This document shows positions 1-64,000 of a stretch of 64,000 nucleotides of DNA, in pieces. A program made the translations under genes and the position numbers. Position 1 is the first letter of the stretch; each line of letters starts with the position of its first letter. The notes beneath the pieces were generated by a model. The model ran no database searches and was not told the DNA's origin. It saw nothing but the letters and a program-made list of their open reading frames with translations. The stretch comes from an uncultured Chroococcidiopsis sp. (lineage in GTDB: Bacteria; Cyanobacteriota; Cyanobacteriia; Cyanobacteriales; Chroococcidiopsidaceae), in contig CAXTYC010000018.1 in the NCBI GenBank assembly GCA_964248365.1, positions 32,001 to 96,000 on the forward strand. Reading direction: 5' to 3'.

Positions 1-121
1 ACAGTACTGCTGTAGTTAATCAATTGGATGCAATTGTTACTCGCAATCCTCAAGATTTTCCTGTTGTTACTCCAAGAATTTTGACTCCTCAACAGTTAAT
101 TCAAGAATTAATAAATTATTA

Positions 122-138
122 GGTGGGCAATGCCCACC
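122..138. repeat. REP-like palindrome GGTGGGCA-A-TGCCCACC (second copy 37191-37213, half copy at about 26562)
   Basis: 8-bp arms with a flanking GTAG/CTAC, recurring in intergenic DNA. Confidence 0.7.
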
Positions 139-145
139 CTACAAA

Positions 146-1543
146 TTACACAGCTGCGTCCAACTGTGACTCAGATACCCAAGTACCGTGGAATCCATAA
201 GGTACTCGCTGGGGAATGATTACCCGCGCTACAGGTTCACTTGTAAAATCTTGGGCGTTCACTACGACTAGTTCAGAAGTATCCTGGGCGGTGTCGTGGA
301 TAAAAGTTACAAGCCAGCCATCATCCTCTTGTGTTGCACCAGGGCGAGGTACAAATACAGCCTCACCGCCATAGCGCCCCTTGCCAAATTCATGGCTTTG
401 GGATTTACCACTGTCGAGATCGTATTTGATTAAGCCGTCGAATAGTGGTGTGGAACTCTTCGCAGATTTTGCTGTGTAGCCATATCGGGTTTGCCGTCCT
501 AATAGATTTTCGTTGATGCGGGGAAATTCCGCTTCTACATCGTCTAGCATCTGTTCGCGCACAGTACCTGTTTTAAGGTTGAACCGCCACTGATGCAGGC
601 GGGGGATATTGCCTTCAGAATCTGATTGTGTATTTTGAGACATCAAGATAGTGGTAGAATTCATGCGACAGGCAATTAGTACTACTTCGTCGCCTTCTTC
701 GTAAGCGTTGAGGGTATGGAAGATGTAGCAAGCTGGACTTTCAAACCAGCGGATGTTGCTATTATCGCCCCATCGGGGAAGAATACCAAAACGACTGGGG
801 CGATCGCGCTCAAACATCATTAAAGGTTCTCCCCGTCGCATCCTTTCTACACTGAAAGTCACAGGCAGATCCATAAAGATTGTATAGTCTTCGCTAATGG
901 CAAAATCATGCATCATCACCGCCATCGGTAGATCAATCGGTACTGTCCGCAACAATTCACCTTCAGGCGAAACTATGCTGTATTTTAGATAAGGTGGCGC
1001 AAACGAGTAGCCAAAGAACATCATTTCGCCTGTCACTGGATCTACTTTAGGATGTGCCGTGAAGGCAGAAGCTAGCTTGCCATTATATGTATATTCGCCA
1101 ACTGTCTCTAACTGGGGAACCTTAATCGCGTGAGGCGCACCACCTTCCCACGTAGCTAACATTTGACCACTGTGCCACACTAGGGCAGTATTTGCCGGAT
1201 TTTTGCCGAATCCGTAGGGGTTGTCCTTGCGCGGTGCTTCTAACAGTCCACTCCAAACCGCCTTACCCGCTTGTTGCTCGATTTTCCATGCTCGTGTTTG
1301 CACATAGCGGTTGCGATAAGTGGCTTTACCATTGCTAATTCGTAGCCCGTGTAACATTCCATCCCCATCAAACCAGTGATATTGTCCTATAGGTGTCCAC
1401 TGGGGATTAGGACCATTACGCACGAACATACCAGATAAATCGGCTGGTAACTCACCTATTACCTTCAGCGACTGGGTTGTGATTTCTTTTTGCACTGGCG
1501 CAAAGTTAGCATCAAGATAAGGATTGATTGCTGTTGTTTCCAT
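146..1543 (-). CDS. Carotenoid oxygenase (RPE65/CCD family)
   Basis: RNGPNP, HWFDGDGMLH, TAHPK, MHDF, E-FPRIN and PYGFHG motifs. Likely start METTAINPY at 1543. Confidence 0.92.
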   Translation of the reverse strand: METTAINPYLDANFAPVQKEITTQSLKVIGELPADLSGMFVRNGPNPQWTPIGQYHWFDGDGMLHGLRISNGKATYRNRYVQTRAWKIEQQAGKAVWSGLLEAPRKDNPYGFGKNPANTALVWHSGQMLATWEGGAPHAIKVPQLETVGEYTYNGKLASAFTAHPKVDPVTGEMMFFGYSFAPPYLKYSIVSPEGELLRTVPIDLPMAVMMHDFAISEDYTIFMDLPVTFSVERMRRGEPLMMFERDRPSRFGILPRWGDNSNIRWFESPACYIFHTLNAYEEGDEVVLIACRMNSTTILMSQNTQSDSEGNIPRLHQWRFNLKTGTVREQMLDDVEAEFPRINENLLGRQTRYGYTAKSAKSSTPLFDGLIKYDLDSGKSQSHEFGKGRYGGEAVFVPRPGATQEDDGWLVTFIHDTAQDTSELVVVNAQDFTSEPVARVIIPQRVPYGFHGTWVSESQLDAAV

Positions 1544-1677
1544 TGGATCTGTTTTGTCTGCTTGGCACTTTGTCCAATATATGCGCGATCGCAAACAGTT
1601 GTGATTCGCCGAAAGCTAGAGGTAGTAATTGGGAACGATTCTAAGTAAGGATATTTCAAATTTTCAAAGCTCTAATT

Positions 1678-3123
1678 ATGAATCTCCCAGAAACAACCAC
1701 TTGGAATCAAGCCCACGCCACCTTCAAAAAAATTTGGGGTTATGAAGATTTTCGTCCACCCCAAGGGGAAATTATCAGCAGCTTATTATCTGGAAAAGAT
1801 GCTTTAGTAGTTATGCCCACAGGGGGAGGTAAATCTATTTGTTTTCAACTTCCGGCTTTGCTGCAAACAGGATTAACTCTGGTGGTTTCGCCCTTGGTTG
1901 CTTTGATGGAAAATCAGGTAAAGGAATTACGCGATCGCCATCTTCCAGCCGCCTTGTTACACAGTGAATTGCCAAGTTTTGAGCGATCGCAAACTCTCAA
2001 ACAACTCGAAAGACAACAACTAAGATTACTCTATCTGTCCCCAGAAACACTACTAAGTCAACAAGTTTGGCAACTTCTATGTCAGCCTCAGCTAAAAATT
2101 ACAGGCTTAATACTCGATGAAGCACATTGTCTAGTGCAGTGGGGAGATACTTTTCGACCAGCTTATCGGCGTTTAGGTGCAGTACGTCCAGCTTTATTGA
2201 AGTATAAACCACCTGGGACACAAATAGCGATCGCTGCCTTCACAGCTACAGCCGATCCGATTGCTCAGCAAACTATTGAGCAAGTCTTACAATTACAAAA
2301 ACCAGATATTTTTCTGCAAAATCCCTATCGAGAAAATCTCCACCTCAAAGTACAAACAATTTGGACACCGCGAGGACGTAAACAACAGCTATTAAAATTC
2401 ATAAAGGAAAAACCTGGTGAAGCGGGGTTAATTTACGTCCGTACCCGTCGAGATAGCGAGAGTTTAGCCGAGTGGTTGGAACAACAGGGATATACAACTG
2501 CTGCTTATCATGCGGGGTTAAGTCCACAAGAACGCCGCAACCTTGAAGCTAGCTGGCTGAGTGGCGAAAAGCAATTTGTTGTTTGTACGTCAGCGTTCGG
2601 TATGGGGATAAACAAGCCAAATGTTAGATGGGTAGTTCACTTTCATGCCCCATTGTTATTATCTGAGTATGTACAGGAAATTGGCAGGGCAGGTAGGGAT
2701 GGTAAGCCGAGTATAGCTTTGATGTTGATTAGTGAACCGACGGGATGGCTAGATCCAGAAGATAAACAACGACAGAGTTTCTTTGAAAATAAACTGCGAT
2801 CGCAATACTTGCAAGCGCAGCAGCTAGCTAAACAACTCCCAGTTAGAGGCGAGGTTAATACTGTAGCAAAATTTCCTGATGGGGCGATCACCTTATCTCT
2901 TCTCCACAGTGCAAAGCTGTTGGACTGGCAAGATCCATACAACTATATTATTCGTCAACCAGCACGACTTCAATCTCCGTCTAAATTTCCCGCCGCCCTT
3001 CAGATGATACAGTATCTTACGATTAAGCAATGTCGTTGGCATTTTTTGTTAACTGCTTTTGGCTTTGGGAAAGAAGCACCACAAGCAGGTTGTGGACATT
3101 GCGATCGTTGTATACAACAGTGA
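1678..3123 (+). CDS. recQ: ATP-dependent DNA helicase, RecQ family (short form)
   Basis: MPTGGGKS, DEAH, FGMGINKPNVR, QEIGRAGRDG and C-terminal Zn motif CGHCDRC. Confidence 0.93.
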   Translation: MNLPETTTWNQAHATFKKIWGYEDFRPPQGEIISSLLSGKDALVVMPTGGGKSICFQLPALLQTGLTLVVSPLVALMENQVKELRDRHLPAALLHSELPSFERSQTLKQLERQQLRLLYLSPETLLSQQVWQLLCQPQLKITGLILDEAHCLVQWGDTFRPAYRRLGAVRPALLKYKPPGTQIAIAAFTATADPIAQQTIEQVLQLQKPDIFLQNPYRENLHLKVQTIWTPRGRKQQLLKFIKEKPGEAGLIYVRTRRDSESLAEWLEQQGYTTAAYHAGLSPQERRNLEASWLSGEKQFVVCTSAFGMGINKPNVRWVVHFHAPLLLSEYVQEIGRAGRDGKPSIALMLISEPTGWLDPEDKQRQSFFENKLRSQYLQAQQLAKQLPVRGEVNTVAKFPDGAITLSLLHSAKLLDWQDPYNYIIRQPARLQSPSKFPAALQMIQYLTIKQCRWHFLLTAFGFGKEAPQAGCGHCDRCIQQ

Positions 3124-3223
3124 TGAAATTATTAAGTTAATTTAAACTAGTCCTAGCTTCCAGGCTCAGCTTGGAAGCAGGGTAAGGCTTCGCCTTGAGA
3201 TTGTTCGCTTTCTATAAAAACTT

Positions 3224-4264
3224 ATGAGTAACAATTTAGAGCAATTTGCGAGTGATAACGGTGCTGGGATTTGTCCTGAAGCACTGGAATACATGATTAA
3301 AGCAAATCATGGTAGTGCGCCTGCTTATGGTAATGATGAATGGACGCAAAAAGCCACAGATTATTTTCGAGAACTATTTGAAATTGACTGTGAGGTATTT
3401 TTTGTCTTTAACGGTACAGCCGCAAATTCTTTATCATTAGCCGCACTTTGTCAGTCCTACCACAGCGTCATTTGTCATGAGACAGCACATATAGAAACAG
3501 ATGAATGTGGTGCGCCTGAATTTGCTTCCAACGGTTCTAAACTTCTACTTGCAAAAGGGGAAAATGGTAAGTTAACTCCCCATGCTATAGAAGCAATTGT
3601 AAATAAACGAACTGATATTCACTTTCCCAAACCTAAAGTTATTAGTATCACTCAAACTACTGAATTGGGAACTATATATTCTGTTGAGGAACTAGTAGCT
3701 ATTAAAGAAGTCGTACAAAAGTATAATTTAAAGCTTCACATGGATGGCGCTCGGTTTGCTAATGCAGTTGTTGCTATGAATAAAAGTCCGGCTGAAATTA
3801 CCTGGAAAAGTGGAGTAGATGTATTGTGTTTTTGTGGGACAAAGAATGGTATGGCGATGGGCGAAGCTATTATTTTCTTCAACAAAGCCTCTTCTGAAGA
3901 TTTTGAATATCGTTGTAAACAGGCTGGTCAACTAGCGTCAAAAATGCGCTTTATTTCTGCTCCTTGGTTAGGTTTGTTGGAAACTGGCGCGTGGATTAAA
4001 AATGCACGACACGCCAATTCTTGCGCTGAATATTTAGAAAATAAGCTATTAGATATAGAAGGCGTTAATATTCTGTTTCCTAGACAAGCAAATGGTGTTT
4101 TTGTCAAGTTACCTGAGCAGGTAATTAAAAAATTAAGAGATAACTGGCAATTTTATACATTTATTGGTGGAGGAGTGCGATTAATGTGTTCTTGGAACAC
4201 AACGCAGTCAAGAATTGATGAATTGGTAGGCGATATTAGGGAAGCGATGGTAAATTATTTGTAA
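3224..4264 (+). CDS. Low-specificity L-threonine aldolase
   Basis: FASDN, NGTAAN, HMDGARFANA and GTKNG (PLP lysine). Confidence 0.9.
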   Translation: MSNNLEQFASDNGAGICPEALEYMIKANHGSAPAYGNDEWTQKATDYFRELFEIDCEVFFVFNGTAANSLSLAALCQSYHSVICHETAHIETDECGAPEFASNGSKLLLAKGENGKLTPHAIEAIVNKRTDIHFPKPKVISITQTTELGTIYSVEELVAIKEVVQKYNLKLHMDGARFANAVVAMNKSPAEITWKSGVDVLCFCGTKNGMAMGEAIIFFNKASSEDFEYRCKQAGQLASKMRFISAPWLGLLETGAWIKNARHANSCAEYLENKLLDIEGVNILFPRQANGVFVKLPEQVIKKLRDNWQFYTFIGGGVRLMCSWNTTQSRIDELVGDIREAMVNYL

Positions 4265-4344
4265 TTCGTAATTAACTATTAGCTGTCTCCTTTATACTTG
4301 TTCAAAAGTAGTTACTGTGGGGTTGAGCGTTCAAATAATCCACT

Positions 4345-4923
4345 TTAGGGGGCATCAAACTCAACCTTATCGTAAATATCTGTTAACGACACTTGAACTT
4401 GAATAGAATTTAAAGTTAATATAGTATTCTTACCATCATATTCAGAAAGTAACCATTTGTTATCAGCAGTTTTGGCAAATTGTTCAACGTGCATCTCTGC
4501 TTGAGAAAGCAAAACATATTCCAACAAAGTAGGAATAGTACGGTAAAGCCTAAACTTTTCACCTCGGTCATAGTTGGCGGTAGATTCTGATAATACCTCT
4601 GCAATTATTAGCGGATTGGTAATTGTATCTCTCCTACCTTCGGCAAATTGTAGCTGTCCTGAAACCACCATCACATCTGGATAGGTGTAAAGTCGGACTT
4701 GAGGTATCCATAAGCGCATATCGCCTATGAATACATCATATGCTTGTCCTTTCAAAGCAAAATTCAGTGCTGCGTAAAAATTACCTGCGATTCGATTGTG
4801 ATTTGGTGTTCCACCAGCTATAGGAATAATTAGACCATCACGATATTCACTTTTAGATTCAGCAGCGGTTTGTATTTCTAAATATTCTTCTGGTGAGTAG
4901 TCTCGCTTTTCTTTAGTTTGCAT
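4345..4923 (-). CDS. Uma2 family (DUF820) endonuclease-like protein
   Basis: EYRDG, YPDVMV and EVLSESTANYDRGEKF motifs. Confidence 0.9.
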   Translation of the reverse strand: MQTKEKRDYSPEEYLEIQTAAESKSEYRDGLIIPIAGGTPNHNRIAGNFYAALNFALKGQAYDVFIGDMRLWIPQVRLYTYPDVMVVSGQLQFAEGRRDTITNPLIIAEVLSESTANYDRGEKFRLYRTIPTLLEYVLLSQAEMHVEQFAKTADNKWLLSEYDGKNTILTLNSIQVQVSLTDIYDKVEFDAP

Positions 4924-5010
4924 ATTTTTGATTGCTTTATAATTTAACCAATGTTGTAGAAACGTTATATATAACGTTTTTACATTATATACAACGTCTC
5001 TACGTTGGAT

Positions 5011-5412
5011 CTATCCCATCAAAATCACTGTATCAATTACATGAATTACACCGTTATCGGCTTCGATATCTGGAGCTAGAACAGTGGCATTTTTCACCTC
5101 AAATCCATCAGAACAATCAATTCTAATTGGTGAACCTTCCACCGAGGTGACAGAATTGAGTTTTGCCAAATCAGCTTTCATTAACTTACCAGGAACAACA
5201 TGATAAGTCAGAATTCTTGACAATTGTGGTATATTCTGTAATAGAGTTTGGATAGTTCCAGGTGGAAGTTTGGCAAAGGCATCATCATTAGGTGCAAAGA
5301 CAGTGAAGGGACCAGGACTTTTGAGCGTGTCCACTAAACTAGCAGCTTGTACCGCCGCTACTAGAGTGTTGAAAGAACCCGCGCCAACAGCAATATCTAC
5401 TATATCAGCCAT
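5011..5412 (-). CDS. Fasciclin domain protein
   Basis: [11 protein letters not shown] and [10 protein letters not shown]. Confidence 0.92.
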
Positions 5413-5563
5413 GTATTTTCACTCTTTTCTGAATAAAAGGCTCAATTAAAGAGATTAAACTAATTTTCGTTTGACAAGCGATCGCTTGACCACTTAACCT
5501 ACAATATTTTCATAACAGCCTCCCCTGCGTCCTCTTGCTTACCCTTCACTCTTAAGATGGTGT

Positions 5564-5722
5564 TTACGGGTAAAGATATAGTTCTTTATACAGTATAAAG
5601 ACGACAAGCAGGACGAAGGCAGCAATGATAGCGGTGTCTCGAACTTCATCACTATTAACACCAAGATATTATCAAATAAGAAGTGATTGAGGTTGATGAG
5701 GTTGTCTTTTTGAACTATTGGT
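5564..5722 (-). pseudogene. Internal fragment of a Mn/Zn ABC permease (MntB/ZnuB-like)
   Basis: Manual translation gives IVQKDNLINLNHFLFDNI /frameshift/ GVNSDEVRDTAIIAAFVLLVVFILYKEL. Confidence 0.65.
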
Positions 5723-5759
5723 TAATTCTATTCGGGATACATTGATTTTGGTTTAATCA

Positions 5760-6211
5760 GAGGATAAAAAGAAATTTACCCAGAATGCGACGCGACTAAC
5801 GACTCAATTGAAGCAATTGGATAGGTGGTAACTCACGGAAATTCAAACTATCCCACCTGATAAGCCCAGATTGGTAACAACGCACGATGCATTTCAATAT
5901 TATGGTGGTGGGTATGGAATTGCGATCGCAGGCACTTTAATTGGTATCAGTACAGAAGAACAACCCATTAGTAGAGGCGGTCAAAAAAGCCCAGGTTCCG
6001 GCAATTTTCGCCGAAACTACAATCAATCCGGCTCTAATTACTACAGTTGCTCAAGAAGCAGGAGTAAAACTAGCTAAGCCAACTCTACTCAGATTCGATT
6101 GGATCACCAGGTAGTGAGGGAGATTCGTATATAAAGATGATGCAGTCGAATACGCGCACGACTGTAGAGGCGTTGGGGGGAAAGTATACGCCATTTGTGC
6201 CATCTCGGTAG
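5760..6211 (+). pseudogene. 3' fragment of a Mn/Zn ABC substrate-binding protein (MntC/ZnuA-like)
   Basis: LVTTHDAFQYY, ISTEEQP, IFAETTINP and LYSDSIG...DSYIKMM spread over several frames, with an internal stop and no 5' half. Confidence 0.8.
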
Positions 6212-6271
6212 GGGCGGGTTTAACGCAAAGATTTGTTACAAAACAGATATGTTAGAAAAACCCGCCCCCAC
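6208..6271. repeat. REPIN-like inverted pair GTAGGGGCGGGTTT...AAACCCGCCCCCAC (related copy about 14589-14653)
   Basis: Inverted GC-rich arms with a GTAG end. Confidence 0.6.
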
Positions 6272-6369
6272 CCCATCCAAAATCTATGGGTTCAAAATAT
6301 TATAAAGGAGCGATCGCCCAATATTTAGGCTAGACGAGTTATAATCCCAAGGTCTGGTCAAACTGTGGC

Positions 6370-7680
6370 ATGGATAGCAAACAACGACCTATTGGTATGG
6401 ATTTGTTCGCGGGCGCTGGTGGCATGACGCTTGGCTTTGAACAAGCTGGGTTTGACGTGCTTGCTGCTGTTGAGTTAGACCCAATTCATTGTGCCACCCA
6501 CGAATTCAACTTTCCGTTGTGGTCTATCTTGTGTAAGAGTGTCGTAGATACAACAGGTACAGAAATTAGAAACCGTTCTGCTATTGGAAACTCTGATATA
6601 GATGTTGTATTTGGGGGTTCACCTTGCCAGGGATTTTCGCTGATTGGCAGACGCGCTTTAGATGATCCCCGCAATGCTCTTGTATTTCACTTCTTGCGGC
6701 TAGTTTTAGAGCTACAACCTAAATACTTTGTATTTGAGAATGTACCAGGGCTGACAGTTGGTAAGCATCGGCAGTTTCTCTTAGAAATTATCGAAGAGTT
6801 TAACTCTAATGGCTATGAAGTAGAAACAAATTATAAAGTCCTTAATGCTGCCAATTACGGAGTACCGCAGGACAGAGCCAGATTATTTCTTCTAGGATGT
6901 CGCAAAGGTTTATCTCTACCTAAATATCCCCAACCAATTACTAAACCCACAAGAGATATTATTCACAAGGCATCTACATTGTCCGATTTGCCAGTTTGTC
7001 CTACAGTTTGGGATGCCATAGCTGACCTACCAGAGGTAGAATTATATCCCGAATTACTGACGAGAGATTGGGTAATAGCCGAGTACGGCAAACCTAGCAA
7101 TTACAGCAGTTCTTTGCGTGGTCTTTTACCTCATGAGGATGACAATGAGTATGAGCGGCTATTCGATCCAAGAATCTTAACCTCAAGCCTGCGAACAAAG
7201 CACAGCTTAGAATCTATTGCTAGATTTTCTGCCACAAATTCTGGGGCAACTGAGCCTATTAGCCGCTTTTATAAACTCGATCCTCAAGGCATTTGCAACA
7301 CTCTCAGAGCTGGAACAGCTAGTAACCGAGGCGCTTTTACCTCTCCTCGCCCAATTCATCCCACCCGTCCTCGATGTATTACTGTCCGCGAGGCAGCGCG
7401 ACTGCATTCATACCCAGACTGGTTTCGGTTTCATGTGACAAAGTGGCACGGTTTCCGGCAAATCGGAAATTCAGTACCACCCCTACTAGCAAAAGCAGTT
7501 GCAACAGAAATTATTCGCGCGCTGCGTGTAGTTCCAGTTAAGCCAAAACACAAGTTACCCCTAGCAAATGAGAAATTGCTTCAATTAAATATGTCGCAAG
7601 CGGCTCAAATTTATGGTGTTCCTGCAAACGTTATAGAGCCGAGAACAAGACAGACCGAAAAAAAGGTTAGTCATGGCTAA
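6370..7680 (+). CDS. DNA (cytosine-5) methyltransferase resembling CGATCG-specific M.XorII/M.Ssp6803I type
   Basis: DLFAGAGG, GSPCQGFS, ENV, QDRARLF and QIGNSVPP. TRD segment TLRAGT..RGAFTSPRPIHP. Specificity inferred from recalled similarity. Confidence 0.9.
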   Translation: MDSKQRPIGMDLFAGAGGMTLGFEQAGFDVLAAVELDPIHCATHEFNFPLWSILCKSVVDTTGTEIRNRSAIGNSDIDVVFGGSPCQGFSLIGRRALDDPRNALVFHFLRLVLELQPKYFVFENVPGLTVGKHRQFLLEIIEEFNSNGYEVETNYKVLNAANYGVPQDRARLFLLGCRKGLSLPKYPQPITKPTRDIIHKASTLSDLPVCPTVWDAIADLPEVELYPELLTRDWVIAEYGKPSNYSSSLRGLLPHEDDNEYERLFDPRILTSSLRTKHSLESIARFSATNSGATEPISRFYKLDPQGICNTLRAGTASNRGAFTSPRPIHPTRPRCITVREAARLHSYPDWFRFHVTKWHGFRQIGNSVPPLLAKAVATEIIRALRVVPVKPKHKLPLANEKLLQLNMSQAAQIYGVPANVIEPRTRQTEKKVSHG

Positions 7681-8476
7681 GGCGAGAAACCAGCCTGGAA
7701 GATACGACGCTATTATCGTAGAGATTTTTCAGCGGCACTATCAGCAAGGAATTGAAAGTTTTGAGTTTAGCCGTTCTGAATTTGCCCAAGTAGCAGATCA
7801 CCTTAATGTTGTTTTGCCTAAAAATATTGGTGACGTTCTTTATTCATTCCGTTTTCGGAGAGATCTACCAAAGGAAATCTTAGACACTGCACCCACTGGT
7901 TTGGAATGGGTGATTGAACTAGCTGGACACGCTACTTATAGGTTCCGGCTTAGCCAGATTAATCGTATACTTCCCAACTCTAATCTTATACAGATTAAGA
8001 TTCCTGACTCTACACCTGAAATCATTGCAAAGTATGCATTGAGCGATGAGCAAGCTTTGCTGGCAAAGGTACGCTACAGCCGTCTAATAGACATATTTCT
8101 GGGAATTACAACATATTCCTTGCAAAACCATCTCCGAACTACTGTCCCAGATATTGGTCAAATCGAAATTGACGAAATCTATGTTGGTGTGAACCGTAAT
8201 GGAACACATTTCGTGATTCCGGTTCAAGCAAAAGGTGGAAATGACCAACTTGGAATTGTTCAGACTAAGCAAGACATCGCCTGTTGTGCAGTAAAGTTTC
8301 CAGAATTGATTTGTCGCCCTGTAGCTGCCCAATTTATGGCAGACAATCTTATAGCGATGTTTGAATTGGCTTTGGAGGGAGACGAGATCGCAGTGGTTGA
8401 AGAAAAGCATTACAAAATGGTTCCGGCAGATGAAATTTATGACGAAGAGTTACGTAGCTATAGAATTCGAGAATAA
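7673..8476 (+). CDS. Putative type II restriction endonuclease (XorII-like)
   Basis: Overlaps the MTase stop by 8 nt. PD-(D/E)xK-like EIDEIY...PVQAK motif. Confidence 0.7.
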   Translation: MAKARNQPGRYDAIIVEIFQRHYQQGIESFEFSRSEFAQVADHLNVVLPKNIGDVLYSFRFRRDLPKEILDTAPTGLEWVIELAGHATYRFRLSQINRILPNSNLIQIKIPDSTPEIIAKYALSDEQALLAKVRYSRLIDIFLGITTYSLQNHLRTTVPDIGQIEIDEIYVGVNRNGTHFVIPVQAKGGNDQLGIVQTKQDIACCAVKFPELICRPVAAQFMADNLIAMFELALEGDEIAVVEEKHYKMVPADEIYDEELRSYRIRE

Positions 8477-8506
8477 AAACGCGACGGCACCCTCCCCATA
8501 TCCAAC

Positions 8507-8570
8507 ACCGTCAAATCGCTACCGAAATTAAATAAAATTAAACTTATCTAAATCTGATAAAACTTAAACA
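8507..8570 (+). repeat. 64-bp direct repeat, copy 1 (copy 2 at 9574-9637, upstream of deoC)
   Basis: ACCGTCAAATCGCTACC...GATAAAACTTAAACA, 2 mismatches between copies. Confidence 0.95.
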
Positions 8571-8572
8571 AA

Positions 8573-9458
8573 AGTGTAAAGGTAGCATTTATTGGTAAGA
8601 ATGCTTATAAACGTTTTCCCAATGATGAAGAATTTCGCACAGCGTTTGTAGTTAAAGATATTTATAATTTGCGTAACTGTAAGTATCTGCTGAGTAAATT
8701 AGAAAACTGCGAACGTCCAAAAGAATTAGTGAATGTAGAAGAATATACTATTGAACACATCATGCCCCAAAATTCCAAATTGTCTAAAGAATGGCAAACC
8801 CAGTTAGGAGAAAGGTGGAAAGAAGTACAAGCAAAATATTTACACACTATTGGGAATCTGACTCTAACTGGCTATAACTGGGAGTATAGCGATCGCCCCT
8901 TCCCAGAAAAGCGAGATATGAAAGATGGCTTTGCTGATAGCCCTCTGCGGTTAAACCGGATGTTGTCAAAGCTTGAACAATGGAATGAAACAGAAATTAA
9001 GAATCGAGCAGAAGCTTTGGCAAATAAAGCTATTAAAGTTTGGTCATTTCCATCCGTACAGTTAAAACTTAAAATTTCGCCCTTTTCTGATGCTTATAGT
9101 AACAATTACATGGAGGATATTTCAGAAGAAATTAAGGATTTATTAGAGACTATTAGGAAACGAATATTAAATATAGATGCCTCAGTTAGAGAGGAGGTTA
9201 AGAAGAAATACATTGCTTATAAAACTAAAACCAACTTTGTAGACATTGCACGTCAGAAAAGCCGCCTTCTCTTGTTTCTTAATATTGGTTTTGAAGAAAT
9301 TAAAGATCCGCGCATGTTTGTGTCGAGACGTATCCAATGTAGGGCATTGGGGTAATGGTGATGTGGAAGTTGGTTTTTCATCCTTAGACCAGATTGATGA
9401 TGTAATGTTTTTAGTACGTCAGGCTTTCAACAAGCACAGCGAGGGTGTGGCTGATTGA
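8573..9458 (+). pseudogene. 3' fragment of a GmrSD-type (DUF1524 HNH + DUF5655-like) restriction protein
   Basis: RFPNDEEF, TIEHIMPQ, IGNLTLTGYN and HWGNGD after a frameshift at about 9315. N-terminal DUF262 domain absent. Confidence 0.8.
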
Positions 9459-9660
9459 AAACGGCTGTGTGCTGATGCTCAAGATTTTTCTCTCTCCCAG
9501 GCAAGAGCCTGGGTACAAGCTTGGGGAAGATCCTATCTCCCCTGTTTTGATAATGCATTGCAAAAGGTAAGAAACCGTCAAATCGCTACCAAAATTAAAT
9601 AAAATTAAATTTATCTAAATCTGATAAAACTTAAACATAAGTAACTACAAGCAACAAACG

Positions 9661-10350
9661 ATGGCGGCAGACTACCGAGAGATTGATATTGCGCCATTTA
9701 TTGATCACTCTCTACTCACTCCGACAGCAACGCCGGAGCAGGTGCAGCAGTGGTGCAATGAAGCAGACAGATTTCAGTTTGCAGCAGTTTGCGTTTATCC
9801 TGTTCATGTGCGCACTGCGGCTGAACTCCTCAAGGGTAAAAATCCTAAAGTCTGTACGGTGATTGGCTTTCCTACCGGAGCAAATACCTCATCCGTGAAG
9901 TTGTATGAGGCTCAGGAGGCGGTAGAAAATGGGGCAACGGAACTAGATGTAGTAATTAATCTAGGCTGGTTGAAAACTGGGAAAACGAATGAACTACACC
10001 GAGAAATCGCCCAAATTTGTGAAGAAACGGGAAAAACAGTCAAAGCAATTTTAGAAACCACCCTCCTGACGGATGCAGAGAAACGACTGGCAGCGGAAAT
10101 ATGTATGGATGCGGGAGTAGCCTTTTTGAAGACCAGTACAGGCTGGAATGGGGGTGCAAGTGTGGCAGATGTGCGAAGTCTCAAACAAGTAGCGAAAGAA
10201 CGGGTAGGCATCAAGGCATCAGGAGGAATTCGTAGTGTTGACCAAGCCTTGGAGTTAATTATGGCAGGCGCAACCCGATTAGGTACTTCGCGCGGTGTAG
10301 ATTTGATCCGCCAACGCGATAACCTGGATAAAGAGGCAACTGAAGTATGA
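9661..10350 (+). CDS. deoC: Deoxyribose-phosphate aldolase
   Basis: IDHSLL, VIGFPTG, KTSTG, KASGGIR and RLGTS. Confidence 0.96.
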
Positions 10351-10546
10351 AGTATGAAGTCTTCAGGAGTCAGGAGTCAGGAGTCAGGAGATCCACGAAG
10401 ATCGACCCTGGACAGAATATTAATTCTTTCCCTTTTCCCTTTTCCCTTTTCCCTTTCCCCTTTATCCTTCAACCTTTACCCTTTTTGCCTTCAACCTACC
10501 CCTTCTTCTCCCTAGCCCCTAGCCCCTAGCCCCTAGCCCCTAATTT

Positions 10547-11527
10547 ATGAGTCGAGTTTACAAAGCTACAGGAATTAATCTCAAGAGTATGCCGCTGGGC
10601 GAATCAGATCGGCTGCTGACAATTTTGACACAGGAGTATGGTCTAATTCGGGCTGTAGCACCAGGAGCAAGGAAACACAACTCAAAGTTAGCAGGTAGAA
10701 GTGGGTTATTTGTAGTGAATGAGCTATTGATAGCTCAGGGGCGATCGCTTGATAAAATTACCCAAGCCGAAACTATAGAATCATACCCCGCACTCAGTCA
10801 AGACTTAGGCAAGCTAGCCGCTAGCCAGTACTTGGCAGAAATGGTTATGTGTCAAGCTTTGAGCGAACAACCCCAAACTGAATTATTTTGCTTACTGGTG
10901 GAGCATTTGGGGCGGTTGGAGCAGTTGCCCAAATCTTCGGGATTTTCAGTTTTAGCTCATTTATCTCATGCTGTCTTCCACTTCTTAGTCTTGGCAGGGA
11001 TAACTCCTCAAGTACAAGCTTGTTGCCTAACTGGACATCCCTTGTCGCCAGATTTTACCTCTCCAGACTGGCAAGTAGGGTTTAGTATTTCATCCGGTGG
11101 AGTTGTTAATTTAGCAGCATGGTCACACCTAAAAAACGGGGAAAAAAATAATTATAAAACTAAACCAATACACTCTGCTCGAACAATCCCACTCGTGCCA
11201 TCTCCATCAGCTAGAGTTGCTGAGGCTAAAAGCTCAGGCTATCAAACAGTTGTCCACAGGCAAGAAAAATTAGTGCTAGACACGCGACTGAATGCTACAC
11301 AACTTGCTCTACTCCAGCAGCTAGCTGGGGCAAATTTACCGCAAATAAATACACATTCGTCAAACCAGCCGTTGCTGGATACGGATACTGGTTGGCTATC
11401 TATAGAACAGATTCTGCGTCAGTACGTGCAGTATCACTTCGGTCGTCCAATTCGGTCGGCTGCTCTAATTGATAGTTATTTTGCTTCCTTGCCGACTCCT
11501 TATAAAAAAGATCATGCAACCGTTTGA
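10547..11527 (+). CDS. recO: DNA repair protein RecO
   Basis: [24 protein letters not shown]-terminus and cyanobacterial deoC-recO synteny. Confidence 0.93.
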
Positions 11528-13178
11528 CTTGGATACAAAAATTTCTCAATCTGGCTCTAAGATAAATTCACCTTTTGCAATGGGGATGGCTATAAATTCC
11601 CGCCCAAATGGTTTACAGTCTACGCGGGGAAATTTGTCTAGTAAAAAGCAATTTTTGCCAGACGAAAATCGAGCATCACAGGGCTATGTATGTGATACCA
11701 CTGGGGGAGAAAAAAGTGAAGTGGGTGGGAAAGAGGCAAATGAACAACTCCCTACCTTCGAGCAGTTGAATAAACTAGCTACTAATACCCAAAGTGAAGA
11801 TTCCAGCCAGGTTACAGAGTCAGGAGGATCAAACAACAATCACGAGGGTAACGGCAACATTGGAGGATTTGAGTCAGAGCAAGAACTGGGGTTTCTACCA
11901 GTTTTGCGAAACCGCAATTTTCTATCTTTGTGGAGTGGTCAAGTCTTTTCTCAACTGGCAGATAAAGTATATCTAGTGTTGATGATTGCGATTATTTCCA
12001 GTCGATTTCAAACGGGCGAGCAAAGCATCAGTGGCTGGGTTTCGGCGATTATGATGGCTTTTACCATTCCAGCCGTCCTATTTGGCTCAATAGCTGGGGT
12101 GTTTGTTGATCGCTGGTCAAAAAAAACCGTTCTAGTAGCAACAAATGTGCTACGTGGAATTTTGGTATTATCAATTCCCTTTCTCTTATGGCTGACTAGG
12201 GATTGGCAACCACTAGTGGCTAGTTTACCAGTGGGTTTTGGTATTCTCTTGGGACTAAGTTTTCTAATTTCTACTCTGACACAGTTTTTTGCTCCAGCTG
12301 AACAAGCAGCAATTCCCCTAGTGGTGGAACGTCAGCATCTACTATCAGCTAACTCGCTCTACACAACTACGATGATGGCTTTGGTAGTAGTGGGATTTGC
12401 CGTTGGTGAACCGCTGCTGGCTCTAGCTGATACCCTGACAACCCAATTAGGTATTGGTGTAGGGATAGGCAAAGAATTGGTGGTGGGTGGTAGTTATGCG
12501 ATCGGCGGAATCGTGCTATTACTACTCAAGACTGATGAAAAGCTCCCATCAACCGAACAAGAACAAGCTCATGTTTGGCAAGATCTCCGCGACGGGTTGC
12601 AATACCTACAACAGAATCATCGTGTCCGTAATGCATTGATCCAACTGGTAATTCTGTTTTCTATCTTTGCGGCTTTAGCCGTTCTTGCCGTGCGTCTGGC
12701 AGAAATAATTCCAGGCATGAAATCTTCCCAATTTGGCTTTTTGCTAGCAGCTGGTGGTGTTGGGATTGCCGCTGGTGCTACACTTTTGGGTCAGTATGGT
12801 CAACGCTTTTCCCACGCCCAGCTAAGTCTGTATGGCTCTAGCGGGGTGGCTGCATCCCTAATCGGTTTGTCTGTGTTTACCAAGCAATTGTGGGTAGAGT
12901 TGGCTTTGATCGCACTTTTGGGCGGCTTTGCGTCCCTGGTGGCTATTCCCATGCAAACCTCGATTCAAAAAGAAACTCCGCCCGAAATGCGTGGTAAAGT
13001 CTTTGGTCTGCAAAACAATGTAATTAATATTGCCCTGTCGTTACCCTTGGCGTTGGCAGGCGTAGCAGAAACTTTCATTGGGTTACAGGCAGTTTTTCTG
13101 AGTTTAGCCGCAATAGCGATCGCAGGAGGTCTCTTAACCTGGTATATTTGCCGTACAGACACACAATCTGTCAACTAG
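11514..13178 (+). CDS. MFS transporter
   Basis: Multiple hydrophobic helices, [10 protein letters not shown] motif A and PEMRGKVFG. Confidence 0.9.
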
Positions 13179-13353
13179 TGCGAAAACTAAAGGCTGGAAG
13201 AGAGCAGGGAGAGCAGGGGGTGCAGGGGAGCTTCGGGAGCAGGGGAGATAAATATATATCCACTCAACCCCTCAGCCCTCACCCCTAGCCCCTCGCCTCT
13301 CGCCTCTCGCCTCTCGCCTTTTGCCTGAATCAGAAAATCGAGCCTCAACCTGA

Positions 13354-14523
13354 ATGCGTATTGCCTGGATTGGAAAAAAATCACCCTTTTGTGGCAACGT
13401 TACTTACAGTCGAGAAGTTACTAATGCCTTAATTGATCGGGGACACTCTGTTAACTTTCTTCACTTTGCTCAAGAAGAAGAATCTGACTTACATAACTGG
13501 CCCGACTGTCCAGAAGTGTCCCTCCCCTTCCTTTATAGATCTCAAGTCTATACAATCCCCGCCCTGGGAGCGGCTAAAGTTTTAACTCACTCGTTACGTC
13601 AGTTGCAGCCAGATTTAGTACACGCATCTTTAACGCTATCTCCTCTGGATTTCCTGCTACCTGAAATTTGCGATGAGCTAAACTTACCACTTGTCGCCAC
13701 CTTCCATACGCCTTATGCTGGCAAAGGAGCAAAGCTGGTATCAGGAACGCAATTGTTGGCATACCAACTTTATGCGCCGTTCCTGGTTAACTACGATCGC
13801 GTTATCGTCTTTTCGGAAGTACAGCGAGAATTGTTGGCAAGACTAAGTGTACCAGCTGCTAACGTGGCTGTAATTCCCAACGGCGTTGACGTTGGGAAGT
13901 ATTGTCCAGGGGAATCTAATATCAAGCAGGAATTCTTTGCAGAACGCTTGTTTGTTTACCAAGGTCGCATTGCCACCGAGAAAAATGTAGAAGCACTCCT
14001 GCGAGCCTGGAAGCAAGCGGAAATGCACCCAACTAGCAAGTTGCTGATTGTAGGTAATGGTCCAGTGGCATCGTCTTTGAAGCCGTTCTACGGTTCAGAA
14101 CATGGCATTCATTGGCTTGGTTTTGTTGCTGACGAAAACCGACGAGTGGAAATTTTACGTGGTGCTGATGTATTTATCCTACCTTCTCTAGTGGAGGGAT
14201 TATCAATTTCTCTGCTGGAAGCGATGGCTTGCGGTCTTGCCTGTCTAGCCACAAATGTAGGTGCAGACGGAGAAGTATTGGAGAATGGAGCAGGTGTAGT
14301 TCTTACTACTAAGCGAATTGCTTCACAATTATCTACTCTGCTGCCATTATTCCAAGATCATCCTGAGTTAACAATTTTGTTAGGGCAAAAAGCACGGCAG
14401 CGGGTATTAGAGCGCTACACACTCAATCGCAATATTACCCAGCTAGAACAACTCTATACCCAAGTTTTAGAGCAGCGTCCAAGTTCAGGAGTTATAAGTT
14501 CTAAATTTAAAACTAGCTATTAG
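13354..14523 (+). CDS. dgdA: GT4 glycosyltransferase, likely DGDG synthase
   Basis: WIGKKSPFCGNVTY N-terminus, EGLSISLLEAMA and conserved position after recO-MFS. Confidence 0.75.
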   Translation: MRIAWIGKKSPFCGNVTYSREVTNALIDRGHSVNFLHFAQEEESDLHNWPDCPEVSLPFLYRSQVYTIPALGAAKVLTHSLRQLQPDLVHASLTLSPLDFLLPEICDELNLPLVATFHTPYAGKGAKLVSGTQLLAYQLYAPFLVNYDRVIVFSEVQRELLARLSVPAANVAVIPNGVDVGKYCPGESNIKQEFFAERLFVYQGRIATEKNVEALLRAWKQAEMHPTSKLLIVGNGPVASSLKPFYGSEHGIHWLGFVADENRRVEILRGADVFILPSLVEGLSISLLEAMACGLACLATNVGADGEVLENGAGVVLTTKRIASQLSTLLPLFQDHPELTILLGQKARQRVLERYTLNRNITQLEQLYTQVLEQRPSSGVISSKFKTSY

Positions 14524-14707
14524 CTGTTAGCTGGCGCGCGGTTAGCTGTTACCAGTTACCAGTTACCAGTTAACAGTTACCAACTACCGTACGGGCGGGT
14601 TTATTAAACATACTTGTGAACCTCTAGATAACTCGTTTAAAGTGCGCCCCTACCAACTACCAATTACAGCTAAAAGCTAAAAGCTAACAGCTAATTGATA
14701 ATTGAAT

Positions 14708-14812
14708 TCATTTGTTCTGCACAGTAATAACACGCCACATAATAAAAACCGTGAAGCCTAAATAGGCTAATACAGTTAACCACTCCTGCCAAGTACCAGA
14801 TGTATTGTTCAT
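14708..14812 (-). CDS. Small 34-aa hydrophobic protein (not in ORF track)
   Basis: MNNTSGTWQEWLTVLAYLGFTVFIMWRVITVQNK, one predicted TM helix. Confidence 0.4.
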   Translation of the reverse strand: MNNTSGTWQEWLTVLAYLGFTVFIMWRVITVQNK

Positions 14813-15277
14813 CTCTAAAAGCCAAAAAATAAATTTATCTTTCCTCACCTCTAAATCCTACGCGCTTATGCTAAAAGTTGGTGACGTGTGCAAGTGTAGG
14901 CGATAACTACGACGAGCGCTTCCAAGAGCGCGCTTTGGGGATGCAAAAGCCCCTTATATGAAGGCGCATCTAGCAAATGAAAAGCAAAACATGGTTGCCA
15001 TCTGGGGTGTTTGAGAACAGATGTTGTGCGATCGCAAACGCGATCGCATCCGTTTTGATGTCGGCTTTTGGATACCGACGATGCCAACATCCCAAAAGAC
15101 TGCCTTTGCTAGTTGCTGCTAAGATGCAACCTTCTATTAACAAAAGGAGGCGATCGCCAGCCTGGGATACGAGGAAAAACACAATTCTTGTTATCAAACT
15201 AAATATTCAAATCCAAATTTTAGCTGACAGTTGCTTAGACTAGAAATTAATTAGCTCAGCAACAATAACAATCCTTT

Positions 15278-16861
15278 ATGAAACCCGCCTGGAATAAACT
15301 ACTCATCGCCTTGAACTTGGTGACAATCTCAGCTGGCACATCAATTGTTCTACCACCAAAAATCTCTTCTGTTAGCGCTACTACACCCCACGCATTAGTA
15401 GTGCCAGCCCAGGTAGTAAAAACTCATACCATAGCCTCTGCACCGCCTCAAACGTCAAAGCCAGCCCAGACACAAAAGCCTCAAACTACATCGTCGTCAA
15501 AATTAGCAACCATCATCCGGCGACGACAAAAATTGATCGAAGCCGATCAGCTCTATTTAGCAGGACACAAGGCTGAAGCTGAAAAACTTTATCGAGAAGT
15601 AAAAGCACCTTTTGCCACCCCAACTCCACCAAAACGTCCAGAACCCATTCTAGATCCTGCCTTCCTACCCCCAGCAGGGAAAGTCTACTGGCGCGAAACA
15701 CAGGCTGGGGCGGAAGGGAAAGTGCAAACTAGAATGATGGTTCCGCTGCGGCTGCTAGTTGAGAATTATCCCCAATTTATTCCAGGTCAATTGTGGCTGG
15801 CACAAACGTTGCAAAAATCAGATCGTGGCAAAGAAGCGATCGATGTTTTAGAACAAGCAACATCCCTCTATCCAAATCAGCCCCAGTTACTTAAAGCTAA
15901 AGTAGCCGCCCTCGCAGCAGACAAAAAATGGATGGAAGCATCACTTGCAGCTCGTCAATTTGCTATCCTCAATCCCAACCAACAAAACGCTGCCGAGTTT
16001 ACCCAATTAGCAGATGAAAATCTCCAGCGCTACAAAAAGCATTTGCGCCGAAAAGTGCGGCGAAACATGTTCGCTAACATCATTACAGGCATTTTAGGAT
16101 ACGCCGTTACTGGTAGTCTTTTTGGTCCCCTCTCTGCCGTCCAAACAACTACAATGGTACTCAAAGGCGAATCATCTGTAGGCAATTCAGTTGCCAAACA
16201 GGCGCGCCGACAACTACCACTAGTAGAAGACAAAGTAGTTGTGGACTATGTGAACGAAATCGGACAAAAACTTGCTAAAGTATCCGGTCGCAATGATTTT
16301 CAATACGAGTTTTATGTTGTCTTAGACGACGAACTTAATGCCTTTGCCTTGCCTGGAGGTAAAGTATTTGTCAATGCAGGAGCGATCGCCAAAACTAACT
16401 CAGAGGCAGAATTAGCTGGATTAATTGGTCATGAATTATCTCACGCTGTTCTCTCTCACGGTTTTCAATTAATTACCCAGGGCAATTTAATTGCTAATGT
16501 AACCCAATACGTTCCCTACGGCGGTACAGTTGCTAGTCTGTTTACCTTAGACTACAGCCGAGATATGGAACGTCAGGCAGATACTCTGGGTACAAGGCTA
16601 ATTGCTTCGGATGGTTACGCTGCTGATGGTTTACGCAATTTAATGGTGACACTCGAAAAGCAAGAAAAGAGTTCTCCACCCACTTGGTTATCCTCTCACC
16701 CAGGCACTGGCGCTCGCGTTCGTTACATAGAAAATCTAATTGAGCGTAATGGTTATAACCGCTACGCATACGAGGGAGTAGCACGTCACGCCATCATTAA
16801 AGCTAGGGTGGAAAAATTGTTAATAGAGGAACAGCTGCGCCAGAAAAAGCATCGTCGATAA
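15278..16861 (+). CDS. M48 family metallopeptidase with TPR-like region, exported
   Basis: NAFALPGG, HELSH, ERQAD, SSHP and signal peptide. Confidence 0.9.
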   Translation: MKPAWNKLLIALNLVTISAGTSIVLPPKISSVSATTPHALVVPAQVVKTHTIASAPPQTSKPAQTQKPQTTSSSKLATIIRRRQKLIEADQLYLAGHKAEAEKLYREVKAPFATPTPPKRPEPILDPAFLPPAGKVYWRETQAGAEGKVQTRMMVPLRLLVENYPQFIPGQLWLAQTLQKSDRGKEAIDVLEQATSLYPNQPQLLKAKVAALAADKKWMEASLAARQFAILNPNQQNAAEFTQLADENLQRYKKHLRRKVRRNMFANIITGILGYAVTGSLFGPLSAVQTTTMVLKGESSVGNSVAKQARRQLPLVEDKVVVDYVNEIGQKLAKVSGRNDFQYEFYVVLDDELNAFALPGGKVFVNAGAIAKTNSEAELAGLIGHELSHAVLSHGFQLITQGNLIANVTQYVPYGGTVASLFTLDYSRDMERQADTLGTRLIASDGYAADGLRNLMVTLEKQEKSSPPTWLSSHPGTGARVRYIENLIERNGYNRYAYEGVARHAIIKARVEKLLIEEQLRQKKHRR

Positions 16862-16937
16862 TATGTATGCCTGCCTAATAATCTACTAATGCAGGTAACG
16901 CCGCTCAAAGCAGTTTTAATTTTGAGGATAGTTTAGC

Positions 16938-17720
16938 ATGGCACTGCAATCATATATGTTTCAGTTTTTGAAGAGTCTGAGTTTATTGGCTGGGGTGGCG
17001 CTGCTAGTGGCTAATGGTAGCGCGATCGCTGCACCTCGAACTTCTGGTGATACTTCAAACCGCTCTGTAGTAGTAGATACAGAAGGGGATGGGGGATATT
17101 CTACACGGCAAACTCCTACACAAAGATCTTCTAGTCCTGTAACAAGCGCTACTCGCTTTAGTTGTCAACCGCTCAACGGTCAGTATACAGTAGTATATCA
17201 GCCACAAAGCCAACCAGGTCAGTATTTTCCTTGGGCAAAGCCAGTTCAGCTAGGTGGGGGCTGGACTCCCCAAAGTCGCTGCAATGAAATTGCTCGACGG
17301 CTGGAATTGTACCGCCCAGACGGTTTACAGGAAATGACTACAGGTCAAGAAAATGGCTACAACACTGTGTGCGTCACGACCGAAAAAGTCCCCGCTTGCC
17401 GAATTGTATTTACTGTACCACCTGGGCAAGATCCAGTATCAACCCGCGATCGCGTGTTTGAAAATCTGACTGTTGCCGACAGCGGACAACAAACCGATGC
17501 CGTCAACACCTACACCAGTCGGGGAGACGACGGTATTGGCAATTTGCTGAATATGGGTCGAGAAATCTTCGGCGCGGGCAAATCTCGTCCCCACTCTAAA
17601 AATATCAACCTCCAACCTTTCCTAGACCAGAAAGATGGTGGTAGTGGTACTCAACTCCAAGGAGGAGTACAATTAAAACCCAGCAAATCGAGTCAGCTAA
17701 ATCCAGCTAACTTTCGCTGA
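16938..17720 (+). CDS. COP23 domain exported protein
   Basis: Signal peptide, GGGWTPQSRC.EIARRL and ENGYNTVC. Confidence 0.75.
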   Translation: MALQSYMFQFLKSLSLLAGVALLVANGSAIAAPRTSGDTSNRSVVVDTEGDGGYSTRQTPTQRSSSPVTSATRFSCQPLNGQYTVVYQPQSQPGQYFPWAKPVQLGGGWTPQSRCNEIARRLELYRPDGLQEMTTGQENGYNTVCVTTEKVPACRIVFTVPPGQDPVSTRDRVFENLTVADSGQQTDAVNTYTSRGDDGIGNLLNMGREIFGAGKSRPHSKNINLQPFLDQKDGGSGTQLQGGVQLKPSKSSQLNPANFR

Positions 17721-18007
17721 TGTATCAGTGGTTGGTAATTGGTAATGGGTAATGGGAGAACAGCAAAAGGGAAAAGGGGGAATTGGTTTAAACTTTAACC
17801 ATTCACCTAAAATCACTTACCAACTACCAACTACCAATTACCCATTACCTACATAAACTCTAGAATATGTTGGAACTCTAAATTAGAACCCTGTTCACCT
17901 GCGCTATACAAAAGCCCTAAATTAGGACGCTCTGCATACTATTCCTTGTTACCAGGCGCTTAGCCTGGTAACGAGTAAAAAGAGGCTCTGCCTTGGTGTT
18001 CACTGTT

Positions 18008-18490
18008 CTAGACAGTGCGCGACACACCAGTATCAGCCACCTTAGCTGGTAATATAATTCCGTAGTATGCTACGGCGAGGGCGGTCAGACCATTGATCAA
18101 AACATTGTAACCGAAGATCGGCATCAAACCGAATGTCGTGTTAGCAAATGGCAGCAATCCCATGATTGCAATCAAGGTGTAAGACACTACGAAAAAACGA
18201 TTGAATATCCGCGAACTGCTGTAGCTGGTATATGCGGTAATCCCAAACAGACCAACCGCGCAGTGAACAATGTTATGCAAGAAATTCGTAGGAAATAGCC
18301 CAAATACATAGCCAAATCCCTGAGAATAAGCATCATGAGCTGCGGCAGGTGGGATAAAAGACATATCTGCTGCACCTGGTAATGTCACCAAAGCTGGTAT
18401 AAATCCAGCTATTCCTAAAATCAAAAACATAATTCCGATAGCCAGAGCGCAGTAACGCTCTGACATTTTAACTATGCCTGTATTGCTCAT
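18008..18490 (-). CDS. DUF4383 membrane protein
   Basis: GIAGFIP and FGLFPTNFLHNIVH. Confidence 0.8.
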   Translation of the reverse strand: MSNTGIVKMSERYCALAIGIMFLILGIAGFIPALVTLPGAADMSFIPPAAAHDAYSQGFGYVFGLFPTNFLHNIVHCAVGLFGITAYTSYSSSRIFNRFFVVSYTLIAIMGLLPFANTTFGLMPIFGYNVLINGLTALAVAYYGIILPAKVADTGVSRTV

Positions 18491-18891
18491 TTTACTACCC
18501 CTAATTTGTGCAATGATTGCACTGTTTGTACGCTTTTTGTAAAAATCTCGTTTCAACCCGTTGCTATCAGAAACAATAGGTAATACTATCTTCAGTAGTC
18601 AGCTAAAATCGAGACTTCATACTTATGATTAAACTTAAATTTTGCCGCTCTAACTCTATCAAAAGACTGGGGTTTAGCTTAAAAACTTTGAGTTATATTT
18701 TATACAATATAACGTTGCTGTAAAAAGAGAAAATGTGCTAATATAAAAATTGATAAAAAGTATTTTTTTCATTATTGAAGTGTTTATTAGTTAATTTATT
18801 ATTACTGATTAGAAGATTAACAATAGAAGTTGACACCTCCTCTTAGGGAAGTGCCAAGCTCAGCCGATTCGTAAATTACAATAAATTACAA

Positions 18892-19074
18892 TTAGCGGAA
18901 AATCCCTAAATAAAGAGTTGCAGCAAAAAGCACAATTATCAAAACTCCCAAAGTTACACTGATACCAAATTGCAAGGAGGCGCTTTTAGTAGCTTCCGGT
19001 CCAGCAGACTGCTGGGTTATATTAGTGTGCTTCTTGTTAGAATTTGTTACTTTGTCAGAAGTCATAGCTATCAA
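18892..19074 (-). CDS. Small protein with C-terminal TM helix
   Basis: ORF with a hydrophobic C-terminus only. Confidence 0.4.
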   Translation of the reverse strand: MIAMTSDKVTNSNKKHTNITQQSAGPEATKSASLQFGISVTLGVLIIVLFAATLYLGIFR

Positions 19075-19406
19075 GGTTTTTGAGTATTTATCACTTATAT
19101 TGGCTCCAGATGCGAAAAACTGAATCTAACTAGAGGATTATCTAGGCTATACGCGCGAGCGTGGGGCAAAAAGGACGCTAAAGCGATCGCCTTTTCATCT
19201 GTAGCAGGGTAGAATTTTAAGTCCTGACAGATTGGATTAGATGTGCATGGGTTCATGCCTTACAATCATGACATCTTTAAAACCATTTGATTTCTTCTGC
19301 CATTGGTTGTTTGGATTAGTAGGAAGTAAAAACAAGACGGAACGAAATAGCTAACCTATGTGAATATGCAATCAAACTTGATATAAATTCGAGATCCAAC
19401 TGAACA

Positions 19407-22124
19407 CTACTCTAGAGAAGCAAAGTCCTCATCTCTAAGAGAAATAGCATAATCTCTGGCGTGTTTAGCGTAAGGAAAAGGAAAAGGCAAGGAAGTTGTT
19501 CCGGCAAAATATGCCCAGCGGTTTCTGAGTCTTTCTAGGAATCTAATTAATATTATGTTGTTAAAACTCGAATGAATCACATCATATTCCAAAAGCGGCG
19601 GATTACCAGCAGGGTGTTTTCCGTTATCCAGACGAGATTGATTCACCCTTAAAAGGTCTTGTTCGGTGTTTAGCCTTTCTCTTAACCCCAGATAAATCTC
19701 TTGTTCGAGATTGTCGCAAACATTTTTCCAAGCATATATACCATAATGACGACTGCCTGGGTTTTTGCCTATAGGGTTCCAAGCAGGTGTTTCTAAAGTA
19801 TTGCCTTTGGTTAAACTACGAACAATATGCAAACGCTTTTGACGTTCTTGTAACTGAATATGCCTTCTGAGTTCGTTAGGAAACTCCCCACATTCTAAAT
19901 TGGAATTTTGCAACCACTTGAATGTAGAACGAGCATTTTGTCCATCCATCATAAACAGGACATGAGGCTTATTTTCATTGTTTATTGGGGTGGTTAAACA
20001 ATCGGTTAAACAGTTAGCTAGAAATTGGTTTAATAACCTTTGGTCACGTTGTTGTTCTTCAGTTTCTTCTGCATTTAAATCTTCTTCACCAGAATCTTCA
20101 TAAAACTGAGAATCCCAATTTTCTGTTAAAAGATGATTGTATATTTCCCAGGATGAAACCCACCTACTATTACCTCGGCTTTGCTGTCTCAGAGAAGGTG
20201 TTGTGAATTGTACTTCTCCCAAAAATGGATTGACTCTGACTACCACTACTACCAGAGATGGTAATCCTGACCAAGTCGTTATTGAAGTGCGACGTATAAC
20301 GAGGCAACAAGTTAACCACATTTGCTCAGGAATAGAATCTTCTTTTGTGATAAAATATTGTTCTGGTAAAACTCCAGCTTGTGAGAATAAGTCAGCAACA
20401 GAATTTCTAACACGAGATTCATCTGCTTGTTCTTCAGTTTTTTCTGTTAAAGGATGAATCCGCTGATTAACATACCCCATTTGCATTAAAGCAATTTTAG
20501 TTGCTTTATAGGGGTCAGCATTTTCTGAATAATAATCCGGTTCAAAAATTTCTAGGATGGCTCCACTCCGTCCCACAGGTTTTGGTAGAACTCTTTTGAA
20601 AAACTCAATTCTTTCTTTCGCTGCTTCTATTGCTCTTGCGTCTGGAATTTTATCTACATCTGCTAAACTTAAAGGTCTTATTAATTCCTCTCCACCTAGA
20701 GTCTGAATTTTTATCCGAAACAAATCTCCTAATTGGCTAGCATATTCAACTGTCCTCATAATTCCTAAATCAGTCATAGTTTCAGACACTTCTAACTCTC
20801 GATTTAATTGGAGAACAGTGCGTATTTCTTGAATTAAATAGTCTCTTGTCGTCGGATATATGTAAAGAATCAGAATTGTCTCTAATGGGAAGCGAGACAT
20901 AAATAGACTGCTAGTTGCTACAGAGGGACGGTGCATTACAACATTTGATTCTTCTCTATTTTGTCCAGAGCTAGGCTGATTTTTGTTAATTGGTATAGGT
21001 ACTATCTCGCCAGCACGTCTTAAAGGTAAATGTTGTGCAATATGAGCATTTAATGTTCCTATATCTTTGATGCTTACTCCTGGTTTGCAGAAATGTTTAC
21101 CTAAGCGGGAATGGTAGGCGATCGCTGTTATAATCCCTTCAGTATTACCATCCCAAATCCCTGGAAGTGACCTTGATGCAATTTCTACAGGATTGGGTAG
21201 ATAGTTTGTATTTTTAATTAGTTCCGACAATGCACGGTGAAGATGAGGAGTTTCTCTTCCACGATATAGTTTGATGGGGATAATACTTAAATCTTGTGTT
21301 TGGCTGTCGAGCCAGCGAAAGCGGTTAGAAACATAAACTGTAACACCACTACTATTTACTCTGTTAGGACTTTCATTCCCTTCAAGCCACAAAGGATATG
21401 TCAACCACCTTCTCACCCCAAGTCCGCAATAAATTAGAGGTGCTGTTCTTCCTTGCAAGGTACGCAACCTGATTTTGATAACAAAGGAAATATATTTAGG
21501 AAATCTACTATTGCTATCGCCTGTAGGTCTTGGAGGAAAAGATATTAGCTCGGCTCCCGATTCACAAGTAGCCACATGGTAAAAATTTAAGGGTGGTAAA
21601 TCGGTTGTAAACTGAATTTGTCGATTATCTTCAAACAGCCTAGCTAAATAATTTGGTATTGCTTGGTAGAGGATGTCATTAGGAGGTAAATTGCAATTGA
21701 AATCAAGAGGGACAGTTTGATAATTCCATTCAACGTATCTTAATCTGTCTAAAAAATCCTCTACACAGTCAGACCCAAGCGTTCGGGTAAACTCTTCTCT
21801 CAACCATTCTTTTACCAAAAGCCCTAAATTTTCCAAAGCTGCTGGCGTTGGCTGTTGTGTTGTGTAAAGCCAAGTTCCGCCATTCCTCCAACTATTGGGA
21901 ACAGTATGAAAAGTTGAGTTCCACGCAGCAACTACCAACGGGTTTAATGACCGCACTGGTGGAGACGAGTTTCTGTTTCGCATTCTGGCTAATTGCCATG
22001 CTATATCAACGTATGCTTGAGGAGGAGTAATTGAGTAAATTTCCTCCTGATTTATCGCTTCGGTAAGTTCCCAAGCTCCTAGCTCAATCGGCTTTGTTTG
22101 ATACAAGTTGCTTTTGTTTGTCAT
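19407..22124 (-). CDS. pPIWI-RE protein (N-terminal X domain, MID, RNase H-fold PIWI)
   Basis: About 905 aa. MID-like DPYKATKIALMQMGYVNQRI, DGQNAR...W and C-terminal LPFP.PYAK. Third gene after REase and helicase. Confidence 0.82.
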   Translation of the reverse strand: MTNKSNLYQTKPIELGAWELTEAINQEEIYSITPPQAYVDIAWQLARMRNRNSSPPVRSLNPLVVAAWNSTFHTVPNSWRNGGTWLYTTQQPTPAALENLGLLVKEWLREEFTRTLGSDCVEDFLDRLRYVEWNYQTVPLDFNCNLPPNDILYQAIPNYLARLFEDNRQIQFTTDLPPLNFYHVATCESGAELISFPPRPTGDSNSRFPKYISFVIKIRLRTLQGRTAPLIYCGLGVRRWLTYPLWLEGNESPNRVNSSGVTVYVSNRFRWLDSQTQDLSIIPIKLYRGRETPHLHRALSELIKNTNYLPNPVEIASRSLPGIWDGNTEGIITAIAYHSRLGKHFCKPGVSIKDIGTLNAHIAQHLPLRRAGEIVPIPINKNQPSSGQNREESNVVMHRPSVATSSLFMSRFPLETILILYIYPTTRDYLIQEIRTVLQLNRELEVSETMTDLGIMRTVEYASQLGDLFRIKIQTLGGEELIRPLSLADVDKIPDARAIEAAKERIEFFKRVLPKPVGRSGAILEIFEPDYYSENADPYKATKIALMQMGYVNQRIHPLTEKTEEQADESRVRNSVADLFSQAGVLPEQYFITKEDSIPEQMWLTCCLVIRRTSITTWSGLPSLVVVVVRVNPFLGEVQFTTPSLRQQSRGNSRWVSSWEIYNHLLTENWDSQFYEDSGEEDLNAEETEEQQRDQRLLNQFLANCLTDCLTTPINNENKPHVLFMMDGQNARSTFKWLQNSNLECGEFPNELRRHIQLQERQKRLHIVRSLTKGNTLETPAWNPIGKNPGSRHYGIYAWKNVCDNLEQEIYLGLRERLNTEQDLLRVNQSRLDNGKHPAGNPPLLEYDVIHSSFNNIILIRFLERLRNRWAYFAGTTSLPFPFPYAKHARDYAISLRDEDFASLE

Positions 22125-25100
22125 AGACAAGAAAGTCTGTTTCTTTGAGCAGGTGTAAAAATATTCCCCATAGTTCTCTAGCAATAGTCGCTTCCCAAGG
22201 AATATCAGAACTCATCCAAAATTCAAGAGTTTTAATAATAGCAACTAGGAGTGAAGTTGTTTCATCATCTTGCTTATTATCTGCGGATAGGGGAGCAAAG
22301 CTTTTATCGAGCCAATAAACATTTATTGGAACATTCCCCCTTACGCCTCTGCCAATAACTTGCCAGATAGAAACAACTTGATTAGCGCATAACGTCCATC
22401 GTTCTTTGGCAGTTAAGTCACTAAAATATACACTTTTACTAGTAAGCTTCATTAACTCAATCCATGCTGCACGGGCAAAATAATCTCCCTGCATCTGCAA
22501 TGTAGAATATTGGTGAATGAGTTGATTTGGCTCAAATTGTTGTAATGCCCAGCTATTGAGTCCCTGTACCACTTCAAACCAATCATGGGGAACTGGCATA
22601 GGTCGTTTGATAAATAAAATCGTACCAAAAGCAGCTTTTTTCTCATCATTGAGGGCATTGTGACTCCGTTCCATTGCGCCTAATACTCCTACAAGTAACC
22701 GAATAATTGATTCAGCTACTTTTTCAAATTCTCCTCGCTTCAAGCCAGGATACCAATGAACGCGATTATCTGCGTCACGACGCAATGGTTGAATAGCATT
22801 AATATCGCCTACAGGATGACGATAGCGCGATCGCAATTCTTGTATAATCCACTCAGCTTGTTCGTAGCTTCCGGTAACTCCGAGTATTCTTTCTCGGTCT
22901 GACCAAAGCGCTGGGTCATCCTGTGCTAATTCTTTCAGTTCTTCAAAGCGATCGTCAAGGAAATTTGGATACACTCCAGTAATAGCCTTTGCCATTTCTC
23001 GGTAAGCCATTTCAACTTTGTGTTGTGGAACACCGGAAATAGCGATGTATTTACCTTTTTCATTTACATTTAATTGAGGAGAAAAGACAAACTTTCCTTG
23101 CAAAATGGGGTCAGTTGATGACTTGGATTTGAGTAGTAAACTGGGACGAATAGGAATATGAAAAGCACTGCTTCCTGGTGCATAACTGGTTCCCGATACC
23201 AAAACTGTATGGGCGCTATCCCAGCCGTCAATTTCCAGCAACTTGTCAAAGTTCAACAACAAACTTTCCCCTACACCTAGATAGCGGAAGTATTTTAGAA
23301 TTCCACCTCCCTCTTTGTTGGGATAGTACAAGAAACCTAAAAGGTTTCCCACAGGAGATTCTGGAATCATTGCTAGATATTCTTGTGGCGGTCGAAGAAT
23401 TAATGGAAAGGCGTTATTCTGAAAGGCTTGTAAATCCAAAAGTTCCACCTGATTGTCCACCAACTTTTGCAGATGATGGCTTAAAATAGCTAGCAAAATT
23501 CCAAATCTAAATTTTTCAACTAATTCATCTAAGCTGTCATCTGGACAAGACAAGCCTTTTTTCGCAAGCCAATCTAGACACCAATATCGCAAATCATCTA
23601 AAGCTAAATCGCTCGTTCCTAGTAAAATTAATTCACGAGCAATGTTGGTAAGTTCATCTATTTTTTTCTATCCAAAGGATTAATGTTGCCAAGTCCATCT
23701 TTTTTTCGTTTATCCAAAGGATTATCTATAAATAATTTCAATTCACTCAATATTGCTCGAAAGGAATCTGTATCTGTTATGCCAGAGCAATCTAGCAGTT
23801 CTTGCACTATCCTTGAAAAAACACCGTAACTGTGAAAAGTTATTTTTCCTAGCCAGCCTACTAACAATGGATTCTTATTTAACTACCTGTATAGTGGAGG
23901 GATAGCTAATTCAATAATGTTGTAGCAATTAGCAAACTTTTCCCAAGATTTGTATTTAGTTTGAGGTCTATTTGAATTATTGATTTGGCTGAGTTCTATT
24001 CCAGTTTGATTAATTAACCCACCTTTTGCAATTAATTCAGCTTCTGGAGCAAACACATTATTTAATCTGCCCTTCATTAAGTCAGCTTCATCAACAAATA
24101 AAAACTCACATTCCCTAGCAACAAATTCTGCAAAGCGAATTTTATCAAGCGATACGCTTCTAGGAACTGGGGTATGAACAAAACTTTCTGGCGTTAATAC
24201 CCACACCAACCCGTTAGCAATGTCACGTTCTATTTGGTGTCGAGGACAAGTATAGTAATAAGGGCAGGTACTATCTACATTAGATCTCTTTGTGGCATTT
24301 GGTTCTTTTTGATAAAGCGCGTGACAAGGTTCTTCGCCAAAATTCCAAATGTCGGCAGATGCAACATGAGAAAGGAGAGGACATGATTCATTAAACCATT
24401 CCCTTACCGGATGTATTGCCCCCTGTTCTACATCACTTCCTGTGGTTTGAAGTATAGACTTATTAATTTTCTCTAAGTGTTCTACTCGGTTTTTACCTAG
24501 TATTGGTGCAGCAGGGATTTCTAAAAGATGTTTGAAGAGACTAGCTTTTCCGACTTGCGAGACTACATCACTAACTATTAATGCACAGCGTTTAGCATTT
24601 CTACCTCTAGAAACTAAATTAAAACTGACTACATCAATAAATGTTGACTTACCTACATTCAACAGCCCAACAATATGATTTAATCGATCTAAAGTCAAAA
24701 TAGTATCTTCAGAAAAATCATTTAAGGACTGGTTATAGACAGATAAAACAATATTTCTAAAGCGTTCATAGTAATTTAAATATATGTTGGAACGTGCTAG
24801 TCGGCAATCCATTTCTTTGGCACTTAATAAAAGTGACTTCAAGGAAAAAGTATAAGCCGGATTAGACTCACTTCGAGTTCTGACAAAGCGAACGATTGGA
24901 CTTCTGGGTAAATTTAATACACTTTGAGGAAGATTGATGACAACAGGGTCTTCTCCTTTCTTGATTTCAGCTAGCCATCGTCCTTCTTGTCTGGCTAGTT
25001 TTACCTTGTGTTGCTTAACTGCGGGAGATGTCTGCAAGACATAACGATAGACACGATGCCGATAATAACTATGTTGTCTGGAAGTGGGTATTTGTTCAGC

Positions 25101-25445
25101 ATCAGCTAAATCAAAAGCTTTGAGAACATCAGGGATGTCTTTAATGTATTCATCTAGATGATATTCCCAATCACTACCTTTGTATTCCAATAGATAAAAT
25201 CTAGCTATTTTACAAGTAAGCCATTTATTACCAATTGCTGGAAAACGATATCCTGAGATTAAATGTCTTACTTCTGTTGCGGGTTGTGTAGGTGCTACTT
25301 CCAAAAGCAGCGATAAACCTAACTCAACATGAACAATTAGCCTTGCTATTCTTCCTCTTTCTTCCTCTGCCCATCTTGCAACTACATCAGGATTTTGCTT
25401 TAATTCTTTTACTAAATTTTGATACCAATCGGTTGTATCTCTCAT
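22084..25445 (-). pseudogene. pPIWI-RE-associated SF2/DinG-like helicase, interrupted
   Basis: Walker A GLLNVGKS, VDEAD, SGTS and QVIGRGVRG across three ORFs. In-frame TAG at 23883-23885 and frameshift at the A7 run 23661-23667. Repaired length about 1120 aa. Confidence 0.85.
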
Positions 25446-26524
25446 TTTGTAATTATTTCCTTGGCTTGTTTGATGATTTCACCAATCGACCTTAGCTGTA
25501 ATCCCTTAAGGGCTTGAGGTTGAAATTTTTTTCTTTTACGAATAGCTGGAATATTTAAATCATTCTCATCAGGAAAGACTACAAAGGTTGCATCAACATC
25601 TGGTTGACATCTAACTTTTGATAATCTTTCTTCGCTGACATAAGACCAATCTTTTACATCAATTGCCCATCTTTGGGAATTAGGAAATTCTACAAGTAAA
25701 TCGTATCTATCAATTTGAGGATAAAGCGTGACAAGTGCGCCTAATTCAACCAATTTGTCTCGCAGGTATAATTCCCAAATGCCTGGAATAGTACCGTAGC
25801 GATGAACTCCTAGCGTTACAGCTACCCACTCGCTAATTTCTTCTGCGGGAATAACCCGAATATTCTTTAATTTTTTCTGACTTACAATTAATTCACAAGA
25901 TTTCTTGCGACAAATATATTCTCCTTCCCATAGCCGCTGGATATATCCACATCGGGGACACAGACGACACTCTGTTCCTCCAAATAAGTTTGCTACTGGT
26001 CGATAAAATCCCTCGTCGTCTAACTTGAAAAAATCTCGAACTTTTGCCAGTTCCTTTGTATCAAGCTTTTTCCGAAGTTGGGTAAGTGTCAAAACTGGAT
26101 GAGTACCAATTAACTCACGCGCTTTTCTGTAAGATTCGTCAAGCTGGTTTCTTTCGCAATACTCCTTGAGTTTCGCAAGGGTTAATTCTTGAACTTGGTG
26201 AATGCTGTCTTTACCAGATAATGCCCAATCTCTAGCAAAATCGGAAACCAACCCATATTCTAAAAGGGTTGCATTGTCAGGAATGCTTGGCACTTTGGCA
26301 GGTTCCCACCAAGATTTGATTGGTTTAGCTGCTTCTTCAAATAATTCTGGAAGTGTGGTAGGGACTTGTTTTTGAGATAATGCAGCAGCTGCACACATTC
26401 TCGACATTCCTATTCGCAAGGATTGAGGAATTTGAATACGTTTTTCTGGCGGTGTTTCCTCCCACTCAACTAACCCTGTTGCTAGATAGTGAACAGTGGT
26501 GTCATCTTTGGTTGATGCACTCAT
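25442..26524 (-). CDS. pPIWI-RE-associated restriction-endonuclease-fold protein with Zn ribbon
   Basis: CPRCG..C...C, PGIWEL.L and DRYDL..WAIDVKDW (PD-D/ExK). ATGA overlap with the helicase. Confidence 0.85.
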   Translation of the reverse strand: MSASTKDDTTVHYLATGLVEWEETPPEKRIQIPQSLRIGMSRMCAAAALSQKQVPTTLPELFEEAAKPIKSWWEPAKVPSIPDNATLLEYGLVSDFARDWALSGKDSIHQVQELTLAKLKEYCERNQLDESYRKARELIGTHPVLTLTQLRKKLDTKELAKVRDFFKLDDEGFYRPVANLFGGTECRLCPRCGYIQRLWEGEYICRKKSCELIVSQKKLKNIRVIPAEEISEWVAVTLGVHRYGTIPGIWELYLRDKLVELGALVTLYPQIDRYDLLVEFPNSQRWAIDVKDWSYVSEERLSKVRCQPDVDATFVVFPDENDLNIPAIRKRKKFQPQALKGLQLRSIGEIIKQAKEIITK

Positions 26525-26532
26525 ATAGCAAG

Positions 26533-26608
26533 GCTATCCGAATTTTGAAATTTAATTGCTTGGTGGGCAATGCTATCCGAATTGTGAAATTTAATTGCTT
26601 GGTAGGCA
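26533..26608. repeat. Tandem 37-bp direct repeat (39-bp period) upstream of the REase
   Basis: GCTATCCGAATT(T/G)TGAAATTTAATTGCTTGGT(G/A)GGCA at 26533 and 26572. Confidence 0.9.
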
Positions 26609-26748
26609 TGGGTGGCAAACAGTATATTGTATGTATCGAATATTACTCAAGCGCAAAAGACGGGGTGTGGATTTATATTTTCGAGACTGGAAGGTTGTGG
26701 CGATGCCTGCGGCAACGCTAAAAGCGTACTTACTAAAATTAAGCTATT

Positions 26749-27350
26749 CTATCTCTTAATATATTCGTCATACTTAAACTCATCTTTATCTAAAGAATAC
26801 TTAACCACTTCTGGCTCAATTTCTGGATGAATAAACTGTAGCTCAAATTTCAAACCTGCTTTTTCCATGACGCGGATAGATGCTTTGTTAGCGGATATTG
26901 CTGATGACACTACTCGCCACGTACCTAATTCACAAAAGCCTTTCAATATCAATGCGCGAGATGCTTCTGTAGCGTAGCCTTTACCCCAATCCCTCGGCGC
27001 AAACGATAACCTAGCTCAATATCGTTGTCATTATATAATCTTGAATTGACATTGAACTGACTATCTAATGCTGGTCTAAATTGAAACCAACCGATAAATT
27101 CATTACTCAGCTTTTCAATAGCTGCCCAAAATCCATAACCTTCATACTTTTGGTAGTAGCTAGTAAATTTGGGTAATGTTTTATTTATGATAGTTTCGTA
27201 ATCTGTATCTATGGGATTTCCACCCTTGATGATTCCTAAATTGACAAAACGAATTACATTGCGATCGCTGTCTAATTCAAATAAATTATCAGCATCATTT
27301 TCGGTAAACTGACGTAGAATTAATCTTGGTGTTACAAGAAACACTTTCAT
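26749..27350 (-). pseudogene. GNAT (RimJ/RimL) acetyltransferase, frameshifted at about 26990
   Basis: TPRLILRQF and ELGYRL, then WGKGYATEA and NKASIRVMEKAG in another frame. Confidence 0.85.
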
Positions 27351-27444
27351 ATATCTTCCTTACCATAATAAAATAGATCCTCATTGCCCAGCCAAGACCT
27401 GGTAACAAGAAGTTGAGCAGTCACGCCAAAGCACAAAACAAGTA

Positions 27445-28443
27445 ATGTCCCGAACGAATTTCCTATCAGAAACTATTCAACAAACAAAATCATTTGAAGC
27501 AGCGATGCCGTTGATGGCTCAAACAAGTGGGTCTCAATTTCTTCTCCAGCCTAACCAAACTGATAAAGTATGTGTTTTCTTTCATGGATTTACTGCTACT
27601 CCAGAACAATTTGTCGTAATAGGACTCGCATTTTACCAGGCGGGATATAATGTTTTGATTCCTTTGCTACCAGGACATGGGATTGCAGGTGATTGGGATA
27701 AAGATAATCCGCCTCCTCTACCTGAAGATAAACAAATTTATCAAAAATTCGGGTTGCATTGGCTACAAGTCGCCCAATCTTTGGGGAAAAAAGTAATTGT
27801 GGGAGGGTTATCAGGTGGTAGTACTTTGGCGGCTTGGCTTGCGTTAGAATGTCCCGAACAAATAGATCGTACTTTAGTTTTTGCGCCGTATTTGAGTGGC
27901 AGTAATAAAGTAGTTGATTTATTTGTGCGGTTGTTCAATATATACTTTCAGTGGCGGACTGAACCAGGATTAGCACATTTTGGCTATGATGGGTTTCTGA
28001 TGCCAGCTTTGCGAGTTTTTTTAGATATGGGTACTGATGTACTTGAGCAAGCACAAAAGACTGTTGCAGCGCCTATGATAATAGTATCAAGTGAGAGCGA
28101 TCGCGCTGTAGGTAATCGAGAGCATAAAGCTTTGTTTGAAGCTACCGTTGGGTTCCAGCCTAAATCCTGGTATATCAGCTTTGATCAAGAGTGGGATATC
28201 CCCCACAATATGATGACAGTAGCTGAAGGGAATGAAAATCTAAATTTACTTATAACCCTTAGCTTAGCTTATGTCAAAAGTGATTTAACTTGGGCTGAAG
28301 TTACAGAAATTAGCGATCGCTTGCGGCTGGGTAATTCATTTGATACCGTAATTAATCAACTGCATCTTGCTCACTCGGTTGCACCTGAACTTTTTACCAT
28401 AACAGGCATAATTGATTCATCTATTGAGGAACTGAAACACTAA
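27445..28443 (+). CDS. Alpha/beta hydrolase (carboxylesterase-like)
   Basis: FHGF, LPGHG and GLSGG nucleophile elbow. Confidence 0.85.
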   Translation: MSRTNFLSETIQQTKSFEAAMPLMAQTSGSQFLLQPNQTDKVCVFFHGFTATPEQFVVIGLAFYQAGYNVLIPLLPGHGIAGDWDKDNPPPLPEDKQIYQKFGLHWLQVAQSLGKKVIVGGLSGGSTLAAWLALECPEQIDRTLVFAPYLSGSNKVVDLFVRLFNIYFQWRTEPGLAHFGYDGFLMPALRVFLDMGTDVLEQAQKTVAAPMIIVSSESDRAVGNREHKALFEATVGFQPKSWYISFDQEWDIPHNMMTVAEGNENLNLLITLSLAYVKSDLTWAEVTEISDRLRLGNSFDTVINQLHLAHSVAPELFTITGIIDSSIEELKH

Positions 28444-28570
28444 TCTGTCTAAACAGCAAACAAGATAAGATCGCAAGTTAATTTTAACTTTGTTGAATAT
28501 GACATAATCACGAATATAAAGCTATTTGTCGCTAGCATATTTCTTACAACTGAGCTTTATTTTTCATTCC

Positions 28571-28822
28571 ATGCCATCAAAAAAGGTTTTTGTCCGAGAG
28601 TACACTGTTCGCGCCCATGAGCGGGTGATCAACACGCGCTTGTATAAATTTATCTGCGCTTCTTGTCAGCAGCCGACACAACGCGAATCTTATGGTCCCC
28701 GTCCGCTTTATTGTTTAGTGTGTCGTCCGCCCGTGTCTCCAACCGAGACGACTTCACACAAAAAGAAGAAACCTAGACCAGTTAAGGTACTCCCAGCGCG
28801 AAATCGAAGGAAATCATCCTAA
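28571..28822 (+). CDS. Small basic Zn-ribbon hypothetical protein
   Basis: CASC...CLVC and a Lys/Arg-rich tail. Confidence 0.6.
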
Positions 28823-28884
28823 GTGGGTAATTCTCCTTTTTATATGCCTGCGGTTCTAAAAGAAAAATCCATCTTCCCACTAGC

Positions 28885-29316
28885 TTAGTGTGGATCGCCG
28901 ATTAGGGCGTATTCATATTTACCAAAAATTGCTTCCGCGTGACGATAATACTTAAATTCCATCAAGTTATAAAACGGATCTTCTAAAAAGAAGGTGCTAT
29001 GCTCCAGAGGTGAATCGACAAAGCGGTGCTTGGGTTCCTCTCTAAATAGTAGTTGTTGTTGTTGCGATCGCGTAAGCAAACTTTCCCAGTCACTTTGGGA
29101 AGTAAAAATCAGCCCAAAGTGTCTAGGATAGATACCTCGTTGAGGAGTAACAGGCTCTTTAGTGACGTGAGCCACTAGCTGATGACCATACAGATCTAAA
29201 ATCAGGGCATGACGAGTTTCACGACCAGCAATACAACCCAAGCCATCAACATAGAATGCTTTGGTTTGAGCAATATCGGTAACGGGAAAAGCAAGATGAA
29301 ATATCGTTTGATTCAT
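28885..29316 (-). CDS. VOC/glyoxalase family protein
   Basis: FHLAFPV, GHQLVAH, RHFG and DPFYNLMEFK. Confidence 0.9.
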   Translation of the reverse strand: MNQTIFHLAFPVTDIAQTKAFYVDGLGCIAGRETRHALILDLYGHQLVAHVTKEPVTPQRGIYPRHFGLIFTSQSDWESLLTRSQQQQLLFREEPKHRFVDSPLEHSTFFLEDPFYNLMEFKYYRHAEAIFGKYEYALIGDPH

Positions 29317-29391
29317 ATATATTAAGTTGCAGCGATTGCAAGCAAAACTTACTTGGGTAAACTAGCTTTTTTAATATTTTGGCAAACTAAA

Positions 29392-30186
29392 ATGTTTCTA
29401 AATTCATCATTTCTCAATCCTTGGCTAATTGCTGTTGGGCTGAATACAGTTTTACTGAGTATAGGCTTGATTGCTCCCAAAAAGCTCCTTACGAGGGCAG
29501 GGCTATTGCATGGCTGGTTGCTAGGTGTAATTCTTTGGGGTTGCTTGGGGTGGCAGGGATATTTAGTGGTACTTTTCTATTTTCTAGTAGGTTCTGCTGT
29601 CACGCGCATTGGCATGGCACAAAAAGAAGCCGAAGGAATTGCTGAAAAACGCTCTGGGGCGCGGGGACCTGAGAATGTTTGGGGTTCGGCACTCACAGGA
29701 ACTCTGTGTGCTTTGGGAGTGCTGATTGTTCCTATTGTTTACCCTTCCGCCAAAGTCTCCCCGCTTGGGGATGGGGGGATTACATATCTACTATTGTTGG
29801 GTTTTGTGGCAAGTTTTAGCACCAAGCTGTCTGACACCTGTGCCAGCGAAGTCGGAAAAGCTTACGGCAAAAGGACATTTCTAATTACCACCCTGCAACC
29901 AGTGCCACGCGGTACAGAAGGAGCTGTCAGTTTGGAGGGGACGCTAGCTGGGATTGTGGGTTCAGCTGCTATGTCCCTGGTAGGCTGGCTCGTAGGTTTA
30001 ATCGACTTGACAGGAGTGATATTTTGTGTCTTAGCAGCATTTATTGCCACCAATATAGAAAGCTTGATTGGGGCAACACTGCAAGCTAAGGTAAGTTGGC
30101 TGACAAATGAAGTAGTGAATATTTTGAATACTTTGATTGGTGCGATCGCTGCCGTGTTATTAGCTTTAGCATGGCAACTGGTATAA
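29392..30186 (+). CDS. DUF92/TIGR00297 membrane protein (VTE6-like)
   Basis: RGPENVWGS, SDTCASEVGKAYG and GTEGAVSLEG. Confidence 0.9.
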   Translation: MFLNSSFLNPWLIAVGLNTVLLSIGLIAPKKLLTRAGLLHGWLLGVILWGCLGWQGYLVVLFYFLVGSAVTRIGMAQKEAEGIAEKRSGARGPENVWGSALTGTLCALGVLIVPIVYPSAKVSPLGDGGITYLLLLGFVASFSTKLSDTCASEVGKAYGKRTFLITTLQPVPRGTEGAVSLEGTLAGIVGSAAMSLVGWLVGLIDLTGVIFCVLAAFIATNIESLIGATLQAKVSWLTNEVVNILNTLIGAIAAVLLALAWQLV

Positions 30187-30296
30187 TTTTATGCCTTCTA
30201 TCTAATACCAAATTGGTAATCAATAATCGGTAGAGACGTAGCAGTGCTACCTGTCTACTGGTAATTGGTAATTGGTAATTGCTTTTTAATTACGAA

Positions 30297-32162
30297 TTAC
30301 GAATTACCAAGTGGTATGAGATTTTCAACTAGTAGCCACTTAGCAGCATGATTCAATCGACCTCTTACTGTAAGTGGTTGCTGGTGCGGATAAATTTGCA
30401 GTTGCTTGTCTATTGGCGATCGCAAAGTAACTAATGTCCATTCTCCTTGCTCTTGCACTGGTTCAGCCACACTCAAGGTATAATTTTGCTCATTCCAACG
30501 GCAGAAAATCCCCGAAAACAATTGATAATTTCCCCCAACCTCCCCAGCTTCCCCAACAGGACAATCACCACTAGCAGGATAATTTTCAGGGTGCTCTAGG
30601 TAGTAGCGTTGCCAGTGCAGCCAGTCGGGGTGATCGGGTGGTAAGTTAAATAATGGAATAATTGCCGTTGGACAGCGTTGGTCTTGCAACAAAGCTGATT
30701 GCAAATCTCTCACAGGCAAATCTCTGGGTTGACAACCTCTAGCCACACATAGCGCCGCCGCCATACCAGCCGCCATCCCAATATTCATAACCAGGGGCTG
30801 CAATCGAGTAGCGCCATTGGCAATATGAGACACTGAGATATTTTTTTCACACACCAATAAACCATCTGTATGGGCTGGAATTAGACAGCCGTAGGGAAGG
30901 GTAAAAGGTGTTCCCGTCCAGCGTCCTCCCCAACGAATTGATTTTGGTTGCAGCGGAAAATCTATCCCAGGATAGTGGTGGTCATTGGCATAGTTACCAA
31001 GAGCGATCGCGCTTACCCTTCCTGCTGCATCTACTGGTAATCGAGCAACTCGACCCCCAGCAACGGGTAAAATATCTTGCTCCCGCACCTGTGCTAATCC
31101 CACCAAGCGACGACTTTCTCGGTAGTAAGGATGCAAGGCGTACGCACCAGTTTGATTTTGGATTTTAGCTCCCCCCTTATGAAGGGGGGTTGGGGGGATT
31201 GGATTTTGGATTATCTCGCCCCTGATTGAAGGAAAAATACCCTCTGCTAAGCCGTAGCGACGACCTAACTGGGTTTGGATAAAGTGGGCGAAACTTTGCG
31301 TATGCCGCATAGCTTCTTGGAGAAATTGATACCTTGCTTGCTCCCCGTCAATCAAACGCCCTAAACCTTCACCGTAGTCATTACCACATTGGGGCCAGTT
31401 GATCATAAACAATCCCCCTGGTAAGCGTCCGTAATTCAGGAATTGTTCGCTACCATAGCCATCCCAAGCCCCCATAAACTGAGTTAAGTCGTGGGGTGGA
31501 GGGGGAATTTCCATCGCCCCTGATTCCCCGAAATCCTGCATAATCACTACCCAGGTGGGCGCTTGTACTGGGTATTTTGCTGTAAGTGAATTAGGAGCTT
31601 TTGGCGCACTAGGTTCTGACCACTGGGATTGCCATTCCCAACCCCAGCGGTAAGGAACATCCGACATTGCAAGTAAATCACCTAGTTCGGTAGCGTCTAG
31701 GGTAATCTGGGCTGTGACGGTAAAATCAGCAAACTGCACTCCCGTAATGCGATCGCCTTGTCGTAAAACAGCTCGTGGTACTTGCCCAACTATCCAATGC
31801 AAGCAAGGTAATTCTTGTACCCAAGAGGCAAAAATCTGCGCCCCTAGCCGAGGATCAAAGCTAAAAAAGCTAACCCAGCTATTATCTAATCCTCCTAGCT
31901 GACGCTGTTGCAATTCGCCCAGAAACGCCCCCCACATCCCTGTTTGAAAGGAAACCAATTCATTGCCATCGGGCGCAGACACCCCAGCTGATGTCAGCAT
32001 TCCGCCCAGCCAAGGAAATTCACTCACGAGTATAGTCTTAGCGCCAGTGCGGGCGGATTGAATAGCAGCAGCTGTGCCACCTGTCCCACCCCCCACAACT
32101 AAAACATCAGCTTGGTAATTCGTAATTCGTAATTCGTAATTCGTAATTGGTAACTCTCCCAC
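30297..32162 (-). CDS. FAD-dependent oxidoreductase
   Basis: VLVVGGGTGG, DATELGDL, RESRR and SHIANGATRLQP. Start uncertain. Confidence 0.88.
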   Translation of the reverse strand: MGELPITNYELRITNYQADVLVVGGGTGGTAAAIQSARTGAKTILVSEFPWLGGMLTSAGVSAPDGNELVSFQTGMWGAFLGELQQRQLGGLDNSWVSFFSFDPRLGAQIFASWVQELPCLHWIVGQVPRAVLRQGDRITGVQFADFTVTAQITLDATELGDLLAMSDVPYRWGWEWQSQWSEPSAPKAPNSLTAKYPVQAPTWVVIMQDFGESGAMEIPPPPHDLTQFMGAWDGYGSEQFLNYGRLPGGLFMINWPQCGNDYGEGLGRLIDGEQARYQFLQEAMRHTQSFAHFIQTQLGRRYGLAEGIFPSIRGEIIQNPIPPTPLHKGGAKIQNQTGAYALHPYYRESRRLVGLAQVREQDILPVAGGRVARLPVDAAGRVSAIALGNYANDHHYPGIDFPLQPKSIRWGGRWTGTPFTLPYGCLIPAHTDGLLVCEKNISVSHIANGATRLQPLVMNIGMAAGMAAALCVARGCQPRDLPVRDLQSALLQDQRCPTAIIPLFNLPPDHPDWLHWQRYYLEHPENYPASGDCPVGEAGEVGGNYQLFSGIFCRWNEQNYTLSVAEPVQEQGEWTLVTLRSPIDKQLQIYPHQQPLTVRGRLNHAAKWLLVENLIPLGNS

Positions 32163-32217
32163 TCTCCCCTGATTCCCCCTCTCCCTAGCCTCTCGCCTCT
32201 TGTCTCTTGCCTTTGGG

Positions 32218-34206
32218 CTACTGCCAAATTTTAATCGTTTTGTCTTTACTACTGCTAACCAAAGTTTGATCGGTTGGACTAGTGGCGATCGCTAACACCC
32301 AGTCTTTATGACCTGTAAGGGTTTGAAGGAATTTCCCTGTTTGCACATTCCAAATTTTAATTGTCTGATCGTTACTGGCGCTGGCAAGAGTTTTTCCATC
32401 TTTGCTAAAGGCAACACCAATCACGCGATCTTTATGCCCATCTAATGTATGCAGTTTTTCCCCACTCTGCCAATTCCAAATTTTAATTGTCTTGTCCCAA
32501 CTACCACTAGCAAGCTTCTGCCCATCAGGACTAAATACAACATCTCTCACTGCATCATTATGCCCCGATAGCTTACGCAGCAGCTTCCCTGTTTGCACAT
32601 TCCAAATATTGATAGTTTTATCAACGCCACCACTGGCTAGAGTGCGCCCATCAGGACTAAAGGCGACAGAAAAAACTTTCCTTTGATGCCCTGGAAGTGT
32701 TTGAAGTAATTCGCCAGTCTGCAAATTCCACAGATTGACTTTACCATCTTCACCACCGCTGGCTAGAGTGCGCCCCTGGGGGCTAATAGCTACAGACCAA
32801 ACTGCACCCCTATGCCCCTTGAGTGTACCCAACAGCTTGCTAGTGTATAAATTCCATACCTTGATTGTCTGATCTGCACTCCCACTTACAAGGGTTTGTC
32901 CATCAGGACTAAGGGCAACTGACCGTACTGTATTAGAATGCCCAGTCAATGTTTGACTCAATTGCCCAGTTTTGAGATTCCAAACTTTTATCGTATCGTC
33001 TTCACTGCCACTTACCAAAGTCTGTCCATCACGGCTAATTGCCACAGCCCACACTGAGTTAGTATGCTCGGTTAACGTGCGGGTAAGGGAAAATTTGTCA
33101 TAAGCCACCGAAGATGTTGTCGAGGTAAGTTGAGTGTGGGAGAGGGAAGGCAAAACATTCTTACGTTGGCGCAGGGCATAGTAAGTTCCCAAAATCAGTC
33201 CCAAGACAGAGGTAACACCAATTGCTATCCCTAGCCACAAGGCCATATTTGAACGGCGGCGGCTTTTGGTGGTTTGATTGGTTTTTGCCCCAGAAAGTGG
33301 CTTAGACGAATTGCTTGCACTAGCTATTGGGGCTGACTTCAACTTGTGTGGTGCATATAGTGCCACCAACGGTTGTAGCGCAGCTAACACTTCGGTTGCT
33401 GACTGATAGCGATCGCTGAAGTGGTAGCGTACCATTTGATTTATAATTGCTGCTAATTCTGGACTCACCTGTGCCAAGTGTTGCCAAATCACTTCCCCAG
33501 TTTCACCGTCTTCAAGTAACAAAGTCGGCTGCATTCCTGTCAGGGCTTGAATAGCTACGATCCCCAAGGCATAAATATCGCTATTCGGTCGCGGTCGTCC
33601 TCGACTCTGTTCGCTGGGCATATATCCAGGAGTACCTATCGCTACCGTCGCCGGAATTCCTACCGCATAGTTGGCATTAGTTTGACCATGAGATGTGACT
33701 ACTTGTGTCCATGCTTGTTTAACGCTGCCAAAATCTATTAGTACTAGTTGTCCGTCTTTGGAACGGCGTATCAAGTTGCTAGGTTTGATATCACGATGAA
33801 TTAGTCCATGAGCGTGTACTACTTCCAAAATGCTTAGGACTTCATACAACAACTCAACCACTTGGCTTTCATTCCACCGCACTCCAGGCAACAAAATTGC
33901 ACTCAACGCCTGACCAGCGATGTATTCTTGTACTAAATAAAATTGCTGGTTCTCTTCAAAGTAGTCTAGTAGCTGTGGTACTTGCGAATAAGTGCCGAGT
34001 TTTTCTAAGGCTGCGACTTCTCTAGTAAATAAGCGCCGTAGACTAGACATCGAAGAGGTCTGAATGTTTGGCGGCAATAGGTGTTTAATCACACAAGGAG
34101 TCGGTGGATTTTGGCTAATGTCGTGTGCCAAGTAGGTTTGACAGTAGCTGCTGCTACTGAGGATTTGCACTACTTGATATCGCTCTTTGATGATTTCACC
34201 TAGCAT
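32218..34206 (-). CDS. Ser/Thr protein kinase with TM helix and WD40 repeats
   Basis: HRDIKPSN, DFG and GTPGY. Seven GH...WD/WN-type repeats. Confidence 0.93.
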   Translation of the reverse strand: MLGEIIKERYQVVQILSSSSYCQTYLAHDISQNPPTPCVIKHLLPPNIQTSSMSSLRRLFTREVAALEKLGTYSQVPQLLDYFEENQQFYLVQEYIAGQALSAILLPGVRWNESQVVELLYEVLSILEVVHAHGLIHRDIKPSNLIRRSKDGQLVLIDFGSVKQAWTQVVTSHGQTNANYAVGIPATVAIGTPGYMPSEQSRGRPRPNSDIYALGIVAIQALTGMQPTLLLEDGETGEVIWQHLAQVSPELAAIINQMVRYHFSDRYQSATEVLAALQPLVALYAPHKLKSAPIASASNSSKPLSGAKTNQTTKSRRRSNMALWLGIAIGVTSVLGLILGTYYALRQRKNVLPSLSHTQLTSTTSSVAYDKFSLTRTLTEHTNSVWAVAISRDGQTLVSGSEDDTIKVWNLKTGQLSQTLTGHSNTVRSVALSPDGQTLVSGSADQTIKVWNLYTSKLLGTLKGHRGAVWSVAISPQGRTLASGGEDGKVNLWNLQTGELLQTLPGHQRKVFSVAFSPDGRTLASGGVDKTINIWNVQTGKLLRKLSGHNDAVRDVVFSPDGQKLASGSWDKTIKIWNWQSGEKLHTLDGHKDRVIGVAFSKDGKTLASASNDQTIKIWNVQTGKFLQTLTGHKDWVLAIATSPTDQTLVSSSKDKTIKIWQ

Positions 34207-34580
34207 TGTGAGAATTGCATGAGCTTTTGCTAATAATCGTCATCTTTGAGAAAACCTGCTCTGATTTACTGTGCTTGGTTGCGAAAATGTGTTGCAACCT
34301 TTATGATGAATCATTTTCTGATTGATTGAGGTAGGGAGTGGGCAGAATTTCTACTTAATGAAACATAAGGGCAATTGCTCAATAACTGCCTTTTTAGGAT
34401 AATGCTATCCAATTAAAAATACATTTATCTATTAATGTTAATGCAGGAATCAGCAGCAAAATAATTCGTAATTGGGCGCTTCGTAATTCGTAATTGTCTT
34501 CATGTCCATCTCTCCCTCGAAGATCGCCCCTGTCTTTTGATAAAGTCTAAAATTGCTGCCCCTTTCAACAACAGGTAGAT

Positions 34581-35639
34581 ATGAAAGCACAGGTATTTCG
34601 AGGTGTCAATCGGTTAAGTTACGAAGAATTACCAATTCCGACCCTTGCTCCCGATGAAGTTTTGGTACAGGTGCGAGTGGTGGGTTTGTGTCAGTCCGAT
34701 ATCAAAAAGATTCGTTATCCTCTCTATGAACCACCGCGCATTTTTGGACATGAAACAGCTGGGGTAATTGCCGCTGTGGGAGAGGAAGTATCTCGTTGGC
34801 AAGTGGGACAGCGCGTAGTCGTGATGCACCACATTCCTTGTATGCGCTGTAGCTATTGTCTCAACGACAATTTCTCCATGTGTGATGTCTACAAAAATAT
34901 CTCGACAACAGCTGGTTTTACTCCCAGTGGCGGCGGCTTTGCTGAGTATGTCAAAGTTCCGAGTCATATTGTCCGCAACGGCGGTTTAATTCCTATCCCC
35001 GCTGAAGTCAGCTTTGAAGAGGCTAGTTTTGTCGAGCCTACTAATTGTTGCCTCAAAGCAGTCAAAAAAGCCTCTATTGCCCCAGGACAAACAATTCTAG
35101 TCACGGGGGCAGGACCAATTGGTTTGATGTTTGTCATGTTGGTGAAATATTTCGGTGCAAGAGCAATAGCCACCGATCTCTTGCCTTCTCGCCTTGAAAA
35201 AGCCAAGGCTTTGGGGGCAGAAGCTGCTTTTGATGCTAGAGATCCTGATCTACCAGCAAAAATACTTGCACTTACAGATGGTATGGGAGTTGATACTACT
35301 GTGCTTGCTGTTCCCAGTGAAAAAGCTTTCTTCCAAGCACTCGATTGTACTCGTAAAGGAGGCAAAATTCTCTTTTTTGCTGAGTTTCCTGAACAGGTGC
35401 AAATTCCCATTAACCCTAACATTCTTTACCGCCGTGAAATTAACTTAATGGGTAGCTACAGTTCATCTTTCCGCCTGCAAAGTCTTGCCGCTGATATTGT
35501 ATTTAATCGCCGCATTGATGTGCAAGCTTTAATTAGCGATCGCTATTCGCTGCAACAGTTGTCAGCAGCTGTAGAACTTGCTATTAATCCCAGCCCCAAC
35601 ACTTTCAAAATTCTCATCTATCCTCCACAAGGTGGGTAG
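34581..35639 (+). CDS. Zinc-dependent (MDR) dehydrogenase
   Basis: GLCQSD, GHE, CxxCxxC and GAGPIG. Confidence 0.9.
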   Translation: MKAQVFRGVNRLSYEELPIPTLAPDEVLVQVRVVGLCQSDIKKIRYPLYEPPRIFGHETAGVIAAVGEEVSRWQVGQRVVVMHHIPCMRCSYCLNDNFSMCDVYKNISTTAGFTPSGGGFAEYVKVPSHIVRNGGLIPIPAEVSFEEASFVEPTNCCLKAVKKASIAPGQTILVTGAGPIGLMFVMLVKYFGARAIATDLLPSRLEKAKALGAEAAFDARDPDLPAKILALTDGMGVDTTVLAVPSEKAFFQALDCTRKGGKILFFAEFPEQVQIPINPNILYRREINLMGSYSSSFRLQSLAADIVFNRRIDVQALISDRYSLQQLSAAVELAINPSPNTFKILIYPPQGG

Positions 35640-35758
35640 TCTTGATCACAATTCAAAATCTCACCAGGGAGAGATTTTTGCTTTTTTTTGCTAAAATGAG
35701 CCACTTTTTATTTATTATCTATCTCATGATAGATGTTTTGTGGTGAATCTTACTACCT

Positions 35759-36130
35759 ATGGACGCATCCTCTCCTACGCGGGGGCAACTAGAACGCACC
35801 CTATCGCAGCGGATTCAAGCATTATATCGGACTCAGCTTGAGCATCAACCAAGTAAAGTGACTTGTCAACTTTTCGATGAAAAAATTGCTATCATTTTGG
35901 AGGATTCTATTACCCAAGCAGAGCAACTTCTGTTTGAAAATGGTCAAGAAGAATTGGCAGAAAAAGTAAGATCTCAGTTAGACGAGGCACTTCAGCCACA
36001 ACTAAGAGAACTGATTGAGGAGGTAGTCGGAGTAGATGTAGTTGACATATTAAGCAATGCAAAATTAGCAACAGGTCGTACAGCTACAGTTGCGATTTTG
36101 GCTCATCCACCTCAAGTCCGCAATCTATAA
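35759..36130 (+). CDS. DUF2294 (MpsC-like) protein, copy 1
   Basis: GQLERTLSQRIQALY...HQPSKV.C...LEDSIT..E..L...TGRT. Confidence 0.8.
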   Translation: MDASSPTRGQLERTLSQRIQALYRTQLEHQPSKVTCQLFDEKIAIILEDSITQAEQLLFENGQEELAEKVRSQLDEALQPQLRELIEEVVGVDVVDILSNAKLATGRTATVAILAHPPQVRNL

Positions 36131-36459
36131 TAGAGGCAAAATGTTGGATCTTAGATTGAGAGTCTTGGGTTTTTAATTTTATATTTTAGATTTTGGATGA
36201 TTGATTACTCCAAAATATCTTTAACACCTAACACCCAACCATCTAACATCCTGATCGTAAAATGCCTGATGGAAATAAATTCCTTAGAGGTGAGATGTTG
36301 AAACTTTGGATTAGAACGTTTGTAAGGCGCACATTCTTAGAAGTTAAAATCGCCCTTGACAATTGAAACCTTTAAGCTGGCATTTTAAACCTACACTGCA
36401 CTGCAAACCTTCAAACCTTCAAACTTTCTCACTCCACACTCAGATTGACCCAAATCATT

Positions 36460-36891
36460 CTACTCAAAAGACTTTATTTCAAAGATGTATTTACGTATAA
36501 TTGTTTCTATATCCTCAATGTTGTAAGGCTTTGTCACACAGTCAACACACCCTGCTACTAGAAAGCGTTCTTTGTCTTCTACCCTTGCCATAGCCGTAAC
36601 AGCAACAATTGGAATATTTTTAGTTTGTGGATCATGCTTCAAATTACAGCTAACTTCTATACCACTCATATCAGGCAACATCATATCCAAAAGAATTAAA
36701 TCAGGTTGACGATTTTTTGCCAACGATATTGTGGTTTCACCATCAGCAGCAGTAATAAATGAACACTCCATTAGTTCTAGTAATTGAGTTAGTAACTGCA
36801 AATTATCTTCATTGTCATCAACAACTAAAACTAGAGGCTGATTTATATTTTTCTGAGTATCGGTATTAAAGCGGCGCTGTAAATTCATCAT
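36460..36891 (-). CDS. Single-domain response regulator (DivK/CheY-like), copy 1
   Basis: VVDD, LLDMMLP, VTA and KP. Confidence 0.93.
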   Translation of the reverse strand: MMNLQRRFNTDTQKNINQPLVLVVDDNEDNLQLLTQLLELMECSFITAADGETTISLAKNRQPDLILLDMMLPDMSGIEVSCNLKHDPQTKNIPIVAVTAMARVEDKERFLVAGCVDCVTKPYNIEDIETIIRKYIFEIKSFE

Positions 36892-36983
36892 TGATTTGTT
36901 GGGGGTAGTCGTAGAATTATGAGTTTCTCGGTTGCAAGAGTTAGCAACTGCTGCAATTAGGTTTCACAAGTGTGGTTTCTACG

Positions 36984-37038
36984 ACGAGGCATTCCCCAAG
37001 CGGCGTATCCGGCGCTTGTAATGAATTGGCTCGTAATT
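36984..37038 (-). promoter_or_regulatory. Conserved 55-nt structured leader motif, copy 1
   Basis: 46/55 identical to 38476-38530. Three-helix hairpin on the minus strand. Confidence 0.7.
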
Positions 37039-37536
37039 GTTCCTCTAGGTTACTTATCCTTTGTGACGTTCACAAAACAATATAGCAAGCTAGCAAGAGC
37101 AAGTAACTTATTTGAATTTTACATTAAATTAGTCAGCGCTCACAGCATATTAAATAACCAAGCGGGGAAAGGGGGCAAGGGGGAAGGGAAGTAGGGTGGG
37201 CATTGCCCACCTAATACCAGAAGTATTTGCATTAAATTATCGCCTGGATGCTCTTGCCTCCTACGCCTGCTTCCAAGGCTAAAGATAGAGGCAAGAGCCT
37301 CCTACGCCTCGTTCCAAGGCTAAGCCTTGGAACCAAAATAGAGGCTCTAGTCTCTTTTAAATACTGGTATTGGTGACATATCTGTTCCCTTCTTCCGAGC
37401 TAGAGGCTGGTAACGAGGTGTCATAATTTATTCTCCTAAAGAAATACCTCTTTAGGCTGTTTAAGGCGATCGCCTCGCCTGCTAATGTCAAAAAAAATCT
37501 TTAGATTTTGCTGCTTGATTGAGAAAACAAACTTTT

Positions 37537-37911
37537 ATGGATAAATATTCAGTATTAACTCCTGAGCAGCTAGAATACAACCTCTCACAGCGATTGATAG
37601 TGCTATACCAAACCAGCCTGGGACATCAACTCGGTCACGTCTCTTGTAAGCTGGTTGATAAGACAATTACAATTGTCGCCGAAGATTCTATTACTTGTCT
37701 GGAGCAATTTCTGCTCAAGAATAATCAATACGAACTAGCAAAGCAAGTTAGATTAACCCTACACAAAGTTTTTGAACCAGATTTAAAGTTTTTATTTGAA
37801 GAAGTGGTAAATGTACCTGTCTTAGATGTAATCTGTGATAGTGTCTTCCCTACTGGTCGTACTAGTATTGTTGCTGTTTTAGCCGTTCTGCCTGATATCG
37901 TTTCTAGTTAA
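37537..37911 (+). CDS. DUF2294 (MpsC-like) protein, copy 2
   Basis: EQLEYNLSQRL..LY...LGHQ...EDSIT..E...TGRT, paralog of 35759-36130. Confidence 0.78.
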   Translation: MDKYSVLTPEQLEYNLSQRLIVLYQTSLGHQLGHVSCKLVDKTITIVAEDSITCLEQFLLKNNQYELAKQVRLTLHKVFEPDLKFLFEEVVNVPVLDVICDSVFPTGRTSIVAVLAVLPDIVSS

Positions 37912-37988
37912 ATATATATCTTTATAAAATATATCTTTATAAATTAGCAATTAGCTCTTAACAATTATGCTCCCACTAGCTGCGTGCA

Positions 37989-38420
37989 TCAACAGCAAGT
38001 CAGAGAATATCTTGCACTTAAATGGTAATGGATGACAGCTTCTAGATCGTCTAGCATATACGGCTTGCTAACATAATCATCGCACCCTGCTAAAAATAAG
38101 CGATCGCGGTCTTCAAGTCGTGCTAAAGCAGTGACAGCAATGACTGGAATAGTCATAGTTTGCGGGTTTTGCTTGAGTTGGCGCACTACTTCTATGCCAC
38201 TAATATCCGGCAACATCACATCTAATAAAATTAAAGCTGGCTGTTGCTCTAGTGCTAAATTGAGAGCCTGTTGACCATAAGTAGCAGTTATGACTGAGCA
38301 GCTTAAAGGTGTGAGGACTTCCGTTAGTAGTAATAAATTGTCTTCATCATCGTCTACAGCTAAAACCAGAGGCTGATGAATAATTCTGGATTGCTGATTA
38401 CTCTGAAGTATAAGTTCCAA
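37989..38420 (-). CDS. Single-domain response regulator, copy 2
   Basis: AVDDD, LLDVMLP, VTA and KP. TTG start with a GGAGG SD. Confidence 0.93.
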   Translation of the reverse strand: MELILQSNQQSRIIHQPLVLAVDDDEDNLLLLTEVLTPLSCSVITATYGQQALNLALEQQPALILLDVMLPDISGIEVVRQLKQNPQTMTIPVIAVTALARLEDRDRLFLAGCDDYVSKPYMLDDLEAVIHYHLSARYSLTCC

Positions 38421-38475
38421 TTCTAACCTCCGTTAAGGGATAGTCAAACAGTAATCTCCTCATCCCCAAAAAATA

Positions 38476-38530
38476 ACGAGGCATTCCTCAAGCGGCGGTA
38501 AAGGCACTTGTAATGGATTGGCTCGCAATT
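38476..38530 (-). promoter_or_regulatory. Conserved 55-nt structured leader motif, copy 2
   Basis: See copy 1. The two stem substitutions give G-U pairs on the minus strand. Confidence 0.7.
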
Positions 38531-38766
38531 AACTCCTTGGCTAATGCTGGCGCACTAATAGGAAAAATAGCACCAGCGAAGTGCTATAAATTACATTCCC
38601 ATGTAATTCTAACCAACATTCAGCCAAAAAGTGAAGTTTTTGTAAATTAATTACATAAGATTCCGGTCTATCTGAAGTTATCGTAAAGATACCCTAAATT
38701 ACCTAGCTATGTCTGTATGCATCTTTACAAATATTAGCTTAAACTTAAGCTTTTTTTAAGGAAATA

Positions 38767-38833
38767 AAAGGGAAAAGGGAAAAGGGTAAAGGGTAAAGGG
38801 TAAAGGGAAAAGGGTAAAGGGAAAAGGGTAAAG
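38767..38833. repeat. Heptamer tandem repeat (STRR-type) AAAGGG(A/T). Similar arrays throughout, e.g. 10430-10540, 14550-14700, 40287-40460, 45620-45690, 63950-64000
   Basis: Direct reading of the sequence. Confidence 0.9.
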
Positions 38834-38922
38834 GATACTTCGTAATTATATTGATCTCCCCATCGGACACTCTCCCCCTCCTCTTCTGGTTCCACTAGTC
38901 ACTGATTAAGGAGGCATTATAC

Positions 38923-40287
38923 ATGGCGATCGCTACTATAAATCCAGACTCTGGAGAAACGCTCAAGACGTTTGAACCACTGACCCAGTCAGAAATTGCC
39001 CAGAAGTTGGATTTGGCGCAAAGTGCCGAGAAGCAATACCGTCAGATTTCGATGGCGCAAAGATCCCAGTGGATGAATGCAACCGCTGATATTTTAGAGC
39101 AAGACAAAGAAAAATTTGGCAAGCTGATGACCTTGGAAATGGGGAAACCGCTAAAAAGCGCGATCGCAGAGGTAGAAAAATGCGCCTTGGTTTGTCGCTA
39201 CTACGCCGATCACGCAGCAGAATTTCTGGCTGATGTGCCAGTAAAAACCGATGCAAGCCATAGCTTTATTCGCTACCAACCGTTGGGTATCGTCCTGGCG
39301 GTGATGCCTTGGAATTTTCCTTTTTGGCAAGTATTCCGTTTTGCCGCCCCAGCGCTGATGGCGGGTAATATGGGATTACTTAAACACTCTTCCAATGTGC
39401 CGCAGTGTGCCTTAGCAATTGAAGATATTTTTCAACAAGCAGGTTTCCCCGATGGAGTATTTCAAACTTTATTAGTAGGATCAGAGCAAGTCGCTGCCTT
39501 AATTGCAGATGAGAGAGTCAAAGCAGCAACTTTGACCGGAAGTGAACCTGCTGGCGCAAGTTTAGCCGCCGCCGCAGGGAAACAAATTAAGAAAACCGTT
39601 TTGGAATTGGGAGGAAGTGACCCGTTTATTGTCACAGCAAGCGCCGATTTAGAAGCAGCTGTGACAACAGCTGTTGCAGCACGGATGCTCAATAACGGAC
39701 AATCTTGTATTGCGGCAAAACGGTTTATAGTAGAAGAGGCGATCGCCGACGCTTTTGAAAAACAGCTAATCGAGAAATTTGAAAAACTCAAAATAGGCGA
39801 TCCGATGCTTCCAGATACCGACATTGGACCACTCGCAACACCAGGTATTCTCAAGGATTTAGATCAGCAAGTCCAACAAAGTGTCAAGCTGGGAGCAAAA
39901 GTTTTGACTGGGGGACAACCTTTGTCACGTCCTGGTAACTTCTACCCGCCGACAATTCTTACCGATATTCCGGCTGGGAGTCCAGCCGAAAAGGAAGAAT
40001 TTTTTGGACCTGTGGCGCTGTTGTTTCGGGTAGCGGATCTTGATGCAGCCATAAAGCTGGCTAATGATTCACCATTTGGCTTAGGTGCAAGTGCGTGGAC
40101 GACAGATGAAAAAGAACGCGATCGCCTAATTTCTGAAATAGAGGCAGGAGCAGTGTTTATCAATGGTATGGTCAAATCCGATCCCCGACTGCCGTTTGGT
40201 GGCATTAAGCGTTCTGGATATGGAAGAGAATTAGGAATACTCGGCATCCATGAGTTCGTTAATGTTAAAACGGTGTGGGTAAGGTAG
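38923..40287 (+). CDS. gabD: Succinate-semialdehyde dehydrogenase
   Basis: MPWNFP, LELGGSDP, GQSCIA, EEFFGP and FGGIKRSGYGRE. Confidence 0.9.
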   Translation: MAIATINPDSGETLKTFEPLTQSEIAQKLDLAQSAEKQYRQISMAQRSQWMNATADILEQDKEKFGKLMTLEMGKPLKSAIAEVEKCALVCRYYADHAAEFLADVPVKTDASHSFIRYQPLGIVLAVMPWNFPFWQVFRFAAPALMAGNMGLLKHSSNVPQCALAIEDIFQQAGFPDGVFQTLLVGSEQVAALIADERVKAATLTGSEPAGASLAAAAGKQIKKTVLELGGSDPFIVTASADLEAAVTTAVAARMLNNGQSCIAAKRFIVEEAIADAFEKQLIEKFEKLKIGDPMLPDTDIGPLATPGILKDLDQQVQQSVKLGAKVLTGGQPLSRPGNFYPPTILTDIPAGSPAEKEEFFGPVALLFRVADLDAAIKLANDSPFGLGASAWTTDEKERDRLISEIEAGAVFINGMVKSDPRLPFGGIKRSGYGRELGILGIHEFVNVKTVWVR

Positions 40288-40485
40288 GGACTAGGGGCTA
40301 GGGGCTAGGGGCTGGGGAAAGGGAAAAGGGAAAAGGGAAAAGGAAACAATTATCAATTATCAATTATCAATTATCAATTGTTCATTGTTCATTGTTCATT
40401 GCTCCCACTCTCCCCTGATTCCCACTCTCCCCCTCTCCCTAGCCCCTAGCCCCTAGCAAGCGCCCCTAGTTAAGGAGAAAGTTAA

Positions 40486-42129
40486 ATGAATACAGCGGAA
40501 TTATTGGTGCAATGTCTGGAAAATGAAGGCGTACAATACATCTTTGGACTTCCAGGGGAAGAAAATCTGCACGTCTTGGAGGCGATCAAGAAGTCTTCGA
40601 TTCAATTTATTACTACTCGTCATGAACAGGGTGCGGCATTCATGGCTGATGTGTATGGGCGCTTAACTGGGAAAGCTGGGGTATGCCTTTCTACCTTGGG
40701 ACCTGGTGCTACCAACTTGATGACGGGAGTGGCAGATGCTAACTTAGATGGTGCGCCTCTGGTGGCAATTACCGGACAGGTGGGAACGGATCAAATGCAT
40801 ATTGAGGCACATCAGTACCTTGATTTAGTGGCGATGTTTGCGCCAGTAACGAAATGGAATACCCAGATTGTGCGACCGAGTAATACACCAGAAATTGTAC
40901 GCAAAGCATTTAAGCGATCGCAAAGTGAAAAACCAGGCGCAGTTCACATCGATTTGCCAGAAAATATTGCTGCTATGCCAGCTGTGGGTAAACCACTAAG
41001 TACAGACAAGTTGGAAAAAACCTATGCTTCTTTTCAAAGTATTAACGCCGCCGCCGCCGCCATATCCCAAGCGCAAAATCCTTTAATCTTAGTTGGCAAT
41101 GGGGCAATTCGGGCAAATGCTAGTGATGCTGTTACCAAATTTGCTACCCAGTTGAATATTCCAGTAGCGAATACTTTTATGGGTAAAGGGGTGTTTCCCT
41201 ACACTCATCCCCTAGCTTTGTGGGCAGTAGGATTACAACTACGGGATTATATCAGTTGTGCTTTTGATCGTGCAGATTTGGTAATTGCGATTGGCTATGA
41301 CTTGATTGAATATTCACCCAAACGGTGGAATCCTGACGGTAAGATTCCGATTGTTCATGTTGGTGTTAACCCAGCAGAAATTGATAGTAGCTATATTCCT
41401 ATAGCTGAAGTATTGGGAGATATTTCTGATTCCCTAGAAGAAATTTTAAACCGATCAGATAGACAGGGAAAACCCGATCCGTTTGCCTTGGAATTACGGG
41501 CAGATATTCGCGCTGATTATGAACAGTATACCCAAGATGATGGATTTCCGATTAAGCCGCAAAAACTTATTTATGACCTCAGACAGGTGATGGGACCAGA
41601 AGATATTGTAATTTCTGATGTCGGGGCGCATAAAATGTGGATCGCCCGTCACTATCATTGCGATCGCCCCAATACTTGCCTGATTTCCAATGGTTTCGCT
41701 GCGATGGGCATTGCCATTCCAGGCGCGATCGCTGCCAAGCTAGTTCATCCAGAACGCAAAGTGGTGGCTGCAACTGGAGATGGTGGTTTTATGATGAATT
41801 GTCAGGAATTAGAAACGGCGTTGCGGGTTGGTACGCCGTTTGTCACGCTCATTTTCAATGATGGGGGTTACGGCTTAATTGAATGGAAGCAGCAAAATCA
41901 ATTCGGTGAAGCATCTTTTGTCCATTTTGGCAACCCCGATTTTGTCAAATTAGCCTCAAGCATGGGGCTAAAAGGTTATCGAGTTGAATCGGCAGCCGAC
42001 TTGATTCCCACGCTCAAAACCGCTTTAGCTCAAGATGTACCTGCCGTAATTGATTGCCCTGTAGACTACCGCGAAAATTACCGCTTTACCCAAAAAGCTG
42101 GTGATTTGAGTTGTAAGATGTGGCAGTAG
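40486..42129 (+). CDS. ThDP enzyme (ALS-like), most likely 2-oxoglutarate decarboxylase
   Basis: FGLPGEEN, RHEQGA and GDGGF..N. Adjacent to SSADH as in the cyanobacterial TCA bypass. Confidence 0.82.
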   Translation: MNTAELLVQCLENEGVQYIFGLPGEENLHVLEAIKKSSIQFITTRHEQGAAFMADVYGRLTGKAGVCLSTLGPGATNLMTGVADANLDGAPLVAITGQVGTDQMHIEAHQYLDLVAMFAPVTKWNTQIVRPSNTPEIVRKAFKRSQSEKPGAVHIDLPENIAAMPAVGKPLSTDKLEKTYASFQSINAAAAAISQAQNPLILVGNGAIRANASDAVTKFATQLNIPVANTFMGKGVFPYTHPLALWAVGLQLRDYISCAFDRADLVIAIGYDLIEYSPKRWNPDGKIPIVHVGVNPAEIDSSYIPIAEVLGDISDSLEEILNRSDRQGKPDPFALELRADIRADYEQYTQDDGFPIKPQKLIYDLRQVMGPEDIVISDVGAHKMWIARHYHCDRPNTCLISNGFAAMGIAIPGAIAAKLVHPERKVVAATGDGGFMMNCQELETALRVGTPFVTLIFNDGGYGLIEWKQQNQFGEASFVHFGNPDFVKLASSMGLKGYRVESAADLIPTLKTALAQDVPAVIDCPVDYRENYRFTQKAGDLSCKMWQ

Positions 42130-42204
42130 AAGAGGGGCTAGGGGCTAGAGGCTAGGGGCTAGGGAACAAAGGACAAGGGGACAAGAAGACAATTAGCGCG
42201 CCAG

Positions 42205-43083
42205 CTAATTGCTAATTGTGCCATCGGGCATAATAGCTCCTTTGAGGGTGGCTCCGTATAAATTTGCTCGGTAAATGTCTGCACGGGTTAGTTTTGCCCG
42301 ACAGATATTTGCCCCGCAAAGTTTTGCTGCAACCAAATTCGCCTCTTCTAAGTTAGCTTCAATCAGATTAGTCCTTTCTAAATTCGCCTTGTGCAAGTCT
42401 GCCCCCTGAAGGTTCGCCTGCATTAGCTTCGCCTCCAATAAATCTGCTTCTTGGAGGTTGGCAGACGCTAAGTTAGCCTCCAGTAAATTCGTTCTGCGGA
42501 TATTCGCTTGCATCAAGTTTGCCTCGACCAGATCTGCCTTGCTCAGATTCGCCTTGTACAAATCTGCTCCTTGCAGGTTCGCGTTTTGCAAACAGGCAAG
42601 CTGAAGGTTTGCTACCACAAGATCCGCCATGAAAAGCGTAGCCCCCTTAAGGTTAGCTTCTCTCAGGAAAGCTCCTCTAAGATCTGCACCGCTCAAATTG
42701 GCACGTTCAAGATTAACTCGGCTTAGGTTGGCAAGTTGCAGGTTTACTCCGCTCAGATTTACCCCTTTAAAATTTATATTGATTTTGGGATTCTGTTCCC
42801 GCCACTCATTCCAGACAGATACCCCTTGCCCCAGCACTTCTAAGTATTCAAGGTTCAGTTTCTCTTCAACAGGATTTGCTTGCTTGATTTCTCTTTGTTG
42901 CGTTTGGGCTGCCAGTAACCGTTCAATCACTGCTTGTAGTTCTAGCAATGAATCTCGGTCTAGCAAGGATGCTTCTTGAGTAATCGATTGTATAGTAAGT
43001 TGGATACTTGTTTTAGAAGTAATCTGCTTGCCGATCATATTGTAGTAAAGAAGTGGTTGCTGATTTATTATGCCCAGAACCAT
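42205..43083 (-). CDS. Pentapeptide repeat protein
   Basis: A(D/N)Lxx repeats, WNEWR and MPDG end. Start uncertain. Confidence 0.9.
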   Translation of the reverse strand: MVLGIINQQPLLYYNMIGKQITSKTSIQLTIQSITQEASLLDRDSLLELQAVIERLLAAQTQQREIKQANPVEEKLNLEYLEVLGQGVSVWNEWREQNPKININFKGVNLSGVNLQLANLSRVNLERANLSGADLRGAFLREANLKGATLFMADLVVANLQLACLQNANLQGADLYKANLSKADLVEANLMQANIRRTNLLEANLASANLQEADLLEAKLMQANLQGADLHKANLERTNLIEANLEEANLVAAKLCGANICRAKLTRADIYRANLYGATLKGAIMPDGTISN

Positions 43084-43506
43084 TACCTCAATTATCTACA
43101 GCTTTTTAAAAAAGCCTTGTCACCCAACTTTTAGGGCTTCAAGAATGGCAGCACTTAACTAACTTTTTTATATCGCCTCACAGATAGGTTTATTATTTTA
43201 GCTTGCAATCTTCAATATAAAAGGCTATGGAGACGGACTAACTACGTAATCATTAATACACAGTATTATTGAGGAGAAACAATATATAAAGTGAAAAAAT
43301 ATTATAATTTCTACCTGTGTTCTCGCCATTTGAATCGGTCTTGCATAAAGATATACAGCTAACTACACCATTCGATGAAAAAGCCTAGCCGCCAATACTT
43401 ACGTATTGCTAATGCTAAGTAATGCAGAAAATACAAATCGAGTATTAGCTATAATTTAGCATTTATCCCGTTCGTAGTCAGTATTTATTTACTCCCTCAA
43501 TTATTC

Positions 43507-44172
43507 ATGCACCATCATCATTCCCACGATCGCGTTCATAGCTGCGGTGACAGTGAAGGTAGTCACCGCCTGCATAAAGTTCGATTGCTATGGACTGCGT
43601 TAGTACTTGTTAGCTGCTTTTCTTTATCAGAACTAGCTGTAAGTTTCTGGAGTCATAGTTTAGCTCTGCAAGCCGAATCCGGTCATATGATTTGTGATAG
43701 TTTAGCTTTAGGGTTGTCTGTAATAGCCGCTTGGAGCGCCTCTTCTGGGTTTGATAAAGTTAGTTTTGGCGTTGTGCGCTTTGAAGTTCTTGCAGCATTA
43801 GTCAATGGGATTGGTTTAGTAGCGATCGCACTTTGGATCGCAACCGAAGCGATCGCCCGTTTACAATCTCCTCCCGTCGAGATCTTAAGTTTACCAATGT
43901 TGATTACTGCGGTTCTAGGTTTAGGCGTAAACAGCATCAATGCCTTCTTACTCCACGATCACACTCACCATGACTTGAATATGCGGGGAGCTTTTCTCCA
44001 TATCATGGCAGATGTAATCGGTTCAGTTGGGGTAATTCTGGCTGCGATCGCTGTTTGGCTAATGCACTGGTTTTGGGCAGACGGATTGATTAGCTTATTA
44101 GTGTCTGGGTTAATTTTCCTAAGTGCCATTCCTTTAATCACCCAAACCCTTAATGAAATTCGTAATTCGTAA
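43507..44172 (+). CDS. Cation diffusion facilitator transporter lacking the C-terminal domain
   Basis: His-rich N-terminus, H-MIC-D and NMRGAFLHIMAD. Confidence 0.85.
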   Translation: MHHHHSHDRVHSCGDSEGSHRLHKVRLLWTALVLVSCFSLSELAVSFWSHSLALQAESGHMICDSLALGLSVIAAWSASSGFDKVSFGVVRFEVLAALVNGIGLVAIALWIATEAIARLQSPPVEILSLPMLITAVLGLGVNSINAFLLHDHTHHDLNMRGAFLHIMADVIGSVGVILAAIAVWLMHWFWADGLISLLVSGLIFLSAIPLITQTLNEIRNS

Positions 44173-44262
44173 TTCAAAATTCGTAACTGGTAACTGGTAA
44201 CTGGTAATCGGTAATTGTCTCTATCTGCCCTTTTCCCTCTCCTTCCTCTAGCCTCTTTGCCC

Positions 44263-44520
44263 CTAGTTTTCTAGTTCGTCGCACAATGTTAATACTTGTG
44301 GATTACAACGTTTGATTACAACTATAATCCCTTGCGCTCCTTCGCCATCAAGATCTTCAACGTATCCAGGGTAGGCAACTTTCGCTTCATCAGAGGTTTG
44401 GAAAGGTCCAAAATAGTATTTACAACGCGGCTCAGTAGTAATAATTTCTGCCCACCAAGCTGTCTTAAGTCCTGACATGAAGCCAATAGATAGCTGTTTG
44501 AGATTGTTGAGTATTTTCAT
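44263..44520 (-). CDS. DUF1816 protein
   Basis: WWAEI.T.EPRC.YYFGPF...GYVEDL..EGA. Confidence 0.85.
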   Translation of the reverse strand: MKILNNLKQLSIGFMSGLKTAWWAEIITTEPRCKYYFGPFQTSDEAKVAYPGYVEDLDGEGAQGIIVVIKRCNPQVLTLCDELEN

Positions 44521-44821
44521 AATGACTGAACAAATTATTCGCTATTTTTGCACCTTGCTTCTATCAAAAGACTTAAATTTTATATTAATAAAATTTTTGG
44601 TAGTTAGAAATACAAAAATTTTTAGATAAATTTGCTATCCAAGATATTTTTACCATTTTTACTAAAAAGATGGTGTTTTTTATTAATTAGATTTTAGCAT
44701 AAACTAAAAATTTGGTAATCCTCAATAAAAGGGAATAGGGACACTCTTTACTATGATTATCTATTTGCTTGTCAAATATATCTGATAAACCCTTATTACA
44801 AAAGTAATGGAATTACGAATT

Positions 44822-45622
44822 ATGAAGGTTGCTACTTGGAATGTCAACTCGATTCGCACTCGCCTTGTTCAGGTGGTGGATTGGTTGCGTCAAAATAGGG
44901 TGGATGTTTTATGTATGCAAGAAACCAAGGTGGTAGATGTAGACTTTCCGCGATCGCCTTTTGAGCAACTGGGTTATCACGTTTACGTATCAGGACAAAA
45001 ATCTTACAACGGTGTCGCCCTCCTTAGTAGTAAACCCCTGCAAGATATTACCACTGGCTTTACGCCAATCTTGGCAGGCAAAAGCAATATAGAGCCATCT
45101 TTATTGGATTTAGACGAGCAAAAGCGAGTAATCACGGGTGTAATCGATAGCACTCGGATTGTCAATCTTTATGTTCCCAATGGTTCAGCTGTAGGGAGTG
45201 AGAAATACGAATATAAGTTGCAGTGGTTAAAGGTGCTGAGGGAATACTTGCGATCGCTATTGCTTTCATCTCCTGCTATGTGTGTATGCGGTGATTTCAA
45301 CATTGCTCTAGAAGACCGAGATATTCACGATCCAGTTTCTCTCACAGGGAGTATTATGGCATCAGAGCAAGAGCGTCAAGCCTTAAGGGAAATTCTAGAA
45401 TTAGGATTTGCTGATGCTTTTCGGAAATTTACTACCGAAGGAGGATACTATAGCTGGTGGGACTATCGAGCGGCAGCATTTCGCCGTAACTGCGGTTGGC
45501 GAATCGATCATCACTATCTCACCCGTGAACTTTACAACCAGGCAAACAATTGCATCATTGACCGATCTCCTAGAAAGTTGCCCAAGCCTAGCGATCATGC
45601 CCCAGTTATAGTTGAGTTTTAA
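44822..45622 (+). CDS. xth: Exodeoxyribonuclease III
   Basis: ATWNVNSIR, QETK, GDFN, WWDYR, RIDH and SDHAPV. Confidence 0.95.
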   Translation: MKVATWNVNSIRTRLVQVVDWLRQNRVDVLCMQETKVVDVDFPRSPFEQLGYHVYVSGQKSYNGVALLSSKPLQDITTGFTPILAGKSNIEPSLLDLDEQKRVITGVIDSTRIVNLYVPNGSAVGSEKYEYKLQWLKVLREYLRSLLLSSPAMCVCGDFNIALEDRDIHDPVSLTGSIMASEQERQALREILELGFADAFRKFTTEGGYYSWWDYRAAAFRRNCGWRIDHHYLTRELYNQANNCIIDRSPRKLPKPSDHAPVIVEF

Positions 45623-45731
45623 CAGTTATCAGTTATCAGTTACCAGTTACCAGTTATCAGTTACCAACTACCAACTACCAGTTATCAGTTATTTGCAACA
45701 ATCTCGATCATCAACGGGGCTAATATAATAA

Positions 45732-46355
45732 GTGAGAAGACAAAAGCAAAGGCTAATTTTAACAGTTACTGCCCTCACAGTTATGAGTCTAACCTTTTTA
45801 GGCTCACCAATCAAAAGATGGGCTAATTCAACCCTTTTTGGCATCCTTAGCGCTAATGCCCAACAAACAGTACCAATCGCCGTAAGCCGCGATGTGTGGA
45901 AGCAAGTTTATCAAAAGTTACCTAATTTGCCTCAAGAGAACAAGTACGTTAGTAGAGACACTGGGAAAGTCAATCCAGACAACACCCTAGTAAATCGCCT
46001 GATTCAATACCACCTCTACGTTAGAGGTCGTTCTCCTATTTATCGGCTAGATTGGAAATTAACTCTAGCTGATTATCTAGGGGCAAACGAATTGATACAA
46101 GAAACTACTTATCCAGGGGCTAACACTTTACGAACAAATCCACTCTTAGGCGATCGCGCTGCCATTACCCGCCTCAACCGTAAACAGCGAGACGCTTTGG
46201 TGCAAAGCCTTGTCAGTGTCTTTAATCCCAATTCCTCAGATACAGCCACTGATACTCAAGCCCCACCCCAGCCATCTACCACACCCAGCAGCGTCCAGAC
46301 AAGCCCAAGCTTTCCGCAGCCAAAACCTGGAGATGCCCGACTGTTGCAACCCTAG
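45732..46355 (+). CDS. Conserved cyanobacterial exported hypothetical protein
   Basis: Signal-like N-terminus and RLDWKLTLADYLG. Confidence 0.7.
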   Translation: MRRQKQRLILTVTALTVMSLTFLGSPIKRWANSTLFGILSANAQQTVPIAVSRDVWKQVYQKLPNLPQENKYVSRDTGKVNPDNTLVNRLIQYHLYVRGRSPIYRLDWKLTLADYLGANELIQETTYPGANTLRTNPLLGDRAAITRLNRKQRDALVQSLVSVFNPNSSDTATDTQAPPQPSTTPSSVQTSPSFPQPKPGDARLLQP

Positions 46356-46497
46356 CTAGGGGCTAAGGGCTAGGGGCGCTGGGGCGCTGGGGAAAGCAAA
46401 GGGGCTTTTGGGGGCATTCAGGGGCTTCAGGGAAATTACCCTTTACCCTTTTACCTTTTACCTTTTCCCTTTTACCTTTCACCAATTACCAATTACT

Positions 46498-46863
46498 ATG
46501 GAGCGTGTGGTTAAAAGTGGGGCTGGTTGGCGGCTTGGTTGGAATCCGAATGCTGCTGAATTTAAAGGCTTAGTAGGTGCAGATGATTGGGCGATTGAAT
46601 TGACTGGGGCAGAGTTAGATGATTTTTGCCGCTTGTGTACACAGCTAGTAGAAACAATGAATCAGCTAGCCAGTGAATTGATGGATGAGGAGAAAATAGC
46701 TATTGATGCCGAAAGCGGTTTAATGTGGATGGAAGTAGAAGGATATGCTCATGCTTATAGCTTACGCTTGATTTTGAATACTGGGCGCTGTGCCGAGGTG
46801 AGTTGGTCATCTGATGCAGTTCCAGGTTTAGTTCAAGCTGCTCAAACGCTAACAGTTTTCTAA
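46498..46863 (+). CDS. DUF1818 protein
   Basis: GAGWRLGW and WAIELT..E..DF. Confidence 0.8.
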   Translation: MERVVKSGAGWRLGWNPNAAEFKGLVGADDWAIELTGAELDDFCRLCTQLVETMNQLASELMDEEKIAIDAESGLMWMEVEGYAHAYSLRLILNTGRCAEVSWSSDAVPGLVQAAQTLTVF

Positions 46864-46911
46864 ATTTTGTGTGCGAGCGCACACAAATTATGCTAAGATA
46901 GAAATCATGAT

Positions 46912-46985
46912 CGGGGCGTAGCGCAGCTTGGTAGCGCGCCACTTTGGGGTAGTGGAGGTCGTGGGTTCGAATCCCGCCGCTCCGA
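46912..46985 (+). tRNA. tRNA-Pro (anticodon GGG)
   Basis: Acceptor stem CGGGGCG/CGCTCCG, anticodon arm CCACT-TTGGGGT-AGTGG and GGTTCGAATCC T-arm. Confidence 0.97.
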
Positions 46986-47329
46986 TTTACAGAAACCCTT
47001 ACACGGTATGCTTTCCAGTCTATTGGTAGCATCCCTGTAACTAATGTGTTTCAAATTTGATAACTGCCTTCTTGAGTATGGTTTAAGTACAGGTTCCATT
47101 TTCATGCCGTAACAATTCTTAACCATCTTTCCGTCATTCTAGCCAGTTCGTTCAGCGCCCCAGCACTCCGGTCACTTTCTATCCGTGCAGCGATAATTGG
47201 TATTGGTGCGCCTCTCCCGCTTAGCATTACTTCCAGCAAAGCTAACCATGATTTTTGAGGTAACTCGGTCTTGTGGCTCATCAACCCGAATATTTAAGAA
47301 AATTTTACATTTTACAGATTAGTGTGACG

Positions 47330-47614
47330 CTAATCAAGTAAAGCTTTCAATTCTGCCCAGAGTTCTCTGGCTAGTTGCTTTCTAGGATTCTTAGAATAAT
47401 TTATGCAGTAGGTCTTAGCATCCCATTTTTTCAACAGTCCCTGAAGCCTATCTTTCAACTGTGTATCATTGGCTGGCTTTGAGTCTAAAGCTTTAATTAG
47501 CTCTGGGAGCCTATCAGCTACACTGGCTGGGACACGAACAGTCTTTGTTTCTTCCCCAAACTTACCACCCCAGGGCTTTCTCCCAGCTCCTGGTCTATAT
47601 CCGCCGCGTGGCAT
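47330..47614 (-). CDS. Small putative DNA-binding protein typical of mobile elements
   Basis: MPRGGYRPGAGRKP followed by TKTVRVP (RHH-like strand). Confidence 0.65.
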   Translation of the reverse strand: MPRGGYRPGAGRKPWGGKFGEETKTVRVPASVADRLPELIKALDSKPANDTQLKDRLQGLLKKWDAKTYCINYSKNPRKQLARELWAELKALLD

Positions 47615-48296
47615 CCTCTTGGCTCCTTAGATTATCGTAACAATAATCATAATTTACTTTGATTTTTGTTGCAATAATCAAAAATCCCCTGTTCCAGCTA
47701 GCCAACGAGGTAGAGAAAAACTATTTTGGTGATAGGCTCCAGTCTCTCCAACGGGAATTGGTTCTTATTGAGAGCATTCTCAATTATTTTTCCCCACAGT
47801 TACGCCCGATTTTAGAAAAAGTAGGTAACAGGGGGGGGTATAAGAATGCCATAACCATGAGGGGTTCAGCCTGGGTGTACCTTAAATGGGGAGAGTACAG
47901 TCCCCACGAGCGCAGCGAACGAAGTGAGTTGTGCGAGTATCCCCCACGACTTAATTACTCCAAAATCACTTCATCTGTCGCCAAAATCCAAATCTCAACG
48001 AAAAAACTGCATACCGACTAGCGGGATTTGCAGCAGGGCGGCAAAATCTAGAACAATCAGCTATCAAACAACCCAAATCAGACTTTAAGCAATATGTGTG
48101 TCTATATTCTCAACCGAGTCACTTCGCTGTTGTCTATGTCAGGGGCGATCGCCACAGTACTATTTACCACTGTTCTTCTCAATTTGGAGTGATTTAATTT
48201 TTCTTACTTAACCTTAACATTCAATTCTTTTAAAACATTCTACCCTATGGAATTGAATTGCTAAGATCGAAGCGTTAAATCCTCTTTGAGCTATCT

Positions 48297-48725
48297 ATGA
48301 AGTTTTTTGGCTTCCATCAACTTCGCCGCATTTCGATTTTAATATCGGCACTTGCTCTGATGCTGAGTATTACTCCAATTGTTCAAGCGCAAACGAATCA
48401 AGCGGAAATTGAAACAGCAACATTAACAAATGTAAAGCTTTCCGCCCAGCAAAAAGCTCACGTTACTGGGCTTATAGAGACAACTCGTTCACAAATTTCG
48501 AGTATTCTAACTCCAGCACAGCAACATCAGTTCCAAGCAGCCTTGCAAGGAGATACTACCTTTGATGCTGCTTTTGCAGCGATGAAACTTTCCCAACAAC
48601 AGCACACCAAGCTACAGAAAATTCTATCGTCTTCCCAGAAACAAGCAGAGGCAGTTTTGACCCGAAAGCAGTTTTTGCAAGTACGCCTCAACTTGGAAAA
48701 CTATCTAGAGAGGCATAAAATTTAG
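48297..48725 (+). CDS. Spy/CpxP-like periplasmic protein
   Basis: Signal peptide and repeated L(S/T)xxQ motifs. Confidence 0.65.
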   Translation: MKFFGFHQLRRISILISALALMLSITPIVQAQTNQAEIETATLTNVKLSAQQKAHVTGLIETTRSQISSILTPAQQHQFQAALQGDTTFDAAFAAMKLSQQQHTKLQKILSSSQKQAEAVLTRKQFLQVRLNLENYLERHKI

Positions 48726-48875
48726 TAGCATTATTAACTTAATGATTACCAATTCAAGCTTTGAGAACGGGAGCGATGTATTAATTTTGTCAAGTTGGAA
48801 GTCATGAGCTTCGCTCACAATAATATTGCAAGGGCAATTTGATTAGAGTAATTAAAATCAGCAGAGCGTTCTTGT

Positions 48876-49856
48876 ATGAAATACGTAAAACTTGGCAATA
48901 CTGGACTCAAAGTTTCTCGCCTCTGCCTTGGTACGATGACTTATGGAAGTCCTAAGTGGCGCGAGTGGGTACTTGGTGAAGAAGAAAGCCGTCCATTCAT
49001 TGAACGAGCATTGTCAGCTGGCATCAATTTCTTTGACACTGCTGATATGTATTCTTTGGGTGAAAGTGAAAAGATTTTGGGGCAGGCACTCAAGGAAATT
49101 ACCACACGGCAGCAGGTGGTTATTGCTACTAAAGTGTTCAATCCAATGAGCGACGATCCAAATGATCGCGGGCTATCGCGCCAGCACATCTTTAACAGCA
49201 TTGATGCTTCTTTGCGGCGGTTACAAACTGATTATGTAGACTTGTACCAAATTCATCGTTGGGATGACCAAACACCAATCGAAGAAACCTTAGAAGCTTT
49301 GCATGACGTGGTAAAAGCTGGAAAGGCACGTTATATTGGTGCTTCTAGTATGTATGCTTGGCAGTTCGCTAAAGCACTGTATTTAGCGGATCTGCATGGC
49401 TGGACTCGCTTTGTCTCTATGCAAAATCACTACAACCTAGTCTACCGAGAAGAAGAGAGGGAAATGCTGCCGCTATGTAGAGCAGAAGGCATTGGTACGA
49501 TCCCCTGGAGTCCTCTTGCCAGAGGATTTTTGGTAGGCAATCGGCAGCGGCAGACCAAAGGAGAAACTATCCGTGCTAAAACTGATGATTTTGCCCATCA
49601 GCTTTACTACGACGAATCTGATTTCCAAGTGGTCGAGCGAGTTGTTGAACTGGCGGGGCAGCGAGGTGTTTCTCCAGCACAAATTGCCCTAGCTTGGTTA
49701 CTACATCAACCAGGTGTAACATCTCCCATTATCGGTGCTAGCAAGATGCACCACTTGGAAGAGGCATTAGCAGCACTGGAAATCGAGTTAAGTGATGATG
49801 AGTGCGCCCAGCTTGAGCAGCCTTATAAACCCCATCCGGTTTTGGGACACCGTTAG
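48876..49856 (+). CDS. Aldo/keto reductase
   Basis: LCLGTM, DTADMY, IATK, DLYQIHRWD and PWSPLARG. Confidence 0.94.
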   Translation: MKYVKLGNTGLKVSRLCLGTMTYGSPKWREWVLGEEESRPFIERALSAGINFFDTADMYSLGESEKILGQALKEITTRQQVVIATKVFNPMSDDPNDRGLSRQHIFNSIDASLRRLQTDYVDLYQIHRWDDQTPIEETLEALHDVVKAGKARYIGASSMYAWQFAKALYLADLHGWTRFVSMQNHYNLVYREEEREMLPLCRAEGIGTIPWSPLARGFLVGNRQRQTKGETIRAKTDDFAHQLYYDESDFQVVERVVELAGQRGVSPAQIALAWLLHQPGVTSPIIGASKMHHLEEALAALEIELSDDECAQLEQPYKPHPVLGHR

Positions 49857-50011
49857 CTAAGGTTAGTAGTGTATTAGGATGCCAGGTAAGTGGAGCTACC
49901 ACACTGACAGCAGACACAAACACTACCTTCACTCTTGGCTTTGCTTAAAGCGCCTTGCTCAAGAAGTAGATTTGCGCTTCGCTTGTTGAGTTAACCGCAG
50001 TAAAGCAAAAA

Positions 50012-51172
50012 TTACGCCAGACCAGAACTAGGGTAGCTACGAACTTTATTAGTTTCGACTTCGCTGTTAATGGCAGCACGATAGGTATCAACGGCATGGT
50101 TGGGCAGTACGTCGCCATATTGTGTTAAGAAAGACCATCCTTGCCCGACGTGCAAGTATACATCCTGACGAAAGATAGTCGGGGGTGAGAGGGGAATCGA
50201 ATCTGCCAGATTGAAGATGCGATAGCTGTTGGGTATCATCTGACTGTGCATTTGAGCAAAACTTGGATTGCCAACTCGTGGTCCTGCGTAAGTGTAGAGT
50301 CGGATTTGCTCTTTGAGTTGGGGAACCTTGAGTGCAATATCAATGGCTGCAAGGGTAGCAAGGGCAGCCCCTAAGCTATGCCCTGATATATAGCAAGGCA
50401 GTAATGGATTTAACTGGCTGGCAATTTCACGAGTTTGCCCTGCCAAATTTTTATAAATATTGGCAAAACCAGAGTGAATTTTACTATTAGCAAAACCTTC
50501 ATAGAGTTTTTGGAAAAGCAGTACATCTCCAATCCACTCCGTTGTTCTTTGAGTGCCGCGAAAAATGATGATGTTGGCAGTCTTAGAGGTCAGAACAAAG
50601 CCAAAATAGACGGGAATAAGCTGCTTGATTTTCACGTATTGTGTGACACTATCCCCTATTGCACTCTGAGCAGTGTCTAAGTTACTTTCAACTGGGTCAG
50701 AAGTGGCAGGAGGTGAATCGGTTGTTGCTGGCACATCAACCTCAATGGTTTCTGAACTACGCGCATCTTCCAAACCCTTCAATGAGGCGATTTGAGTATA
50801 GCCATCTAGCTCATAAGTATATGCAGGTAATGATTTAATCGATCCATTAAAGGAGGGATCTACTTTGCCCGATAGGTATTGCTGAGTCCCCAGTTTGCTA
50901 CATAGGATCAAAAGCTTAGATATGCCTCGGTCGTAGGGAACTTTGGGTGGCGTTAGCTTTACCGATGCCTGAATCTTTATTCCTTGATTGATTTTCTTAG
51001 CATCAGCTTCAAAAGTTTCCTTCAAACGACTTTGAAGGTTTGCCTGAGATTCCTTGCGAGCCAATGCCTCTAATCTGCTTTGCGATCGCAGTCGTTGGTA
51101 ATTGCGAGAAATAGTTGCTACTACCCCAAATGTCAGTCCTGCAAGCAGAAGTTGCCTACGTCTTAGCTTCAT
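50012..51172 (-). CDS. Class 3 lipase with twin-arginine-type signal
   Basis: LRRRQLL, FRGT, GHSLGAA and PRVGN. Confidence 0.88.
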   Translation of the reverse strand: MKLRRRQLLLAGLTFGVVATISRNYQRLRSQSRLEALARKESQANLQSRLKETFEADAKKINQGIKIQASVKLTPPKVPYDRGISKLLILCSKLGTQQYLSGKVDPSFNGSIKSLPAYTYELDGYTQIASLKGLEDARSSETIEVDVPATTDSPPATSDPVESNLDTAQSAIGDSVTQYVKIKQLIPVYFGFVLTSKTANIIIFRGTQRTTEWIGDVLLFQKLYEGFANSKIHSGFANIYKNLAGQTREIASQLNPLLPCYISGHSLGAALATLAAIDIALKVPQLKEQIRLYTYAGPRVGNPSFAQMHSQMIPNSYRIFNLADSIPLSPPTIFRQDVYLHVGQGWSFLTQYGDVLPNHAVDTYRAAINSEVETNKVRSYPSSGLA

Positions 51173-51603
51173 TATCGTCTTCCTTCACTACCACTGGCAT
51201 AGAACTGGTTAGTCACCTGCCCCAGTGTCCAAGTAAGGGTAGACAACGCCGCACAGATGGCTAACCCAGAGAACAGTGGCACAAACAACCCAAAACAGAA
51301 AATTGTTACCCAAGCCATCAAGGCGAGTGCAAAAGCCCCTAGAAAACCAAAAAGGTTTCCTGCGATCGCTAAGAAATCTTGACCTTTAGTATAGCCCCAC
51401 CTTGAGCCTATATCCCACATCATTTTCAGTATCAAAACACCAACTACCAGCAATGTTAACGTTAAAGTACTGCGAACCGGATTTAGCCCGATGATTGCTG
51501 CTCCCATAGCATAATCCAAAATTAAATTGCGAACTTGCCGATGACGTTGGATGAGAAATGGCGGTGTTGCAAATGCCTCAGATTCTTGCGGTTTTGTTGA
51601 CAT
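51172..51603 (-). CDS. Membrane protein translationally coupled to the lipase
   Basis: Hydrophobic helices and TAATG stop/start overlap. Confidence 0.65.
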   Translation of the reverse strand: MSTKPQESEAFATPPFLIQRHRQVRNLILDYAMGAAIIGLNPVRSTLTLTLLVVGVLILKMMWDIGSRWGYTKGQDFLAIAGNLFGFLGAFALALMAWVTIFCFGLFVPLFSGLAICAALSTLTWTLGQVTNQFYASGSEGRR

Positions 51604-51824
51604 ATGAACATGAACGGATGGGTGGCAAAAACTATTAGAGAAAGCATTGCTCCTAGAACAGAAGCAATTTACGCAACTACTTTTAATATTTGAGCAATAA
51701 AGTTAAATTGGACTAAATTATTACCTTTCTTAATATCTAAAACTTGAAGAACACAAATCTTGAGGCTTACAAATACGCTGTCATTAGGAGGCGTAATTTA
51801 TTTCCGCTCTTTACTATAGCAGTC

Positions 51825-52480
51825 CTAAATCATTTGTGAAAGCGCATTGTACATAAACATTTTCGGGAAATCAAATATTTGATGGTGAGTTACAAGTTCA
51901 AATAATCTCTGAACCGCAGCGAAGGATTTGCACAGATGATAAAACTCTCTTACAAACTTTTTAGCAAACAACCAAATATCTTCGACAGGGTTTTGTTTGG
52001 GGTCATTTGGAGCGCTCTCGTATGCAAGTAACTTTCCATTCGTTCTCATTAAGTCCTTGATTGATGGATTCTAAGTAAGCTTGAAATTCAGCCGAACGAT
52101 GATAACTGGCTCCGTCCCAAATCAAAGCAATGCGGCTTTTAGGAAATTGAGCCAGCAGATATTCAACAAAAGCGATCGCTTATGAAGAATCTCCCTTTTT
52201 ATAGGGTTTTACCAAAAATTCTTGTGTGTAATAGTTCAGCGCACCGAAATAAGTCTGCCTCTGTCGCTCGTTGACCACTGGGACTTCAATTCTTTCTTTT
52301 GTCTTCCCCCAAACATAACCACAGATATCTCACCACAAAAGATGGCATTCATCCTCGAAGAACACAACGAGTTTTCCAGATTTAATCTCAGATTGATGCG
52401 TCTCGATCCATGCAGTTATTTCCCTTTTTTTTTGCTACCAAATCAGGGTCGAGACGGGGATTCTTTTTCTGCGTTCACCA
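51825..52480 (-). mobile_element. Degenerate IS630-family transposase
   Basis: KNPRLDPDLVAKK with an A9 run, FFEDECHLLW*D, LIWDGASYHRS and APNDPKQNPVEDIW. Stops, frameshifts and 5' truncation. Confidence 0.85.
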
Positions 52481-52780
52481 TTTTTAACCTGAAGCCTTGG
52501 CGAATTTATTAATGTGATGGGTTCTCAGAAATTTTAGAACGTAGCAAGGGTAAAAAAGAAGACAAAGAATTTTACCACAATTGGCATCATATACAACAAG
52601 TAAGATAAAAAATCAAGCTTGAAAGTTTGTGTACCTTTAAAGGATGAGAAGAAAACCTACATTGAGTGAGAATACCTACGCGATCGCCCAATTAACGCCA
52701 GAAAAAATATAAAGCTGGATTTGATAAGATAAAAGTATAGAATTAAATACCGACAAAGTTAAACCTCTGTGGAGAAAGCT

Positions 52781-53200
52781 ATGAAATTGATTGCTGCAAC
52801 TTTGCGGCGCTTGGGTTTAGCGGTTTTAACAATCGTTTTGGTTGCCAGTAGCTTCGCTTTATTTTCTGCCCCTGCTGCTGCCGACACTTACCAAATTAAG
52901 CTAGGTTCTGATAAGGGAATGCTGGCGTTTGAGCCGTCAAAACTGAGCGTCAAACCAGGCGACACAATTGAGTGGGTGAACAACAAAGTTCCTCCTCATA
53001 ATGTTGTCTTCGATGCAGCCAACAACCCCAGTAAGAGCGCTGATTTGGCTAAGGGTTTGTCTCACAAGCAGTTGCTAATGACTCCAGGGCAAACAGTAAA
53101 AACTACCATTCCAGCTGATGCACCTGCTGGGGATTACACATTCTACTGTGAACCCCATCGTGGCGCTGGCATGATTGGTAAAATTACAGTCGAAGGCTAG
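52781..53200 (+). CDS. petE: Plastocyanin
   Basis: PPHNVVF, YCEPHRGAGM and a signal peptide ending AAA. Confidence 0.97.
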   Translation: MKLIAATLRRLGLAVLTIVLVASSFALFSAPAAADTYQIKLGSDKGMLAFEPSKLSVKPGDTIEWVNNKVPPHNVVFDAANNPSKSADLAKGLSHKQLLMTPGQTVKTTIPADAPAGDYTFYCEPHRGAGMIGKITVEG

Positions 53201-53261
53201 AGACGTGGCGAACAGCTACGCTCCCGACTTGAAATAAAGCCTCAATCCCATAATAACTAGA

Positions 53262-53296
53262 GCCTCGAAAGATTCAAAGACTTTCGAGGCATTTTA
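53262..53296 (+). terminator. Probable intrinsic terminator after petE
   Basis: 10-bp stem GCCTCGAAAG/CTTTCGAGGC followed by ATTTT. Confidence 0.65.
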
Positions 53297-53776
53297 GTTA
53301 GTGACTAGTGTCTGGTGACTAGTCACTAGAGAAAGCAACCCTATTCTCTAATTCCCACCTATTATCTTCTGGTTTTGAATTCTAGCCACTAGCCATTAGC
53401 CACCAGCCACTACTTTAAAGGATGCAACTTGAGACAGAAGTGAGGCAGTGCCAAGAGCAAGTAGGATGCCAGTTAAGCCGTGCTTGTTGTCATCTTTGGT
53501 TTTGCGAGCTTGAGGTATGAGCTGATGACTTCAACTCATATAATTAATGCGCGAAAAAAGTGGTCTAGAGCTTGGTGTCGGGTTTCGCACGGGCATGAAG
53601 CACCCCCTGTGATGCGATCGCACACTTTCCATGCTGGTGCTTCTATTTGGTTTTGGGCGATCAATGAACTCAAGCTTGCGTCCGATTCCCGAATGCAAAA
53701 GGGCTACGCTCCCTATCTGCTTAATTACTAATGCTATTACTTCAAACCTTCAAAACGGACTATAACCTAAAAAATA

Positions 53777-54658
53777 ATGAATAAAATAGACATATACGAA
53801 CAGCGCATTCATGATATTTTTCCTGAGCTTTCAATTGAAAAGATAAGTTTGCATGATGAAGGTGTAAATAATTATATTTTTGAGGTAAATGATGAGCTAA
53901 TTTTTCGTTTTCCTAAAAGTGATTATGCAGTACAAAAGCTCAATAAAGAAGTAAAAATTTTAAAGTTAATCAAAAATTATGTCACTTTAAATATTCCCAA
54001 AATATTTTATGAACAACGGGAAGTAATTGCTTACTTCATGATGACGGGAGTACCCTTGCGTCAAGATTTACTGATGGAAAGCGATGAAAAGACACGCCAA
54101 AGAGTTGCTAGCCAATTAGCTACTTTCCTGAAAGAATTACACAATGTCCCAGTCGAGAAGATTTTAGAATTTGATATTCCTAATTCAGAAGTTCCTAATA
54201 CCTATGAGGATTGGGTGAATTTATATCATCATCTCCAAAATGATATCTTGCCAGAATTGCCAAGCCATACACAAGAATGGGCTAAAAAACATTTTGAATC
54301 TTTTTTAGCTCATAAAAGTAATTTTGAATATGAACCAAAACTTATACATGGAGATTTAGGATTTAACCATATACTTTTTGATCAACAGAAAAATTGTATT
54401 AATGGAATAATTGACTTTGGTACTGCTGGAAGAGGCGATCCTGCTATGGATATCGCTGTTTTAATTTATAATTACGGCGAGGATTTTATCAATGAATTTT
54501 ATCAGATATATCCTGAATTAAATTCATATTTGCACCGTGCTAAGTTTTACGTAGAAGCTTTTGAAATCCAGTGTGTTCTTTCAAAAGCTCAAGGCAAAGA
54601 TGCTACTTGGTTTTTGTGTAATTTAGGTAATGGCAAAGATATTAAATACTATGATTAA
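53777..54658 (+). CDS. Aminoglycoside phosphotransferase-like kinase
   Basis: IFRFPK, HGDLGFNHIL and IIDFG...GDPAMD. AT-rich. Confidence 0.85.
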   Translation: MNKIDIYEQRIHDIFPELSIEKISLHDEGVNNYIFEVNDELIFRFPKSDYAVQKLNKEVKILKLIKNYVTLNIPKIFYEQREVIAYFMMTGVPLRQDLLMESDEKTRQRVASQLATFLKELHNVPVEKILEFDIPNSEVPNTYEDWVNLYHHLQNDILPELPSHTQEWAKKHFESFLAHKSNFEYEPKLIHGDLGFNHILFDQQKNCINGIIDFGTAGRGDPAMDIAVLIYNYGEDFINEFYQIYPELNSYLHRAKFYVEAFEIQCVLSKAQGKDATWFLCNLGNGKDIKYYD

Positions 54659-54838
54659 AGCCCACGACAGGGGAGGCAGAGGAGCTTCAGGGGCAGAGGA
54701 GCTTCAGGGGCGGGCGCAAGGGGCAGGGGAGCACAGGAGAATAATTAATTACCTCTTACCTCTTACCTCTTCCCTTTTCCCTACTCCCTACTCCCTACTC
54801 CCTACTCCCTATTAATAGGTAAGTACAGTGAGAGAATC

Positions 54839-56089
54839 ATGAAAATACTTGTACTTAATGCCGGATCAAGTAGTCAAAAGAGTTGTCTTTATCAGATAGA
54901 TAATTCCCTGCCAAATTCACCACCAGCACCACTATGGGAAGCCACAGTTGATTGGACTAGCCATCAAGGAGTGGCGGAAATTAAAATCAAAACTTCTCAA
55001 GGCGTAGTTATAGAAGAAGAACTAACCAGCAATTCACGCCCTGATGTAATTTCCCATCTGCTCGATACCTTAATTCAAGGTAAAACTCAGGTAATTACCG
55101 ACTTGAGTGAAATTCAGATTGTCGGTCATCGGGTGGTGCATGGAGGTGAGGAATATCGTGAAGCAACGGTAATTACGCCCCAAGTTAGAGATGCAATTAT
55201 CCATCTGTCTACTTTCGCCCCACTCCACAACCCAGCAAACCTAGAGGGAATTGAAGCAATTGACAATGTGCTGCCAAATGTGCCGCAAGTGGCTGTATTT
55301 GATACTGCCTTCCACAGTCATTTACCTGTTTATGCTGCTGTTTACCCTGGTTCTTACCAGTGGTTTGAGGAGGGTATCCGCCGTTATGGGTTTCATGGTA
55401 TCAGCCACTCTTATTGCGCTCAACGTACTGCCCAACTTCTAGGGCAAGATTTGCAGTCTTTACGCTTGATCATTTGTCACTTGGGCAATGGTTGCTCTTT
55501 GGCAGCTATTCGAGATGGTGTGAGTATCGATACGACAATGGGGTTTACTCCCCTCGACGGGTTGATGATGGGTAGTCGTTCTGGTTCGGTTGATCCTGGT
55601 ATCCTGATTTATCTACTGCGCGAACAAGGATTTGATGCTGATAAGTTAGATCAAATTCTCAATCGTGAATCTGGGTTAAAAGGCATTTCTGGATTATCGG
55701 GTGATATGCGTCAGATTCAAAGTGCGATCGCACAAAATAACGATCGCGCAATCCTTGCCTTTGATATGTATATTCACTCTCTACGCAAGCACATCGGAGC
55801 AATGCTTGCTACACTGGGCGGACTCGATGCTTTGGTTTTTACTGCTGGAGTTGGGGAAAATGTGCCAGATGTCAGAGCTTTAGCTTGTGAAGCTTTTGGA
55901 TTTATGGGAGTGAAGCTTGATCACAATAAAAATGCTCAGTCTCCACCCGACTGCGACATCGCTACGTCAGATTCATCTGTACGGGTGCTAATTATCCATA
56001 CCGAAGAAGATTGGGCGATCGCAACTCAATGTTGGAATTTAGCTCAAAATCAATTAGCTGTTAGCTGGCGCGCTTTTAGCTGTTCATAG
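54839..56089 (+). CDS. ackA: Acetate kinase
   Basis: LNAGSSS, GHRVVHGG, APLHNP, FDTAFH, HLGNG and TAGVGEN. Confidence 0.96.
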   Translation: MKILVLNAGSSSQKSCLYQIDNSLPNSPPAPLWEATVDWTSHQGVAEIKIKTSQGVVIEEELTSNSRPDVISHLLDTLIQGKTQVITDLSEIQIVGHRVVHGGEEYREATVITPQVRDAIIHLSTFAPLHNPANLEGIEAIDNVLPNVPQVAVFDTAFHSHLPVYAAVYPGSYQWFEEGIRRYGFHGISHSYCAQRTAQLLGQDLQSLRLIICHLGNGCSLAAIRDGVSIDTTMGFTPLDGLMMGSRSGSVDPGILIYLLREQGFDADKLDQILNRESGLKGISGLSGDMRQIQSAIAQNNDRAILAFDMYIHSLRKHIGAMLATLGGLDALVFTAGVGENVPDVRALACEAFGFMGVKLDHNKNAQSPPDCDIATSDSSVRVLIIHTEEDWAIATQCWNLAQNQLAVSWRAFSCS

Positions 56090-56116
56090 AAACTTCCGCC
56101 TTGCCACTTCTAACCC

Positions 56117-56800
56117 GTGAAAAGCATGAGATATTTGGCATTAGCTTCTGATTATGACGGCACATTGGCAAAAGATGGTCATGTCAATCAGAAAACAGTA
56201 GCAGCGCTTGAACGTCTACGTCAATCTGGGATCAAGTCAATTTTAGTCACTGGACGGGAACTAGACGATCTGTTGCGTGTATTTCCTGAAATTAATTTTT
56301 TCGATCTGGTGGTAGCAGAAAATGGAGCCTTGCTCTATAACCCCGCCACGCGAGAGGAAAAATTGCTCGGAGCAAAACCTCCAGAGGAATTTATTCAGAT
56401 GTTGCGCGATCGCCATATACATCCCCTTTCGGTCGGACGCGCGATTGTTGCTACAATGCATCCTAATCAAACGAAAGTAACCGCAGTAATCCGCGATTTA
56501 GGGTTACAACTGCAAGTTATCTTAAACAAAGATGCCGTAATGATTCTCCCTTCGGGTGTGGACAAAGCATCTGGATTAAGTGCCGCATTAAGCGAACTCG
56601 AAATATCCCCACACAACACCCTAGCTATAGGTGATGCCGAGAATGACTACGCTTTTCTAAATTTATGTGGGTGTACAGTTGCAGTTGCCAATGCCCTACC
56701 CATGCTTAAAGAACGTGCTGATTTTGTTACCCTCGGCGCGAGGGGTGATGGAGTAATTGAAATAATTGATCGGCTAGTTGCAGACGATTTTCACTCCTGA
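56117..56800 (+). CDS. HAD-IIB (Cof-like) hydrolase
   Basis: DYDGT, TGR, ENG, DKASG and GDAEND. Confidence 0.9.
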   Translation: MKSMRYLALASDYDGTLAKDGHVNQKTVAALERLRQSGIKSILVTGRELDDLLRVFPEINFFDLVVAENGALLYNPATREEKLLGAKPPEEFIQMLRDRHIHPLSVGRAIVATMHPNQTKVTAVIRDLGLQLQVILNKDAVMILPSGVDKASGLSAALSELEISPHNTLAIGDAENDYAFLNLCGCTVAVANALPMLKERADFVTLGARGDGVIEIIDRLVADDFHS

Positions 56801-57111
56801 TAATTCTTTTGCGATCGCTTACTTGTCAATTATCCTCGAACCTGGATGTCTTACCTTCACAACGGTTACTGGACGCAAAAGCTTATACTTCTCCCTTGGA
56901 TTATAACTACTTTTTTTAAACTATCAAAATACACTGTTTTAGTCAACCTCTAAAAAGAGGCAAAAAGAGACAAAAAAAGGCAAATTGAAAATTTACTTGC
57001 AAGACGGACTCAATTCAAGTTCAAGTTGACACAAATATATATATAAGTATTTTCGATTGTTAGATAGTACTTAAACTAAAGATGAGACAGATTTTTACCA
57101 ACTTGTAATTT

Positions 57112-57756
57112 ATGAGTGAAATACAAACGAAACTACCGTCTGATACTTGGGTTGATTGTACGTGGGATGAATTTATCGAGGCGATCGCACAGCCAGAATA
57201 CGAAAAAGCTAAGTGTTACTACCACAACGGGCAGTTGAGAATTGAAATGCCACCAGTCGGATCTGACCATGCTGACGATAACGGAATTATTGTTATATTA
57301 ATCAACTTATTTGGCATTGCTAAAAACTTACCCATGAGGTTAAGAGTTAACTGTAGCTATCGCAAATCAGGTGTAAGAGAGGCTCAACCCGATGCCTCTT
57401 ACTACATTGGAGAACGAGTTAGTTTAGCTCCAAAAGGAAGGAATGTAGTAAACCTCGATAGCAACTCTCCTCCTGATTTGGCAATCGAAATTGCTGACAC
57501 TTCTCTAGCTGACGATTTAGGGCAAAAACGTCTACTGTACGAAGATTTAGCAGTTGCTGAATATTGGGTAGTAGATGTCAAAAGGGCGCGAATTACTGCT
57601 TTTCAAATTATTCCTAATGGTGGTAGTCAACGAATTAGCGAGTCTAATGTATTGCCCCAACTGGCGATCGCTCTTTTAGAAGAAGCTTTACGCCGCAGTC
57701 GCCAAATGGATCATACTTCTGTCGCTGGTTGGTTTTTGGCTCAAGTCCAAGCCTGA
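57112..57756 (+). CDS. Uma2 family protein
   Basis: QPDASYY, PDLAIEI and EYWVVD. Confidence 0.88.
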   Translation: MSEIQTKLPSDTWVDCTWDEFIEAIAQPEYEKAKCYYHNGQLRIEMPPVGSDHADDNGIIVILINLFGIAKNLPMRLRVNCSYRKSGVREAQPDASYYIGERVSLAPKGRNVVNLDSNSPPDLAIEIADTSLADDLGQKRLLYEDLAVAEYWVVDVKRARITAFQIIPNGGSQRISESNVLPQLAIALLEEALRRSRQMDHTSVAGWFLAQVQA

Positions 57757-57898
57757 GCGATCGCCTCTCTACCCATACATCTGTTATATTGACATTAACG
57801 TTAATGTTTTGCCTCTCTATTTGACACTTACCTAATATATTTGTTAGTTTATATTGACGTTAACGTTAAGGTTTGTTTTTTCCAACGTGACCGAAAAG

Positions 57899-58273
57899 AT
57901 GCGGATAGGAGAACTAGCTCAAAAAGCTGGTGTGACTCCGCGAACAATCCGTTATTACGAAAGTTTGGGACTGTTGAAACCCAGCTCACGCGAGGGTACT
58001 GGCTTTCGCTATTACACAGAAATTGAGTTAGCCAGACTTGATAAAATAGATTGCTTAAAATCCCTTGGATTAACTCTGGAGGAAATAGCCAGCGTGATTG
58101 ACCTTTTTTTTCAAGACTCAACAGGGGTACTGGGTAAACAAAAACTGCTAGACATTCTGCAAGCGCATCTTGCAGAAACTGACTTAAAAATCGCCTCTTT
58201 AGCTCAATTTCGCTCGGATTTGCAATGCTTAATTGCCCGCATACAGCAACAAATCCATGAGATATGCAATTAA
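57899..58273 (+). CDS. MerR-family transcriptional regulator
   Basis: MRIGELA..GVT.RTIRYYE..GLL and LGLTLEEI. Confidence 0.93.
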   Translation: MRIGELAQKAGVTPRTIRYYESLGLLKPSSREGTGFRYYTEIELARLDKIDCLKSLGLTLEEIASVIDLFFQDSTGVLGKQKLLDILQAHLAETDLKIASLAQFRSDLQCLIARIQQQIHEICN

Positions 58274-58320
58274 GCTTTGTCTTGTTGAATCACACAATAG
58301 CTGGCTCTATTTTGTTGACT

Positions 58321-58350
58321 TACTTGGACGTTAACGTTAACGTCCAAGTA
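58321..58350. promoter_or_regulatory. MerR-type operator palindrome (related boxes at about 57789, 57853 and 58487-58516)
   Basis: Perfect 30-bp palindrome TACTTGGACGTTAACGTTAACGTCCAAGTA. The related boxes begin with TTGAC. Confidence 0.75.
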
Positions 58351-58609
58351 AATCACTTAAATCAGTAATTGAGTGACCAAAAGTAGGAGCAAGGAGAATT
58401 TGTTTGCCTCAAGGTTACGTCTGTGACATAAGTTTGGGTGAGATAAGAGGAATATACTGGTAAGCTAAGGCTCTATTTTGTTGACTTACTTTGACGTTAA
58501 CGTCAACGTCCAAGTAAACCACTTAAATCAGTAATTGAGTGACGAAAGAATTTGTTTGCCTCAAGGTTACGTCTGTGACATAAGTTTGGGTGACATCAGA
58601 GGAATATAC

Positions 58610-59617
58610 ATGAAAGCATTTGAGATCCAGAACTTTGGCTTAGATTCCCTTACCCTGACAGAAAAACCCGATCCAAATCCACGTTATGGACAAATACTGA
58701 TTAAATTACGGGCAGTTTCGCTAAATTACCGTGATTTGATGGTAGTAAAAGGGTTATATAATCCCAAGCTTCCTTTACCGAGGATTCCCTTGAGTGATGG
58801 AGTGGGGGAAGTGGTAGCGGTGGGGGAAGGAGTGACGCGGGTGAAGAATGGCGATCGCGTTGCTGGTATTTTCTTTCAAAAGTGGCTGGCGGGAGAATTG
58901 ACAGCAGAAAAAGTCGAGTCTGCTTTGGGTGGGGCTATTGATGGAATGCTAGCAGAATATGTCGTCTTGCACGAGGATGGCGTTGTTCATGTGCCGGAAC
59001 ATTTAACAGACGAGGAAGCGGCTTGTTTACCTTGTGCTGGTGTGACGGCTTGGAATGCACTATTTACCTCTGGTGGAGTAAAAGCAGGTGACACAGTTCT
59101 AGTTCAAGGTACAGGCGGCGTTTCTATATTTGCTTTGCAGTTTGCATTATTAGCAGGGGCAAGAGTTATTGCTACATCTAGCAGTGACAAAAAGTTAGAG
59201 CGAGTGCGTCAATTAGGTGCAACAGACACAATCAACTATAAACAAAATCCGCAGTGGGGTAAACAAGTACGAGAACTCACCGCAGGTAATGGCGTTGACT
59301 ATTGTGTCGAGGTTGGCGGCGCTGGGACTTTAAATGAGTCTTTACGTGCTGTTCGTTATGGTGGACAAATTAGTTTGATTGGTGTTTTGACGGGTGGAAG
59401 TGGAGAGATTACTACAGCCTCCATTCTGAGGAAAAATGTGCGGGTACAGGGTATATATGTCGGTTCGCGCGAGATGTTTGAAGCGATGAATCGCGCGATC
59501 GCACTTGATAAATTACATCTAGTCGTAGATCGTGTGTTTGGGTTTCACGAAGCACCTGAAGCACTCAAGTATATGGAGAGTGGGAGTCACTTCGGTAAGA
59601 TTTGTATTCGGTTCTAG
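58610..59617 (+). CDS. NAD(P)-dependent MDR alcohol dehydrogenase/quinone reductase
   Basis: SLNYRD, PCAGVTAW, QGTGGVS and HFGKI. Confidence 0.9.
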   Translation: MKAFEIQNFGLDSLTLTEKPDPNPRYGQILIKLRAVSLNYRDLMVVKGLYNPKLPLPRIPLSDGVGEVVAVGEGVTRVKNGDRVAGIFFQKWLAGELTAEKVESALGGAIDGMLAEYVVLHEDGVVHVPEHLTDEEAACLPCAGVTAWNALFTSGGVKAGDTVLVQGTGGVSIFALQFALLAGARVIATSSSDKKLERVRQLGATDTINYKQNPQWGKQVRELTAGNGVDYCVEVGGAGTLNESLRAVRYGGQISLIGVLTGGSGEITTASILRKNVRVQGIYVGSREMFEAMNRAIALDKLHLVVDRVFGFHEAPEALKYMESGSHFGKICIRF

Positions 59618-59734
59618 GGTGTTAGACAAAGTAAGCGGGATTTTGTTTCGCGCAAAGACGCTAAGGCGCTAAGGAAGACAAAGGAAATTAGCACAAAGCG
59701 TGTCTAGGGTTAAATTGAACAAGGAGAAGTTCAA

Positions 59735-60806
59735 ATGCCACATTTATTTGATGCTTTCAAGCTTAAAGATGTGACTTTGCGAAATCGGATTGGTGTTTCG
59801 CCGATGTGTCAATATAGTTCTGAAGATGGGATGGCGACAGATTGGCATCTGGTTCATCTTGGTTCTCGTGCTGTTGGTGGTGCTGGGCTTATAATTGCTG
59901 AAGCGACAGCAGTTGAACCACGCGGGAGAATTTCTCCTGGTGATGGGGGAATTTGGTCAGATAAGCATATTGAGCCATTGTATCGTATTAACTCTTTTAT
60001 TAAAGAGCATGGTGCTGTACCAGGGATTCAAATTGCTCATGCTGGGAGAAAAGCAAGTACGGCACGTCCTTGGGAGGGAAGTCATTCGCTTAAAGATGAA
60101 GAAGGCGGGTGGGAAACTATTGCACCTAGTGCTTTGGCTTTTGGGGAAGAAGTGTGGCAAGTACCCAAAGAAATGACTAGGGAAGATATTCAAGAGGTAC
60201 AGAATGCTTTTCGATCTGCGGCGGTGCGATCGCAAGAAGCTGGTTATGAGTGGCTAGAATTACATTTTGCTCACGGTTACTTAGGACACAGTTTTTACTC
60301 GCCTTTATCCAACAAACGCACGGATGAATATGGGGGAAGCTTTGAAAATCGCATCCGCTTTGCGATAGAAACTACCCGCGCCGTGAGAGATGTTTGGTCT
60401 GAACGTTTACCATTAACAGTACGGTTATCCTGTTCTGATTGGGTTGAAGGCGGCTGGACGATTGAAGATTCGGTAGAACTCGCCAAAAAGCTCAAAGCCG
60501 AGGGTGTGGATTTAATTGATTGTAGTTCTGGTTTCAATTCTCCCGATTACAAAAATTATCCTTTTGGGGCGAGTTGGCAAGTTCCCTTTTCAGCAAAAAA
60601 TCCGTAAAGAAGTTGACATTGCTACTGCTGCTGTCGGTTCTATCACCGAACCAATGCAAGCCGATGAAATTATTCGCAATAATCGTGCAGATATTGTTCT
60701 GTTAGCGCAGGAAATACTACGCGATCCCTATTGGATTTATCACGCCGCCCAAAAACTGCGATGGAAGACACCGATCTTACCTATTCAATACAGTAGTAGG
60801 GTGTAA
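59735..60806 (+). pseudogene. NADH:flavin oxidoreductase (OYE, YqjM/NamA-like), frameshift at A6 60595-60600
   Basis: SPMCQYS, HAGRKAS, HFAHGY and YGGSFENR. C-terminus (ADIV...ILRDPYW) lies in another frame. Confidence 0.85.
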
Positions 60807-60939
60807 AAAGTAAAGCGGTGTTGCACAAAACTTGTGATGATTTTCTCTTATCACCTTAGCGTCTTTGCGTCTACCCTTCGGGAAGCCGCTGACGCGGCTT
60901 TGCGTGACACTTAACTCTAATTATTACCAGGAGTAAGTT

Positions 60940-61677
60940 ATGACATCAAAATCAGTTACAGACAAAATCGCGCTGATCACAGGTGCTAATAAAGGTATTG
61001 GACTGGAAATTGCCCGTCAATTAGGTTCCCAGGGAATTACAGTTTTGATTGGTGCGCGAGATGAAAATCGCGGTCAAGAAGCCGCCCAAAAGCTGCAAGC
61101 AGAAAATATCAACGCTCATGCTGTACAGCTAGATGTGACAAATCAAGAATCAATTGACGCGGCAGCAAAATACATTGAAAATCAGTTCGGTAAGCTTGAT
61201 ATTCTGGTAAACAATGCGGGGATTGCTGTTGACAACGCACCACCGAGTCAACTTGACATGGAAGTTTTGCGTCGCACCTATGAAACTAACTTTTTTGGTG
61301 TCTTCGCCGTTACCAAAGCAATGTTACCACTCCTGCGTAAGTCTGATGCAGGTCGAATCGTAAATATGTCAAGTGGTTTGGGATCGCTAACGCAAAACAG
61401 TGATCCAAATTACGAATTCGCCAGCGCCAAAATGCTAGCTTACCACTCATCGAAAACGGCTGTCAATGCCATGACGGTTCAATTCGCCCACGAACTGAAG
61501 GACACACCGATCAAAGTTAATTCTGCCGATCCAGGTTACGTGGCAACCGATATCAACGCTAACCGAGGTACACGCACTGTGCAGCAAGGTGCAACTGCTT
61601 CGGTACGTTTGGCGACGCTACCAGCCGATGGACCAACAGGCGGTTATTTCGACGAAAATGGTGTTGTGCCTTGGTAA
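60940..61677 (+). CDS. Short-chain dehydrogenase (carbonyl reductase-like)
   Basis: TGANKGIG, NNAG, YHSSK and PGYVATD. Confidence 0.93.
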   Translation: MTSKSVTDKIALITGANKGIGLEIARQLGSQGITVLIGARDENRGQEAAQKLQAENINAHAVQLDVTNQESIDAAAKYIENQFGKLDILVNNAGIAVDNAPPSQLDMEVLRRTYETNFFGVFAVTKAMLPLLRKSDAGRIVNMSSGLGSLTQNSDPNYEFASAKMLAYHSSKTAVNAMTVQFAHELKDTPIKVNSADPGYVATDINANRGTRTVQQGATASVRLATLPADGPTGGYFDENGVVPW

Positions 61678-61826
61678 AGTGCAGGCAATCTTAGTCTAAT
61701 TCGCTATTAACAGACATTGAGCATGGTTTTTACCAAAACTAAAAAGTAGCTCGATCTGAATAATAAGCGGCTATCGAAGCAAGAGAAGAACGTAAGTAAA
61801 ATCTCTATTACTTATAGGAGAATTCG

Positions 61827-62485
61827 ATGGATTCAATTACTCAAGAGCAAAACCTACAAAATCAGCCCCTGGATGTACCAGCAGCAATTTTACACCGTCG
61901 TGCGATTAAAAGTTTTATATTACTCAGGCAATTAGTTGAATTAACTGTCGCAGCGCCCAGCAGTTGGAATCTGCAAGACTGGCAAATTATTCTCGTGCAA
62001 AATGAGGATCAGCGAAAAGCATTGTCAGAAGCTGCTAATGGTCAGCACCAGATCTTGCAAGCACCAGTAACGTTTGTATTTGCAGCCGATTCTAACGCTT
62101 GGCAGGAAGATCCAACACCAATTTATCAGCAAGCAATTCAAAATGGTGCATGGACAGAAGGTACAATAAATTATTTCCAAAACGCTGTTCCTTCGTTTCA
62201 AATGGCGTTGGGAGAAAAAACCGCGAGTATGCTGTTAAAGATGCCATGATCGCAGCTACACATTTAGTATTAGCAGCAGAAAGTTTAGGTTTGTCTACCT
62301 GCTTTATGAATGGTTGGGTTGAAGACAAGGTTAAGCAAGTGATTGGGGCAGCGGACGATCCGAATTTAGCGATCGCTGTTCTGATTCCTGTCGGTTACGC
62401 CGCCGAATCACGCAAAAATCCTGGTCGTCTACCGTTAGCGTACAATGTCTTTGGGGACAGACTGGGAAACCCATATCAGGGTTGA
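61827..62485 (+). pseudogene. Nitroreductase family, frameshift at about 62215-62222
   Basis: RRAIKSF, APSSWNLQ; second half (LAAESLGLSTC.M.G...VGY) in another frame. Confidence 0.85.
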
Positions 62486-62633
62486 TGCAATGATCAGCCG
62501 CTATTTATATAGTCTTGGATAGTGGCTATGGTTGGCAAGTGTGAAATGAAAAATTCATCCAGCCGATCTGGATAAATTTTAAGCTTTCAACCGATAATAA
62601 CTTGACTAGTACCCAATTCCAAAAATTTCATTT

Positions 62634-63437
62634 ATGAATAGACGCGATTTGTTGATTGTATCCGCAGGTATTGCTACAACTGGGCTACTAGTAGCAGGAA
62701 CTAAGAGTGCTATTGCACAACCGACTTCAAAAGGTAAAATCGTTACCCTAGGCAAAAATTTGCAAGGATACTACGTGCGCCCTCAAGCCAGAGGTTCTGT
62801 CCCTGGTGTAATAGTATTTATGGAGGCGTTTGGGCTAAATCCTAACATTAAAAATGTATGCGATCGCCTCGCTAAAGCAGGTTTAGCCGCCTTAGCACCA
62901 GACTTCTATCATGGCGATGTTTATGAATACACAGATCTGCAAAATGCGATCGCCAAACTCAAAAGTTTAAACGATGATACTGTCATGGCTGAAGTTGGGC
63001 AAGGGTTGGAATTTTTAGCCCAAGGTAGAGAGGTAGCTGCTGATAAAGTTGGGGTGATGGGTTTTTGTATGGGTGGAAGGTATACTTTTCTAGCTAATGC
63101 GGTTCATGCCGACAAATTCAAAGCCGCTGTTGCTTTTTATGGGGCGGGAATTGCACCTCAACAAGATCAACTCGGACGCAAGCCATTGCTAGATCGAGTA
63201 GGAACAATGCAAGCACCGATTATGTTAGTCTATGGTGCGAATGACCCATCAATTGCTCCCGACGAACACGCCCGAATTGCCTCTGCCCTTTCTAGTGCTA
63301 AAAAGCGTTATATTCTCTCTGTCTTTCCCAATGCTGGACATGGTTTTTTGAGCGATCGCCGTGACAGCTATGCACCCCAACCCGCTCAAGAAGCATGGGA
63401 AATGACAATGAATTTCTTACAGCACAATTTGGCGTAA
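62634..63437 (+). CDS. Dienelactone hydrolase family, Tat-exported
   Basis: NRRDLL Tat motif, EAFG, GFCMGG and AGHGF. Confidence 0.92.
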   Translation: MNRRDLLIVSAGIATTGLLVAGTKSAIAQPTSKGKIVTLGKNLQGYYVRPQARGSVPGVIVFMEAFGLNPNIKNVCDRLAKAGLAALAPDFYHGDVYEYTDLQNAIAKLKSLNDDTVMAEVGQGLEFLAQGREVAADKVGVMGFCMGGRYTFLANAVHADKFKAAVAFYGAGIAPQQDQLGRKPLLDRVGTMQAPIMLVYGANDPSIAPDEHARIASALSSAKKRYILSVFPNAGHGFLSDRRDSYAPQPAQEAWEMTMNFLQHNLA

Positions 63438-63584
63438 TTGTAAAGTGTTAGCCATTGAAGTTGAGCAGTGATAAACCCAATTGGAGCGCATTGATTTAAA
63501 GCGATTGGAAGTTAAAGCTATCTTTAATTAGGGGCGCTGGGGTGATCGTGAGAGGGGGAAAAGGGGACAGTTACCAGTTACCAG

Positions 63585-63926
63585 TTACCCATTACCTTCA
63601 AAATTCCGTGATTGCGAATTTTTCTTCATTTTTTCTTCCTCAATCTCTGCTTGGAGCTTTGCTAGTTCTTCAGGGGTTAGTTCTTCTAACCTTTTCTGAA
63701 AAAAAGCTTGTTCGTATGCTTGTCGCTGCTGATGATAAGTCATTTTTTGCCCTGTCACCCGCAAGACATAAGTCACTACCCAGCCAATTAAGCCTCCAAC
63801 TAGTAATAACTGACTCCATATTCCAGCTTCCATCCCCTCTAAGCCAGCTATTTTCAAGATTATATACGCCAGTCCCCCAGCAGCAAAAATGCCTACAGTA
63901 ATACCAATTGCGTCAATTCTTCGCAT
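63585..63926 (-). CDS. DUF3007 protein
   Basis: MRRIDAIGI...AGIWSQ...MTYHQQ...KRLEEL. Confidence 0.85.
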   Translation of the reverse strand: MRRIDAIGITVGIFAAGGLAYIILKIAGLEGMEAGIWSQLLLVGGLIGWVVTYVLRVTGQKMTYHQQRQAYEQAFFQKRLEELTPEELAKLQAEIEEEKMKKNSQSRNFEGNG

Positions 63927-64000
63927 CGCCAGCTATATTTAATTACCCGACGTTTTACCAGTTACCAGTTACCAGTTATCAGTTATCAGTTACCAACTAC

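Follow-up and report, generated by a model that had tools for sequence, protein, structure and literature searches.

The pPIWI-RE three-gene system was described by Burroughs, Iyer and Aravind in 2013 (PMC3702460). It is represented in Pfam by PF13111, PF18157, PF13032, PF18154, PF18155 and PF18156, and is classed by PADLOC as pAgo type III (PMC11333966). A role of the helix-turn-helix (HTH) domain as an autoregulator was offered as speculation in the 2013 study, where the operator was left unnamed. Experimental data have been published for one member of this family, the PsPIWI-RE protein from Pseudomonas stutzeri (Huang et al. 2022, PMC10991935), whose gene adjoins a DinG gene and which carries out guide-dependent cleavage. 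PsPIWI-RE binds DNA and RNA guides and acts on RNA-DNA hybrids, and ciprofloxacin sensitivity is the only in vivo phenotype that we found for the family (PMC10991935). In our literature search, a phage or plasmid defence assay was found for no pPIWI-RE triad. An earlier sequence-only reading of the present DNA had called the system largely untested; this agrees with the literature for the whole triad, but not for the P. stutzeri protein, for which cleavage and knock-out data are published. A further comparison is DdmDE of Vibrio cholerae, in which a non-slicing Argonaute-like sensor recruits a DNA-cutting helicase and nuclease (10.1101/2024.07.20.604412), as may be the case for the triad. DdmD fuses nuclease and helicase, whereas the triad has two proteins and an Fe-S helicase of the DinG type.

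The window analysed here is a stretch of 64,000 nucleotides from an uncultured Chroococcidiopsis sp. (contig CAXTYC010000018.1). It contains a minus-strand island with the gene order REase, helicase, PIWI, composed of the following features.

25442..26524, minus strand: REase gene, intact, 360 aa, with Y domain, zinc ribbon and PD-(D/E)xK nuclease (PF18156, 45.8 bits; PF18154, 77.8 bits).
23883..25445, minus strand: 5' part of the DinG-type helicase, 520 aa, with Z domain, Walker A, Fe-S cysteines and DEAD (PF18155, 54.5 bits; PprDinG positions 11-398).
23883..23885, minus strand: premature TAG in the helicase, a sense codon in relatives (A>G at 23885).
23658..23882, minus strand: in-frame helicase continuation behind the TAG, ending at a second, frameshift-caused stop (from the reading frames).
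About 23649..23689, no strand assigned: 41 extra bases that put the helicase out of frame, arranged as an imperfect tandem duplication of 42 + 41 nt (from self-comparison and relatives).
22084..23667, minus strand: 3' part of the helicase, second motor domain with motifs III-VI, out of frame (PprDinG positions 517-923).
19407..22124, minus strand: pPIWI-RE gene, intact, 905 aa, with X, MID and RNase H-like domains (Pfam, AlphaFold, Foldseek and alignments).

The Pfam models pPIWI_RE_X, MID, RNaseH, Y, Z and REase all scored above their curated cut-offs, and the PADLOC models PprRE, PprDinG and PprPIWI all matched. The AlphaFold model of the PIWI protein (pTM 0.86, pLDDT 82) retrieved an Argonaute or PIWI protein in every row listed by the structure search (Foldseek best E 1e-12), and was superimposed on TtAgo (4nca) with a VIA Z of 16.6 and an rmsd of 6.4 over 517 aligned residues. 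A PDB sequence search with the PIWI profile gave no Argonaute, only separin matches that were judged spurious, and a contig search with the PIWI protein as query gave no match. The outcome named in the sequence-only reading as speaking against it, with neither a MID-PIWI fold nor a pPIWI-RE profile match, did not occur. The family assignment made by that reading was borne out by profiles, gene order and Argonaute-like fold, as were its zinc-ribbon nuclease, its helicase motifs and its protein of about 905 aa with MID and RNase H-like motifs (905 aa counted from the ATG). The locus shares with the described system its gene order, overlaps, six domain models, Fe-S cysteines, conserved R and E, and lack of a methylase gene; unlike it, this copy has a twice-broken helicase, no N-terminal HTH and four changes in the MID pocket.

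The REase stop and helicase start overlap by 4 nt, and the helicase end (22084) and PIWI start by 41 nt. The earlier description of three overlapping minus-strand genes thus holds for order, strand and overlaps, but not for the helicase, which an in-frame TAG and a frameshift split into two open reading frames. The island is AT-rich, as had been stated, with 38.7% GC, whereas the two flanks have 44.3% and 44.2% and the whole genome 43.4%; GC this low was found in 1.9% of 735 equal genome blocks. Its neighbours are ordinary cyanobacterial genes (COP23, M48 peptidase and DUF4383; GNAT and hydrolase), and the GNAT gene directly upstream is also frameshifted. Neither an integrase nor a long terminal repeat was seen in or beside the island. 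An empty insertion site was not demonstrable; in G005, the flanks sit on separate contigs with other neighbours.

The helicase is not one intact reading frame, which would be needed for function, not for descent. The 5' part retains Walker A (GKST, 265), DEAD (452) and the Fe-S-type cysteines C355, C374, C394 and C400, which are invariant in 14 alignment rows; the motif WQVIGRGVRG is also present. The 3' part, with an open reading frame of 502 aa (22084-23592), matches the C-terminal half of a full-length relative (1092 aa) at 91% identity. Relatives have helicases in full length, 1092 and 1103 aa long, at 86% and 75% identity. Both lesions are absent from every relative covering those sites. 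At position 23885, A>G was found in all covering contigs (runs X1-X4, X5, X6 and X15) as well as in the related genome G011. The duplication, which carries six substitutions, is missing in G011, L031, L032 and L033 and in the bridging contigs of the sequencing runs; these runs hold small shares only and were used solely for the bases at the two lesions. It is very improbable that both lesions are assembly errors in an intact operon. The source reads were not found among the runs searched (best share 0.16), one lesion lies at a homopolymer, and the neighbouring GNAT gene is broken as well. Against this, errors do not typically take the form of a C-to-T nonsense change or of a 41-nt duplication that carries six substitutions, the genome is 99.97% complete, 2 of 39 control genes outside the triad are broken in it, and a second triad copy in the same genome has been destroyed by deletion.

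Compared with G011, dN/dS was 0.19 for the REase, 0.34 and 0.19 for the helicase halves, and 0.22 for PIWI. Significant relaxation of the helicase relative to the other two genes was not detected on the branch of this copy (45 N/51 S compared with 67 N/97 S, p 0.37). Because dN/dS is low, the break appears recent. Given this and the relatives free of both lesions, the pPIWI-RE copy in the window is most likely dead through its helicase breaks. We also considered that the copy might still be active by recoding, through read-through of the stop and a -1 slip on the A7 run ahead of the second stop, or through a restart giving two complementary halves. An A_AAA_AAA run does lie at the frameshift end, directly before a TAG, where a -1 slip would enter the right frame, and dN/dS of the 3' half on its own branch is 0.15. 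A frameshift also lies 15 nt away in G011; being a separate 1-nt deletion, one of several there, it was rejected as a shared lesion, and neither lesion of the window is conserved. Moreover, recoding would need two rare events, and a split helicase would drop 58 in-frame residues plus the linker. The first 270 nt of the 3' part contain no ATG start, only TTG and GTG restarts, and motif V carries a private ERG-to-ERS change. Continued activity of this kind is thus scarcely credible, and to call the present copy a putative defence system, as had been done, is an overstatement.

In the PIWI protein, profile alignment with 16 cyanobacterial long pAgos (alignment probability 75% and 93%) placed L608 and K887 at the first and last slicer Asp positions. 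At position 608, neither D nor E is among the six commonest residues in 37 rows. The second catalytic Asp is likely retained as D727, at a place where the profile alignment is gapped, and the alignment assigned no residue to the Glu finger. The acidic catalytic tetrad is therefore incomplete, and because two slicer aspartates are missing, the protein is predicted to sense rather than to cut. PsPIWI-RE, in contrast, slices via D525 and D610, the first of which has no counterpart here in the alignment to long pAgos rather than to PsPIWI-RE itself. Two family-conserved residues are kept, R769 (35 of 37 rows) and E846 (36 of 37 rows), which were assigned by conservation and by spacing (77 here, 79 in PsPIWI-RE); the neighbouring R771, shared by all 36 other rows, is replaced by L. 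The MID residues D537, P538, Q554 and R571 at the guide 5' end are retained. Four pocket positions differ from the family (K539Y, R543K, G545A and R581S), all in common with G011 and L032; in the profile alignment, Y539 and K543 fall on the canonical pAgo motif Y-x3-K. The protein departs from the family at 20 of 77 conserved positions, in keeping with the earlier remark that this copy is quite divergent. Tentatively, this fast-evolving branch may have moved its pocket toward the canonical Y-x3-K under purifying selection, and may load another type of guide.

In the REase, the zinc-ribbon cysteines C189, C192, C205 and C210 and the nuclease residues D275, D289 and K291 (motif D275/D289-V-K291) are invariant in 14 alignment rows. 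Sequence searches yielded no solved relative of the REase or helicase beyond weak P-loop matches. In structure prediction, docking of the REase on the helicase Fe-S domain scored 0.80, compared with 0.00 for the best of 3 controls; the runs agreed in at least 94% of contacts, with partner pLDDT of at least 84. Of solved pairs, 116 of 157 reached the mark used, as did 2 of 215 mismatched pairs; this calibration is only roughly valid with our own alignments. The nuclease is predicted on these scores to dock on the helicase iron-sulfur domain, although the predicted interface shows no extra conservation over the remainder of each protein (0.56 against 0.57; 0.54 against 0.55).

Taken together, these data make it likely that the helicase-broken island is inactive and that intact systems perform guide-directed DNA restriction, in which an Argonaute-like sensor predicted not to cut recruits a helicase on which the nuclease is predicted to ride. 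PIWI would bind a short guide via its MID pocket without slicing; the substrate on the invading DNA, judging from the P. stutzeri data and DinG biology, would be an R-loop or an RNA-DNA hybrid. Docking on the helicase Fe-S domain is predicted for the Y domain and the zinc ribbon of the REase, and cutting would therefore be tied to helicase loading and movement. In the window, the surviving 520-aa helicase fragment, which has no second motor domain, should be unable to translocate but may still hold the REase, which may be why an intact nuclease gene is tolerated. A different outcome, somewhat unlikely in our judgement, is that the intact system, after recognising its target, causes cell death or arrest through a non-specific DNase, like a long-B pAgo-nuclease, rather than clearing the invader as DdmDE does. 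EcBPAN is likewise built from a non-slicing Argonaute and a partner nuclease (PMC13535254), and a dedicated operator and frequent breakage suggest a costly system; on the other hand, a directional Fe-S helicase on which the nuclease is predicted to ride resembles DdmDE, which translocates and cuts (10.1101/2024.07.20.604412). It is less probable still that intact triads serve DNA replication or repair, at R-loops or stalled forks, instead of defence. Knocking out the P. stutzeri gene raises ciprofloxacin sensitivity about 15-fold and makes the cells filament (PMC10991935), and DinG acts on R-loops (PMC3702460). However, the spread is patchy (PIWI matched in 13 of 61 genomes, and in 0 of 6 of the same genus), and five different insertion sites in one small clade, plasmid copies and frequent decay fit defence cargo better than a core function.

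Most cyanobacterial relatives carry an N-terminal LexA-like domain on the REase, which this one does not. Copies with the domain have three to four GAAAC(A/T)T repeats directly next to a TTGAC -35 box, in 27 of 30 HTH-bearing cyanobacterial loci compared with 0 of 5 HTH-less close loci. Among 185,579 genomes, 66 of 105 matches lay about 100 nt before a LexA-like domain; in the present genome there were none. The locus in the window therefore falls outside this LexA-fused subgroup, having neither domain nor repeats. Two features precede its REase.

26528..26605, no strand assigned: tandem duplication of 39 nt, copies 92% alike, just upstream of the REase start and without the GAAAC operator.
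26621..26650, minus strand: promoter-like site TTGAGT-18-TATACT, at chance level (4 found, 3.7 expected).

A cyanobacterial pattern for a host LexA/SOS box had no match upstream. Both the HTH profile and its structure model ranked LexA first, with the cyanobacterial HTH below the Pfam LexA cut-off and Foldseek E-values of 0.015 or worse. We found no published account of the GAAAC(A/T)T operator. The repeats are likely the module's own control switch; that the LexA-like domain binds them is suggested by their correlated occurrence among related genomes. This domain would control the operon of the parent cyanobacterial clade via the repeats at -35. A distant HTH clade has inverted AAC-N4-GTT sites behind the -10 box, a pattern derived from the same 4 loci, for which only its absence from HTH-less loci (0 of 30) is a fair test. 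Possibly, the LexA-fused nuclease is its own controller at a four-repeat -35 operator, with the inverted AAC-N4-GTT sites as the distant clade's version. By analogy, C.PvuII of a type II RM system also controls a nuclease operon autogenously from two operator sites upstream of the promoter (PMC2647307). This likeness concerns the triad relatives, not the copy in the window, and either activation or repression is conceivable; unlike C.PvuII, the likely binder is a LexA-type winged helix fused to the nuclease, the half-sites repeat in the same orientation and a methylase is missing.

In a quick tree, the HTH-less clade is nested in the HTH-bearing clade (support 99 and 97), and we therefore infer that the window's lineage lost the domain and repeats once; it probably uses host promoters. 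Whole operons on one contig were intact in 16 of 20 HTH-bearing and 0 of 3 HTH-less loci (p 0.02), a count that kept near-duplicates and omitted partial contigs (L031 and L033, both broken, L034, L036, L041-L043, L046, L049, L055, L058 and L059) and loci without a 5' end (L052, L057, L060, L062 and L063). We do not claim that HTH loss causes decay, because there was a single loss event, many HTH-bearing copies are also broken, dN/dS stayed low and the lineage has full-length helicases.

The family itself is catalogued, and the triad has been a prediction since 2013. Expressing the locus of the window as it stands would test a dead system. A broader reading, to which we give slightly less than even weight, is that these islands are self-regulated, guide-programmed machines with a helicase-docked nuclease and their own operator, and that the window's branch is switch-less, with a rebuilt pocket and perhaps a different kind of guide. 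The candidate operator, 27-35 bp with a named binder, bears on how a methylase-free nuclease operon is restrained, and the residue-level model of nuclease-helicase docking offers a second handle. Intact copies in cultured cyanobacteria make both operator and docking testable.

The sequence-only reading had placed the three genes of the island in the pPIWI-RE family, which is already known. That assignment was right: the Pfam X, MID, RNase H, Y, Z, and REase domains scored above their curated cut-offs, and PADLOC recovered PprRE, PprDinG, and PprPIWI. The features are as follows.

25442-26524, minus strand: REase gene, 360 aa; Y and REase domains above curated Pfam cut-offs; PADLOC PprRE
23883-25445, minus strand: helicase ORF 1; Z domain above curated Pfam cut-off; PADLOC PprDinG positions 11-398
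23642-23724, inside the helicase: imperfect tandem duplication, 42+41 nt, where the frame is lost
22084-23592, minus strand: helicase ORF 2; PADLOC PprDinG positions 517-923
19407-22124, minus strand: PIWI gene, 905 aa; X, MID, and RNase H above curated Pfam cut-offs; PADLOC PprPIWI

The Argonaute fold expected of the PIWI protein was also borne out: its domain models matched, and its structural model (pTM 0.86, 37-row alignment) aligned with Argonaute/PIWI structures, all listed matches being Argonaute or PIWI. GC content was 38.7% in the island, compared with 43.4% genome-wide (among the lowest 2% of 735 blocks), and the flanking genes, COP23 among them, together with the named relatives mark the host as a cyanobacterium. 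A nearby GNAT acetyltransferase gene (26749-27350) is split by a frameshift; in a same-genus genome it is intact (200 aa).

When the PIWI protein was profile-aligned with 16 cyanobacterial long pAgos, the first and last slicer Asp positions corresponded to L608 and K887, and the second likely to D727; the protein is therefore predicted to be non-slicing. R769 and E846 are retained, and Y539 and K543 line up with the Y-x3-K pocket motif of canonical pAgos. Twenty of 77 family-conserved positions deviate, 19 of them in common with the close relatives G011 and L032 (including four MID-pocket positions); by a second count, the deviation in other rows is nearly as large (16 vs 17). Because they are shared among relatives, and because dN/dS is low (see below), these deviations are lineage features rather than decay. 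According to PMC3702460, slicer residues are kept in only a subset of the family.

The assembled sequence indicates that the window's triad copy is recently broken. The helicase frame ends at a TAG (23883-23885), continues for 74 further in-frame codons, and is then lost at the duplication. The codon at 23885 is a sense codon in all covering contigs of relatives (7 of 8 sequencing runs; uncovered in run X7), and every relatives' contig spanning the duplication has 41 or 44 bases fewer and keeps the frame; the 41 extra bases are also missing from the close relatives G011, L031, L032, and L033. There are full-length helicases of 1092 and 1103 aa (86% and 75% identity, respectively, to the window's first half), the former with 91% identity to the second half. 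Over correct-frame rows, dN/dS was 0.19-0.34 against G011 and 0.15-0.33 on the window's branch; this shows selection over most of the branch, which argues that the break is recent. Control proteins matched 46 places in the same genome, 7 of them triad; among the other 39, two were broken, and at one the stop was located upstream of the true start. Reads of the source genome were looked for and none were found. The two copies of the duplication each resemble a separate allele present in relatives, a hint that the two alleles may have recombined unequally. A second imperfect tandem duplication (39 nt) lies at 26528-26605, and the broken helicase contains an A_AAA_AAA slip motif.

A search of 61 genomes gave PIWI matches in 13, and 0/6 same-genus genomes had one. 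The five closest loci adjoin five different host genes (4/5 downstream and co-oriented), and all five are broken, each by different lesions. In one close relative, a ~790-bp insertion (L031:6937-7650), IS1-like as judged by its ORFs, lies within the helicase. The window's genome also holds a second triad remnant of another subfamily, ruined by deletion (G000:C33:43374-47363; L029:5372-9364), and reduced to the 3′ half of the helicase plus a PIWI short of ~100 N-terminal residues, with no REase match there. Its helicase is ~30% like the window's, and the remnant shows 58% and 41% to another triad locus, L030, where an open frame immediately upstream of the REase (L030:14061-14300) resembles, by eye, a MerR/excisionase-type HTH. 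Two canonical Piwi-domain Argonaute matches (G000:C1:100311-101090 and C10:136107-136919, where the frames stay open over 744 and 600 aa) occur in the same genome. Elsewhere, a PLD-helicase gene directly follows one triad (L024:15231-17687), a methylase and helicase pair lies opposite another (L251:7580-12021), and a 1322-aa protein (P0053), possibly a deletion fusion, combines helicase Z with all three PIWI-RE domains.

Most cyanobacterial REases carry an extra 85 aa N-terminally, for which LexA ranked top by both profile and model; distant HTH members passed the Pfam LexA cut-off and cyanobacterial ones missed it. A pattern for the cyanobacterial LexA box is known. Upstream of 27 of 30 HTH-bearing cyanobacterial loci, we found GAAAC(A/T)T in 3-4 copies with spacings of 9, 11, and 9; two of the remaining three had variant arrays (by eye), and one was truncated at a contig end. 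In 52 of 56 distinct copies, the repeats are followed by TTGAC (positions 40-44), and 18 nt further there is a weak -10-like site, CAnnnT. When 185,579 genomes were scanned for exact occurrences, 105 matches were obtained; the pattern was derived from related loci, the locus and scan sets partly overlap, and kin are not independent. Fifty matches preceded HTH and REase, 16 preceded an HTH beyond which the sequence was short or broken (in 14, only 327 nt was fetched), and 39 preceded neither. Five of these 39 were cyanobacterial, and base composition predicts ~1-21 matches by chance. The array marks almost nothing else in cyanobacteria and thus appears to be a dedicated site, not a regulon. At one of the five (L124), operator and promoter are kept and joined to the PIWI's last codons, nearly the whole operon being deleted.

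Four distant triads with the same HTH family (L078, L100, L102, and L104) have instead inverted AAC-N4-GTT sites upstream of the REase, in 3/4 directly behind a TTGAC(A/G)/TATACT promoter; such sites occurred in 0/30 distant HTH-less loci. The LexA-like domain and the GAAAC repeats are both absent from the window, G011, L031, L032, and L033, which in a quick tree form one long-branched clade (support 99) within HTH-bearing copies (support 97 with L036). The joint loss, and a half-site common to two clades, support the LexA-like HTH as the putative binder of the candidate operator. The window's copy is a derived variant in which the likely autoregulatory module has been lost. The fourth repeat is degenerate and contacts the -35 box; on this basis the HTH may repress or may, as C.PvuII does (PMC2647307), first activate and then repress. 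No description of this operator was found in the openly accessible literature searched.

Complex prediction with the window's REase and a helicase fragment scored 0.80, whereas none of the three controls exceeded 0.00; runs had at least 94% of contacts in common, with partner pLDDT of at least 84. This mark was reached by 116/157 solved and 2/215 mismatched pairs, counts that are rough here, where our own alignments were used. Contacts were predicted between REase residues 18-63 (Y domain) and 175-201 (zinc-ribbon region) and helicase residues 321-404 (Fe-S region) and 156-179. Interface columns were no more conserved than others, and by sequence neither protein had a solved relative. The modelling supports binding of the REase to the helicase.

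In an intact system, a guide-loaded, non-slicing PIWI would likely recognize invading DNA by a hybrid or R-loop on it. It would then load the DinG helicase, which would carry the nuclease along the DNA. The target-finding step follows the model in PMC3702460 and the hybrid preference of PsPIWI-RE (from Pseudomonas stutzeri) given in PMC10991935; the plan parallels that of DdmDE (10.1101/2024.07.20.604412). Abortive killing of the cell, by analogy with EcBPAN (PMC13535254), remains a rival, as does a repair role (PMC10991935); no whole-triad test was found in the openly accessible literature searched. Since its helicase motor is without a second domain, the window's own system is likely off. 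The main value lies in the candidate operator and the docking model, reached through relatives, rather than in the window's broken copy.

Follow-up and report, generated by a model that had tools for sequence, protein, structure and literature searches.

A Candidate Binding Site for MpsC/DUF2294 in the Leader RNA of Cyanobacterial Single-Domain Response Regulator Genes

The window analysed here, 64,000 nt of DNA from an uncultured Chroococcidiopsis sp., contains a 55-nt repeat that is supported, on comparative grounds, as the core of a structured cis-regulatory leader RNA under selection, located before single-domain response regulators. This support is based on covariation, on the gene context, on a -10 box upstream, and on the absence of dispersed copies. 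The persistence of the motif depends in one direction on the neighbouring protein MpsC/DUF2294, since the motif decays where MpsC has been lost. We lean, by a modest balance of probability, towards the hairpin core being the RNA binding site of this protein, which would thereby set the translation of the regulator. Sequence comparison supports the fold, its constant position and the one-way dependence; the steps of binding and switching we infer.

The Two MpsC/Regulator Modules

The features of the locus are as follows (positions in the window; the regulator mRNAs are read from the minus strand):

35759..36130, plus strand: MpsC/DUF2294 gene 1, an ORF of 123 aa (PF10057, E=4.5e-37), convergent with regulator 1; its product is the proposed binding protein
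36460..36891, minus strand: single-domain response regulator 1, DivK/CheY-like receiver (PF00072, E=2.2e-26)
36902..36907, minus strand: pyrimidine tract just 5' of the regulator 1 start codon; in folding predictions, the alternative partner of the hairpin 3' strand
36908..36985, minus strand: downstream hairpin P3 of leader 1 (arms 36977-36985 and 36908-36916; fold z=-4.1 for 36889-37038)
36984..37038, minus strand: core hairpin copy 1, 70.1 bits with model R1 (built from homologues)
37023-37032 with 36986-36996, and 37011-37017 with 36998-37004, minus strand: arms of P1 and of P2 in copy 1, with one C·C mismatch per helix
37116..37121, minus strand: predicted -10 hexamer of leader 1, at a position conserved in 58/84 non-redundant leaders
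37537..37911, plus strand: MpsC/DUF2294 gene 2 (PF10057, E=2e-25), convergent with regulator 2
37989..38420, minus strand: single-domain response regulator 2, an ORF with a TTG start (PF00072, E=9.6e-24)
38427..38442, minus strand: elements upstream of regulator 2, namely a pyrimidine tract (38435-38442) and a Shine-Dalgarno-like GGAGG (38427-38431)
38468..38476, minus strand: U-rich run immediately 3' of core copy 2, terminator-like, not general among leaders
38476..38530, minus strand: core hairpin copy 2, 68.5 bits, this copy belonging to the training set of the model
38515-38524 with 38478-38488, and 38503-38509 with 38490-38496, minus strand: arms of P1 and of P2 in copy 2
38606..38611, minus strand: predicted -10 hexamer of leader 2

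The duplication of an MpsC/regulator module, proposed in an earlier note on this DNA, is borne out by Pfam, which accepts both pairs and finds no domains but PF10057 and PF00072 in the four proteins. A recount gives the 46/55 identity that the note had reported for the repeat, and its distances to the regulator starts (93 and 56 nt by inclusive counting) correspond to 92 and 55 nt in between. The two regulators are identical at 68/121 positions, the phospho-site Asp, Thr and Lys are invariant in 33 homologues, and the source annotation for regulator 1 is likewise DivK/CheY-like. Searches of the 5.58-Mb genome with blastn, nhmmer and a covariance model detected these two copies and no third, which rules out a dispersed cyanobacterial repeat. 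The arms of P3 vary jointly, as judged by eye, in three leaders (L010, L012 and L014). Sequencing data for the locus consist of a single weak run, with coverage limited to 37765-37970 and hence no bearing on the leader.

The Fold of the Core

In the comparative structure, the core is one hairpin on the mRNA strand, made of P1 and P2 with one C·C mismatch each. The two similar modules are inverted relative to each other and separated by a central loop whose size is constrained (8/4 nt in 40/77 leaders). The length of the apical loop above P2 is free: the apical segment spans 5-38 nt in 77 leaders and can accept about 30 inserted nt. The outer helix RCGAG/CUCGU and the inner helix CAAGYG/CGCUUG, both drawn in the earlier note, are present in this structure, whereas its middle helix CAUU/AAUG does not survive comparison, CAUU being variable among homologues. 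Nor is CCAAU unpaired, as had been thought: CCARU and ARUGC together form the succession C·C, C-G, A-U, R·R and U-A. Among the nine differences between the copies, five do lie in the apical loop, but three rather than two fall in stems and one rather than two in an internal loop; the resulting G-U pairs arise, as claimed, on the minus (mRNA) strand. The idea of selection on RNA structure in a riboswitch-like or protein-binding leader holds for the structured leader, protein binding is favoured over a metabolite riboswitch (see below), and part of the proposed fold is unsupported.

In an alignment of 58 rows, 95.0% of cells are paired, versus 89.7% in a shuffled control that is inflated by related sequences and 34-49% when the pairing is slid. 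RNAalifold recovers 14/16 pairs without guidance. In alignment A2, much of the invariance was imposed by the search patterns themselves. One P2 pair is particularly informative: among 111 distinct cores it is C-G in 59, U-A in 44, U-G in 8 and C-A in 0, with a search pattern that permitted C-A, and in 60 metagenome cores the equivalent counts are 35, 23, 2 and 0. The evidence for the strand is comparative because single-sequence folds do not choose between the strands (z of -2.1 and -2.3 for minus, -2.7 and -2.6 for plus). A leader peptide was rejected, as core lengths occupy all three modulo-3 classes (43/24/10 of 77).

The earlier view that this is no known Rfam family agrees with a search of Rfam 15: for the window and for six homologous loci, no family reached its gathering threshold, and the motif had no match even at E<=10. 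The decay of the motif in a Nostocaceae clade, described below, may be the reason for its absence there. No account of the motif was found in titles and abstracts, where DUF2294 occurs in unrelated contexts only and never together with "cyanobacteri". Searched by term, the main texts of PMC11109978, PMC8632094 and bioRxiv 10.64898/2026.10.21.760802 yielded nothing relevant; their supplements may list it.

Distribution of the Motif

In GTDB genomes, 109/123 pattern matches lie less than 450 nt 5' of a DivK-like single-domain regulator on the same strand, as do 72/90 metagenome matches before a regulator. MpsC/DUF2294 is present at 64/65 of the regulator-linked GTDB loci with enough flank, and a survey of 151 genomes of the phylum found the motif in 15, MpsC in 18 and both in 14. 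Named hits include Microcoleus, Chroococcidiopsis, Scytonema and Fischerella, which are soil-crust and rock-dwelling groups. Paralogous MpsC-regulator modules carry variant copies of the motif at the equivalent position, and the extra regulator paralogues (L265-L272) have none. In one organism (L400/L407), the motif is intact and two MpsC genes adjoin it, and the place of the regulator is taken by a 46-aa frame only.

Eleven non-cyanobacterial GTDB matches without the gene context were taken as chance, as were 28 pattern matches on viral contigs, 0 of which precede a regulator. In the plasmid collection, neither regulator nor MpsC was matched. Model R1 gave at most 11.8 bits on 28 non-cyanobacterial MpsC loci.

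Decay of the Motif where MpsC Is Lost

Sequence comparison shows that the motif depends, evolutionarily, on MpsC and not the reverse. Among the 51 scored regulator loci of Nostocaceae, a clade of 26 (support 99/92) lacks an adjacent MpsC. In this clade, motif identity is 0.40, compared with 0.77 in 16 relatives with MpsC, whereas the regulator coding sequence (0.77 versus 0.74) and the downstream flank (0.65 versus 0.64) are equally conserved; the upstream flank is also lower (0.47 versus 0.56), which counts against the argument. Both C·C mismatches are retained in 1/26 of the clade versus 12/16 of the relatives (15/23 of all loci with adjacent MpsC). In 6/26 of these genomes, the sole MpsC belongs to a separate clade. 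In the family of the window, Chroococcidiopsidaceae, MpsC is absent in 2/27 genomes (G017, 98% complete, and G007, 72%), and in both a broken motif precedes the regulator, the G017 regulator gene being 84-86% identical to those of relatives with an intact motif. Loci whose MpsC gene is on a different contig keep the motif intact (58.7 bits in L275, 41.9 in L242). The losses amount to three events, of which one spans 26 genomes and one rests on the 72%-complete genome; the order of G190, represented by 3 genomes only, supplied no additional loss event.

The motif can also weaken despite the presence of MpsC: 9/23 Nostocaceae loci with an adjacent MpsC score below 40 bits, the motif is undetectable in L241 and reaches 14.5 bits in L174, and it is likewise weak in L281 and before the second regulators of G144 and G237. 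Seven genomes (G060, G053, G054, G218, G214, G091 and G219) have MpsC without a motif match. Autoregulation by the receiver alone was rejected; the 26-genome clade keeps the regulator, and its motif has decayed. Co-loss as such is compatible with any shared pathway as well as with direct binding.

The Leader and the Start Region

A -10-like hexamer occurs at -115..-75 in 58/84 leaders versus 11/84 in a control window; this conserved box lies about 85 nt upstream, and transcription would start about 75 nt upstream. The TGCTAT(A/T)TT boxes that had been read as promoter-like do exist (37079-37087 and 38564-38572), but a promoter role is unsupported; they are probably inside the transcript, because the conserved -10 hexamers lie upstream of them. 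A mapped Fischerella start was not found in the small part examined of Table S4 of PMC5580265, which covers selected genes only.

The spacing from motif to start codon is mostly 30-110 nt. Folding models lend modest support to an alternative helix that competes with the hairpin close to the start: its energy within a leader's own sequence is -7.68 kcal/mol versus -6.81+/-0.18 with swapped partners (77 leaders), a value that 0/5000 permutations reach, the effect being below 1 kcal/mol, holding in 50/77 leaders and with the swapped value equal to that of the own-upstream control (-6.81). According to the proposed mechanism, two MpsC units would recognise the two similar C·C modules, and their binding would lock P1; when unlocked, the 3' strand of P1 would pair instead with the pyrimidine tract immediately before the start codon. 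Locking the core is predicted, among 84 leaders, to open the start region in 38 and to close it further in 10; for the 34 with a Shine-Dalgarno-like site, the corresponding numbers are 13 and 4. Since these models lean weakly to a more open ribosome site in the locked state, activation rather than repression is our guess, with a slight preference.

The MpsC/DUF2294 Protein

Both MpsC proteins of the window are net acidic (12 K+R versus 19 D+E, and 10 versus 15). Fold searches with the MpsC model (pLDDT 90) returned nothing at E<=0.001 and no clear family, the best Z being 7.2; in a comparison with KH type II/RbfA-like folds, the RbfA entry 8byv (Z 4.9, rmsd 4.1, 90 aligned) was within the background. 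A sequence search of solved structures gave one low-complexity designed repeat protein and nothing else, and the ESM Atlas no usable match. MpsC was not detected in a sample of 121 Acidobacteriota genomes, and the present results give it no tie to CO2 or bicarbonate. According to passages of PMC6689103, which assign MpsC no function, the S. aureus gene follows mpsAB beyond a weak terminator and was deleted without a growth phenotype; the cyanobacterial MpsC differs from this arrangement in being paired with response regulators.

Alternative Explanations

The main rival, which we consider improbable, is a riboswitch aptamer in which two similar C·C pockets bind a small molecule or ion, MpsC belonging to the same pathway and being co-lost without contact. 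A compact hairpin with near-invariant internal-loop nucleotides and variable apical insertions, a competing helix close to the start codon, and the acidity of MpsC would all suit such an aptamer. However, a single type of gene has ever been found downstream, the conserved positions are mostly in ordinary helix, and neither pseudoknot nor junction was seen by eye in the alignments. Protein binding is favoured over a metabolite riboswitch because the motif decays when its cognate MpsC is lost and the regulated gene is still conserved. Somewhat less probable again is that another factor (a general RNA-binding protein, an RNase, or an MpsC-regulator complex) binds or cuts the hairpin, with MpsC acting only indirectly. 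This would account for the decay seen with MpsC present (L241, L174 and L281) and for the co-occurrence, in most cases, of MpsC and the regulator subfamily, but the loss of a general factor together with MpsC would be unexpected, the regulator alone fails to maintain the motif in the 26-genome clade, and the regulator paralogues L265-L272 are without it.

That the hairpin titrates MpsC, either as a small RNA of its own or as a leader once released, with control of the regulator secondary, is quite unlikely. It would explain L400/L407, where an intact motif stands beside two MpsC genes and a short frame, and the U-run that follows the core in 14/77 leaders (versus 2 and 4 in control windows); yet the run is missing in 63/77, the spacing to the start codon is kept mostly within the range given above, and the competing helix is directed at the start region. 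Least probable is a DNA element, either a repressor operator or a cruciform: the sequence is internally repeated and quasi-symmetric, lies downstream of a promoter, and folds about equally on both strands in single-sequence models, but at the best-sampled pair the wobbles of the mRNA strand are U-G and never C-A (8 versus 0; metagenome 2 versus 0), and the motif accepts long apical insertions.

Comparison with Known Systems

ANTAR proteins bind dual-hairpin RNA sites. The cyanobacterial leader resembles these in having two similar RNA modules that suit a dimer and in its link to two-component signalling; it differs in that the modules share one hairpin and are inverted, and in that the regulator, which consists of a receiver domain alone, would be the target rather than the binder. 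Other protein-bound leader hairpins are those of BglG, SacY and LicT, with their RAT elements, and of HutP. Here, too, a dedicated protein with its gene close by is predicted to stabilise an internally looped leader hairpin at the expense of an alternative structure, whereas the motif has no Rfam match, contains C·C modules, mostly lacks an overlapping intrinsic terminator, and has as its candidate partner a PF10057 protein from a convergent gene and as its target a signalling gene. An antiterminator of the protein-dependent type is unsupported, with a U-run after 14/77 cores only and, by Pfam, no CAT, HutP or ANTAR domain in the four proteins. LicT and SacY are also treated in the abstract of PMC3575810. 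The Rfam cyanobacterial cis-regulatory RNAs and riboswitches share with the motif its 5'-leader position and cyanobacterial range, although it matches none of them.

In other phyla, seen in part, an internally mismatched and uncatalogued hairpin adjoins the MpsC gene at four loci (L302, L327, L328 and L330), with a GAGCC 5' arm in three of the four. Unlike the cyanobacterial core, these hairpins combine a tandem purine mismatch with a strong terminator, lie directly 3' of mpsC, and are undetected by model R1.

Significance

A broader proposal, to which we give a little less than an even chance, is that MpsC/DUF2294 represents a new class of regulators that bind RNA in a sequence-specific manner. 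The cyanobacterial protein, as a dimer, would read the two modules and switch the translation of a DivK-like regulator, paralogues would keep their own RNA variants, and in other phyla members of the family would act on leaders linked to terminators. If a small ligand binds instead, the motif would be a new riboswitch candidate. With an RNA of 55 nt, two defined mismatch sites and natural loss variants, the system offers a concrete and cheap test of the function of MpsC/DUF2294, which is found in several phyla. If the proposal is true, a post-transcriptional layer would be added to two-component signalling in soil-crust and rock-dwelling cyanobacteria.

The Two Copies and Their Homologues

The 55-nt segments on the minus strand (36984-37038 and 38476-38530) are, as the earlier note had it, identical at 46 of 55 positions, and two single-domain response regulators (PF00072) start 92 and 55 nt downstream of them, respectively; an MpsC/DUF2294 gene (PF10057) is convergent with each regulator. 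A genome-wide search found no copies beyond these two. The suspicion that no Rfam family matches the segments was borne out, and six homologous loci gave no Rfam match either. Folded as single sequences, the segments stand out only moderately, and the folds do not discriminate the strand.

Between regulator 1 and MpsC-2, at 37245-37345, there are a 27-nt direct repeat, with units at 37256-37282 and 37297-37323, and an inverted repeat of 15 nt; heptamer tandem repeats of a type typical of cyanobacterial intergenic DNA occupy 38767-38829 and 40285-40457. A zinc-binding dehydrogenase gene (34581-35639) adjoins the module, as it does in genomes G041, G135, G144, and G237. Many regulators of the second type (38420 in the window, and homologues) appear to start at TTG behind a good Shine-Dalgarno-like site.

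Of 61 related genomes, BLAST gave matches in 22, a count that includes the source genome and a few weak spurious matches. An exact-pattern scan of GTDB, covering 57 of its 64 parts, found at least 123 loci, 109 of which have a same-strand regulator with the motif no more than 450 nt 5' of it; the remaining 14 comprise 11 records from outside the cyanobacteria, a truncated locus, a locus with a short flank (its regulator was seen separately), and one with an inserted frame. In one Microcoleus genome (L092), the frame inserted directly after the motif looks transposase-like. MpsC is present in 64 of the 65 GTDB regulator loci with sufficient flank. In metagenomes, the regulator follows 72 of 90 matches, and the covariance model accepts 75 of the 90. 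Among the named carriers are Microcoleus, Scytonema, Brasilonema, Fischerella, Chlorogloeopsis, Chroococcidiopsis, Aliterella, Pleurocapsa, Crinalium, Coleofasciculus, and Nodosilinea. Motif-linked regulators, some labelled DivK-like by their source annotation, retain the phospho-acceptor Asp, Thr, and Lys. Two records labelled Actinomycetota and Tatlockia (L052, L073) contain the cyanobacterial module; these contigs are probably misbinned.

A Single Hairpin with Two Inverted Modules

Fifty-eight non-redundant copies, taken from 129 that are linked to a regulator (the three longest were excluded), align as a single hairpin with outer and inner helices (P1, P2), and RNAalifold, unaided, finds 14 of the 16 proposed pairs. 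Paired cells make up 95.0% of the alignment vs. 89.7% after shuffling and 34-49% with slid partners; in the metagenome set, the value is 94.2%, biased upwards by alignment to the model. At the best pair, 111 distinct cores have C-G (59), U-A (44), or U-G (8) and never C-A. Since U-G wobbles occur while C-A is absent, though permitted by the pattern, the counts point to an RNA on the mRNA strand.

The module RCCRNU/ARYGCY, in which a C·C mismatch adjoins a C-G pair, is common to both helices, and its two occurrences are oppositely oriented within the hairpin. The central loop is restricted in size, 40 of 77 leaders having 8/4 nt, and the apical segment varies from 5 to 38 nt in these leaders. 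The CAUU/AAUG helix proposed in the earlier note is not conserved among homologues. Part of the motif's invariance is a product of the search patterns, and the copies that only the model found drift somewhat. Thirty of 148 leaders (vs. 5.9% of shuffles) have a third hairpin with the same core, a C·C beside C-G. It lies some 40-90 nt 5' of the motif core in leaders L033, L037, L049, L078, L097, L113, L124, L218, L226, and L227; the window's two leaders have no intact form of it.

Leader Anatomy and Possible Control of Regulator Translation

Of 84 non-redundant leaders (drawn from 157 copies), 58 have a -10-like hexamer at a distance of 75-115 nt upstream of the core; in a control window, 11 of the 84 do. 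In the window, the conserved position holds:

37116-37121, minus strand, predicted -10-like hexamer of leader 1
38606-38611, minus strand, predicted -10-like hexamer of leader 2

In folding predictions, a pyrimidine tract further downstream is an alternative partner for P1's 3' strand; often only a few nt separate the end of this tract from a start codon. Across 77 leaders, this alternative pairing is worth -7.68 kcal/mol with a core's own leader vs. -6.81+/-0.18 with swapped leaders (none of 5000 permutations reached the own-leader value), -6.37 with the shuffled own sequence, and -6.81 with the own upstream sequence as a control. The predicted effect is modest. When the core is locked in the folding model, the start region opens in 38 of 84 leaders and closes in 10; in a set of 77 leaders, 34 have a Shine-Dalgarno-like site, and among these opening vs. 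closing is 13 vs. 4. A U-run follows the core in only 14 of 77 leaders, which makes control of translation likelier than termination.

Co-Occurrence with MpsC and Its Natural Loss

Among 151 genomes across the phylum, of which kin are not independent, 18 have MpsC, 15 the motif, and 14 both, the exception being G103. In the family of G103, taken as Nostocaceae from named neighbours, 52 of 61 genomes have the regulator and 34 MpsC; 51 of the 52 regulator loci were scored, and that of G237 was read separately (L256). Twenty-six of the 51 form one clade without an adjacent MpsC. In a comparison independent of the covariance model, pairwise identity of the motif is 0.40 in this clade vs. 0.77 in a 16-member sister group with MpsC, the corresponding values being 0.77 vs. 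0.74 for coding sequence, 0.65 vs. 0.64 for the downstream flank, and 0.47 vs. 0.56 for the upstream flank. Both C·C mismatches are kept in 1 of 26 vs. 12 of 16 loci, and in 15 of 23 Nostocaceae loci with an adjacent MpsC; at least 40 bits are reached by none of 20 loci in MpsC-less genomes vs. 14 of those 23. Six members of the MpsC-less clade carry an MpsC elsewhere, from a separate MpsC clade, mostly accompanied by its own regulator and a variant motif.

In a separate Nostocaceae MpsC clade (L245-L249, L261, L264), partner receivers have an altered first acidic pocket (EQN/EKN for DD) and the motifs are variants; in a third (L258, L260, L291, L292), P1 is retained and P2 altered.

MpsC is present in 25 of the 27 genomes of the window's family, and the other two (G017, G007) have a broken motif before the regulator. 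With a cyanobacteria-specific profile, for which a positive control was included, G017, G103, and G085 gave no MpsC match, and G007 only a weak one inside a long frame. Where MpsC is on a different contig, the motif can remain intact (L275, L026, L242).

Possible Roles of MpsC

The simplest reading is a one-way need: the RNA depends on MpsC, as a protein acting in trans, and MpsC does not depend on the RNA. The inverted orientation and restricted spacing of the two similar modules would suit a two-fold symmetric binder. Against dependence on MpsC, or binding by it, the MpsC losses amount to three events; the motif has decayed despite MpsC at L241, L174, L243, L281, and the second regulators of G144 and G237; both MpsC proteins of the window are net acidic; and one organism (L400, L407:895-951) has two MpsC genes next to an intact motif (58.7 bits), and at the regulator's expected place there is just a 46-aa frame. 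A further point against is that MpsC occurs without a motif match (G060, G053, G054, G218, G214, G091, G219). A small-ligand riboswitch in the same pathway as MpsC seems to us an unlikely alternative. We lean, by a little, towards MpsC binding the hairpin and locking P1 against the competing helix, which would set regulator translation, activation being the slightly favoured direction. In its working, the element would resemble protein-bound leaders, but it lacks what defines those of BglG/LicT, HutP, and ANTAR.

The model has no match in 28 Actinomycetota and Verrucomicrobiota MpsC loci. Four of these (L302, L327, L328, L330) have, within about 200 nt downstream of mpsC, a hairpin that carries a tandem purine mismatch and is fused to an intrinsic terminator, with no Rfam match over it; a pattern for it gives 4 matches vs. 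0.13 in shuffles, a circular result, as it was derived from the same four. Two Actinomycetota loci (L303, L304) have a long, mutually similar, structured-looking leader upstream of mpsC. PMC6689103 places S. aureus mpsC behind mpsAB, beyond a weak terminator, and reports no growth defect on its deletion.

The abstracts and main texts searched contain no description of this RNA. We take it to be a real cis-regulatory family, apparently undescribed so far. It comes with a named candidate partner, MpsC, and with natural loss controls.
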